Assembly (NCBI GenBank): GCA_964575345.1
Contig: CAZNQD010000001.1
Span: forward strand, 33,145 to 97,144
Length of the DNA: 64,000 nt
From: an uncultured Bacteroidales bacterium
Lineage (GTDB): Bacteria > Bacteroidota > Bacteroidia > Bacteroidales > UBA1402
Direction of reading: 5' to 3'
Positions 1-64,000 of this stretch are shown piece after piece. Below the pieces are notes generated by a model, which was not told the DNA's origin, searched no databases, and saw nothing but the letters and a program-made list of their open reading frames with translations. Positions within the stretch are counted from its first letter, which is position 1, and every line of letters starts with the position of its first letter. The position numbers and the translations under genes are program-made.

Positions 1-365
1 GAGCCGCAGCCGGGCGCATAGGGAATGAGCCGACGATTGCAAACCTTTGCTACTTCAGGATTGAACAGCGGACCGACAATAAAATTGGCTCCCAGCTGAA
101 TGTACAGCGAGGCCGTTCCGGCGTCTATGACCGAACCGGCACCCATAATCATTTCAGGACAGGCTTTATCGGCATATTTGACCAGTTCCTTGAAAACTTC
201 CTGCGCAAAGTCGCCCCTGTTGGTAAATTCAAAAACACGAACACCCCCCTGGTAACAAGCCAGCAAGACTTGCCTGGCCACTTCGGTGTCTTTGTGGTAG
301 AAGACAGGTATCATGCCGCTTGTGCAAATTGTATTGATTACCTGCTGTTTTGAAAATTTCGCCAT
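1..365 (-). CDS. eda: 2-dehydro-3-deoxyphosphogluconate (KDPG)/KHG aldolase. The N-terminal part is present and the gene runs off the window start.
   Basis: Manual translation from ATG (363-365, minus) gives [26 protein letters not shown]...[11 protein letters not shown]...IMGAGSVID, a class I KDPG aldolase pattern. It lies 12 nt downstream of kdgK in a hexuronate operon arrangement. Confidence 0.85.
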
Positions 366-377
366 AATTATTCTTGT

Positions 378-1421
378 TTATCTGGATACCCTGCCCGAAG
401 CGTCTCCGCTCATCAGTTTCTCGACTTCGGCCACAGATACTAAATTGAAATCTCCGTAAATGGTATGCTTCAGGCAGGAAGCAGCCACAGCAAACTCCAA
501 TGCCTTTTGATCATCGCCTTTGTAGGTAAGCAATCCGTAGATAAGCCCTCCCATAAAGGAATCGCCTCCGCCGACTCTGTCGACGATATGGCTGATATCG
601 TAGGATTTTGAGCTGTAGAGTTTTTCCCCATCGTAAAGCACTCCGGCCCAGGTATTGTGATTGGCATTGATGGAACCTCTCAGGGTGATGATTACTTTTT
701 TTGCCCTGGGAAAGCGTTGCATCAATTGAGTACAAACCGATTCAAAGGCAGCAGCATCTACTTTGCCCTGAGTAGTTTCGGCCTCGAAACCTTCGGGTTT
801 GATGCCAAAGACTTTTTCGGCATCTTCTTCGTTACCCAGAATAATATCGCAGCCTTTTACCAGTTCCGGCATGACTTCGGAGGCTTTTTTGCCGTATTTC
901 CAGAGATTCTTGCGGTAGTTCAGGTCGGTGGATACCGTTATGCCCATTTTGTTGCAGGCTCTGATGGCTTCCAGGCAAACCAGGGCTGCACCTTCGGAGA
1001 TAGCCGGAGTGATGCCGGTCCAATGGAACCAGTCGGCGCCCTGTAATACTTTTTCCCAGTCGATCATACCGGGCTGAATCTCGGCAATGGAAGAATGTGC
1101 CCGATCGTAAACCACCTTGCTGGGACGGGCTACGGCTCCGGTTTCCAGAAAATATATACCCAAACGTTCGCCTCCGTAGATGAGGTGTTCGGTGCCGACT
1201 CCGTGTTTGCGTAAATTCATAACGCAGGAAGCTGCAATGTCGTTCTGGGGCAGCCGGCTTATAAAATCCACCTTAATCCCGTAATTGGCCAGCGATACTG
1301 CCACGTTAGCCTCTCCTCCGCCAAAACTGGCATTCAGGCTCGTCGTCTGGTTAAAACGCAAGTATTCGGGGGTAGCTAAACGCAACATTATTTCCCCGAA
1401 GGTAACCACTCTTTTACTCAT
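378..1421 (-). CDS. kdgK: 2-dehydro-3-deoxygluconokinase (PfkB family sugar kinase)
   Basis: ORF 378..1436. It has the N-terminal VVTFGEIMLRL motif and the C-terminal VDRVGGGDSF anion-hole motif of PfkB kinases. I prefer ATG 1421 (MSKRVVTFGE); the alternative is ATG 1436. Confidence 0.9.
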   Translation of the reverse strand: MSKRVVTFGEIMLRLATPEYLRFNQTTSLNASFGGGEANVAVSLANYGIKVDFISRLPQNDIAASCVMNLRKHGVGTEHLIYGGERLGIYFLETGAVARPSKVVYDRAHSSIAEIQPGMIDWEKVLQGADWFHWTGITPAISEGAALVCLEAIRACNKMGITVSTDLNYRKNLWKYGKKASEVMPELVKGCDIILGNEEDAEKVFGIKPEGFEAETTQGKVDAAAFESVCTQLMQRFPRAKKVIITLRGSINANHNTWAGVLYDGEKLYSSKSYDISHIVDRVGGGDSFMGGLIYGLLTYKGDDQKALEFAVAASCLKHTIYGDFNLVSVAEVEKLMSGDASGRVSR

Positions 1422-1440
1422 TAGATCTGATGTCATAAAT

Positions 1441-1481
1441 AAACGGCTGCAAAATAAAGAAAAATTTCATTGCAGCCGTTT
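1441..1481 (-). other. Intercistronic stem-loop between uxaC and kdgK
   Basis: Perfect 11-bp inverted repeat AAACGGCTGCA (1441-1451) / TGCAGCCGTTT (1471-1481) with a 19-nt AT-rich loop. There is no clear U-tract on the transcribed strand. Confidence 0.4.
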
Positions 1482-1492
1482 ATATAGATCGT

Positions 1493-2899
1493 TTAAAATT
1501 TAAAAAATGTCTTGGCGTTGTAGTAGGATACTCCTTCAACCATCTTACCCAGGAAGTCCATTTCGCTGTAAGGTATTTCACCTTTGACCACATCAACACC
1601 TATCAGGTTGCACATAATGCGGCGGAAATATTCGTGACGGGGGTATGAGAGGAAACTTCTGGAATCGGTAAGCATTCCTACAAACCGGCTCAAAAGGCCA
1701 AGTACAGACAAGGAGTTCATCTGCGCGGTCATACCGTATTTCTGATCCAGGAACCACCAGCCCGATCCGAATTGAATCTTGCCGGCTACAGAACCATCCT
1801 GGAAATTACCCAGCATAGTGGCAATTAAATCGTTATCACGTGGGTTGAGGTTGTAAATAATGGTTTTGGCCAGCTGGTTGTTTTTGTCCAGACGGTTCAG
1901 AAATTTTGACATTTTCTTACCGACGTTGAAGTCTCCGATGGAATCAAAACCGGTGTCGGGGCCTAATTTAGCAAACAACCTGGAATTGTTGTTGCGTATG
2001 GCTCCGTAATGGAATTGCTGTGTCCAGCCCTTTTCTGCATCCATCAGGGCAAATTCCACCATCATGGCCGATTTGAATTGCAGGATTTCTTCCTGAGACA
2101 ACTCTTTTCCACCGTATACCTTATTAAAGATGGTGTCAATTTGGGCCTGAGTATAATCTTCGGCATAAAATTCCTCTATGCCGTGGTCGCTGAGTTTACA
2201 ACCCACCGAAGCAAAGAAATCGTGACGTACGCGAAGAGCAGCAATTAAATCACTGTAGCTGGATATGTTCATTCGGGCTACCTCGGCCAGCTTCTCCACG
2301 TAAGTTCTGAACGATTTCGAATCTTCTACGGCCATGGCTTTGTCAGGACGCCAGGTGGGCAGGACTTTAATCTCAAAACCCTCTTTTTTGAGGGCCAAAT
2401 GATGCTCGAGGCTCTCCACCGGATCGTCGGTAGTGCAGACGGTTTCGACCTTATATTTACGCATCAGTCCGCGGGCACTGAATTCAGGAGTACGCAGTTT
2501 GACGGTGCATTCGTCAAAAATCTCGCGGGCTGTTTCCGGTTTGAGTATTTTGTTAACGCCAAAAGCAGTTTTCAACTCCAGGTGAGTCCAGTGATACAAG
2601 GGATTACGCATCGTATAGGGAAGGGTTTCGGCCCATTTTTCGAATTTTTCCCAGTCGCTGGTATCCTTACCGGTACAATAACGCTCATCAATTCCGTTGG
2701 TGCGCATGGCACGCCATTTATAATGGTCACCTTCGAGCCAGATCTGTCCCAGGTTGTCAAATTTGTGATCTTTGGCAATGTATTCAGGATTCAGGTGGCA
2801 GTGATAATCGATAATAGGCAGATTTTTGGCGTGTTGGTGAAAAAGCTGTTCCGATACTTCGTTGTCCAGCATAAAATTTTCGTCCATGAATGCTTTCAT
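1493..2899 (-). CDS. uxaC: Glucuronate isomerase
   Basis: The ORF contains the IIDYHCHL metal-binding motif and is UxaC-like throughout. ATG 2899 (MKAFMDENF...) gives about 468 aa. The upstream extension to 2983 starts at TTG and lies in the leader. Confidence 0.95.
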   Translation of the reverse strand: MKAFMDENFMLDNEVSEQLFHQHAKNLPIIDYHCHLNPEYIAKDHKFDNLGQIWLEGDHYKWRAMRTNGIDERYCTGKDTSDWEKFEKWAETLPYTMRNPLYHWTHLELKTAFGVNKILKPETAREIFDECTVKLRTPEFSARGLMRKYKVETVCTTDDPVESLEHHLALKKEGFEIKVLPTWRPDKAMAVEDSKSFRTYVEKLAEVARMNISSYSDLIAALRVRHDFFASVGCKLSDHGIEEFYAEDYTQAQIDTIFNKVYGGKELSQEEILQFKSAMMVEFALMDAEKGWTQQFHYGAIRNNNSRLFAKLGPDTGFDSIGDFNVGKKMSKFLNRLDKNNQLAKTIIYNLNPRDNDLIATMLGNFQDGSVAGKIQFGSGWWFLDQKYGMTAQMNSLSVLGLLSRFVGMLTDSRSFLSYPRHEYFRRIMCNLIGVDVVKGEIPYSEMDFLGKMVEGVSYYNAKTFFKF

Positions 2900-3015
2900 T
2901 TTGGATATGTTTTGGTGGTTAAAAAAGTCCACGAATATACGAATTATTTTTTGATGAGCAGAAGGCTTATATTTGGCAAACAAGCATTACTTTTGCAACG
3001 AAAAGGCCAAAAAGA

Positions 3016-3047
3016 ATGAAGTCCGCCTTTCACAAGGCGGACTTCAT
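3016..3047 (-). terminator. Terminator-like hairpin in the uxaC leader (possible attenuator)
   Basis: Perfect 12-bp stem ATGAAGTCCGCC (3016-3027) / GGCGGACTTCAT (3036-3047) with an 8-nt loop. On the minus strand it is followed by TCTTTTTGGCCTTTT. Confidence 0.45.
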
Positions 3048-3071
3048 ATAGTTTTCAATAGGTATTAGTCT

Positions 3072-3079
3072 CAAAGGTA
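3072..3079 (-). promoter_or_regulatory. -7 promoter box (TACCTTTG) for the uxaC-kdgK-eda operon
   Basis: Perfect TAnnTTTG match on the minus strand. It is the only perfect match I found between uxaC and glnS on that strand. Confidence 0.4.
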
Positions 3080-3214
3080 AAAAAGATTGTGTTAGGTTAA
3101 CGGCAGCAAAGATTCAGCTTTTTTTACAGACCAGCAAAAAAAAACTTATATTATAAAACATATTTTTGGAGCATTGTTTCTTGCTGCCAATTTGAATCTT
3201 GCGGAATTAGGCAG

Positions 3215-3222
3215 TATATTTG
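3215..3222 (+). promoter_or_regulatory. -7 promoter box (TATATTTG) for glnS
   Basis: Perfect TAnnTTTG match ending about 19 nt before the glnS ATG. Confidence 0.45.
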
Positions 3223-3240
3223 GAACTATTTTTAAATAAT

Positions 3241-4944
3241 ATGACAGTAGAAGACACCAATACCGAAGGCTCCAGAAAAAGCCTGAATTTTATAGAGCAG
3301 ATCGTTGAAAATGATTTAAGGGAGGGGAAAAATCAAGGGAGAATTGCCACCCGTTTTCCTCCAGAACCCAATGGTTATCTGCATATTGGCCATGCCAAGG
3401 CCATTTGCCTGGATTTTGGAATTGCCCAAAAATACGGAGGCACCTGCAATTTGCGTTTTGACGATACCAATCCCATCAAAGAAGATGTTGAATACGTCGA
3501 TTCCATTATGGAAGATATACATTGGCTGGGATTTAGCTGGGATAATTTATTTTATGCTTCCGATTATTTCGGAAAACTTTTTCAATTTGCACAGGAACTG
3601 ATTAAAAGAGGCTTGGCTTATGTGGATGACCAGTCTGCCGAAGTGATAGCTCAACAAAAAGGCACACCCACCAGCCCCGGCATCAATAGCCCCTATCGCA
3701 ACAGATCTGCCGAAGAGAACCTGGATTTGTTTTTGAGAATGCAAGCCGGCGAATTTGACGAAGGCAGCCGTGTTTTAAGAGCCAAAATTGATATGGCTCA
3801 TTCCAATATGCATTTTCGCGACCCGCTGATGTATCGTATTTTAAAACAAGCCCACCACCGTACAGGCAATGCCTGGAATGTATATCCATTATATGATTTT
3901 GCTCACGGACAATGCGATTATTTTGAAGGCATTACCCATTCGCTCTGTACCCTGGAGTTTGAGATACACCGACCGCTCTACGATTGGTTCATAGATCAGC
4001 TGAAAGACAGCGATTACCGGCCCAGGCAAATTGAATTCAACCGCCTGAACATGACCTATACCGTTATGAGTAAGCGAAAAATGCTGCAATTGGTCAAAGA
4101 AGGTTTTGTCCGGGGCTGGGATGATCCCCGTATGCCTACCCTTTGCGGTTTGCGCAGACGTGGCTACACGCCCGAATCCATACGGAACTTTGTGGACAGG
4201 ATAGGTTATACGAAGTTTGACGGAGTGATAGATCAGGGCTTATTGGAATTTGCCGTACGCGAGCATCTCAACAAGATTGCTCCCCGGGTAAGTGCCGTAT
4301 TGAATCCTGTCAGGCTTATTATTACAAATTATCCCGAAGGAAAGGTAGAATGGAACGAAGCGGTCAATAATCCTGAAGACGAAAATGCAGGCAGCCGCCA
4401 AATTCCCTTTGCCCGTGAATTGTATGTTGAAAGGGATGACTTTATGGAAGAAGCACCCAAAAAATTTTATCGCTTGACCCCCGGACAGGAAGTAAGGCTT
4501 AAAAATGCCTATATAGTGCAATGTACGGGTTGTAAAAAAGGGGCCGATGGTGAAGTGCAGGAAATTTATTGCACCTACGATCCCCTGACCAAAGAAGGAG
4601 GCCCCGAAAGCAACCGTAAGGTGAAAGCCACCCTGCATTATGTTACTGTTGAGAAAAGTCTGCCGGCCGAAGTCCGTTTATACGACCGCTTGCTGACGGT
4701 AGAAAATCCGGCCGAAGATAAAGAGAGGGATTTCATGGACATGCTGAATCCCGAATCGCTCAAGGTTTTGAAACATTGCCGTGTGGAGGCTTCGCTGCAG
4801 GATGCCCGTCCACTGGATCATTTTCAGTTTCTGCGTATGGGGTATTTCAATCTCGACCCCGATTCCCGCCCCGGCCGATTGATTTTTAACCGGACTGTAG
4901 GCCTTAAGGACACCTGGGGCAAGATCGCTGAAAAAATAAGATAA
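3241..4944 (+). CDS. glnS: Glutamine--tRNA ligase
   Basis: Class I aaRS motifs are present: HIGH-type (NGYLHIGHAK) and KMSKS-type (VMSKR). The protein is GlnRS-like throughout. I prefer ATG 3241 over TTG 3220. Confidence 0.95.
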   Translation: MTVEDTNTEGSRKSLNFIEQIVENDLREGKNQGRIATRFPPEPNGYLHIGHAKAICLDFGIAQKYGGTCNLRFDDTNPIKEDVEYVDSIMEDIHWLGFSWDNLFYASDYFGKLFQFAQELIKRGLAYVDDQSAEVIAQQKGTPTSPGINSPYRNRSAEENLDLFLRMQAGEFDEGSRVLRAKIDMAHSNMHFRDPLMYRILKQAHHRTGNAWNVYPLYDFAHGQCDYFEGITHSLCTLEFEIHRPLYDWFIDQLKDSDYRPRQIEFNRLNMTYTVMSKRKMLQLVKEGFVRGWDDPRMPTLCGLRRRGYTPESIRNFVDRIGYTKFDGVIDQGLLEFAVREHLNKIAPRVSAVLNPVRLIITNYPEGKVEWNEAVNNPEDENAGSRQIPFARELYVERDDFMEEAPKKFYRLTPGQEVRLKNAYIVQCTGCKKGADGEVQEIYCTYDPLTKEGGPESNRKVKATLHYVTVEKSLPAEVRLYDRLLTVENPAEDKERDFMDMLNPESLKVLKHCRVEASLQDARPLDHFQFLRMGYFNLDPDSRPGRLIFNRTVGLKDTWGKIAEKIR

Positions 4945-4964
4945 TACCATTGTTTTGAACCGGC

Positions 4965-6338
4965 ATGAAGGCAAGAGAAGACGATAGTATACCTGCATTA
5001 GTCAAGCGTTATGAACAACAACGCTCCAACGGCCTGTTGCAGTATTTTGACGTGGACGAATTCGATCGTATTGCCGATTATTACCTGGACCGGGGCCGCA
5101 CCAACAAGCTCTCGGAAGTGGTCAGCTCTGCTTTGCGCATTCATCCCAACAGCACTGTCATTCATCTGAAACGTGCCATTTTGTATGTGGAAACCGGTGA
5201 ACCGATGAAAGCCCTGCAGTTGCTGGACCGTTTACCTGAACAGGAAGATACTGATTTTGTACGGGCTGCCGCTTTATTGAAACTTAAGAGAAAAACAGAG
5301 GGTCTGGCCTTGCTCAAAGATATGGTAGCCAAAGAACAATACGATAAGGATCTGGCTTGTCTTGAGGCAGTGAATGTATTAAGTGCTGAAAATCTGTATA
5401 AGGAAGCCCTGGATTTTGTACAGCAAGGCCTGGAACACAATCCTGACAACACCGATTTAATGTCAGAAGGCGCCTTTTGTGCTGAACAATTGAACGACAT
5501 GCAGGCCTCGGAACATTATTACCGAATGTTGCTCGAGGTGGATGTTTATTCTTACGAAAACTGGTTCAACCTGGGGCAGATATTGTTTAGCCAGGAGCGC
5601 TTTGAAGAAGCATGCAAAGCTTACGATTTTGCGCTGGTAAGCAATCCCGGGTTTATGCCTGCAGTGCTTCAGATGGGGCATGCCTGTTTTCAAATGGAAC
5701 ATTACGAAGACGCGGCCAAGTATTACCTCGATTACCTGTTGACAGCCATAGATGAAAGCCTTACTTCTGCCGAAGGCAATACCATAGACGATTTAATGGT
5801 GTTTGTAGGCGAAGCTTTTGAGAAAGCAGAACAGTTTGAATCGGCCATGGAATGGTACGAACACGCACTGACCACCAATCCTGAAAATTTACAGGCCCAT
5901 ACCGGAATGGGAATTTGCTATCTGGAATTGAAGGATTACGAACAAAGCCTTCGGTATTTGGAAAAGGCCATCAAAATGGACGATAAACAAAGCGAGATCT
6001 GGGTTTATCTGGCCGAAGTTCTTGTTAATATGGATAAGGATGAGCAAGCCATCGTGGCCTATTTACATGCTCTAAGCCTGGATCCCTCCCAGGCCGAAGT
6101 GCTTTTTGCTCTCGGTAATTTGTATTACGATCTGCAAAAGTTCGAGTTGGCGCTGAAGTATTATTCCGATGCTGAATTACTGGACGCTGCTTTTCCCAAC
6201 ATACATTTGTACAAAGCACTGGCTTATGCCCGTAATGGAGATAAACTGCAGGCCGACCATTCTTTAAAACTGGCTTTGCTCAGTGACGTTCACGCAAGAG
6301 AATTGTTCGATCAAATCATCAGGGAGGAGCAGGAATGA
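4965..6338 (+). CDS. Tetratricopeptide-repeat protein
   Basis: 457 aa ORF with repeated A/Y/L-rich TPR-like helical hairpins (e.g. ...AIVAYLHALSLDPSQAEVLFALGNLYY...). Its end overlaps aroE by 4 nt (ATGA). Confidence 0.75.
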   Translation: MKAREDDSIPALVKRYEQQRSNGLLQYFDVDEFDRIADYYLDRGRTNKLSEVVSSALRIHPNSTVIHLKRAILYVETGEPMKALQLLDRLPEQEDTDFVRAAALLKLKRKTEGLALLKDMVAKEQYDKDLACLEAVNVLSAENLYKEALDFVQQGLEHNPDNTDLMSEGAFCAEQLNDMQASEHYYRMLLEVDVYSYENWFNLGQILFSQERFEEACKAYDFALVSNPGFMPAVLQMGHACFQMEHYEDAAKYYLDYLLTAIDESLTSAEGNTIDDLMVFVGEAFEKAEQFESAMEWYEHALTTNPENLQAHTGMGICYLELKDYEQSLRYLEKAIKMDDKQSEIWVYLAEVLVNMDKDEQAIVAYLHALSLDPSQAEVLFALGNLYYDLQKFELALKYYSDAELLDAAFPNIHLYKALAYARNGDKLQADHSLKLALLSDVHARELFDQIIREEQE

Positions 6339-7102
6339 AACGAGAATTCGGCCTGATCGGTTATCCTTTGACCCATTCTTTTTCCCGGGCCTACTTTAAC
6401 GAAAAATTCCAATCGGAGGGCATTGAGGCCGTTTATGAAAATTTTCCCCTGAAAAGCATTGAGGAATTTCCATCTCTGATTCGATCCCGACCGGCCCTGG
6501 CTGGATTAAATGTAACTATCCCTTACAAGCAAAGTGTCATTCCCTTTCTGGACGAACTGGGCACAGAAGCGGCCTCCATTGAGGCGGTAAATGTGATTGT
6601 CCCCGAAATCAAAGAGGGAAAAATCCGGCTAATTGGCCGCAACAGTGATTTTATAGGATTCAGAGATAGCATTTTGCCTGAAATTGAGCTTTTAAGGGCA
6701 TCGTGCCATCAACAACCAAAGGCATTGATATTAGGCACCGGCGGCGCCTCCAAAGCGGTTTATTATTCCTTGCAACAAATGGGCATTGAAGCCTATTTTG
6801 TTTCGCGTGATGCCGCTAAGGCTGCCTACACCTACACAATGCTGAATGCGGAACTCATGGATCGCTTTAAGATTATTGTCAATACTACTCCGCTGGGCAT
6901 GGCTCCCGACACGGATTCTTGTCCAGACTTGCCTTATCAGGACCTGGGGCAGGGGCATTTGCTCTACGATTTAGTATACAATCCTGCTCTTACCCGTTTT
7001 CTCAGCCTTGGCCAAAAGGCCGGAGCCCGTATCCTAAATGGAGCCGGCATGTTGAAAATTCAGGCTGAAGCAGCCTGGAAGATGTGGAACAGACAGCTTT
7101 AA
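6335..7102 (+). CDS. aroE: Shikimate dehydrogenase
   Basis: GLIGYPLTHSFS and NVTIPYK motifs, plus a GTGGASKAV Rossmann loop. Confidence 0.9.
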   Translation: MKREFGLIGYPLTHSFSRAYFNEKFQSEGIEAVYENFPLKSIEEFPSLIRSRPALAGLNVTIPYKQSVIPFLDELGTEAASIEAVNVIVPEIKEGKIRLIGRNSDFIGFRDSILPEIELLRASCHQQPKALILGTGGASKAVYYSLQQMGIEAYFVSRDAAKAAYTYTMLNAELMDRFKIIVNTTPLGMAPDTDSCPDLPYQDLGQGHLLYDLVYNPALTRFLSLGQKAGARILNGAGMLKIQAEAAWKMWNRQL

Positions 7103-7113
7103 AATTCTAAGAT

Positions 7114-9120
7114 ATGACTAAGACAGAAGAACACAAGCCGGTAGCCTCTTTGCCGGAAAATGCCTACAGAGAGTTGAAAGAGGGTGAATTGTATCATCCG
7201 GTGATGTCGCCCGGCAAAAAATACCCCGAAGCTACCTTATGGTCAGTGAGTTGGGGTATTTTGATGGCCATTTTGTTTTCGGCCGCTGCTGCCTACCTGG
7301 GATTGAAAATAGGCCAGGTCTTCGAAGCAGCCATACCCATTGCTATTATAGCTGTAGGTTTGTCCAGCCTGAGCAAACGAAAAAATGCCCTGGGCGAGAA
7401 CGTGTTGATTCAGTCCATAGGTTCTTCTTCGGGAGTGATAGTGGCAGGGGCTATATTTACCTTACCGGCTTTATATATTTTACAAGCCAAATACCCCGAT
7501 ATGAGCGTAAATTTCATTCAGGTCTTTTTGAGTTCACTGTTGGGAGGTATTTTGGGTATTTTGTTTTTGATTCCCTTTCGAAAGTATTTTGTGTCCGAAA
7601 TGCATGGTAAATACCCGTTCCCCGAAGCAACAGCTACCACCCAGGTGCTTATTTCGGGCGAACAGGGAGCCAGTCAGGCAAAACCTCTTGTAATATCCGG
7701 ATTAATCGGTGGTTTCTACGATTTTGTTATAGCCACTTTTGGCTCCTGGACCGAAGTTTTCAGCTCCAGAGTCAGCCAGTTTGGTACGATGATGGCAGAC
7801 AAGTTTAAATTGGTTTTCAGTATCAATACCGGAGCTGCCGTATTGGGGCTGGGTTATATTGTCGGCTTGAAATACGCTACTATCATTTGCCTTGGCTCGG
7901 CTTTAATCTGGTTTGTTATTGTGCCTTTGTTGCCTCTGTTTGGGGATACTTTTTTACAGTTTCTCAATCCGGCCATTAGCGATGGTGTGGCAGGTATGTC
8001 GCCCGAAGTTATTTTCAGCAGTTATGCCAGACACATTGGTATTGGCGGAATTGCCATGGCCGGAATAATAGGCATAGTGAAATCCTGGTCGGTTATAAAA
8101 AGCGCCCTGGGGCTGGCAGCTCGCGAGATGAAAGGCCAGGGAGCCAAATCGGACGGGCTGAATACCCAGGTAAGAACTGCTCGTGATTTGTCGATGAAGA
8201 TCATATTAATCGGTATAATTCTGGCCATTCTGGCGGTGTTTGCCTTCTTCTTTTTCGGTGTGATGCACTTAAATCTCTTGCACGCCATAGTAGGGATCCT
8301 GGTAGTAGGTATAATTGCTTTTCTGTTTACTACCGTTGCCGCCAATGCTATTGCCATAGTCGGAACCAATCCGGTTTCCGGTATGACATTGATGACTCTG
8401 ATTTTGGCTTCGGTCATTATGGTAGCGGTTGGTCTCAAAGGTTCGACAGGTATAGTTTCGGCCCTGATAATGGGCGGCGTGGTATGTACAGCCTTGTCTA
8501 TGGCCGGAGGCTTTATTACTGATCTCAAAATTGGTTATTGGCTGGGATCAACCCCTGCCGTCCAGCAAGGCTGGAAATTTTTAGGCACTCTGGTATCTGC
8601 ATTAACAGTAGGAGGGGTACTTATCATTCTGAACAAAACCTATGGTTTTGTAGGCGAAAATGCCCTGGTAGCTCCGCAGGCCAACGCCATGGCTGCCGTG
8701 ATAGATCCTTTAATGTCGGGAACGGCGGCACCCTGGTGGCTATACGCTACAGGTGCCCTTATTTCGCTGATCCTGAATTTTCTCCGTGTGCCAGCCCTGG
8801 CTTTTGCTCTGGGAATGTTTATTCCTTTCCAACTGAATATTCCTTTGGTCGTGGGTGGTTTAATCAACTGGTTTGTATCCAGGCGCAGCAAAGACAGCAA
8901 GCTGAATACGGCCAGAAACGAAAAAGGAACACTGATAGCTTCCGGTTTTATTGCCGGTGGAGCTTTGATGGGAGTTGTCAGTGCAGCCCTCCGTTTTGGA
9001 GGCATCGACTGGATGCTGACTTCATGGGCAGACAGTAAAGGGGCTGAAATGTTGTCCCTTCTGATGTACTCTCTGTTAATTGGCTATTTCGTTTTTTCTG
9101 TGTTGAAAAAGAAAAACTGA
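7114..9120 (+). CDS. OPT-family oligopeptide transporter
   Basis: 668 aa polytopic membrane protein whose length and pattern are typical of bacterial OPT transporters. Confidence 0.85.
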   Translation: MTKTEEHKPVASLPENAYRELKEGELYHPVMSPGKKYPEATLWSVSWGILMAILFSAAAAYLGLKIGQVFEAAIPIAIIAVGLSSLSKRKNALGENVLIQSIGSSSGVIVAGAIFTLPALYILQAKYPDMSVNFIQVFLSSLLGGILGILFLIPFRKYFVSEMHGKYPFPEATATTQVLISGEQGASQAKPLVISGLIGGFYDFVIATFGSWTEVFSSRVSQFGTMMADKFKLVFSINTGAAVLGLGYIVGLKYATIICLGSALIWFVIVPLLPLFGDTFLQFLNPAISDGVAGMSPEVIFSSYARHIGIGGIAMAGIIGIVKSWSVIKSALGLAAREMKGQGAKSDGLNTQVRTARDLSMKIILIGIILAILAVFAFFFFGVMHLNLLHAIVGILVVGIIAFLFTTVAANAIAIVGTNPVSGMTLMTLILASVIMVAVGLKGSTGIVSALIMGGVVCTALSMAGGFITDLKIGYWLGSTPAVQQGWKFLGTLVSALTVGGVLIILNKTYGFVGENALVAPQANAMAAVIDPLMSGTAAPWWLYATGALISLILNFLRVPALAFALGMFIPFQLNIPLVVGGLINWFVSRRSKDSKLNTARNEKGTLIASGFIAGGALMGVVSAALRFGGIDWMLTSWADSKGAEMLSLLMYSLLIGYFVFSVLKKKN

Positions 9121-9266
9121 AATAAGAATCCAAACCGAAATTTGAACCGATACAAGAATCAGAACCGGAATAGGGACCATAAAGCTTTGTTATATGTATA
9201 GAGATCGCCGTTTTTTAGCAACTGCGATTTTTTTATTATTTAGCTCAATTCCTACATTATATTTTA

Positions 9267-9274
9267 TATATTTG
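9267..9274 (+). promoter_or_regulatory. -7 promoter box (TATATTTG) for gdhA
   Basis: Perfect TAnnTTTG match about 42 nt upstream of the gdhA ATG. Confidence 0.4.
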
Positions 9275-9315
9275 AGCATATAATTTGTATGAATATATAA
9301 CCTTAATCAATAGCA

Positions 9316-10653
9316 ATGGAAATAGATCGTTTTATGGCGAACCTGGAAACGAAACATCCCGGTGAGCGAGAATATCTGCAAGCGGTAAGAGAAGTTCTGA
9401 CCAGTGTAGAATCAATTTACAATGAACATCCTGAATTCGAAAAAGCCAAAATCCTTGAACGTTTGGTGGAACCCGACCGTATTTTCAGCTTCAAAGTCCC
9501 TTGGATAGACGATGCAGGCAATATTAAGATAAATACAGGTTACAGGGTTCAATTCAACAACGCTATCGGCCCTTACAAAGGAGGATTGCGTTTTCATGCT
9601 TCGGTAAATCTGTCTATTTTGAAGTTTTTGGGTTTTGAACAAACATTTAAGAATGCGCTCACCACATTGCCCATGGGAGGAGCCAAGGGTGGTTCCGATT
9701 TCAGTACCCGAGGAAAATCTGCGGCCGAGATACAACGATTCTGTCATAATTTTATGTTGGAGCTTTGGCGTAATATCGGACCGGAAACGGATATACCTGC
9801 CGGTGATATAGGAGTGGGCAGCAAAGAAATCGGTTATATGTATACTATGTACAAAAAACTGGCCAGAGAAAACACCGGAGTATTTACCGGTAAATCACTT
9901 GGCTTCGGAGGTTCACTAATTCGTCCTGAAGCTACTGGTTTCGGTGGTTTGTATTTTGTAAGGCAAATGTTGGCAACTAAAGGTCTGGGCATCGAAGGTA
10001 AAACAATTTCCTTATCGGGTTTTGGCAATGTGGCCTGGGGAGCTGCTCTAAAAGCTACCCAGCTGGGAGCCAGGGTAGTTACCTTATCCGGTCCGGACGG
10101 TTACATCTACGATAAAGCTGGTCTGAACGAAGAAAAGATTGCCTATATGTTGGAATTACGTGCAAGTAACAACGATGTGATTGAACCCTACGCCAAAAAA
10201 TTCCAAGCCGAGTTTATTCCCGGTAAACGTCCTTGGGAACGTAAGGTCGATATTGCCTTACCTTCTGCCACCGAAAACGAATTGAATTTGGAAGATGCAA
10301 AAAATCTAATTGACAATGGTGTGCTTTGTGTGGGAGAAATTTCAAACATGGGTTGTACCCCCCAGGCTATAGATGCCTTTATTGGAGCCAGAATTCTATA
10401 TGGACCCGGGAAAGCTGTTAATGCCGGTGGTGTGGCTACATCCGGTTTGGAAATGACCCAGAATGCCATGCATATTAGTTGGTCAGCCGATGAGGTGGAT
10501 CAACGTTTACATCAAATAATGGCAGACATTCACAACCAATGTGTCATATATGGAAAAGAGGCCGACGGTTATATCAATTATATGAAAGGAGCCAATGTGG
10601 CCGGCTTTATGAAGGTCGCCAAAAGTATGCTGGATCAAGGGTATCTTTGTTGA
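9316..10653 (+). CDS. gdhA: NADP-specific glutamate dehydrogenase
   Basis: Contains the Glu/Leu/Phe/Val dehydrogenase active-site motif LPMGGAKGGSDF. Its 445 aa length is typical of hexameric GDH. Confidence 0.95.
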   Translation: MEIDRFMANLETKHPGEREYLQAVREVLTSVESIYNEHPEFEKAKILERLVEPDRIFSFKVPWIDDAGNIKINTGYRVQFNNAIGPYKGGLRFHASVNLSILKFLGFEQTFKNALTTLPMGGAKGGSDFSTRGKSAAEIQRFCHNFMLELWRNIGPETDIPAGDIGVGSKEIGYMYTMYKKLARENTGVFTGKSLGFGGSLIRPEATGFGGLYFVRQMLATKGLGIEGKTISLSGFGNVAWGAALKATQLGARVVTLSGPDGYIYDKAGLNEEKIAYMLELRASNNDVIEPYAKKFQAEFIPGKRPWERKVDIALPSATENELNLEDAKNLIDNGVLCVGEISNMGCTPQAIDAFIGARILYGPGKAVNAGGVATSGLEMTQNAMHISWSADEVDQRLHQIMADIHNQCVIYGKEADGYINYMKGANVAGFMKVAKSMLDQGYLC

Positions 10654-10658
10654 TTCTG

Positions 10659-13310
10659 CTAAGCTCCAAGTGAATCCAGGCTGTCTTTGATGGCCTGGAT
10701 TTTATTTTGAGCATCTGCCAGTTTTTTTCGTTCGGTTTCAATAACTACTTCAGGAGCCCGGTTGACGAAATTGGGATTGTCCAGCTTTTTGAGAATGCTT
10801 TGCAAAAAACCTTCCTGGTAATCCAATTCATTTTGCAGTTTTCCGCGCTCTTCTCCGGTATCGACCAGATTTCCCAGCCGCAGGCAGTATTCCGTGGTGT
10901 TAACCATGAATGAAGCGGCATCGGCTGCCTTTTCACTCACTTTGATTGTGCTGCTCAGATTGCCCATTTTAACTATCAGGCTGTCGTAATCACTTTCGTG
11001 TTCTCCCAGTATTTCCAAAGCCAGGGCTGTTTTGACGGGAAGGTTTTTTCCCAGGCGGATGGTACGTATGCCCGAAACAATAACCTTGATCAGTTCGAAT
11101 TTATCCAATATTACCTGATCGTAGGCAGCCGGCCGTCTTTGTTGTTGTAACATCAGGCTTTCACCGGGTTTTCGCTCTTCCAGATGCTGCCAAAGCTCTT
11201 CGGTAATAAAGGGCATGAAGGGATGCAACAAAAGGCAGAGTTGTTCGAAGAAACCGAAAACAGCCTTGTGAGTGATGCTGTCAATCGGTTGCTGATAAGC
11301 GGGTTTAATAATCTCGAGAAACCAGGAAGAAAATTCGTCCCAGAAGAGTTTGTAAACACACATCATAGCTTCCGAAAGACGATATTTGCTGAACAAATCA
11401 TTCATTTCGGTCAAGGTTTTCTGTAATTGTGCTTCGAACCATTCTACGGCCAGAGCAGAAGCTTTAGGCTGATTCAGTTTGGAATCAACCTCCCAGCCAT
11501 TAATAAGCCGGTAGGCATTCCAGATTTTATTGTTGAAGTTACGGCCCTGTTCGCACAAGGCTTCATCAAAAAGCACATCGTTGCCGGCCGGAGCAGCCAG
11601 CATCATACCCATACGGACACCGTCGGCACCGTATTTATTCATCAATTCAATGGGATCAGGCGAGTTGCCCAGTGATTTGGACATTTTGCGTCCCTGTTTG
11701 TCGCGGACGATTCCGGTAAGGTATACATTTTTAAAGCAGCTCTCTTTGCGGTATTCAAAACCGGAAATGATCATTCGGGCCACCCAGAAAAACAGAATAT
11801 CGGGAGCCGTTACCAGGTCGTTGGTAGGGTAGTAGTAGCTGACGTCTTTGTTATCGGGATGATTGATTCCGTCAAAAACAGAAATGGGCCATAACCACGA
11901 AGAGAACCAGGTATCCAGGACATCTTCGTCCTGACGCAGTTCTTCAAGGCTGAGAGGCTTCAATCCGCTGCAACCGCAGGGACAGGCGTCTTTCATCCGC
12001 AGGGCGTTGGCTTTTTTTAGAGCCTCTTCAGGACTGGAGGCTACAACAAATCCGCCCTCTGGCAGGTAATAAGCCGGGATGCGGTGTCCCCACCAGAGTT
12101 GACGCGATATACACCAGTCTTTTACGTTTTCCATCCAATAACGATAGGTGTTTTTGTATTTTGGCGGAATAAGCTTGATTTCGTCGTTTTCTACAGCTTC
12201 CAACGCCGGTTTGGCCAAATCTGACATTTTCAGGAACCATTGCATCGAAAGCTTAGGCTCTATGGCTTCGCTGGTTCGCTCAGAATAACCTACTTTATTG
12301 GTATAGTCTTCCACTTTTTCCAGCAATCCGGCTTCTTTAAGGTCTTTTTCAATTCTGGATCTTACCTCGAAGCGATCCATGCCGGCATACATGGCTCCGT
12401 GTTTGTTGAGTGTACCGTCGTTATTGAAAATATCGATGGATTCCAGACGGTATTTTTCGCCCAGCATATAGTCGTTTACGTCGTGAGCCGGAGTCACTTT
12501 GAGGCAGCCGGTACCAAATTCGATGTCGACATACTCGTCTTCTATGATGGGTACAGGACGGTCAATTAAGGGGACCAGTACCTTTTTGCCTCTGAGCCAG
12601 GCTTTGCTTTCGTCCCTTGGATTGATGCAGACAGCCGTATCACCCAATATGGTTTCAGGCCTGGTGGTGGCTATGGTTGCGTAACGATCTTCACCCTGCA
12701 CTTTGTAGCGCAGATAATAGAGTTTGGATTGTACTTCTTTGTAAATAACTTCTTCGTCCGACAATGCTGTTTGGGCTTTGGGGTCCCAGTTAATCATACG
12801 TACACCTCTATAAATGAGCCCTTTCTCGAAAAGATCGATAAAGACTTTTAATACGCTTTCCGAACGGGCATCGTCCATGGTAAAACAAGTACGCTCCCAA
12901 TCGCAGGAGGCTCCCAGCTTTTTGAGTTGTTCCAGAATAATACCTCCGTGTTTATGAGTCCATTCCCAGGCATGTCCTATAAAGGCATCCCGCCCGATAT
13001 CGGTTTTCTTGATGCCTTCGTTTTTGAGTTTTTCAACAATTTTGGCTTCGGTGGCGATAGAAGCATGGTCGGTTCCCGGTACCCAGCAGGCATTTTTACC
13101 CAACATTCTGGCCCTGCGAATCAATATATCCTGAATGGTGTTGTTCAGAATATGTCCCATGTGAAGCACTCCTGTCACATTGGGCGGTGGAATGACAATG
13201 GTATAGGGCTCCCTTTTGTCGGGAACCGAATGAAACATGTTGTGTTGCAGCCAATATTGATACCATTTACTTTCTACCTCAGCAGGATTGTACTTCGAAG
13301 GGAGTTCCAT
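10659..13310 (-). CDS. valS: Valine--tRNA ligase
   Basis: [12 protein letters not shown] (HIGH) and KMSKSLGN (KMSKS) motifs, with a C-terminal coiled-coil tail. I prefer ATG 13310 (MELPSKYNP); the ORF-track start at 13319 is TTG. Confidence 0.95.
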
Positions 13311-13387
13311 AATAGTCAAAAAACTTGTTTGGTTAAATGCCCGGGTCTCGTATGCAAGACTCAGGCACTGTACTGATTTTAAGGCTG

Positions 13388-13395
13388 CAAAGGTA
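13388..13395 (-). promoter_or_regulatory. -7 promoter box (TACCTTTG) for valS
   Basis: Perfect TAnnTTTG match on the minus strand, about 78 nt upstream of the valS ATG. Confidence 0.4.
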
Positions 13396-13507
13396 GGACT
13401 ATTTTTTTCTATGCAAAAGTAATTTGTAAATCTTTTAGTGAGTTATTCGGATAACAAGCTATCTGTTAATATTGTATAACAACTTGCTTTGCGACTGCAA
13501 CAAATTG

Positions 13508-13515
13508 TACATTTG
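13508..13515 (+). promoter_or_regulatory. -7 promoter box (TACATTTG) for the downstream lipoprotein gene
   Basis: Perfect TAnnTTTG match about 32 nt upstream of ATG 13547. Confidence 0.35.
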
Positions 13516-13546
13516 CCTGATAATAATTCAATTTGACTTTGTTATA

Positions 13547-14209
13547 ATGGCACATCTGAAGTATTATAGAGGAATTGCTGCTTTTGTATTGTTTGGTTTT
13601 TTTACGGCCTGCACCGAGGTGGGTGGATATACGATTGACGTTCAAGGGCCGGGTATTGAATTTGAGATGGCCTATTTTGATCCTGAAAATCAGCAAAATG
13701 GACTGAACATAGCTTTATATGGTGATCCTAAATCCACTCAGGATGCCTTCCGGGATTACAGGCTTGTTGCCAAAAGCGATTCCATCGACGCACAGGATAT
13801 TGAGGCCTTTCTATCGGAAGTGGGACAGACCTTCAATTCTGTGGTGGAAAAAGCAGAATTGAAAAATTCCAAACTGCGCTTATCTCAGGATACGGTTGAT
13901 TTCAGTGGTGTGAATTCTCTTTTGATCAAAGTACGCAAGTATGGCGAGGATGAGTTTATTCCTTTTTGTTTAACAGAAATGAATACTGAGTCAGACAGCA
14001 AACAACTTTGTATAGAAAGCGTCTATTTTGAGTCGGACGAGATATTTAAACTCATAGAATGCGGTTTTGAAGCCATTTTATACGCAAGGGTCAACGAAAA
14101 CGGCAATGAACCCGCCTGTCTACGTGACGGAATACATTTTGAATTTTTGTCCGGAACCATTATCGCTGTCAAAGTGAAGACCGGCGCGCTTTTCGATTTT
14201 GACATTTAG
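13547..14209 (+). CDS. Hypothetical lipoprotein
   Basis: Starting at ATG 13547 gives MAHLKYYRGIAAFVLFGFFTAC, a signal peptide with a lipobox-like Cys. I recognise no family. Confidence 0.55.
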   Translation: MAHLKYYRGIAAFVLFGFFTACTEVGGYTIDVQGPGIEFEMAYFDPENQQNGLNIALYGDPKSTQDAFRDYRLVAKSDSIDAQDIEAFLSEVGQTFNSVVEKAELKNSKLRLSQDTVDFSGVNSLLIKVRKYGEDEFIPFCLTEMNTESDSKQLCIESVYFESDEIFKLIECGFEAILYARVNENGNEPACLRDGIHFEFLSGTIIAVKVKTGALFDFDI

Positions 14210-14216
14210 ACCTTTT

Positions 14217-15002
14217 ATGCACGACAGACAATCAAAAATGGACGCTTTCGGGCAACTGCTTGACATTTTGGACCAATTGCGTTTGAAATGCCCCTGGGAC
14301 AGAGAGCAGACCTTCGAAAGCCTGCGCCCTCTTACGCTGGAAGAATGCTATGAGTTGAGCGAAGCTTTGTTGCAGAAAGAGTACCCCGGTGTTTGTAAAG
14401 AACTGGGCGATATCCTTTTGCATATAGTCTTTTATTCAAAAATAGCCGAGGAACAACAACTGTTTGATATAAAGGATGTATGTGATCAGCTTACAGAAAA
14501 GCTGATTTTCAGGCATCCTCATGTTTTTGGCTCTGTCAGTGTACAAAATGCCAGCGAGGTTGAAAAAAACTGGGAAAAATTAAAACTCAAAGAAAAGAAC
14601 GGCAATGGTTCGGTGCTGGCGGGAGTGCCTTTTTCATTACCCTCACTTATAAAAGCATTCAGAATGCAGGATAAGGCCAGAGGAGTGGGTTTTGACTGGG
14701 AAGAACGCAGCCAGGTGTGGGCTAAGGTACAGGAAGAAATCAAGGAGTTGCAACAAGAGATGGAAAAAGAAAACAAAGACGGCATGGAAGACGAATTTGG
14801 CGATTTGTTTTTCAGTCTGGTCAATGTAGCCCGCCTCTACGGAATTAATCCCGACAACGCCCTGGAACGCACCAACAAAAAGTTTCGTGAACGCTTCAAT
14901 TACCTGGAGGCAGAAACACTAAAAAAAGGCATATCACTCAAGGAAATGAGCCTGGATCAGATGGAAGCCTTATGGCGACAGGCAAAAAAGCACACTCCCT
15001 GA
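14217..15002 (+). CDS. mazG: Nucleoside triphosphate pyrophosphohydrolase MazG
   Basis: Contains the CPWDREQT motif and tandem MazG EExxE-type acidic motifs. The start could be ATG 14217 or ATG 14238. Confidence 0.9.
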   Translation: MHDRQSKMDAFGQLLDILDQLRLKCPWDREQTFESLRPLTLEECYELSEALLQKEYPGVCKELGDILLHIVFYSKIAEEQQLFDIKDVCDQLTEKLIFRHPHVFGSVSVQNASEVEKNWEKLKLKEKNGNGSVLAGVPFSLPSLIKAFRMQDKARGVGFDWEERSQVWAKVQEEIKELQQEMEKENKDGMEDEFGDLFFSLVNVARLYGINPDNALERTNKKFRERFNYLEAETLKKGISLKEMSLDQMEALWRQAKKHTP

Positions 15003-15007
15003 ATAAA

Positions 15008-16501
15008 ATGAATTTAGATCCCGCCTTTGTCAGGCAGATGCGCCGGCTACTGCCTGAGGAGTACGATGTATTTATGCGCTCTCTTAAAGAAGATCTTCCG
15101 GTGAGTCTGAGGTTGAATACGGCCAAATGTTCCAAAGAGGAAGCATTAAGCTGTTTGCCTGCGACTGTTCAGGGCGCTGTGCCCTGGCATCCCGATGCCT
15201 GTTATTTGGAACAACGCCCATCTTTTACTTTCGATCCTTTTTTTCATTGCGGCCTGTATTACGTACAGGAAGCATCCTCTATGTTCAGTTCCCGGGCAAT
15301 TAATTCTGCTTTGCAAACGATGAAAATGTCCGATCGGGCAGTGCGGATGCTGGATCTTTGTGCAGCGCCGGGGGGTAAATCCACCCTGGCTGCCTCGGTG
15401 CTTCCTCAGGGCAGCCTGTTGTTGGCCAACGAAATCATTCCATCCAGGGCTGTAATACTGGAAGAGAACCTCATAAAATGGGGCAAAGCCGGCGTAATCG
15501 TTACACAAAACGAAGCGGCTGATTTTGCCGCGTTTGAACATGTTTTTGATTTAATTCTGGCCGATATGCCCTGCTCTGGCGAAGGAATGTTCCGTAAAGA
15601 ACCGGAAGCTCTGGCTGCCTGGTCCGAAGACTATGTACGCAGCTGTGCACTACGTCAGCGCAGTATCCTGGCTCAATGCTGGAACAGCCTGCGGCCCGGT
15701 GGCTGCCTGATTTACAGTACCTGTACCTACAATACGGAGGAAAACGAAAAGAATGTGTTATGGGCAGCCGCAAATCTTGGTGCCCGCATCTTGCCTGTAG
15801 AATGCAATCCCGAATGGAATATTCATCCTGCCATCGGAGCTGATTTTCCGGCTTATCGTTTTTTCCCGCACAGAACCAGGGGAGAGGGTTTCTTTTTAGC
15901 TTTGCTTCAAAAAGAGGAATCTGCTGCAATAAACTCACAGGCCGGCCCGGAAATTGATCAACAAGAAAACTACCGCAACCTTCCCGGATCAAAGGGTAAA
16001 AACAAATTACCCACAGTGAAAAAAACCGGAAAATCTGCAAACGAATTTATCGACAAAAAAACAGCTGCTTATTTGAGTTCCTTGTTTGATGAACCCGAAG
16101 TTTACGAAATCAGCCTTCTGCCACAGGGTATTTACAGGGCATTTCCGGCACAACACGCTGCTTTCCTTGCTCAAATCAGCACCTCGCTGCGTATTGTACG
16201 TGCCGGCCTGTACCTTGGAGAGTACAAAGGCGATCAGTTTATTCCTGATATTTCACTGGCTCTTTCTACCGCCATTGAGGCCGACAAACATTTTCCTTCT
16301 TATGAACTGCATCGTCAACAAGCCCTGGCTTATTTAAAAAGGGAGAGTTTGCTGTTAAGCGATGACTGCCCGCGGGGGCAGGTGCTGGTGACTTTCGGCC
16401 CTGCTGGCCTGGGCTGGGTGAACAATTTGGGAATCAGGGCTAATAACCGCTATCCCACTTCCTGGAGGATACGCTCCCAACTCCCATATAATAAGTTATA
16501 G
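15008..16501 (+). CDS. RsmB/RsmF (NOP2/Sun) family RNA cytosine-C5 methyltransferase
   Basis: SAM-binding motif DLCAAPGGKS and catalytic Cys motifs DMPCSGEGMFRK and TCTYNTEENE. I prefer ATG 15008. Confidence 0.85.
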   Translation: MNLDPAFVRQMRRLLPEEYDVFMRSLKEDLPVSLRLNTAKCSKEEALSCLPATVQGAVPWHPDACYLEQRPSFTFDPFFHCGLYYVQEASSMFSSRAINSALQTMKMSDRAVRMLDLCAAPGGKSTLAASVLPQGSLLLANEIIPSRAVILEENLIKWGKAGVIVTQNEAADFAAFEHVFDLILADMPCSGEGMFRKEPEALAAWSEDYVRSCALRQRSILAQCWNSLRPGGCLIYSTCTYNTEENEKNVLWAAANLGARILPVECNPEWNIHPAIGADFPAYRFFPHRTRGEGFFLALLQKEESAAINSQAGPEIDQQENYRNLPGSKGKNKLPTVKKTGKSANEFIDKKTAAYLSSLFDEPEVYEISLLPQGIYRAFPAQHAAFLAQISTSLRIVRAGLYLGEYKGDQFIPDISLALSTAIEADKHFPSYELHRQQALAYLKRESLLLSDDCPRGQVLVTFGPAGLGWVNNLGIRANNRYPTSWRIRSQLPYNKL

Positions 16502-16503
16502 TT

Positions 16504-17001
16504 ATGAAAAAAATAGCTATACTGTCGGACACACACGACTATTGGGATAAACGCTACATTCCTTACCTGGATGTATGCGACGAAATCTGGCACGCCGGTG
16601 ACATTGGTTCTGCTTTACTGACTCAACGATTGGAAGCCATCAGCCCGCTGAGAGCCGTGTACGGTAATTGCGACGGCTATCCGTTAAGATATAATTACGG
16701 TCCTCATCTGTTTTTTGAATTAGAACAGGTCCGGGTGTTGATAACGCACATTGGCGGTTACCCCGGACATTACGATTCCGCAGCGCTGGCCCTGATCAGA
16801 TTTCATAAGCCGAAGTTGTTTATTTGCGGGCATTCCCACATAGCTAAAGTTATATTTGACAGTCAACACGATATGCTTTGTGTCAATCCGGGAGCCGCCG
16901 GCAAACAAGGCTTTCATACCATTCGTACGCTTATGCGTCTGGAATTGAACGCCGGCAACATCGAAAACCTGGAAGTAATAGAATTAGGCAATACTTTATA
17001 A
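16504..17001 (+). CDS. YfcE/MJ0936-type metallophosphoesterase
   Basis: Contains the ISDTHD, GNCD and GHSH metal-ligand motifs. Confidence 0.85.
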   Translation: MKKIAILSDTHDYWDKRYIPYLDVCDEIWHAGDIGSALLTQRLEAISPLRAVYGNCDGYPLRYNYGPHLFFELEQVRVLITHIGGYPGHYDSAALALIRFHKPKLFICGHSHIAKVIFDSQHDMLCVNPGAAGKQGFHTIRTLMRLELNAGNIENLEVIELGNTL

Positions 17002-17030
17002 CTGAAGCTTTATGCCTGGATAATGCTGAG

Positions 17031-18224
17031 CTAGAGTTCCAGATCTATATCAAAAAGTTCATGCCAGGGCAAACCGTTTTCGGCCAAAGCCTTCAGAAAA
17101 GGATCGGGATTGAATTCTTCCACATTATAAACGCCGGGGTTGCGCCATAGGCCTTTCATAAACATCATGGCTCCGCACATGGCCGGTACGCCGGTGGTAT
17201 AGCTTACGCCCTGAGCGCCGGTTTCTTTGTAAGCGGCCTGGTGGCTGCAGTTTTGATAAACATAATAGCTTCGTTCCCTGCCGTTTTTGATGCCCCGGAT
17301 GCGGCAACCAATGGAAGTCTGTCCGGTGTAATTTTCTCCCAGTTGGCCGGGGTCGGGGAGGACGGCTTTCAGAAACTCGATGGGGATAATTTCCATTCCT
17401 TTAAACATTACAGGTTCTATGCCGGCCATCCCGATGTTTTGTATCACACGCAAATGGGTTAGGTATTCCTGTCCAAAGGTCATCCAGAAACGGGCTCTTT
17501 TGATAGAGGGAAAATTCCTGACCAGGGATTCGAGCTCTTCGTGATAAATCAGATAAGATTCTCTGGGCCCCACTTCGGGATAATTAAGGGTTTTGTGTAT
17601 CTGATGAGGTTCGGTTTCAATCCATTGGCCATTTTCGTAATACTTGCCTTTTTGAGTGACTTCACGAATATTTATTTCCGGGTTGAAATTGGTTGCGAAA
17701 GCCTTGCCATGGTCACCGGCGTTGCAATCCACGATATCCAGGTAATGCATCTCGTCAAAATGATGTTTGGCGGCGTAGGCTGTCCAGACACCGCTTACAC
17801 CCGGATCAAAACCACAACCCAGTATAGCTGTCAGGCCGGCTTTTTCGAAACGTTCCCTGTAGGCCCACTGCCAGGAATACTCAAAATGCGCTTCATCTTT
17901 GGGTTCGTAATTAGCGGTATCAAGGTAATGAACGCCGCAGGCCAGGCAGGCTTCCATAATGCTTAAATCCTGGTAGGGCAGGGCGACATTGATAACCAGC
18001 TCGGGTTGGTGTTTTTTAAATAATGTCACAAGCTGTTCCACGGAATCGGCATCCACCTGATCGGTTTGAATGCGATTATTGCCCACGAAAGCGGCAATCT
18101 TGTCACATTTTGCTTTGGTACGGCTGGCCAGCACAATTTCAGGGAATACTTCAGGATGTTGTGCTACTTTGTATGCTACTACGCTTCCTACTCCCCCGGC
18201 TCCGATGATAAGAACTTTTCCCAT
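17031..18224 (-). CDS. Saccharopine dehydrogenase family protein, likely carboxynorspermidine dehydrogenase/synthase
   Basis: N-terminal Rossmann motif KVLIIGAGGVGSVVA and a length of about 397 aa. The overall pattern matches the CANSDH enzymes I recall from Bacteroidia. I prefer ATG 18224. Confidence 0.75.
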   Translation of the reverse strand: MGKVLIIGAGGVGSVVAYKVAQHPEVFPEIVLASRTKAKCDKIAAFVGNNRIQTDQVDADSVEQLVTLFKKHQPELVINVALPYQDLSIMEACLACGVHYLDTANYEPKDEAHFEYSWQWAYRERFEKAGLTAILGCGFDPGVSGVWTAYAAKHHFDEMHYLDIVDCNAGDHGKAFATNFNPEINIREVTQKGKYYENGQWIETEPHQIHKTLNYPEVGPRESYLIYHEELESLVRNFPSIKRARFWMTFGQEYLTHLRVIQNIGMAGIEPVMFKGMEIIPIEFLKAVLPDPGQLGENYTGQTSIGCRIRGIKNGRERSYYVYQNCSHQAAYKETGAQGVSYTTGVPAMCGAMMFMKGLWRNPGVYNVEEFNPDPFLKALAENGLPWHELFDIDLEL

Positions 18225-18248
18225 GATCTCTTTGTTTAATTGAGTATG

Positions 18249-18256
18249 CAAAGATA
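18249..18256 (-). promoter_or_regulatory. -7 promoter box (TATCTTTG) for the saccharopine dehydrogenase-family gene
   Basis: Perfect TAnnTTTG match on the minus strand, 25 nt upstream of the ATG. Confidence 0.4.
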
Positions 18257-18304
18257 ATTAATTTTAAAATATGCCCTGAAATAGGGGCAGATAAAAATAT
18301 TGTT

Positions 18305-18312
18305 TACCTTTG
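18305..18312 (+). promoter_or_regulatory. -7 promoter box (TACCTTTG) for the TPP riboswitch transcript
   Basis: Perfect TAnnTTTG match ending 13 nt before the riboswitch P1 stem. Confidence 0.5.
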
Positions 18313-18324
18313 CGGAAGATTTTT

Positions 18325-18479
18325 AGGGGTGTTCCCTCGGCATTAAGTTCTTTTTGTAGTTTCTTTTGAGTCGGCCAAAACGACACTTCAAAAATACTAT
18401 GCCTGAGTGATCTGAGATTATACCCAAAAACCGGATGTAGGTAATGCTACCGTCGGGAAATATTTTCTCTTACACCCCT
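18325..18479 (+). promoter_or_regulatory. TPP (THI-box) riboswitch
   Basis: The P1 stem is AGGGGTGT...ACACCCCT. The conserved core CTGAGATTATACCC...AACCGGATGTAGGTAATGCTACCGTCGGGAA matches the THI element consensus (CUGAGA, ACCC, GGNUAAUNCC, GGGA). A long insert occupies the P3 position. Confidence 0.85.
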
Positions 18480-18507
18480 TTTGATGTTTCACTAGTAAAA
18501 TAAAAAC

Positions 18508-20724
18508 ATGAAAAGGGTTTTTTTATGCCTTACGGCGGGCATTTTTGCCATTCATTTCGTGGCAGCCGCAAAAACAGACAGTATCAGACAACTGGATTTG
18601 GACGATGTAGTGGTGCTTGCTTCCTATGCGGGAGAAAACACCCCGGTTACTCATCAAAACCTGAACAAGGCCGAGATTCGTGCCCTAAATGTGGTTTCCT
18701 CTTTGCCCCAGGTACTCTGGATGACTCCCTCGCTGGTGCATACTGCCGAAAACGGAACAAGCACCGGCAATACGGCCATGCGAATCAGAGGAACGGACGC
18801 CAGCCGCATCAATTTCAGCCTGAACGGGATTCCCATGAATAATCCCGAGTCGCAGGAAGTGTATTGGGTGAATATTCCCAATCTGACCGGCTCTCTTCAA
18901 ACCATACAAATTCAGCGTGGGGTAGGTGTGTCAGCCAATGGTACCGGAGCCTTTGGAGCCTCTGTCAATTTATTGAGCGAGCGCCCTGCAACGGAAGACT
19001 ATATGGAATCTTCCACAACAGCAGGTAGTTACGCTACTTTCGAACAGAGTATCTCTCTGGCAACATCCCGCATGCCAGGAGGTGTGCGGATGCAATTGCG
19101 TTATACGGCATTGAATGCAGACGGTTATTTACGCAACGGCTGGAGTCGTCATCAATCGCTTTACGCATCTCTGAGCAAGTCCTGGGAAAAGGCTCAGCTG
19201 AGCTTGAATTATATTTACGGAAATCAGCACACAGGAATAACCTGGGAAGGAGCTTCTAAAGAACAAATTGCTTTGGATCCCCGTTACAATCCGGCAGGAG
19301 CCATCAGAGAAGGGCTGTATTACGGCAACGAAAGCGACAATTATTGTCAACACCATATTCAGCTTTTTTATTCCCGACAGATTACGGAATCCCTCTTGTT
19401 GAATACGGGTCTGAATTATACGGACGGTTACGGCTATTATGAACAGTATAAACAAGGCCGTAAATTTTCGTCCCTGGGTTTAAACAACCAGCTGATTGAC
19501 GGGACAGAATACGATCGCAGCGATCATATCCGGGGAAAGTTCATGGCCAATGGTTTTTATACCGGCCTGTTCAATTTGAATTATCAGCAGGGAAGCCTCA
19601 AGCTCCAGGGCGGAGGCATGTACTCTTTTTACGAAGGAGTGCACTATGCCCGTTTATTATGGCTGGAACACAACAACAATATCCCTGCCAACTACGAGTG
19701 GGCGCGCAATTTTGGTGAAAAAACAGACGGCAATCTGTTTGTAAAGGCCGAATATTCCCTCTGGAATAAACTTTCTTTGTATGCCGACCTGCAATACCGT
19801 AATGTAGGATACGAACTGGAGGGAATGGATGACGACGATTTACTGGATTTAACCCAATCGCATCAATGGCAGTTCTGGAATCCCAAAATGGGTATAAACT
19901 GGCGCATAGACCAGAATCAGAAACTTTATCTTTCGGCAGGTATAGCCAATCGCGAACCTACCCGCGCAGATCTGAAGGATGCCGTAAAAGGGGGCAGCCG
20001 CCAGGTCTTGCCCGAAAGGCTGTATGATGTCGAACTGGGTTATTCGGTCAACAAATCGAACTGGTTGCTGGCTTTGAATCTGTACGATATGGAATACCAT
20101 AACCAGTTGATACCTACTGGTAAACTTAATGAAGTGGGCTATAAGCTTATGAGCAATGTGCCCTACAGTTACCGCAGAGGAATTGAGCTAAGTGCCGGCA
20201 TCAAGCCTTTGTCTGTCTTACAACTGGATGCCAATCTGAGCCTGAGTACCAGTAAGGTGAAAGATTTCAGCCTGTATTACGATACCTACGATAATGCTAC
20301 CGACTGGAATGCCATTCCGGACGAAAGCCAACAAATCAGCACCTATTACACCCTGGCCGATTTGCCTTTTTCTCCCCAATGTGTTGCCGCTGTCCGTCTT
20401 CAGTATCAGCCTGTGCATCCCTTGCAATTGAGTTTGATGGGAAAATACATAGCAGAGCAGCAGTTTAGTTATATTCAGCACGAAGAATTTCGTTTGCCGG
20501 CCTATACCCAGTTTAATTTTTCGGTTGTATATTCAGGGAGTTTAATTGGTAACAGCGACTTTGAATTGGGCTTTTATATAAACAATCTGCTGGGTAACCA
20601 GCCCCTCTGCAATGCCTGGGGATACGAAGCCGCCTTTCTGAGCGGAGAAGAGTCCTATCGTGAAGCCGGTTATTACGTTCTGGCCCCCAGACATTATATG
20701 TTGAAATTCGTTCTAAAGATATAA
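18508..20724 (+). CDS. TonB-dependent outer-membrane receptor, probable thiamine/precursor importer
   Basis: Signal peptide, TonB-box-like DDVVVLAS, plug and beta-barrel pattern. It lies immediately downstream of the TPP riboswitch and 2 nt upstream of the thiamine pyrophosphokinase gene. Confidence 0.85.
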   Translation: MKRVFLCLTAGIFAIHFVAAAKTDSIRQLDLDDVVVLASYAGENTPVTHQNLNKAEIRALNVVSSLPQVLWMTPSLVHTAENGTSTGNTAMRIRGTDASRINFSLNGIPMNNPESQEVYWVNIPNLTGSLQTIQIQRGVGVSANGTGAFGASVNLLSERPATEDYMESSTTAGSYATFEQSISLATSRMPGGVRMQLRYTALNADGYLRNGWSRHQSLYASLSKSWEKAQLSLNYIYGNQHTGITWEGASKEQIALDPRYNPAGAIREGLYYGNESDNYCQHHIQLFYSRQITESLLLNTGLNYTDGYGYYEQYKQGRKFSSLGLNNQLIDGTEYDRSDHIRGKFMANGFYTGLFNLNYQQGSLKLQGGGMYSFYEGVHYARLLWLEHNNNIPANYEWARNFGEKTDGNLFVKAEYSLWNKLSLYADLQYRNVGYELEGMDDDDLLDLTQSHQWQFWNPKMGINWRIDQNQKLYLSAGIANREPTRADLKDAVKGGSRQVLPERLYDVELGYSVNKSNWLLALNLYDMEYHNQLIPTGKLNEVGYKLMSNVPYSYRRGIELSAGIKPLSVLQLDANLSLSTSKVKDFSLYYDTYDNATDWNAIPDESQQISTYYTLADLPFSPQCVAAVRLQYQPVHPLQLSLMGKYIAEQQFSYIQHEEFRLPAYTQFNFSVVYSGSLIGNSDFELGFYINNLLGNQPLCNAWGYEAAFLSGEESYREAGYYVLAPRHYMLKFVLKI

Positions 20725-20726
20725 TT

Positions 20727-21344
20727 ATGCCTCCAACCATCATCCTCGCTAACGGAGCTTTCCCCCGAAAACCCGAATTACTGCACTTATTACGTCAGGC
20801 AGAACATATTGTTTGTTGCGACGGAGCCGCCGAAAAACTTCTGAATTTCGGTAGGGAACCCTCCTTTATCGTAGGTGATATGGACAGTCTGAGTCCGGCT
20901 CTGAAAGAGCGTTTTTCCGATCGGACTATAGTTATAGGCGAACAGGAAACCAACGATTTGACCAAAGCGGTAAATTATTGTGAATATGTTGGTTATCAGC
21001 AAATTATAATTATGGGAGCCACCGGTATAAGAGAAGATCACACTTTGGGAAACATCTCATTATTAGTGGAATATTCTGTAAGAATTAAGGATATCTGCAT
21101 ACTGACGGACTATGGTCGCATAGATGTTGTCAGGCATAACAAACGATTTGAAAGTTATCCCGGCCAGCAAATCTCTCTCTTTGCTATCGATCCGCTCATT
21201 ATAGTCAATGTGGATGGTTTAAGGTATCCCCTGGTCGATCGCAGGCTGAGCAATTGGTGGCAGGGAAGCCTGAACGAAGCGCTGGGATCCGATTTCGAAA
21301 TCCGGACGGAAAAGGGAGCCCTATTGGTTTACCGTGCTCATTGA
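20727..21344 (+). CDS. Thiamine pyrophosphokinase
   Basis: The pattern ILANG...CCDGAA...VGDMDS...TNDLTKA is typical of TPK catalytic domains, and a C-terminal thiamine-binding beta domain follows. Confidence 0.85.
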   Translation: MPPTIILANGAFPRKPELLHLLRQAEHIVCCDGAAEKLLNFGREPSFIVGDMDSLSPALKERFSDRTIVIGEQETNDLTKAVNYCEYVGYQQIIIMGATGIREDHTLGNISLLVEYSVRIKDICILTDYGRIDVVRHNKRFESYPGQQISLFAIDPLIIVNVDGLRYPLVDRRLSNWWQGSLNEALGSDFEIRTEKGALLVYRAH

Positions 21345-21427
21345 TTTGCACAAACTAATAGACGCGTGCTTTTTCGCTTTATTCAACAGAGCAGTCTGGT
21401 TCGTTCGTCCGTACTCATGGAGTGGAG

Positions 21428-23425
21428 TTATTGCCTTTTCAGAACCAAAGCTGTTCTGGAGGGTAGGTACAAATGTATCCATTCCAGCCCTGAACCCTTA
21501 TTTTCAGCCGCAGGAGTAGTTGTATGAACGATTTGGTCATCGACCAGCCCAAAACCTCCGAATTCCCTGGCATCGCTGTCCAGGACGGTTGTGTAGTTCC
21601 CTTTTTGCACCAGGATACCGTAATCGGTATAGGATCTGGAGGGATGCAAATTGAAGACAAACAGGAGTGAGCCACGCTCAAAGGCCATAATCTGATCATC
21701 GTCGTGCAGCCAACGTTGGCAGGGCTGTTCTTTAGGATTTATTTTCTTCAGCAACTGTATCATGGCTTTGTCAAAAGCGTGCAAACCTGCGTATTTGAGT
21801 TGCCGGTTTTCGGACAGGCTCCATTGACGACGGGCGTATTTATAGGACCAGCCGTTGCCTTCCCGCGGAAAATCTATCCATTCGGGATGTCCGAATTCGT
21901 TACCCATAAAATTCAGATAGCCTCCATTGATGGTTCCGGCTGTCATCAGACGTATCATTTTGTGCAGGGCAAGACCCCGGTCGACCACCATGTTTTGGTC
22001 TTCTTTGCTCATATGCCAGTACATATCGGCATCAATGAGCCTGAATATGATGGTTTTGTCACCCACCAGGGCCTGATCGTGACTTTCGGCGTAACTGATG
22101 GTTTTTTCGTCTTTTCTGCGGTTGGTCAATTCCCACCAAATAGCTCCGGGTTTCCAGTTTTCGTCGCTGTATTCCTTTATGAGTTTGATCCAGAAGTCGG
22201 GGATGCCCATGGCCATGCGATAGTCAAAGCCTATTCCGCCTTCTTGTATGGGGGTTGCAAGGCCGGGCATACCGCTAACTTCTTCGGCTATGGTAATGGC
22301 TTTGGGTTTGATTTCGTGAATAAGTTTATTGGCCAAAGTCAGGTAAGCTATGGCGTCTCCGTCCTGATTCAGGTTGTAATAATCGTCGTAGGAACCGAAG
22401 GCTTCTCCCAGTCCGTGGCTGCGATAGAGCATCGAAGTAACCCCGTCAAAACGGAAACCGTCAAAACCGAATTCTTCCAGCCAATACTTGCAATTGGACA
22501 GCAAAAAGTGCAGTACCTCGTCCCGGCCATAATTGAAACATAAGGAATCCCAGGCCGGATGTTCTCTTCTGTCGCCGCTGTGAAAGTACAAGCCGGGGTT
22601 ACCGTCCAGGCAGGCTAAACCTTCGACAGAATTTTTGACAGCATGAGAATGTACTATATCCATTATGACTGTCAGGCCGTAGCCGTGAGCCTCGTCGATG
22701 AGCTGTTTGAGCTCTTCGGGGGTGCCAAAACGGGAAGATGGAGCAAAAAAACTGGAAACATGATAGCCGAAAGAACCGTAATAGGGATGCTCCTGTATGG
22801 CCATAATCTGAATGGCGTTGTAAGCATTGTCGGCTATGCGGGGCAAAACCAGGCGTCGGAATTCGTCGTAGGTGCCGATTCTTTCCTCTTCGGTAGCCAT
22901 ACCGATGTGGCATTCGTAGATAAACAGAGGTTGGGAGGGAGCCTTTACTTTATGTTTAAAGCGATAAGGATTTGCCGGCTCCCATACCTGAGCGCTGAAA
23001 ATATTGCTGACCGGATCCTGAACAACCCTTTTGGCCCAGGCCGGTACCCGTTCTCCGCTGCCACCGGGCCAGGAGACATACATTTTGTATAAGTCACCGT
23101 GCGTTAAGCAGTCAGGAGCCAGCTGAATTTCCCATACACCATGTTCCTTTTTCTCCAGGGCATATTCGGGCCTAAGTTCCCAGTGATTGAAATCACCAAT
23201 CAAATGAATGGAATCGGCATTAGGGGCCCATTCCCGAAAAGTCCAGCCATAGGGATGCTTGTGCAGCCCAAAAAAAAGATGCCCATTGGCAAAATCAGCC
23301 AGGCTTCTACCCGTTGTCAGACTTTTCTCCCTGCTCAGAGCGTAATCAGAGCGCCCTTCGATGGCTTGTCTGTAGGGTTCCAGCCAGGGATCGTTTTTGA
23401 TGATTTTCAGGGTTCGGGCTTTCAT
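21428..23425 (-). CDS. glgB: 1,4-alpha-glucan branching enzyme (GH13)
   Basis: Contains the GH13 conserved regions DIVHSH, GFDGFRFDGVTSM, AEEVSG and YAESHDQ. The 665 aa architecture is of the eukaryote-like type. Confidence 0.9.
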   Translation of the reverse strand: MKARTLKIIKNDPWLEPYRQAIEGRSDYALSREKSLTTGRSLADFANGHLFFGLHKHPYGWTFREWAPNADSIHLIGDFNHWELRPEYALEKKEHGVWEIQLAPDCLTHGDLYKMYVSWPGGSGERVPAWAKRVVQDPVSNIFSAQVWEPANPYRFKHKVKAPSQPLFIYECHIGMATEEERIGTYDEFRRLVLPRIADNAYNAIQIMAIQEHPYYGSFGYHVSSFFAPSSRFGTPEELKQLIDEAHGYGLTVIMDIVHSHAVKNSVEGLACLDGNPGLYFHSGDRREHPAWDSLCFNYGRDEVLHFLLSNCKYWLEEFGFDGFRFDGVTSMLYRSHGLGEAFGSYDDYYNLNQDGDAIAYLTLANKLIHEIKPKAITIAEEVSGMPGLATPIQEGGIGFDYRMAMGIPDFWIKLIKEYSDENWKPGAIWWELTNRRKDEKTISYAESHDQALVGDKTIIFRLIDADMYWHMSKEDQNMVVDRGLALHKMIRLMTAGTINGGYLNFMGNEFGHPEWIDFPREGNGWSYKYARRQWSLSENRQLKYAGLHAFDKAMIQLLKKINPKEQPCQRWLHDDDQIMAFERGSLLFVFNLHPSRSYTDYGILVQKGNYTTVLDSDAREFGGFGLVDDQIVHTTTPAAENKGSGLEWIHLYLPSRTALVLKRQ

Positions 23426-23871
23426 TAAAGTAAGACTTTGACTACGGCTTTTTTAATGGGGCCTTTGCCTATGCAGGGTGCGTGTCCGTCACCGGGGAAA
23501 AACACCGTGAATTCTCCCGGATGAACTTCGGAAAAACTTACCGGACTGTCGTTGTAAAAGCAGATATCTTTCACAGTGTCATAGGGAGCACGTTCATGCC
23601 TGCAATCGTGTGCAGCGCGCCAGCCCATAGTTTCAGTGCCACTGATGATGACCTGGATGTCTATGTATTTTTCGTGGGTTTCCAGACGGGCGACATCGGG
23701 CGATTTCCCTTCATATTCCGCAATCGAAACATATAGTTTATCTCCGTCCAACACAATCTTACCCGGTTCCAGTGAGTCCAGGTCGCGTGATTTCAGATAA
23801 TCGAAAGCTCTTTTGAATAAGGGATGTATACCTTCGTAGAGAGAGCTGTTTTTTAATGAATCCAGTATCAT
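23425..23871 (-). CDS. YhcH/YjgK/YiaL (DUF386) family protein
   Basis: 148 aa cupin-like protein with the HEKYIDIQ motif typical of the family. Confidence 0.75.
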   Translation of the reverse strand: MILDSLKNSSLYEGIHPLFKRAFDYLKSRDLDSLEPGKIVLDGDKLYVSIAEYEGKSPDVARLETHEKYIDIQVIISGTETMGWRAAHDCRHERAPYDTVKDICFYNDSPVSFSEVHPGEFTVFFPGDGHAPCIGKGPIKKAVVKVLL

Positions 23872-23873
23872 AG

Positions 23874-24572
23874 TTACATTTTTATGGGGTTGTATAATGG
23901 CTTGTTTTCGTTGTGCTCATCCAAAGCATAATTCAAAAAGCGATTCAAAGGGTAGAGCTGCTGAAAAATGCCGGCAATGTATTCACAAAAATCTGCACGT
24001 TCTGTTTCCCGGGAATTAAGCTTATGTGTAGCCGTATAATCTTTGAATTTCAAATAGTCCGTACCCGGGAAATCGATGGGAAATCCTTTAGGAGCTGTCA
24101 GGAGCCTTCGTCCGTCCAAAGAACCAAAACCGGATACAAAGCTTTGAGAATGAACAATATCTTCAAATTCATCCAGGTTTTCCACTATGGAGTGTCGCAA
24201 AATTTTAAGCTGAGGGGCTTCGGGCATCCAAATGCCTCCGGTTATGAAACAGTTATCCGGTTGCAGATGCAGGTAATAGCCCGCCCGCCCGCTGTTTTTG
24301 CCCCCGGCGGCCATAAAGGCTCCAAAATGAATTTTATAGGGCGTTTTATCCTGGCTGAAGCGCAAGTCGCGATGTATCCTGAAAATGCAATCCTGAGGCT
24401 TTAAATGCCTTAATTCAGCATCAAAATCAGCCAGCAGCATAAGAAGCTTATCGATAAGCTGCACATGATACTCCCGGCTTAAGGTATAAAGAGCCTTATG
24501 TTCATTGAACCATTCCTTGTTGTTGTTTTGCGACAAGAGGTACAGGAAGTCAAGTATGCTTTTAATATCCAT
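23874..24572 (-). CDS. DUF2461 (TIGR02453) family protein
   Basis: NNNKEWFNEHKALY and RIHRDLRFSQDKTPYK motifs. I prefer ATG 24572; the ORF-track start at 24596 is TTG. Confidence 0.8.
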   Translation of the reverse strand: MDIKSILDFLYLLSQNNNKEWFNEHKALYTLSREYHVQLIDKLLMLLADFDAELRHLKPQDCIFRIHRDLRFSQDKTPYKIHFGAFMAAGGKNSGRAGYYLHLQPDNCFITGGIWMPEAPQLKILRHSIVENLDEFEDIVHSQSFVSGFGSLDGRRLLTAPKGFPIDFPGTDYLKFKDYTATHKLNSRETERADFCEYIAGIFQQLYPLNRFLNYALDEHNENKPLYNPIKM

Positions 24573-24677
24573 TACGAAAGCTTTATTCTTTGCCAAATGT
24601 AGAAAAAAAAACCCAAGGCATAAAGGGGGTGAATATTTTTTTTGGATATTTGCATATAGTTCTTAAAACCATTTCTG

Positions 24678-27005
24678 ATGGTTCATTTACCCTCATTGAT
24701 ATCCGATCTGGCACTCCTGCTTCTAATAGCCGGTTTAATTATTTTGTTGTTTAAATGGTTAAAACAACCAGTTGTCTTGGGTTACATAGTAGCGGGAATG
24801 CTGGCCGGCCACAATATCGGACTGTATCATGCTGTTGATGACACTGTAAACATCCAAATATGGGCCGAAATCGGTGTTATGTTTCTGTTGTTTACGTTGG
24901 GGCTGGAGTTCAGTTTTAAAAAATTGATGGAAGTAGGAAAATCAGGAAGCATTATCGTTCTTGTTGAATTATGCGGGATGTTGATACTTGGTTTTCTTTT
25001 GGGTAGAATTTTGGGTTGGAAACCATTGGACAGCCTTTTGTTGGGAGGAATGATTTCTTTGTCGTCCACAACCATCATAATAAAGGCTTTTAATGATTTA
25101 AAACTAAAGAAAAAGAAGTTTAGCAAACTGGTTTTTGCGGCTTTGGTAGTTGAAGATTTGGTGGCAGTAGTTATGATGGTGCTATTATCCACCCTGGCTG
25201 TCAGCAAAAATTTCTCCGGCGAGGATATGCTTTTTGCCTTGTTAAAACTGGTTTTTTTTCTGGTGATTTGGTTTATGCTTGGCATTTTTTTGTTACCAAC
25301 TTTTCTAAAAAAAATCAGACCCTTACTTAACGATGAAACCTTGTTAATTGTTTCGCTCGGACTTTGCCTTGGTATGGTAGTGTTAGCAGTAAAAGTGGGT
25401 TTTTCCGCTGCTCTGGGAGCCTTTATTATGGGTTCCATACTGGCTGATACGTACGAAGTTGATCGTATTGAAAATTTAACAAAGCCGCTCAAAGACTTTT
25501 TTGGAGCTATTTTTTTTGTTTCGGTGGGCATGATGGTAGATATGAACATAATTGTGCAATTCATCTGGCCGATAGTGATAATCAGTTTGGTAACTATGTT
25601 GGGTAAGCTCGTTTTTGTTTCCGCCGGTGTATTTATTTCGGGGCAATCCTTGAGAACATCCATGCAGTCGGGTTTTAGCATGGCCCAGATAGGAGAATTC
25701 GCTTTTATTCTGGCCGGTCTGGGCATGAGTCTGGGTGTGACAAGCAGCCATTTGCATCCCATCGTAATAGCTGTTTCTGTCATAACGGTTTTTTGTTCTC
25801 CTTATATGATGAAAATTTCAGGACCGGCCTATTTGTTTTTACTGAAACATATGCCAGAACAATGGAAATCAGCGTTAAACCGAAGGGAAAAGCAGTACCC
25901 CGGCCCAAAACAACCGGGCAATTGGTTTTTATTGCTCAAAAGTTATTTTATCTATCTCATAGAATTATCAGTCCTTATCCTTGGTGTATTGATTGTTTCT
26001 GAAAAATACCTGGCTCCCTTTCTGAAAGCAAAGATTCCTCAAGGCTCATGGGCAGAATTACTGGTTCTTTTTATCACTTTATTGGTGATTTCCCCCTTTC
26101 TCAGGGCATTAACCCACAATCGCAGCAAGTATTCCGGTTTGATGTTGAATCTTTGGACGGCAAAAGCTTCCAACAGAATTTATCTTATACTATTGACAGC
26201 CATTCGAATGATTCTGGCCTATTCGGCAATTCTATACTTGATGTTCCGGTATTTACCTTTGCCCACTATACTCATTGTTCCGATAGGAATTGTCTTACTG
26301 GTTTTTATTTTAAGATCCAAAGCTCTTCTTAAACGTTACTGGCGCTTGGAGGCTCGTTTTATGATCAACCTGAATGAGCGGCAGATGGAGGAAAACTTGC
26401 ACAAAATCGAAAACAATCAAGGAGTACGGAACATTGAAGATATGCATGAATCACATTGGTTGGATAATTTGCTTTATACTTTTTGTCTTAGAATAGAAAA
26501 AGGTTCAACTATTGCAGGTAAAGCACTAAAAGACATACATATAAGAGAAGATTTCAACCTGATTGTTATCAGGGTGGAGCGTAATAAGACTAAGATTAAT
26601 ATTCCGGATGGAAATTTTGTACTGGCCGAAGGAGATATACTTAGGATGGCCGGCCAAAATCTGGTATACAAACTAATCCGAGATGAACAACTGAACTTGA
26701 ATTTTGTTCCTGATTCTCTGATGACGCTGCATGCTTTTTCACAGCAGGAATCTCAATTAAAATCTGCTCCTTTGAGCTGTTCCGGCATTCCCATTCGCAA
26801 AGAATCGCCTCTGGCCGGCAAAAGGCTGACAGATTCGGGTTTGATGACGATCAATAAATGTATGGTAATAGGTCTGGAAAGAAACAAGAAGCGCATTATT
26901 AATCCTGATTCAGGACAAGAAATACAAGCTTGTGACTTAGTATGGGTAGTGGGAGAGGAAAAACAGGTTTCAAAACTGATTAGTGAAAACGTCTATAGGC
27001 TCTGA
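24678..27005 (+). CDS. Kef-type cation:proton antiporter (CPA2) with C-terminal RCK_C/TrkA-C domains
   Basis: N-terminal ~400 aa polytopic exchanger domain, additional transmembrane segments, then two soluble repeats (...GKALKDIHIREDFNLIVIRVER... and ...GKRLTDSGLMTINKCMVIGLER...). Confidence 0.8.
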   Translation: MVHLPSLISDLALLLLIAGLIILLFKWLKQPVVLGYIVAGMLAGHNIGLYHAVDDTVNIQIWAEIGVMFLLFTLGLEFSFKKLMEVGKSGSIIVLVELCGMLILGFLLGRILGWKPLDSLLLGGMISLSSTTIIIKAFNDLKLKKKKFSKLVFAALVVEDLVAVVMMVLLSTLAVSKNFSGEDMLFALLKLVFFLVIWFMLGIFLLPTFLKKIRPLLNDETLLIVSLGLCLGMVVLAVKVGFSAALGAFIMGSILADTYEVDRIENLTKPLKDFFGAIFFVSVGMMVDMNIIVQFIWPIVIISLVTMLGKLVFVSAGVFISGQSLRTSMQSGFSMAQIGEFAFILAGLGMSLGVTSSHLHPIVIAVSVITVFCSPYMMKISGPAYLFLLKHMPEQWKSALNRREKQYPGPKQPGNWFLLLKSYFIYLIELSVLILGVLIVSEKYLAPFLKAKIPQGSWAELLVLFITLLVISPFLRALTHNRSKYSGLMLNLWTAKASNRIYLILLTAIRMILAYSAILYLMFRYLPLPTILIVPIGIVLLVFILRSKALLKRYWRLEARFMINLNERQMEENLHKIENNQGVRNIEDMHESHWLDNLLYTFCLRIEKGSTIAGKALKDIHIREDFNLIVIRVERNKTKINIPDGNFVLAEGDILRMAGQNLVYKLIRDEQLNLNFVPDSLMTLHAFSQQESQLKSAPLSCSGIPIRKESPLAGKRLTDSGLMTINKCMVIGLERNKKRIINPDSGQEIQACDLVWVVGEEKQVSKLISENVYRL

Positions 27006-27007
27006 TT

Positions 27008-28849
27008 CTATTCTACTGTGACCGATTTAGCCAGGTTGCGGGGCTGATCTACATTACGACCTTTGCTTATTGCTATGTGATAGGCAAAAAGCTGGAGAGG
27101 TATACAGGCTACCACCGGAGACAGGCATTCGTCCACATGGGGGATTTCCAGGCAATAATCGGCCATGGAAGACACGACCTTGTCTCCTTTGGTTACTATG
27201 GCAATCACTTTGCCACCTCTTGCCTTTATTTCCTGGATGTTACTGACTGTTTTTTCGTAAATGCTATCGGTAGTGGCAATAACAAAAGTGGGCATCTCAT
27301 TATCTATAAGCGCAATAGGACCGTGTTTCATTTCAGCAGCCGGATAACCCTCAGCGTGTATATAGGATATTTCCTTTAATTTTAAAGCACCTTCCAAAGC
27401 CAAAGGATAATTGTAACCTCTGCCCAGGTATAAAAAATTATGGGCATAGGTAAACATTTTAGAGAGGTCTTTTATGCGATCGTCCAGCTTCAAGACTTCT
27501 TCCATCAATTCGGGAAGAGATTTCAGGCTTTTGAGTATGCTAAGAAAACGCTCTTTGGCTATGCTCTTCTTTTCTTTGGCAATAGTCATGGCCAACATGG
27601 CCAAAACTGTCACCTGGCCGGTGAAGGCCTTGGTGGATGCTACCCCAATCTCGGGGCCGACATGTATATAAGTGCCTGTATTGGTAGCTCTGGCTATGGA
27701 AGAGCCTACCACATTGCAAATACCGTAAATAAAAGCCCCTTTTTCTTTGCCCAATTGCACAGCTGCCAGAGTATCGGCTGTTTCTCCGGATTGGGAAATG
27801 GCTATCATCAAATCTCCTTTGTTAATTACAGGATTACGGTAACGAAATTCGGAAGCGTACTCGACCTCAACCGGAATCCGGCAAAATTCCTCAATCAGGT
27901 GTTTACCGATAAGTGCGGCGTGCCATGAAGTGCCGCAGGCAACAATAATAATCCGGCCTGCATTCAGAATTTTTTCTTTGTGGTCTATGACGCCCGAGAG
28001 GATAACATTGGTGGCTTCCACATTGATTCTGCCCCGTATGCAATCGATAATGGTTTTGGGTTGTTCGTAGATTTCCTTGAGCATAAAATGAGGATAACCT
28101 CCCTTTTCTAATTGTGTAATGCTCATATTTAAACTTTTGACATCCACTTTAGTTTCGGTATTGTTCAGATTCACGATTTTGATTTGTTCCTTGGGACGGA
28201 GTAAAACTACTTCTTCATCGTTGAGATAAACTACTTTGTTGGTATATTCAATAATGGGGGTAACGTCCGAAGCAATATAATATTCCTCTTTACCCAGGCC
28301 TACCACCAAAGGGCTGCTTTTGCGTGCAGCCACAATCTCTTCCTTATTGTTTTTGTCTATCACAGCAATAGCATAGGCACCTATCACCTGCTTAAGGGCC
28401 GATTGCACCGCTTCAAACAGGGAACATTGATTGGAGGTTTTGATATATTCTATCAATTGAACCAGAACTTCGGTGTCTGTATCGCTTTTGAAGCTGTAAC
28501 CATGCTCTTGCAGAGCTTTTTTTAGCAGGGTATAGTTCTCGATTATTCCATTATGAACCAATGCCAGCGAAGCGGTCTCGGAGTAGTGAGGGTGGGCGTT
28601 GGCGTTGTTGGGTTCACCGTGGGTGGCCCAGCGGGTGTGGGCAATTCCGATTTTTCCGTTGATGTTTTTGGATTCGGTGAAGTTCTCCAGGTCACGAACC
28701 TTACCTTTGGTTTTGTAGACATTAATTTCGTTATCGTCAATCAAAGCTATCCCGGCACTGTCGTAGCCTCTGTATTCAAGACGATGTAATCCCTTAATCA
28801 GTATAGGGTAGGCTTCTCTGTGACCTACATAAGCAACTATTCCACACAT
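27008..28849 (-). CDS. glmS: Glutamine--fructose-6-phosphate aminotransferase
   Basis: N-terminal nucleophile MCGIVAY, tandem SIS domains, and the canonical C-terminal ...KSVTVE. Confidence 0.97.
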   Translation of the reverse strand: MCGIVAYVGHREAYPILIKGLHRLEYRGYDSAGIALIDDNEINVYKTKGKVRDLENFTESKNINGKIGIAHTRWATHGEPNNANAHPHYSETASLALVHNGIIENYTLLKKALQEHGYSFKSDTDTEVLVQLIEYIKTSNQCSLFEAVQSALKQVIGAYAIAVIDKNNKEEIVAARKSSPLVVGLGKEEYYIASDVTPIIEYTNKVVYLNDEEVVLLRPKEQIKIVNLNNTETKVDVKSLNMSITQLEKGGYPHFMLKEIYEQPKTIIDCIRGRINVEATNVILSGVIDHKEKILNAGRIIIVACGTSWHAALIGKHLIEEFCRIPVEVEYASEFRYRNPVINKGDLMIAISQSGETADTLAAVQLGKEKGAFIYGICNVVGSSIARATNTGTYIHVGPEIGVASTKAFTGQVTVLAMLAMTIAKEKKSIAKERFLSILKSLKSLPELMEEVLKLDDRIKDLSKMFTYAHNFLYLGRGYNYPLALEGALKLKEISYIHAEGYPAAEMKHGPIALIDNEMPTFVIATTDSIYEKTVSNIQEIKARGGKVIAIVTKGDKVVSSMADYCLEIPHVDECLSPVVACIPLQLFAYHIAISKGRNVDQPRNLAKSVTVE

Positions 28850-28866
28850 AGAACGATATTTAGATG

Positions 28867-28874
28867 CAAAAATA
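28867..28874 (-). promoter_or_regulatory. -7 promoter box (TATTTTTG) for glmS
   Basis: Perfect TAnnTTTG match on the minus strand, 18 nt upstream of the ATG. Confidence 0.45.
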
Positions 28875-29535
28875 CAATCTTATAAGTTTTTTGAAGTATT
28901 CATAAGAAAAAAAATACTCATAAAAGGTCATTTTTTTTCAATTCGCGAGAATCGTCTATTTAAAACTGATTGTCCCATTGTACACGTACAGGCGATTCTC
29001 AGAGCCTGAGGCAAAAACAATTATTTTCAGATAAGGGCAGATCTGCTCTTCCGATTGAACGGTAAAGCATTGTTAACAATTCAACTCTTTAAAGGAGCAG
29101 AAAGAAGACAGTAATGCATAAATAATGTATATATCAAATACGTACTTCCCCGGGGATTTGATTTACATAAATACATCTCCAACATTTGTTTAAAGCCTCA
29201 CACATAAGTAAAACCAACAAATGTTTGCAGTGTCAGTTTACATTTTTGTATGTTATAGAAAAATATAATTTCATTTCTGAGGGATCTAAGCGCCCGGGCC
29301 TAAAAACAATTAAAGTAATAACTTTATTAAAGACAAATCAAACTATTGGAATACAGTACAAATTCTGGTATGTTAAGATCAAATACAGACCGCGGTAGAG
29401 CGGAAAGTAATTTCTAAGAGACAAATTAAGAGTATAGATTTAAAATATAATTACTAAAATGCTGAATATAAAGAGATAAGCTATTTAATTGGAATTATAT
29501 ACTCATAATTAATTAATATAGCATTGTAAAGACAG

Positions 29536-29558
29536 ATATGTAAAGCATGTTTACATAT
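29536..29558. promoter_or_regulatory. Inverted repeat, candidate operator
   Basis: ATATGTAAA-GCATG-TTTACATAT: perfect 9-bp arms with a 5-bp spacer, about 100 bp upstream of the HTH gene -7 box. Confidence 0.3.
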
Positions 29559-29655
29559 AAAAAGTTTCACAAAATTAATGTTGTTAATTTATGTATTTTG
29601 CACTTTATATCTGTAAAATATGTTTGATTAAAAGTTTTTTCAAGACAATTATTTG

Positions 29656-29663
29656 TACATTTG
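29656..29663 (+). promoter_or_regulatory. -7 promoter box (TACATTTG) for the HTH gene
   Basis: Perfect TAnnTTTG match 33 nt upstream of ATG 29696. It is embedded in the imperfect inverted repeat TTTGTACA-TT-TGTGCAAA. Confidence 0.4.
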
Positions 29664-29695
29664 TGCAAAAGAAAAAATGCATAAATCTCCAACTT

Positions 29696-30139
29696 ATGAA
29701 AGACAGAATTAAGAAAATTTTAGATTCCCAGGGCCTAAATGCCACACAATTTGCCCAAAAAGTAAGTATGAACGTCTCTGCCTTATCTCATATTTTGAGT
29801 GGAAGGAATAATCCGGGCTACGATGCACTTCAAAAGATTATTGTGAATTTTCCCCGGATCAATGTCGAGTGGTTGATGACAGGTCAGGGAGAGATGTACA
29901 AAGAAAACTTGCCCGAAGAGCCGGAACAGGTCACTTTATTTAGCGAGAATCCCATAAAACCGGAACAAGGCTCAGGCAAAGCAGAATATCCTGCGCAAAA
30001 GGGCTTAAAAAGCACACAAAAACCTATTATGTATTCAGATAATCAGTTACTTATATCCAAAGAAAAAACGAATACAAAAATTCGCAAGATAGCCGTTTTT
30101 TATTCCGATAATACCTACGAGGAATTTTTTCCGCACTAA
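29696..30139 (+). CDS. XRE-type helix-turn-helix DNA-binding protein
   Basis: Starting at ATG 29696 gives MKDRIKKILDSQGLNATQFAQKVSMNVSALSHILSGRNNP...EWLMTGQGEMY, a Cro/CI-type HTH with the WLxTGxG tail. The C-terminal half is low-complexity. Confidence 0.75.
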   Translation: MKDRIKKILDSQGLNATQFAQKVSMNVSALSHILSGRNNPGYDALQKIIVNFPRINVEWLMTGQGEMYKENLPEEPEQVTLFSENPIKPEQGSGKAEYPAQKGLKSTQKPIMYSDNQLLISKEKTNTKIRKIAVFYSDNTYEEFFPH

Positions 30140-30207
30140 TACTCTTCTAATTGATCCCGGGAGCTAAAGTTTTAAAATCAGACAAGCCTGAAATGAATTT
30201 TCTCACG

Positions 30208-30215
30208 TATATTTG
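30208..30215 (+). promoter_or_regulatory. -7 promoter box (TATATTTG) for pyrK-pyrD
   Basis: Perfect TAnnTTTG match 19 nt upstream of ATG 30234. Confidence 0.45.
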
Positions 30216-30233
30216 TGCATTCAACTCCTAATT

Positions 30234-31025
30234 ATGTCTTCGATCACAAACAAGAAAGTTTTAGATTTTATCTTATACGAAAAAGAAGAATGGCCAAATT
30301 CGGCCTTGATGAAATTTAAAACAGCCGAAGTTCTGCCGGAAATTTTTCCCGGACAATTTGTACAAGTTAAAGTAGAAGATTCCCCCGACACCTATTTAAG
30401 GCGACCTTTATCGGTTAATTTCATAGACAGGGAAAACTCCTGCTTGTGGTTATTGGTGCAAAAAGTAGGACCCGGAACCCGTAAATTAGCCGGCCTTAGC
30501 TTGAACTCAAAGGTAAATATGATACTTCCCCTGGGTAACTCTTTTACAATGCCCGAGCCTGCGAAGGATTCCTTACAACAAAAAATAATGCTGATTGGTG
30601 GAGGTATTGGCACTGCTCCCCTGCTTTTTTTAGGTAAAAGCTTGTATGAAAAGGCTTATCTTCCCATTTTCTTGTTGGGAGGACGCTCAGCAGCTGATAT
30701 TCTGCAAGTGGATCAGTTCAGACTTTACGGAAAGGTATATACAACCACTCAGGACGGCTCTATGGGAGAACGGGGGCTGGTGACCGAACACAGCATTTTA
30801 AAGGAAATGCAGCCTGACAGAATGTATTGCTGCGGCCCAAAACCAATGATGCAAGCCGTAGCTTCTCTGGCAAAAACGATGAATTGCTGGTGCGAAGTTT
30901 CCCTCGAAAATTTAATGGCTTGCGGATTTGGAGCTTGCCTCTGTTGTGTGGAAAAAACAACACGAGGCCATATTTGTACCTGCACCGAAGGTCCGGTTTT
31001 TAATATAAATCAACTGCTATGGTAG
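30234..31025 (+). CDS. pyrK: Dihydroorotate dehydrogenase electron-transfer subunit
   Basis: FAD-binding RRPLS motif and the C-terminal 2Fe-2S cysteine cluster CGFGACLCC...C.C. Its end overlaps pyrD by 7 nt. Confidence 0.9.
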
Positions 31026-31933
31026 ATCTTTCAGTACAATTAAAGGCTCTGCGCCTGAAAAATCCCGTGATGACTGCTTCGGGCACTTTTGGTTACGGAG
31101 AAGAATACCTGGACTTTATGGATTTGTCACGAATAGGGGGTATAATTGTCAAAGGAACTACTATTCGCCCAAGAGAAGGTAACGATTATCCGCGGATGGC
31201 CGAAACAGCTTCAGGTATGTTAAATGCTGTGGGACTGCAAAATAGGGGTGTACATTATTTTGTAAAACACATCTATCCACGCATCTGCGACTTTAATACA
31301 AATGTATTGGTCAATGTCTCAGGCTCTACCGTGGAAGATTATGTTCAGGCGGCCGAAATTATACAGGAATTGGACAAGATTCCGGGTATTGAACTCAATG
31401 TTTCCTGCCCCAATGTCAAAGAAGGCGGAATGGCTTTTGGTGTGAGTTCACGGGCCTTGTGTCAGGTAGTCAAAGAAGTCAGGGCAGTTTATAAAAAACA
31501 CCTGATGTTGAAATTATCGCCCAATGTAACTGATATCACGGAGCTCGCCAAAACAGCCGAAGACCAGGGAGCCGACTCTCTTTCTCTAATCAATACTTTG
31601 CTTGGTATGGCCATAGATGCTGAAAAAAGACGTCCTAAACTTTCAACGGTGACAGGAGGTTTATCAGGCCCTTGCGTCAAGCCTGTTGCGCTGAGAATGG
31701 TTTGGCAAACATACAAAGCGGTCAAAATCCCTGTTATCGGCATGGGAGGTATCTCAAATACTGCCGATGCCATAGAATTTATGTTAGCCGGTGCATCTGC
31801 CATACAGGTAGGCACTGCCAATTTTATAGATCCGGCGGTGTCGGTAAGTATAGCCCAAGGCATAGAAGATTATTGCCGGCGACACGGTTTTAAATCGGCC
31901 AAAGAACTGACCGGAGCGCTTATGCTCGATTAG
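31019..31933 (+). CDS. pyrD: Dihydroorotate dehydrogenase 1B catalytic subunit
   Basis: [23 protein letters not shown] (catalytic Cys) and GMGGI motifs. Confidence 0.95.
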
Positions 31934-32007
31934 TGCAAACAAATTGCAGGCAGACTAAAAAATGGCTTAGTGTGTTGAACAGCAATATCTTACGGATATT
32001 TGAAACA

Positions 32008-32691
32008 TCATTCGTCCAGCAAATCCGGCCGTAAGAGTCGGGTTCTTTCCAAAGATTGCTCCAATTCCCATTCCTGAATTTTACGCTGGTTCCCCGACAA
32101 TAATATATCCGGGACTTTCCAGCCTTTGTATTCTGCAGGCCTGGTATAGACGGGCGGTGCCAGCACCTGGTCCTGGAAGGAATCGGAGAGGGCAGATTGT
32201 TCGTCACCCAAAGCTCCCGGGACAAGCCTCACGATGCAATCCGTCATGACAGCGGCTGCCAATTCTCCACCGGTGAGCACATAATCGCCAATAGATATTT
32301 CTTTGGTTATCAGATGTTCACGTATGCGATGATCGATGCCTTTGTAATGTCCGCAGAGTATGATCAGGTTTTGTTTCAAAGAGAGTTGGTTGGCCAGTCC
32401 CTGATTGAACTTTTCCCCGTCGGGAGAGGTATAGATGATTTCGTCGTAATTACGCTCGTTGCGCAGATGAGAGATGACCCTGTCTACAGGTTCAATTTGC
32501 AGCACCATGCCTGCCGAAAAGCCGAAGGCATAGTCGTCAACCCGGCGGTGTTTAAGATCGGCAGAGTAATCGCGTAAATGATGCACATTGATGTCAACCA
32601 GCTTTTTATCTCTGGCTCTTTGTATTATGGAACAGTTTAAGGGGCCTTCCAGAAGTTCAGGCAAAACCGTAATAATATCAATGCGTAACAT
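32008..32691 (-). CDS. trmD: tRNA (guanine37-N1)-methyltransferase
   Basis: [15 protein letters not shown]-terminus and the [14 protein letters not shown] knot motif. I prefer ATG 32691. Confidence 0.95.
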
Positions 32692-32706
32692 AGTCGTATT
32701 TTGGCA

Positions 32707-32714
32707 CAAAGATA
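32707..32714 (-). promoter_or_regulatory. -7 promoter box (TATCTTTG) for trmD
   Basis: Perfect TAnnTTTG match on the minus strand, 16 nt upstream of the ATG. Confidence 0.4.
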
Positions 32715-32794
32715 CAAAATTGCTCCGCATAAACTGCAGGGCGTCTTGTTTTCTACTTTGGCAGCCAGGCCGGCTTTTGCGGAGCCGTACAAGC

Positions 32795-33562
32795 TTAGCT
32801 GGCAGATAGCAATTCTTGTACTTTAATGTAAATCAAATCATCGATACAAACGTAAGTTGGGGTATTAATACCATACATGCCGGTGTCACTCGATTCAAAA
32901 TGCAGGCTGAGTTTGTTTAATTTGCCCAAGGAACTCAGATCCACAAATTGCCAGGAATTCAATAAAATCTTTTTGTTCTCTCTGAAATCGGCCAGATAAA
33001 AGACTTTTTGGGCGATGTAATCTCCATTGGCCTTGTAGGCTTTAAATATAATTCGCAGATAATCACCCTCTTCGAATTTCTTTGCAAAGGCATCGCCATC
33101 TCTCATAGACAGATATGCATAAGTAGAATTAGTAATTTGCATGCCTTTTATTATATGTTCCTGCTCTTGTTCGAATTGAATAAAACAGGAGGAATCGGCA
33201 TCGTAAGCGCTGTAATATAAGAGGCCGAATTGTCTGCCTCCGGCGGCTTTGCCGGCACTGCAGCTGTATTGATTGCCAAAACCCGAGCTTACAGAATCGC
33301 ACATGGCACTGAGTGAAAAACCGTACCAGGTTTCAGAACTGTAAGTTACACCTTCCCATTCGTATTCCGAAAGGGTATAGCTGTTGTTAAAAACCATATT
33401 CTGATAATTGAAAACCCGGTCGTTTTGATAATTCTCAATAACAGGTTCTTCAAAACCGATACAGATCTCTTCTTCATGGACATTGACTACAGGCTCACAA
33501 GCCAACATTCCAATTAACAGCAGGCCTAGAGGTAAAGACCTGAAAATGTTTTTTTTATTCAT
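32795..33562 (-). CDS. DUF4465-like surface lipoprotein (BtuH-like candidate corrinoid-binding protein)
   Basis: Starting at ATG 33562 gives [22 protein letters not shown], a lipoprotein signal. The segment WYGFSLS...[16 protein letters not shown]...LLYYSAYD resembles my recollection of the DUF4465 signature. A cobalamin riboswitch lies upstream. Confidence 0.65.
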
Positions 33563-33579
33563 AAATAAATGACATTTAT

Positions 33580-33620
33580 CGGGTTTCTGCAATAAAAACT
33601 TCGTAAAACGCAGAAACCCG
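33580..33620 (-). promoter_or_regulatory. Leader hairpin (candidate expression-platform element of the cobalamin riboswitch)
   Basis: Perfect 11-bp inverted repeat CGGGTTTCTGC (33580-33590) / GCAGAAACCCG (33610-33620) with a 19-nt loop. It ends 17 nt upstream of ATG 33562. Confidence 0.45.
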
Positions 33621-33779
33621 GTCCGTTTACAGAAGCCTTATATTTTTATATTGTGTTTGCCCTGCTCGCACAATGATTTCAACAACACGATGACACCGCG
33701 TGCATTTTCGGATTTTGGGGTAGAAAAAGATCCTTGAGGAAAACTTTTTCAGCTCTTGTTCCCGAAAGCATTGAAAATA

Positions 33780-33945
33780 CTAACCGGCAGGTTTTCTGAC
33801 TTGATTCACTTTGTCACCTTCCCGTCGAACAGACAGTGGTTTGCAGAAACAAAGCCTTGTAAGAATCTTACAGCAGCGGGCACTGTTCCGGATTTGCACC
33901 GGATTCCCTTTTATGCCGGTTCCGAAAGAACAGGCTTCACCAGTC
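33780..33945 (-). promoter_or_regulatory. Cobalamin (B12) riboswitch aptamer
   Basis: The minus strand reads ...AAAAGGGAATCCGGTGCAAATCCGGAACAGTGCCCGCTGCTGT...ACCACTGTCTGTTCGACGGGAAGGTG...AGTCAGAAAACCTGCCGGTT. This gives the GGGAA/GGTG..AA.CC core, the CCACTG..GGGAAGG element and the B12 box. The closing stem is AACCGGC/GCCGGTT. Confidence 0.85.
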
Positions 33946-33950
33946 GGGCA

Positions 33951-33958
33951 CAAAGTTA
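33951..33958 (-). promoter_or_regulatory. -7 promoter box (TAACTTTG) for the B12 riboswitch transcript
   Basis: Perfect TAnnTTTG match on the minus strand, just upstream of the aptamer. Confidence 0.45.
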
Positions 33959-34016
33959 GTTTTAATTGACATAGAGCAAAAACAAAAACCGATTTTTTTA
34001 TAAGTATATTTTTGTT

Positions 34017-34024
34017 TACATTTG
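34017..34024 (+). promoter_or_regulatory. -7 promoter box (TACATTTG) for the DUF3078 gene
   Basis: Perfect TAnnTTTG match 47 nt upstream of the ATG. A second match, TATTTTTG, lies at 34007-34014. Confidence 0.35.
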
Positions 34025-34070
34025 CAGCCTTTAAAATGTATATTTATTGACTCATTAATCAAAACAGTTT

Positions 34071-34943
34071 ATGAAAATCAAATTACTTTTTATAGCAAGC
34101 TTGTTCTCAATAGCTTTGTTTGCTCAGGAAAATGCCGAAGAGGTCAAAGGACCCTGGACGTATCAAGGTATCACCGGCTTGAATTTTTCGCAGACTTCTT
34201 TTACGAATTGGAGTGAAGGTGGTGAAAATTCAGTGGCCGGCAACGTGTATTTGAACGCCTCTTTGAATTACGTCAAGGACAAAGTATCGTGGACCAACGA
34301 CTTAAGTACTAATTTTGGTATGTATTACACTACCGAAAACAATTGGAGAAAGAATATTGACAATATTAATTTCGCTTCCAAGTATGGCCGTAATATAACT
34401 AAGGTTTTATATTATGCCGCCCTGCTTGATTTTAAAACCCAGTTTGCCAATGGCTATAACTATGCTGTCAGTACTACAGACCGGGTTTCCGGTTTTATGA
34501 CCCCTGCTTACCTGAATCTTTCGGTAGGTGTGGATTATAAACCCAACGAACATTTTAGCGCGTATTATTCTCCGGTTACCGGTAAAATGACGTTTGTTTC
34601 GGATACCACCTTTTCGGTAAATTACGGCCTGCAGGCCGGTAAGAAAAATCGCGCAGAGTTGGGTAGCAGCTTCAGGGCCTCAGCCAATTACGATGTATTC
34701 AAGATAGTTAACCTTAAGTCCAACCTGGATTTATTTACGGCGTACAGTCAAAGTTTCGGCAAAGTTGATGTCAATTGGGAAGTGTTACTCAACCTCAAGG
34801 TAACTGAATTGCTTACGGTTACCTTCCAATCTACTCTGCGTTACGACGACGACATCAAATTCATTGACTCCAATGGTAATTTAGGTCCTGCAAGAGTTCA
34901 GTTTAAAGAAGTGCTTGGTGTAGGATTGTCTTATAAATTCTAA
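34071..34943 (+). CDS. DUF3078 outer-membrane beta-barrel protein
   Basis: Signal peptide, the GLNFSQTSFTNWSEGGENS motif characteristic of DUF3078, and a C-terminal ...GLSYKF beta-signal ending in Phe. Confidence 0.8.
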   Translation: MKIKLLFIASLFSIALFAQENAEEVKGPWTYQGITGLNFSQTSFTNWSEGGENSVAGNVYLNASLNYVKDKVSWTNDLSTNFGMYYTTENNWRKNIDNINFASKYGRNITKVLYYAALLDFKTQFANGYNYAVSTTDRVSGFMTPAYLNLSVGVDYKPNEHFSAYYSPVTGKMTFVSDTTFSVNYGLQAGKKNRAELGSSFRASANYDVFKIVNLKSNLDLFTAYSQSFGKVDVNWEVLLNLKVTELLTVTFQSTLRYDDDIKFIDSNGNLGPARVQFKEVLGVGLSYKF

Positions 34944-34959
34944 GAATGTTTGATAAACG

Positions 34960-35013
34960 CTTTGAGCAATAAAGACTCAGCAAGCTCTTTGAGCAATAAA
35001 GGCTCAACCGGAT
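34960..35013. repeat. Two-copy tandem direct repeat (27-bp period)
   Basis: CTTTGAGCAATAAAG occurs exactly at 34960-34974 and at 34987-35001. The flanks extend the match (…ACTCAGCAA versus …GCTCAACC). Confidence 0.7.
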
Positions 35014-35043
35014 TTGCGAGCATAAATTAGGATTCATTCCAAT

Positions 35044-35086
35044 AAAAAAAGAGGCTGTCTCTAATTTCGGAGACAGCCTCTTTTTT
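35044..35086. terminator. Bidirectional rho-independent terminator
   Basis: A7 tract, then the perfect 11-bp stem GAGGCTGTCTC / GAGACAGCCTC (35051-35080) with an 8-nt loop, then a T6 tract. It sits between convergent genes. Confidence 0.85.
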
Positions 35087-35101
35087 ATTCAACATACAGC
35101 G

Positions 35102-35638
35102 CTACACCACTTTGTCCATACCTGCCTGTAACGCCTTTTCGTTCACAGGAATCAGTTTATGGTGTCTCACAGGCAGGGTTTTTCTTAAACCTTCCAGGAT
35201 AGATTTCAGTAGCACAACAGGCCGGACTTTCAGGTAAGCTCCCAGCACGATCATGTTGAAAGCCTTACTGTTATCCATAGCGGAAGCCATTTCCATAGCG
35301 TCTATGGTATGAATTCGGATATCTTTGCGCACAGGAGCCCGGGTAATACCGTGAGGATCGTATAGAAGTACTCCTCCGGGCTTGATTTTGGGCTCAAACT
35401 TATCCATCGACTGCTGGTTGAGAATGATGGCTGTGTCAAAGGAATTCAAAATGGGCGAGCTGATGCGTTCATCGCTGATGATGACAGTAACGTTGGCCGT
35501 TCCGCCTCTTTGTTCAGGGCCGTAGGCCGGCATCCAGCTGACCTCCTTGTTTTCCAGTAAGGCTGAATAAGCCAGAATTTTACCCATGGACAAAACGCCT
35601 TGTCCTCCAAAGCCGGATATAATTATTTCTTCTTTCAT
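35102..35638 (-). CDS. 2-oxoacid:ferredoxin oxidoreductase, gamma subunit
   Basis: 178 aa with an N-terminal GFGGQGV motif. It is the last gene of the delta-alpha-(small ORF)-beta-gamma operon. Confidence 0.9.
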   Translation of the reverse strand: MKEEIIISGFGGQGVLSMGKILAYSALLENKEVSWMPAYGPEQRGGTANVTVIISDERISSPILNSFDTAIILNQQSMDKFEPKIKPGGVLLYDPHGITRAPVRKDIRIHTIDAMEMASAMDNSKAFNMIVLGAYLKVRPVVLLKSILEGLRKTLPVRHHKLIPVNEKALQAGMDKVV

Positions 35639-35641
35639 TTT

Positions 35642-36400
35642 TTATTTGTCTTTTAAGTCACCCAAGGGGAAAAAAGGAAACATATTTTCAACCATCCATC
35701 GGTTGGCTTGTACAGGACTCATTTTCCAGCCCGAATTGCAGGTGGAAACGACTTCAACTACGCTGGTGCCCTTGCCCTCCATGGAATTTTCAAAAGCCTT
35801 ACGGATGGCTTTTTTGGTTTTCTTGACTGCAACAGCCGTATGTACGCTTTGCCGGGTTACGTAACAAGTTCCTTCGAGTTCGGCCAGCAGGTTGGTAATT
35901 TTGAGTGGATAGCCGTTTAATGCTACATTTCTTCCGTAGGGACAGGTGGAAGTCTTCATGTCTTCCAGTGTGGTGGGGGCCATCTGGCCGCCGGTCATCC
36001 CATAAATTCCATTGTTGATGAAAATAATGGTAATATTTTCGCCCCTGTTGCAGGCATGGATGGTTTCTGCGGTTCCAATCGCAGCCAGGTCGCCGTCTCC
36101 CTGGTAGGTGAACACCAGTTTGTCGGGACGCAGGCGCTTCATGGCTGTGGCCAGAGCAGGTGCTCTGCCGTGAGCCGCTTCTGCAAAGTCCACATCGATG
36201 TAGTTGTAAATGAAAACGGCACAACCCACCGGAGCCACGCCCATGGCTTTATCTTCCATGCCCATTTCTTCAATTACTTCGGCTATCATACGATGCACTG
36301 TTCCGTGACTGCAACCCGGACAATAATGCATCACATTGTCTTTGATGAGTTTTGATTTTTCGTACACCAGGTTTTCAGGTGCTATAATAGAATTATTCAT
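35642..36400 (-). CDS. korB: 2-oxoacid (2-oxoglutarate-type):ferredoxin oxidoreductase, beta (TPP-binding) subunit
   Basis: CPGCSHG cluster-binding motif and the TPP-binding motif GDGDLAAIG...NNGIYGMTGGQ. Confidence 0.9.
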   Translation of the reverse strand: MNNSIIAPENLVYEKSKLIKDNVMHYCPGCSHGTVHRMIAEVIEEMGMEDKAMGVAPVGCAVFIYNYIDVDFAEAAHGRAPALATAMKRLRPDKLVFTYQGDGDLAAIGTAETIHACNRGENITIIFINNGIYGMTGGQMAPTTLEDMKTSTCPYGRNVALNGYPLKITNLLAELEGTCYVTRQSVHTAVAVKKTKKAIRKAFENSMEGKGTSVVEVVSTCNSGWKMSPVQANRWMVENMFPFFPLGDLKDK

Positions 36401-36401
36401 A

Positions 36402-36572
36402 TTATTTCTTTTTTCGTATACGTAAAATGATTTCAGCCAGTTTACAAAGCACAGCGGCTATACCAGAGGCGGCAAACCAGAAAAACAGACCGGAGAAATA
36501 ACACACTATGGATAAAACAGCCAGAATAATGGCCAGAATGGACAGAGTGTATTTTAAGCCTTGCAGATCCAT
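36402..36572 (-). CDS. Small hydrophobic protein (56 aa), below the ORF-track size cutoff
   Basis: Manual translation gives MDLQGLKYTLSILAIILAVLSIVCYFSGLFFWFAASGIAAVLCKLAEIILRIRKKK*. Its ATG lies 1 nt after the alpha-subunit stop (TGAtATG), and its stop lies 1 nt before the beta-subunit ATG (TAAtATG). The ORF fills the whole alpha-beta gap. Confidence 0.55.
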   Translation of the reverse strand: MDLQGLKYTLSILAIILAVLSIVCYFSGLFFWFAASGIAAVLCKLAEIILRIRKKK

Positions 36573-36573
36573 A

Positions 36574-37647
36574 TCAGCTGATTTTTTTGAGTGCTACTAC
36601 AATTTCTTCGGGAGCCGGTACTATACCGCCCATACGGCCATAATGAGCGACTGGTACTTTTCCTTCGACTGCCAGACGAACGTCTTCGACCATTTGTCCG
36701 GCATTCAGCTCTACGGTCAAAATGGAACGAACCTGACGACAATAGCCTTCGATGGCTTTGGCAGGGAAAGGCCACAAAGTGATGGGGCGCAGCAGGCCTG
36801 CTTTAATACCTTGTTCACGCAAAAGCTCCACCGATTTTTGACAAATACGGGCAGCACAACCAAAAGCAACGATCAGATATTCTGCATCGTCACACATAAA
36901 GGTGTCGTAACGTACTTCGGCTGTTTCTACTTTGCGATAGCGTTCGTGGCGCTCCAGATTCCTTTTTTCCATTATGGCGGGATCCAGCTCCAGAGAACTG
37001 ATGATGTTTTGCGGACGCTTGTTGGTTCTTCCGCTCAGAGCCCAGGGGCAATTCCTGGCAATTTCATCGTCGGTGGCACGGGGCTTGAAGGCCGGTAAAC
37101 TGAGTTTCTCCATCATCTGCCCGATAACGCCGTCCGACAAAATAAGGGCCGGGATGCGGTATTTAAAGGATAAATCAAAAGCTAAACTCACAAAATCGGC
37201 CATTTCCTGCACTGAGTAAGGAGCAAGAACAATCAAATGGTAGTCGCCGTGTCCTCCTCCCTTGGTTGATTGAAAATAATCCGACTGGCTGGGTTGAATG
37301 GTGCCAAGGCCCGGGCCTCCACGCATAATATTTACAATCAGACAAGGTAAATCGGCTCCGCATAAATAGGAAATGCCTTCTTGTTTGAGGCTGACACCGG
37401 GACTGGACGAAGAGGTCATCACTTTTTTGCCGCAGGAAGCACCTCCAAATACCATGTTGATAGCAGCCACTTCGCTTTCGGCCTGGAGACATACCATTCC
37501 CGTGCTTTCCCAGGGTTGTTCTTCCATGAGTGTTTCCATAATTTCAGACTGGGGAGTGATAGGATAACCAAAGTATCCGTCACATCCGCAACGTATAGCT
37601 GCATGCGCAATGGCTTCGTTGCCTTTCATCAAATGTATTTCTTCCAT
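36574..37647 (-). CDS. korA: 2-oxoacid (2-oxoglutarate-type):ferredoxin oxidoreductase, alpha subunit
   Basis: The pattern MKGNEAIAHAAIRCGCDGYFGYPITPQSEI is typical of the pyruvate/2-oxoacid oxidoreductase alpha N-terminus. I prefer ATG 37647. Confidence 0.9.
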   Translation of the reverse strand: MEEIHLMKGNEAIAHAAIRCGCDGYFGYPITPQSEIMETLMEEQPWESTGMVCLQAESEVAAINMVFGGASCGKKVMTSSSSPGVSLKQEGISYLCGADLPCLIVNIMRGGPGLGTIQPSQSDYFQSTKGGGHGDYHLIVLAPYSVQEMADFVSLAFDLSFKYRIPALILSDGVIGQMMEKLSLPAFKPRATDDEIARNCPWALSGRTNKRPQNIISSLELDPAIMEKRNLERHERYRKVETAEVRYDTFMCDDAEYLIVAFGCAARICQKSVELLREQGIKAGLLRPITLWPFPAKAIEGYCRQVRSILTVELNAGQMVEDVRLAVEGKVPVAHYGRMGGIVPAPEEIVVALKKIS

Positions 37648-37649
37648 AA

Positions 37650-37874
37650 TCAAAGTTTTATTTTATATACCTTGAGGCAACCATCCGGACAAACATAAGC
37701 GCAATTGGCGCAGCCGATGCAGGCATCCGGTTGAGCCATATAAGCATAATTGTATCCTTTTTCGTTCACTTCTCTGGCTAGTGCCAGTACTTGGGAAGGA
37801 CAGGCGTCAACACACACCTCGCAACCTTTACACCGGTTGATATCCACCAACACTGCCCCTTTTATTTTTGCCAT
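37650..37874 (-). CDS. 4Fe-4S dicluster ferredoxin (delta subunit)
   Basis: Two cluster motifs are present, CKGCEVCVDACP and CIGCANCAYVCP. Confidence 0.9.
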   Translation of the reverse strand: MAKIKGAVLVDINRCKGCEVCVDACPSQVLALAREVNEKGYNYAYMAQPDACIGCANCAYVCPDGCLKVYKIKL

Positions 37875-37926
37875 AACATATTGGTTTATATGATTAATAC
37901 CTAAAACATCCTTTTATTGAAGGGCA

Positions 37927-37934
37927 ACAAAGGT
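37927..37934 (-). promoter_or_regulatory. -7 promoter box (TACCTTTG) for the oxidoreductase operon
   Basis: Perfect TAnnTTTG match on the minus strand, 53 nt upstream of the ferredoxin ATG. Confidence 0.45.
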
Positions 37935-37960
37935 AATGAATTAATTTTACAGAATAAGGA

Positions 37961-38779
37961 TCAGAGCATTTCTGACCAATAGTAGCAAGAGGGAAAAACA
38001 TCCTGCAGATTACATTCAGCCCTGAATAAACCAAAGATGGACGATCCGCTGCCCGACATGGAGGCATAGAGGGCTCCTGCCTCATAGAGGGCTTGTTTGA
38101 TATGGGCCAGTTCAGGATTCAGGGCAAAAACGCTTTTCTCAAAATCGTTGACCAGGCAGTCTTTCCAGTATTCAGGCGATTTACGAATGCAATCTGTTAA
38201 TGCAAAGTCCGGTTTTCCAGGTTTAATTCCCGCATAGGCTTCGCGGGTGGAAACCTGAATGTTGTTGGGAATCAGCAGAATTAAATAAAGTCCTTCAAGA
38301 GAAACAGATACTTCCTCAAAGCGATCTCCTTTATCGTAAGCCAGCAGGGGTCGGTTGCGAACAAAAAAGGCACAATCGGCTCCTAACTGAGCGGCGTAAT
38401 GTTCTAATTCCGGTTCAGACAAGCCAAGATTTTGGCTTTCGTTGAGCAGTTTTAACATAAAAGCGGCATCCGAAGAGCCTCCGCCCAATCCTGATCCGGC
38501 CGGAATGGATTTATGCAGCAATATTTCTAAAGGCTCGAGAGGAAATTCCTTTTGCAACAGTCGGTAAGCTTTTATTACCAGATTGTCACGGGGCTTGCCC
38601 TCGACAGGAATTCCACTCAGCTGTATATCTGTATTATTATCTTTATTGAGTGAAACGCATTCCAATATATCTTTAAGTCCGATAGGATAAAAAAGAGTTT
38701 CGATATTATGGTAATTATCAGAGCGTTTCTCCAGAACATGTAGACCAAGGTTGATCTTGGCATTGGGAAAACAAATCAT
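37961..38779 (-). CDS. ispE: 4-diphosphocytidyl-2-C-methyl-D-erythritol kinase
   Basis: GHMP kinase motif PAGSGLGGGSSDAA and N-terminal NAKINLGLHV. I prefer ATG 38779. Confidence 0.9.
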   Translation of the reverse strand: MICFPNAKINLGLHVLEKRSDNYHNIETLFYPIGLKDILECVSLNKDNNTDIQLSGIPVEGKPRDNLVIKAYRLLQKEFPLEPLEILLHKSIPAGSGLGGGSSDAAFMLKLLNESQNLGLSEPELEHYAAQLGADCAFFVRNRPLLAYDKGDRFEEVSVSLEGLYLILLIPNNIQVSTREAYAGIKPGKPDFALTDCIRKSPEYWKDCLVNDFEKSVFALNPELAHIKQALYEAGALYASMSGSGSSIFGLFRAECNLQDVFPSCYYWSEML

Positions 38780-38801
38780 AATCAAGCGTGTATTTGAGAT
38801 G

Positions 38802-38809
38802 CAAAAATA
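38802..38809 (-). promoter_or_regulatory. -7 promoter box (TATTTTTG) for ispE
   Basis: Perfect TAnnTTTG match on the minus strand, 23 nt upstream of the ATG. Confidence 0.4.
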
Positions 38810-38871
38810 AATAGATTAAATGATTTCTCCATTCGGATTTTTAAGATTCCGGTTAAAAGAATGTTGATAAG

Positions 38872-38879
38872 TATATTTG
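38872..38879 (+). promoter_or_regulatory. -7 promoter box (TATATTTG) for dnaB
   Basis: Perfect TAnnTTTG match 49 nt upstream of ATG 38928. Confidence 0.4.
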
Positions 38880-38927
38880 GGCATCAGGCATTTCTTCTGT
38901 ACTTTTGAAAGCATCAAATTCAACAGA

Positions 38928-58662: not shown

Positions 58663-61600
58663 TTGAAAAAGAAAGGTTTTTATTGGCTATTCTCTTTGTT
58701 GGCAATCATTCTTATGCCGCTGCTTTTGCTTAACAACAATAAGTTTCAGCACAAGCTGTTGCAACATTATGCCCGGGTGCTGGCCCTTGAATATAACCTG
58801 GAGCCGGGCTTTGACTCTTTTCATTTTCGTATCGATAAGAACATACTGATTCAGTTTGAGGGGCTAAGGTTTGCAGACAGCCTGGGCCAGGACTTTTTTC
58901 GGGCCGAACGCCTGGATATCAGCCTACAAACTCTGCCTCTTTTGTTTAACAAGCAACTGAATATTACCGATATCAGGCTTATTGAGGCAGATTTTCAACT
59001 TTACAGAATAGACCATGATAGTCCTCTGAACATCGCTTACCTGGGCCCGCTTTTCAAAACTGAGCGTCAAATCTTCAATTCCGTCAGTATATCTTCTCTG
59101 TTACTGAAAGACTGTTCCTTCAGCTACGATGTCATTACTGCAGCAGAACTGTCTTTGGAGCCCATTCGGACAGATAAAAAGGGCTTTGATGTCAATCATA
59201 TAGCAGTTAGGAAACTGAATACAAAACTCTCGGTAGAAATTCCGGGGGAAACTGCCCCAAAGCTTACAATGAACTCTTTTTCCATGGAGGAAGACGGCGG
59301 ATTTGTAATCAACGACCTGATATTAAATGCACTGTTTGACGACAACAGCCTCAAAATGGATAACTTCAGCTTGGTTTTACCTAAATCAAGTATGGAAATA
59401 GACAGCCTGGAGCTTGCCTACGATACTAATTCTGAAGGGCAGCCGGAATCGTTTGTTTTAACGGATCCTGTAGATGTTAACCTGAGTCTGAATTTTTCTG
59501 ATATAGCTGCTTTATTGCCTCCCGATCTGCAACTGGAGAACAGCAGTGCCGACCTTGCATTTACCGTGGTTGGGGGAGAAAATTACCTGGAGTTGAACGA
59601 ACTGCGTTTTCAAATGGATAGCGTGGTGTATTTCAATGGCAACCTGAATATAAACGAAATCAGTGATGAAGAACAATTCAAGTTGCTGTCTACTGTGGAC
59701 TTTTTGCATCTGCAACCGGAAGCTGTCCGCCTGATCCAACGTGTCTTTTCGATCGAAGACAGCGTAATACCCCCCGTAGTTTACAAGCTGGGGGCATTGG
59801 ATTTCTGCGGCGTGATTGCTCTGGAACCTGAGAGCTTGAATTTAAACGGCGATCTGTTGGCCGATCCCGGAAATTTGTCGATACTGGCTCAGGTGGAGTT
59901 TTCTGCTTCGGACGCTATTTATGATTTCAATCTGCACCTGAATTCTGATTCCTATGCTTTGAATAATTTATTTGACAGTCGCATTGCCTTGGGAAAAACA
60001 GCTTTCGAAATAAACATAAACGGGAAAAAAGCAGGAATTGATCCTCCTATTGCCGACTTAAACGCAACATTCAAAACCCTGCAAATAAACAATTACACTT
60101 ATCATTCTATTTTACTGGATGCCTATTACAACGGCCATGGTTTTTACAGTTTGAATCTGAACTCCGGAGATAAAAATTGTGTGCTGGATTTAGCAATATC
60201 ACTGAATAATCTGGGTGACGAAGCTGCCATCAATTGCAGCCTGAATGCCAATCGTATTGATTTACAAAGCTTGAACTGGATGCCGGCCGGAACAGAAAAT
60301 GGTTCTGAACTTTCTTTTAACATGCAGGCCGATTTAAAAGGCAATTCTTCGCAACTGCTGAGGGGGCATCTAAACATAGATTCTCTGCGATTTGAAAACA
60401 ACGGTGAATTGTTTGAACTGAACAATTTCTATGCATTGAGTGGTGAAAATAAAGGAGAACGCTATGTATTACTGAGATCTGACCTGCTCGAAGGCTCGAT
60501 GTATGGACACATTGATATGACAAGCTTGTTGGAAGATGCCCGAAACAAGGCATTCTTACACTACTTCCCCACCCTCTTTCCAGGCATCAGGGGGGATCTG
60601 CACTGCTTAAATAACTACGACTTTCGCTTTAAGCTTAACGATACCAGGACCTTGTCACGGGCACTGAATTTGCCTTTGAGTCTGCCCTCAGGCCTTGCTT
60701 TCGATGGTTATTTCAGAGATGAGTCAGGCTTGTTTGCACTCAATCTGAATTCTGAAGCTATTGAGCTTAACGGATGGCGCATCCGTTCCCTTAAAACTAC
60801 ACTTGATAATCCCTCAGATTCCTTGCAATGGCGTTTTTCGGGAATACTTGAACCTGAAGATACCAGTAGTATAAATGTGGATTTTACAGCCAGAGCCCTG
60901 AATAATGAGTTGCATTGGGAAACCTATTGGCACAGAGATACCGGAGCAGTATATAAAGTTTATTTGAGCAATGATTTGCGATTTGAACGGAAGAATCCTA
61001 CATCGCCTTTGAACATATATTCCACTTTTAATCCTTCGGAACTTGTGTTGAGAGACTCCTTGTGGAAAATGGAATCATCAGATTTACAATGGGATGGAGA
61101 AAAATTGATGGTAAATGATTTTCTGGTACATCACAACAATCAGTACATCAAACTCGATGGAACTTTAGCTGCTGACAACGAGGAGGAGTTTTGGGTTGAT
61201 TTGAATAAGGTCAATCTGGATTATGTATTCGAATTGCTGCCTCAGACCGAAGAATCTCTGCGTCTGGGAGGAAGCATCAGCGGTGCTGCACAAATAATCA
61301 ATTTATTCGAAGAGCCCAAATTAAACGCCTCTTTGAGTGCCGAAAATTTTTCTCTCAACAAAGCGGTCCTGGGAGATTTAAACTTTAATTCAAGCTGGAA
61401 TGAAGAGATTTCCGGTATAGAAATGAACGGTATCTTATTGGACAGAGGATTACAGGTGGCCAAAGCAAAAGGAGGCATATTCCCTGCCGCCGATTCTATT
61501 TATTTGTGGATAGACGCGCAAAAAGCAAGACTCTCCTTTGTGGGCAGCTTTATTGAAGATGTTATTGAGAATCTTGATGGTTACGGCAGCGGATATGTTG

Positions 61601-63195
61601 AAATAGCCGGAACATTGAGCGACGGCAGGGTTGGTGTAAGAAGCGACTGTTATGTGGAAGAGGGAGTAATCGGAGTGGATTTGCTCCATTGCAACTATTA
61701 TTTTAACGACTCCATACACCTGACTCCTGAGGGCCTCTTTTTCAATAATATCAACGCCAGAGACAATGAGGGGAATTTAGCTATAATAAATGGGGCTGTA
61801 AGACATAATTATTTCAAAGATATTGCTTTGGATCTGAATATTCAAACCGAGAAACTTAAAGTTTTTGACATTGAACCTTCCTATGCCGAACAATTCTACG
61901 GCAAAGTATATGCCACCGGGACAGCTGTTTTGAACGGCCCTCTGGAAGACATTCAGATGGATATCAATATGCGCACCGACGAACGCAGCAGTTTTGCCAT
62001 TACCCTGCTTGAAGAATCGGAGGTGAGCGACTACAGTTTTATAGAATTCGTCAATCGCGACAAGGAACCACAAAAAAACAGTCCCGGGGAAGAGCAAAGG
62101 CTGTTGATCCCTATAGCTAGGCAGACTGCCGAACCTCCTTTATACAGGCTTAATATAAACCTGCAGATTGAGGCTACTCCTTCGGCAGAAATTGTATTGG
62201 TTACCGATCCTGCTACCGGAGACGAAATCAGAGGCCGTGGAGCCGGAAGCATCCGCCTGGTGTACGATAATATGGGCGACATGGAGCTTTACGGGCGTTA
62301 CACCCTGGAATCGGGCAGATATGAGTTTATTATTCAAGACCTTTTACGTAGGGATTTTAGTATTCTACAGGGAAGCACCATTAATTTTTCCGGCGACCCA
62401 CTGGAAGCCGATATGAATATTAACGCGATTTATTCGGTTGTAAATGTATCACTAAGTGATTTGCTGGATGAAACAGAAATTGCTGCTTTAAATTTGAATC
62501 GCAGCAGTATACCGGTCAATTGCACTTTGTTGTTAACGGGAGAATTGCAACATCCCAACATCGAACTGGGACTGGACTTTCCTTCGGCCGACGAGGAATT
62601 GAAGCGTCGGGTAATGAATGTAATCAACACCGATGAAATGCTCAACCGGCAAATTGTATATCTGATGCTTCTGAACCGTTTTGCAGCCGCCGAGAACACG
62701 CTGGCCCAGACCGGTAATAACGTAAATGCAGTGGTTGGAGCTACGCTTTCTTCTCTGTCAAGCCAGTTGAACAATATGATATATCAGGCGCTGGGTTCTT
62801 CCTTCCTGACTTTTGACTTTAATTACCGTTACGACGATTTGGTGGCACAAGGCCTGGGAGAATGGCAGTTGGCCATGAGCAGTCAACTAATGGACAATAG
62901 GTTAATCATCAATGGCAACATTGGATCCCGCGAAGACCTGGTCAATAATAATACCCAATTCATCGGTGATTTTGACCTGGAGTATAAATTCTCCCAATCC
63001 GGACGCTGGAGGCTAAAAATGTTCAACCGTTCCAACGACAGTCGATACTTTAAATCGGCCATGACCACTCAGGGCGTGGGTCTGAGATACAGGGAAAGCT
63101 TTAATAATCTCCTGGAATTAAGGCAGCTTTTCGCAGAACGTATTGCTGCCCAAATCATCAAAAGCCTGAACGAATCCGATTTGAAGAAAAAGTAA
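58663..63195 (+). CDS. tamB: Translocation and assembly module protein TamB (DUF490-type)
   Basis: 1510 aa with an N-terminal signal-anchor helix (FYWLFSLLAIILMPLLLL), long beta-rich repeats, and a C-terminal DUF490-like region. The start appears to be TTG 58663, because the first in-frame ATG (58714) would truncate the anchor helix. Confidence 0.8.
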   Translation: MKKKGFYWLFSLLAIILMPLLLLNNNKFQHKLLQHYARVLALEYNLEPGFDSFHFRIDKNILIQFEGLRFADSLGQDFFRAERLDISLQTLPLLFNKQLNITDIRLIEADFQLYRIDHDSPLNIAYLGPLFKTERQIFNSVSISSLLLKDCSFSYDVITAAELSLEPIRTDKKGFDVNHIAVRKLNTKLSVEIPGETAPKLTMNSFSMEEDGGFVINDLILNALFDDNSLKMDNFSLVLPKSSMEIDSLELAYDTNSEGQPESFVLTDPVDVNLSLNFSDIAALLPPDLQLENSSADLAFTVVGGENYLELNELRFQMDSVVYFNGNLNINEISDEEQFKLLSTVDFLHLQPEAVRLIQRVFSIEDSVIPPVVYKLGALDFCGVIALEPESLNLNGDLLADPGNLSILAQVEFSASDAIYDFNLHLNSDSYALNNLFDSRIALGKTAFEININGKKAGIDPPIADLNATFKTLQINNYTYHSILLDAYYNGHGFYSLNLNSGDKNCVLDLAISLNNLGDEAAINCSLNANRIDLQSLNWMPAGTENGSELSFNMQADLKGNSSQLLRGHLNIDSLRFENNGELFELNNFYALSGENKGERYVLLRSDLLEGSMYGHIDMTSLLEDARNKAFLHYFPTLFPGIRGDLHCLNNYDFRFKLNDTRTLSRALNLPLSLPSGLAFDGYFRDESGLFALNLNSEAIELNGWRIRSLKTTLDNPSDSLQWRFSGILEPEDTSSINVDFTARALNNELHWETYWHRDTGAVYKVYLSNDLRFERKNPTSPLNIYSTFNPSELVLRDSLWKMESSDLQWDGEKLMVNDFLVHHNNQYIKLDGTLAADNEEEFWVDLNKVNLDYVFELLPQTEESLRLGGSISGAAQIINLFEEPKLNASLSAENFSLNKAVLGDLNFNSSWNEEISGIEMNGILLDRGLQVAKAKGGIFPAADSIYLWIDAQKARLSFVGSFIEDVIENLDGYGSGYVEIAGTLSDGRVGVRSDCYVEEGVIGVDLLHCNYYFNDSIHLTPEGLFFNNINARDNEGNLAIINGAVRHNYFKDIALDLNIQTEKLKVFDIEPSYAEQFYGKVYATGTAVLNGPLEDIQMDINMRTDERSSFAITLLEESEVSDYSFIEFVNRDKEPQKNSPGEEQRLLIPIARQTAEPPLYRLNINLQIEATPSAEIVLVTDPATGDEIRGRGAGSIRLVYDNMGDMELYGRYTLESGRYEFIIQDLLRRDFSILQGSTINFSGDPLEADMNINAIYSVVNVSLSDLLDETEIAALNLNRSSIPVNCTLLLTGELQHPNIELGLDFPSADEELKRRVMNVINTDEMLNRQIVYLMLLNRFAAAENTLAQTGNNVNAVVGATLSSLSSQLNNMIYQALGSSFLTFDFNYRYDDLVAQGLGEWQLAMSSQLMDNRLIINGNIGSREDLVNNNTQFIGDFDLEYKFSQSGRWRLKMFNRSNDSRYFKSAMTTQGVGLRYRESFNNLLELRQLFAERIAAQIIKSLNESDLKKK

Positions 63196-64000
63196 TTAAT
63201 AAGCCCGGGCAAAAATCACCCTGCGGGCCGAGGGTTTACCGCTAAAAATGCAGGTACCGGGGGTCTGATCCCCGTCCAGAGGAATGCAGCGTATGGTTGC
63301 CTTGGTTTCGTTCTTAACCCTTTCCTCGGTTTCCGGGCTGCCGTCCCAGTGACAGGATAAAAAGCCTCCTTCTTCGATTTTTTCCTTGAATTCATCGTAG
63401 GAATTCACTTCAAAGGTATTTTTGCTGCGGTAGTCCAAGGCTTTTTGGTATATGTTCTGCTGGATATCGTCAAGTAATTTTTTTATATAAAGTTCAATGC
63501 CTTCCATAGAGCGGGTTTCCTTGCTCAAGGTATCACGGCGGGCTACTTCTACGGTATTGTTCTGTAAATCTCTTGCTCCCAGGGCCAGGCGCACGGGAAC
63601 CCCTTTGAGCTCGTATTCAGAAAACTTCCAGCCGGGTTTTTTATTGTCGTTGTTATCGTAACGGACGCTAATGCCTAAATCTTTTAATTTCAGCATTATA
63701 TAGGATACTTTCTCATCTATTTCTTTAAGCTGTTCGGCATTCTTGTAAATGGGAACGATTACAACCTGGAAGGGAGCCAGTGTGGGTGGCAAAACCAGCC
63801 CGTTATCGTCGGAATGACACATAATCAGGGCCCCCATCAAACGGGTTGAAACGCCCCAGGAAGTAGCCCATACGTAGTCGAGTTGGTTATCTTTATTCAG
63901 GAAAGTAACATCAAAAGCTTTGGCGAAGTTTTGTCCCAAAAAGTGCGAGGTGCCCGATTGTAAAGCCTTGCCATCTTGCATCAGTGCTTCGATGGTATAG
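63196..64000 (-). CDS. proS: Proline--tRNA ligase. The C-terminal part is present and the gene runs off the window end.
   Basis: The anticodon-binding region (QVVIVPIY...) and the archaeal/eukaryote-type C-terminal domain ending ...RVIFARAY are present. The reading frame stays open to position 64000. Confidence 0.9.

Follow-up and report, generated by a model that had tools for sequence, protein, structure and literature searches.

Within the 64,000-nt stretch of DNA analysed here (hereafter the window), a cobalamin riboswitch, a single gene for a DUF4465 lipoprotein of the BtuJ family and a terminator-like helix follow one another on the minus strand, ahead of trmD. Read in the direction of transcription, the features of the locus are:

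33951-33980, minus strand: putative Bacteroidota promoter, with -33 TTTG at 33980-33977 and -7 box TAACTTTG at 33958-33951
33959-33769, minus strand: cobalamin riboswitch aptamer (RF00174), an Rfam covariance-model match
33882-33877, minus strand: L5 UGCCCG, inside the aptamer
33801-33786, minus strand: B12 box AGUCAGAAAACCUGCC, inside the aptamer, read from the sequence
33769-33752, minus strand: P13/L13 regulatory hairpin GCUUU-CGGGAACA-AGAGC, a recurrent motif in leaders
33563-33751, minus strand: remaining 5′ leader (expression platform), from the consensus fold of six orthologs
33579-33620, minus strand: conserved 10-12 bp hairpin CGGGUUUCUGCG-N17-UGCAGAAACCCG, ending 17 nt before the AUG
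33562-32795, minus strand: btuJ-family gene for a 255-aa DUF4465 lipoprotein (Pfam PF14717)
32785-32714, minus strand: terminator-like element, helix GCUCCGCA (32785-32778) / UGCGGAGC (32729-32722), then AAUUUUGU (32721-32714)
32714-32707, minus strand: trmD -7 box TATCTTTG, invariant in orthologous loci
32691, minus strand: trmD start, on the same strand and 103 nt after the btuJ-family gene

The aptamer that the initial annotation had placed on the minus strand at about 33945-33780 is confirmed by the Rfam covariance model, which scores 94.7 bits (gathering score 31.5, E 2.7e-22) and aligns over model positions 1-189 of 189. The motifs quoted for it are present: the aptamer core contains GGGAAUCCGGUGCAAAUCCGG and CCACUG...GGGAAGG, and the GGGAA, GGUG..AA.CC and GCCACUG core motifs align to the RF00174 consensus with high posterior probability. 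The riboswitch is kept in all orthologous loci, with aptamer scores of 97-104 bits at five related MAG loci. The -7 box proposed to precede the aptamer is likewise in place; TTTG sits 18 nt upstream of it, and TAnnTTTG is kept at this promoter in six orthologous loci, as either TAACTTTG or TAGATTTG. These elements suggest that 33951-33980 is the active promoter of the riboswitch unit; a sigma-70 promoter scan is uninformative for Bacteroidota.

The leader beyond the aptamer begins with P13, whose motif, UGCUUUCGGGA...GCA, stands directly 3′ of P1 in 16 of 16 DUF4465 leaders from many lineages and is invariant across six close orthologs. The L13 loop CGGG (33764-33761) is complementary to the CCCG of L5 (33880-33877), and by analogy with known cobalamin riboswitch structures L13 is a candidate kissing-loop partner of L5, the evidence being complementarity, as both loops are invariant and so offer no covariation. 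P13 is about 190 nt away from the AUG. In the consensus fold of six orthologs, CCUGC of the B12 box and P1 3′ strand pairs with GCAGG at 33665-33661, a helix whose formation would exclude the aptamer fold. Around 33715-33695 the leader is rich in C and poor in G, and its overall identity among orthologs (79-84%) is similar to that of the coding sequence (80-88%) and higher than that of third codon positions (70-73%); no known RNA family was found in the leader or intergenic region at E <= 5 except noise. Closer to the gene, the hairpin at 33620-33579 is present in every predicted folding state and contains one covarying pair, U-A in three sequences and C-G in three. It may serve as an attenuator, a stability element or in some other role. 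As an intrinsic terminator it would be atypical, since it has no canonical U-tract and a generic terminator scan found no canonical intrinsic terminator in the leader. A pairing of GCAGAAAC, its 3′ arm, with the aptamer's identical-sense GUUUCUGC was discarded, because loci L006 and L007 alter both and the complementarity is lost. To address start-codon sequestration by the platform, leaders of 16 loci were folded by partition function in apo-like and holo-like forms, and accessibility of positions -20 to +12 did not change consistently between the two (0.43 apo vs 0.51 holo at the window locus, about equal in orthologs), so that simple thermodynamic sequestration of the start site is not supported by these models. 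A leader peptide was considered from a 54-aa ORF called in the L002 leader, but ortholog indels break its frame and coding is unlikely.

The only gene that the riboswitch was proposed to control is indeed the DUF4465 lipoprotein, which matches Pfam PF14717 at 169.6 bits against a gathering score of 25 (E 1.1e-49, profile positions 4-176 of 176); DUF4465 is the only family found by Pfam, and an NCBIfam scan of the protein gave no family match. The accompanying equation of DUF4465 with BtuH does not stand. In the literature, DUF4465 (PF14717, IPR027828) is equated with BtuJ1 (BT1491) and BtuJ2 (BT1957) of B. thetaiotaomicron (bioRxiv 10.1101/2025.07.01.662609; PMC12751083; PMC13398666), and BtuH (7BIZ) is distinct from BtuJ in fold and family (PMC13616437). 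A PDB sequence search matched BtuJ1 (9QPM/9FCT, E ~1e-18), D5EK51 (9HMU) and BtuJ2 (9I2L), and no BtuH chain occurs among the PDB sequence matches at E <= 1 or the significant Foldseek matches. The AF2 model of the lipoprotein (pLDDT 91.8, pTM 0.85) agrees with the DUF4465 assignment: BtuJ1 is its best Foldseek match in the PDB (E 2e-17, TM 0.73), and the nine best PDB matches (E <= 1e-12) are all DUF4465 structures, the next one lying at E 1.6e-3. By these metrics, the predicted fold is an augmented beta-jellyroll like that of BtuJ1, BtuJ2 and D5EK51.

BtuJ1 contacts B12 through Tyr146, Asn241, Thr242 and Tyr245 (PMC12751083), which align to Tyr148, Asn233, Thr234 and Tyr237 of the window lipoprotein, while the position of BtuJ1 Tyr97 is occupied by Phe95. 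The predicted contact residues (DE-helix Tyr148 and the HI-loop Asn233-Thr234-Pro235-Thr236-Tyr237, INTPTY) vary little or not at all among 54 homologs (conservation of at least 90%), and B12 was bound by 8 of 8 DUF4465 proteins assayed (PMC13398666). Family membership and the kept contact residues point to corrinoid/B12 binding by the window lipoprotein, in line with the corrinoid-binding surface function first expected of it. Judged by eye, its N-terminus carries a signal peptide with a hydrophobic core and a lipobox, LIGMLAC, with the lipidation residue Cys22, conserved in orthologs, and the protein is probably displayed on the surface or on outer-membrane vesicles. The residues after Cys22 match the acidic lipoprotein export signal less well than those of other stand-alone homologs, which makes surface exposure less certain. 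A dN/dS of 0.16 indicates that the btuJ-family gene is a constrained, working gene under purifying selection. It evolves faster than its neighbour genes, and the window clade forms a long branch, with at most 49% identity to any homolog found and at most 39% to other lineages of our locus survey.

Downstream of the gene, the terminator-like stem is invariant in five orthologs and encloses a 45-58 nt insert that varies in sequence and length; transcription probably terminates within this element. The -7 box of trmD, which the initial annotation had correctly recognised, begins at the last base of the terminator-like element, and this abutment supports separate transcription units for the btuJ-family gene and trmD. 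The layout is monocistronic.

The absence of an adjacent transporter gene, as first observed, extends to the whole window: every large ORF of the 64 kb was scanned against Pfam and NCBIfam, which revealed housekeeping genes only and no BtuB, BtuG or BtuFCD, and transporter genes are likewise absent within 8-10 kb on either side of orthologous loci. The sole TonB-dependent receptor of the window, at 18508-20724, is part of a thiamine unit, with a sub-threshold TPP riboswitch before it (42.5 bits, E 7e-7) and thiamine diphosphokinase behind it. It was rejected as btuB on this context and on its score of 37 bits where the BtuB cutoff is 600; a BtuB-type HMM built for the survey did not match it either.

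Such a layout recurs across lineages. Flanks could be read for 37 DUF4465 lineages, and 13 of these have stand-alone units, in which an aptamer lies at most 450 nt before the gene and neither BtuB nor BtuG occurs in the flanks; the aptamers of 9 of these 13 score 65-110 bits by Rfam, and L024 and L025 were also confirmed. BtuB, BtuG and BtuFCD are absent nearby in 16 of the 37 surveyed lineages. Stand-alone modules are followed by unrelated housekeeping genes, by structural RNAs or by genes of the opposite strand, and this variety indicates that the riboswitch-DUF4465 module is autonomous. Canonical loci often have DUF4465 as the first gene 3′ of the riboswitch, before BtuG (DUF5074) and BtuB, and the stand-alone unit likely originated as the 5′ module of a canonical riboswitch-DUF4465-BtuG-BtuB operon. 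A published neighbourhood analysis found that only 40-55% of main-cluster DUF4465 adjoin TonB-dependent transporters (PMC13398666). Moreover, BtuJ1 hands B12 on to BtuG2 and BtuH2, proteins encoded at a different locus, without tight BtuBG association (10.1101/2025.07.01.662609), so that separate encoding of a BtuJ needs no special explanation. Given the 13 of 37 lineages alike, the published co-location rate and a trans-acting BtuJ1, the orphan status of the gene is unexceptional, and its initial reading as a sign of uncoupled capture, piracy or a new function was overstated. The stand-alone layout is common among related bacteria, and is fairly ordinary and well explained.

We therefore favour, at a probability of about 0.7, a B12-repressed single-gene corrinoid scavenger unit whose product would supply a BtuG/BtuB system located at another place in the genome. 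Together with the promoter and the terminator-like helix, the cobalamin riboswitch and the btuJ-family gene would form a self-contained unit for B12 starvation. When intracellular cobamide is plentiful, the aptamer would bind it, L5 would dock on L13 of P13 and the gene would be off, the presumed direction of the switch; when cobamide is scarce, the btuJ-family gene would be expressed. Its product would be exported, lipidated at Cys22 and placed on the cell surface or on outer-membrane vesicles, where the predicted beta-jellyroll could bind corrinoids via its DE-helix and HI-loop residues (Tyr148, Asn233-Thr234, Tyr237). Captured cobamide would then pass to an outer-membrane importer of the BtuG-BtuB type whose genes lie elsewhere, an acceptor that is assumed, since our view of the genome covers the 64 kb in which btuB and btuG are absent.

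That absence, together with the empty flanks of orthologous loci, could also be read as pure sequestration or 'piracy', with the lipoprotein withholding or storing corrinoids without a dedicated BtuBG and the importer possibly missing. Scavenger and reservoir roles have been suggested for BtuJ1 by its authors (10.1101/2025.07.01.662609), and evolution faster than that of the neighbours is expected of a competition-facing surface protein. We consider this reading unlikely, however, because a riboswitch sensing the cell's own cobamide pool implies a product that serves the cell's own supply, and implies cobamide use and hence a route of uptake or synthesis; B12-using Bacteroidota generally have BtuBG loci, per the papers cited, and 64 kb without a transporter says little for a several-Mb genome. 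The related proposal that the clade genomes lack canonical BtuB-BtuG, with the stand-alone BtuJ feeding a non-canonical uptake route or purely withholding B12, seems to us quite improbable. If this importer-less reading of the clade were true, monocistronic riboswitch-btuJ units would be a distinct, autonomously regulated 'corrinophore' class and not detached accessories.

A further alternative would extend the riboswitch's control over a btuJ-trmD operon, making the tRNA m1G37 methyltransferase B12-regulated too. The proximity and shared strand of trmD favour it, as do the depth of the adjacency (between L075 and L091, TrmD is 76% identical and DUF4465 33%) and an intergenic element that is no strong canonical terminator. 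Against this stand the invariant helix with its U-run and the invariant -7 box between the genes, the nature of trmD as an essential housekeeping gene with no known B12 link, and the 12 lineages besides the window's in which unrelated or opposite-strand genes or SRP RNA follow the riboswitch-DUF4465 module; the operon is accordingly a poor prospect. Most doubtful of all is that the window protein has diverged to another ligand or function, leaving the riboswitch link a relic. Its clade's long branch, its 33% identity to the syntenic copy in L075 and the Tyr97 to Phe change would fit such divergence, but the riboswitch is intact clade-wide, the HI-loop NTPxY motif and DE-helix Tyr are kept, and the dN/dS indicates constraint.

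The favoured scavenger unit leaves present understanding standing. It offers a clear-cut natural case of a B12 scavenger of the BtuJ family coupled to its own riboswitch alone, supports BtuJ acting in trans, independent of any one transporter locus, and provides a simple test system for Bacteroidota cobalamin riboswitches with a regulatory hairpin 100-280 nt from the start codon. The use of a stand-alone riboswitch module by about one third of sampled DUF4465 lineages was implied, and left unstated, in the published neighbourhood analysis. For annotation, such genes should be named BtuJ-family, not BtuH.

Among known systems, BtuJ1 (BT1491, PDB 9FCT/9QPM) is the closest, as a PF14717 protein and the best sequence and structure match to the window lipoprotein. 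The two are lipoproteins with one domain and some 230-255 aa, share contact residues and are tied to a cobalamin riboswitch, whereas their identity is only about 26% and the Tyr97 of BtuJ1 is a Phe in the window protein. The BtuJ1 gene ends a btuB1-btuGH-btuJ1 cluster, while the window gene has a riboswitch to itself and housekeeping genes around it. The BtuJ1 protein remains abundant whatever the B12 level, whereas direct gating is expected for the window gene; a BtuJ under tight riboswitch repression would depart from this best-studied example in B. thetaiotaomicron. BtuJ2 (BT1957, 9I2L) and D5EK51 of Coraliomargarita akajimensis (9HMU) are B12-binding augmented beta-jellyrolls that share the HI loop and DE helix, but both are farther from the window lipoprotein (18-26% identity in structural alignments), and BtuJ2 has longer WX/YA loops and its gene lies inside btu locus 2. 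BtuH (BT1488, BT1956; 7BIZ) likewise belongs to the B12-binding accessory lipoproteins that Bacteroides btu loci encode and that are exposed on the surface, but its fold and family are unrelated and the window lipoprotein is not a member. Finally, the canonical Bacteroidota operons (loci L010, L011, L022 and L023, for example) have the same riboswitch and the same P13/L13 motif, with DUF4465 first; their next genes encode the DUF5074 propeller BtuG and a TonB-dependent receptor, whereas the window unit stops after DUF4465.

The RF00174 model bears out the cobalamin aptamer claimed in the initial annotation and finds it complete (94.7 bits, E = 2.7e-22; gathering score 31.5), and every aptamer motif quoted there, including the B12 box, was found. 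In the default Rfam scan, the sole further match across the 64 kb is a tRNA. DUF4465 membership of the encoded 255-aa protein likewise holds (Pfam PF14717, 169.6 bits, E = 1e-49); no NCBIfam model matches it. The unit is arranged as follows.

33959..33769 (-), full RF00174 aptamer
33958-33951 (-), Bacteroidota-type -7 box TAACTTTG, with TTTG upstream, at the 5′ edge of the aptamer
33801-33786 (-), B12 box AGUCAGAAAACCUGCC
33769-33752 (-), expected P13/L13 hairpin GCUUU-CGGGAACA-AGAGC, directly behind P1
33620-33579 (-), conserved 10-12 bp hairpin ending 17 nt upstream of the start codon
33562..32795 (-), DUF4465 gene, 255 aa, the first ORF 3′ of the aptamer on the same strand

The protein carries a lipoprotein signal with Cys22. 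The remaining stand-alone homologs are likewise lipoproteins in which acidic residues follow the Cys, consistent with surface export in Bacteroidota, and this match is weaker in the window clade (the window and its close orthologs) than in the others.

A PDB sequence search returned DUF4465 structures only: 9QPM and 9FCT (BtuJ1; E about 1e-18), 9HMU (D5EK51), 4JQR, 9I2L (BtuJ2), and 4E9K. With an AlphaFold2 model built from 54 homologs (pLDDT 91.8, pTM 0.85), Foldseek gave nine significant matches, the same DUF4465 structures, led by BtuJ1 (E = 2e-17, TM 0.73); the first match beyond these nine fell to E = 1.6e-3. DUF4465 (PF14717, IPR027828) is BtuJ, with BT1491 as BtuJ1 and BT1957 as BtuJ2 (bioRxiv 10.1101/2025.07.01.662609; PMC12751083; PMC13398666), while BtuH forms a family of its own and folds differently (7BIZ; PMC13616437). 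The BtuH label first given to the protein is therefore wrong, whereas the function expected with it, surface corrinoid binding, probably stands. The B12-contact residues common to BtuJ1 and BtuJ2, Tyr146, Asn241, Thr242, and Tyr245 in BtuJ1 numbering (PMC12751083), align with Tyr148, Asn233, Thr234, and Tyr237 of the window protein, all conserved in 90-100% of the 54 homologs; opposite BtuJ1 Tyr97, it has Phe95. B12 binding has been demonstrated for eight sequence-diverse DUF4465 proteins (PMC13398666).

All large ORFs of the 64-kb window were scanned against Pfam and NCBIfam and yielded only housekeeping genes, with no btuB, btuG, or btuFCD; the reported lack of an adjacent B12 transporter gene extends to the whole window. 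For two sizeable ORFs, 13472-14209 (+; 245 aa) and 51820-53145 (-; 441 aa), Pfam gave nothing at E <= 1e-5. Close to the unit lie glmS, the gene of an HTH protein, pyrK, pyrD, 2-oxoacid:ferredoxin oxidoreductase genes, ispE, and the unit's two flanking genes, which are listed here with the window's only TonB-dependent receptor and its surroundings.

34071-34943, divergent DUF3078 gene
32714-32785 (-), helix and U-run element, its final base doubling as the first of the trmD -7 box
32714-32707, trmD -7 box TATCTTTG
32691-32008 (-), trmD
18315-18475 (+), sub-threshold TPP riboswitch (42.5 against a gathering score of 54.3 bits, E = 7e-7), missed by the default Rfam scan
18508-20724 (+), TonB-dependent receptor, 738 aa
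20727-21344 (+), thiamine diphosphokinase, directly behind the receptor

Because thiamine diphosphokinase follows the receptor and the sub-threshold TPP riboswitch precedes it, 18315-21344 (+) is a probable thiamine uptake unit. Downstream of the DUF4465 stop codon and ahead of trmD, the orthologs share an invariant 8-bp helix, GCUCCGCA / UGCGGAGC, around an insert of 45-58 nt that varies in sequence and length; 3′ of it lie AAUUUUGU, a short U-run, and the separate trmD -7 box that had been proposed. The element may be an unusual terminator, and given the invariant helix, U-run, and -7 box, the riboswitch-DUF4465 unit looks monocistronic.

Orthologs (79-91% identity) in five uncultured Bacteroidales MAGs keep the window's gene order, DUF3078 (opposite strand), riboswitch, DUF4465, trmD, and pyrD (opposite strand), with riboswitches of 97-104 bits. 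Purifying selection acts on DUF4465 (dN/dS about 0.16), whose rate of evolution is two- to fourfold that of trmD, pyrD, and DUF3078 (0.04-0.08). In two comparison loci (L075 7711-8780, L091 7707-8783), a riboswitch and DUF4465 gene occupy the window's chromosomal position (32795-33959), in the shared order kor genes, riboswitch, DUF4465, trmD, then pyrD, pyrK, and HTH on the opposite strand. The neighbouring proteins are 57-81% identical to the window's, and the DUF4465 proteins just 33%, being nearer other lineages (up to 48% identity) than the window clade. These sequences fit two histories, rapid divergence of the window clade or in-place replacement of one copy.

In cobalamin riboswitches, the P13/L13 hairpin pairs with L5 as a kissing loop, and the cobamide-bound state represses expression in nearly all cases. 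Here, the hairpin at 33769-33752 bears a loop CGGG complementary to CCCG of aptamer L5 and is the expected kissing-loop partner; the same element, UGCUUUCGGGA...GCA, lies directly 3′ of the aptamer in 16/16 DUF4465 leaders from many lineages. Since the general rule extends to the reporter-tested B. thetaiotaomicron btu riboswitches (PMC12751083), cobamide binding would turn the DUF4465 gene off. About 190 nt separate P13 from the AUG, leaders of other lineages being 100-280 nt long. The leader holds a helix competing with the aptamer, formed by CCUGC of the B12 box and GCAGG at 33665-33661, along with a C-rich, G-poor stretch. The hairpin at 33620-33579, present in 6/6 close orthologs and absent from other DUF4465 lineages, has one covarying pair (U-A in three sequences, C-G in three) and no U-tract. 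A terminator scan detected no canonical terminator in the leader, and folding models for the leaders of 16 DUF4465 loci gave no apo-like versus holo-like difference in start-site accessibility. Transcription attenuation, possibly Rho-dependent, is our guess. In 16/16 Bacteroidota DUF4465 leaders, 100-280 nt separate the B12 box from the start codon and P13 directly follows the aptamer; the mode of control in this phylum looks unlike textbook ribosome-binding-site sequestration.

The orphan layout stressed in the initial annotation is not unusual in the wider survey. We surveyed 107 loci from genome scans, metagenome scans, and encoding-contig look-ups, finding BtuB-like (outer-membrane importer) and BtuG-like (its DUF5074-propeller partner) proteins by HMMs, and aptamers by an nhmmer profile that recovered all Rfam-confirmed aptamers and matched the DUF4465 strand only. 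Evaluable loci, those with flanks of 2 kb or more upstream and 3.5 kb or more downstream, numbered 52, representing 37 lineages at 60% identity.

Layout of the 37 evaluable DUF4465 lineages
Transporter-adjacent: 21/37
Flanks without BtuB/BtuG, aptamer within 450 nt upstream: 13/37
Flanks without BtuB/BtuG, aptamer further upstream: 1/37
Flanks without BtuB/BtuG, no aptamer: 2/37

The stand-alone share of one-third is only indicative, because the sampled loci are the 80 from metagenomes that most resemble the query, and the HMMs detect BtuB/BtuG types only. Rfam confirmed nine of the 13 stand-alone lineages (65-110 bits), as well as L024/L025, a second stand-alone lineage with a Bacteroidales small SRP RNA gene directly behind the riboswitch-DUF4465 unit (L024 8897-9004, L025 8889-9075) and, in L025, a tRNA gene too. 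What follows lone copies is unrelated: trmD, FKBP isomerase and chorismate synthase, NusB, DsbD, an antiporter, SRP RNA and tRNA, or opposite-strand genes. Two DUF4465 genes with neither riboswitch nor BtuB/BtuG nearby (L027 7986-8714, directly behind two sulfatase genes and glycoside hydrolases; L033 7905-8606) may be constitutive or otherwise regulated.

Other architectures were also seen. A cobalamin riboswitch precedes giant proteins of about 2,060-2,170 aa (L072/L074 2463-8681, L082 1218-7400, L107 2445-8960); a Pfam scan, run on L074 alone, showed one DUF4465 domain at the C-terminus together with BNR-associated, beta-helix, and type I dockerin domains, which suggests a cellulosome-style anchored B12 binder of a non-Bacteroidota host. 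Two tandem DUF4465 domains occur in L012 2856-4523, L014 7851-9512, L104 7818-9434, and L076 5814-9356, three of the four with a type IX secretion C-terminal sorting domain in place of the lipoprotein signal, a tail also carried by many single-domain homologs.

Remoter DUF4465 genes (32-45% identity) mostly belong to canonical loci, alongside a DUF5074 propeller of the BtuG type and a TonB-dependent receptor, where DUF4465 is often the first gene behind the riboswitch. The survey counts agree with a published neighbourhood analysis in which TonB-dependent transporters neighbour just 40-55% of the main DUF4465 cluster (PMC13398666). BtuJ1 hands B12 on to proteins of a different locus, BtuG2 and BtuH2, without tight BtuBG binding, and BtuJ proteins supply outer-membrane vesicles with their cobamide load (10.1101/2025.07.01.662609; PMC12751083), so a BtuJ whose gene lies away from that of its acceptor requires no new function. 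The window presents a minimal natural riboswitch-btuJ unit, and the survey gives evidence that such units are widespread. The unit is of a known kind: its probable function is that expected in the initial annotation, its family is BtuJ, and its layout is not unusual.
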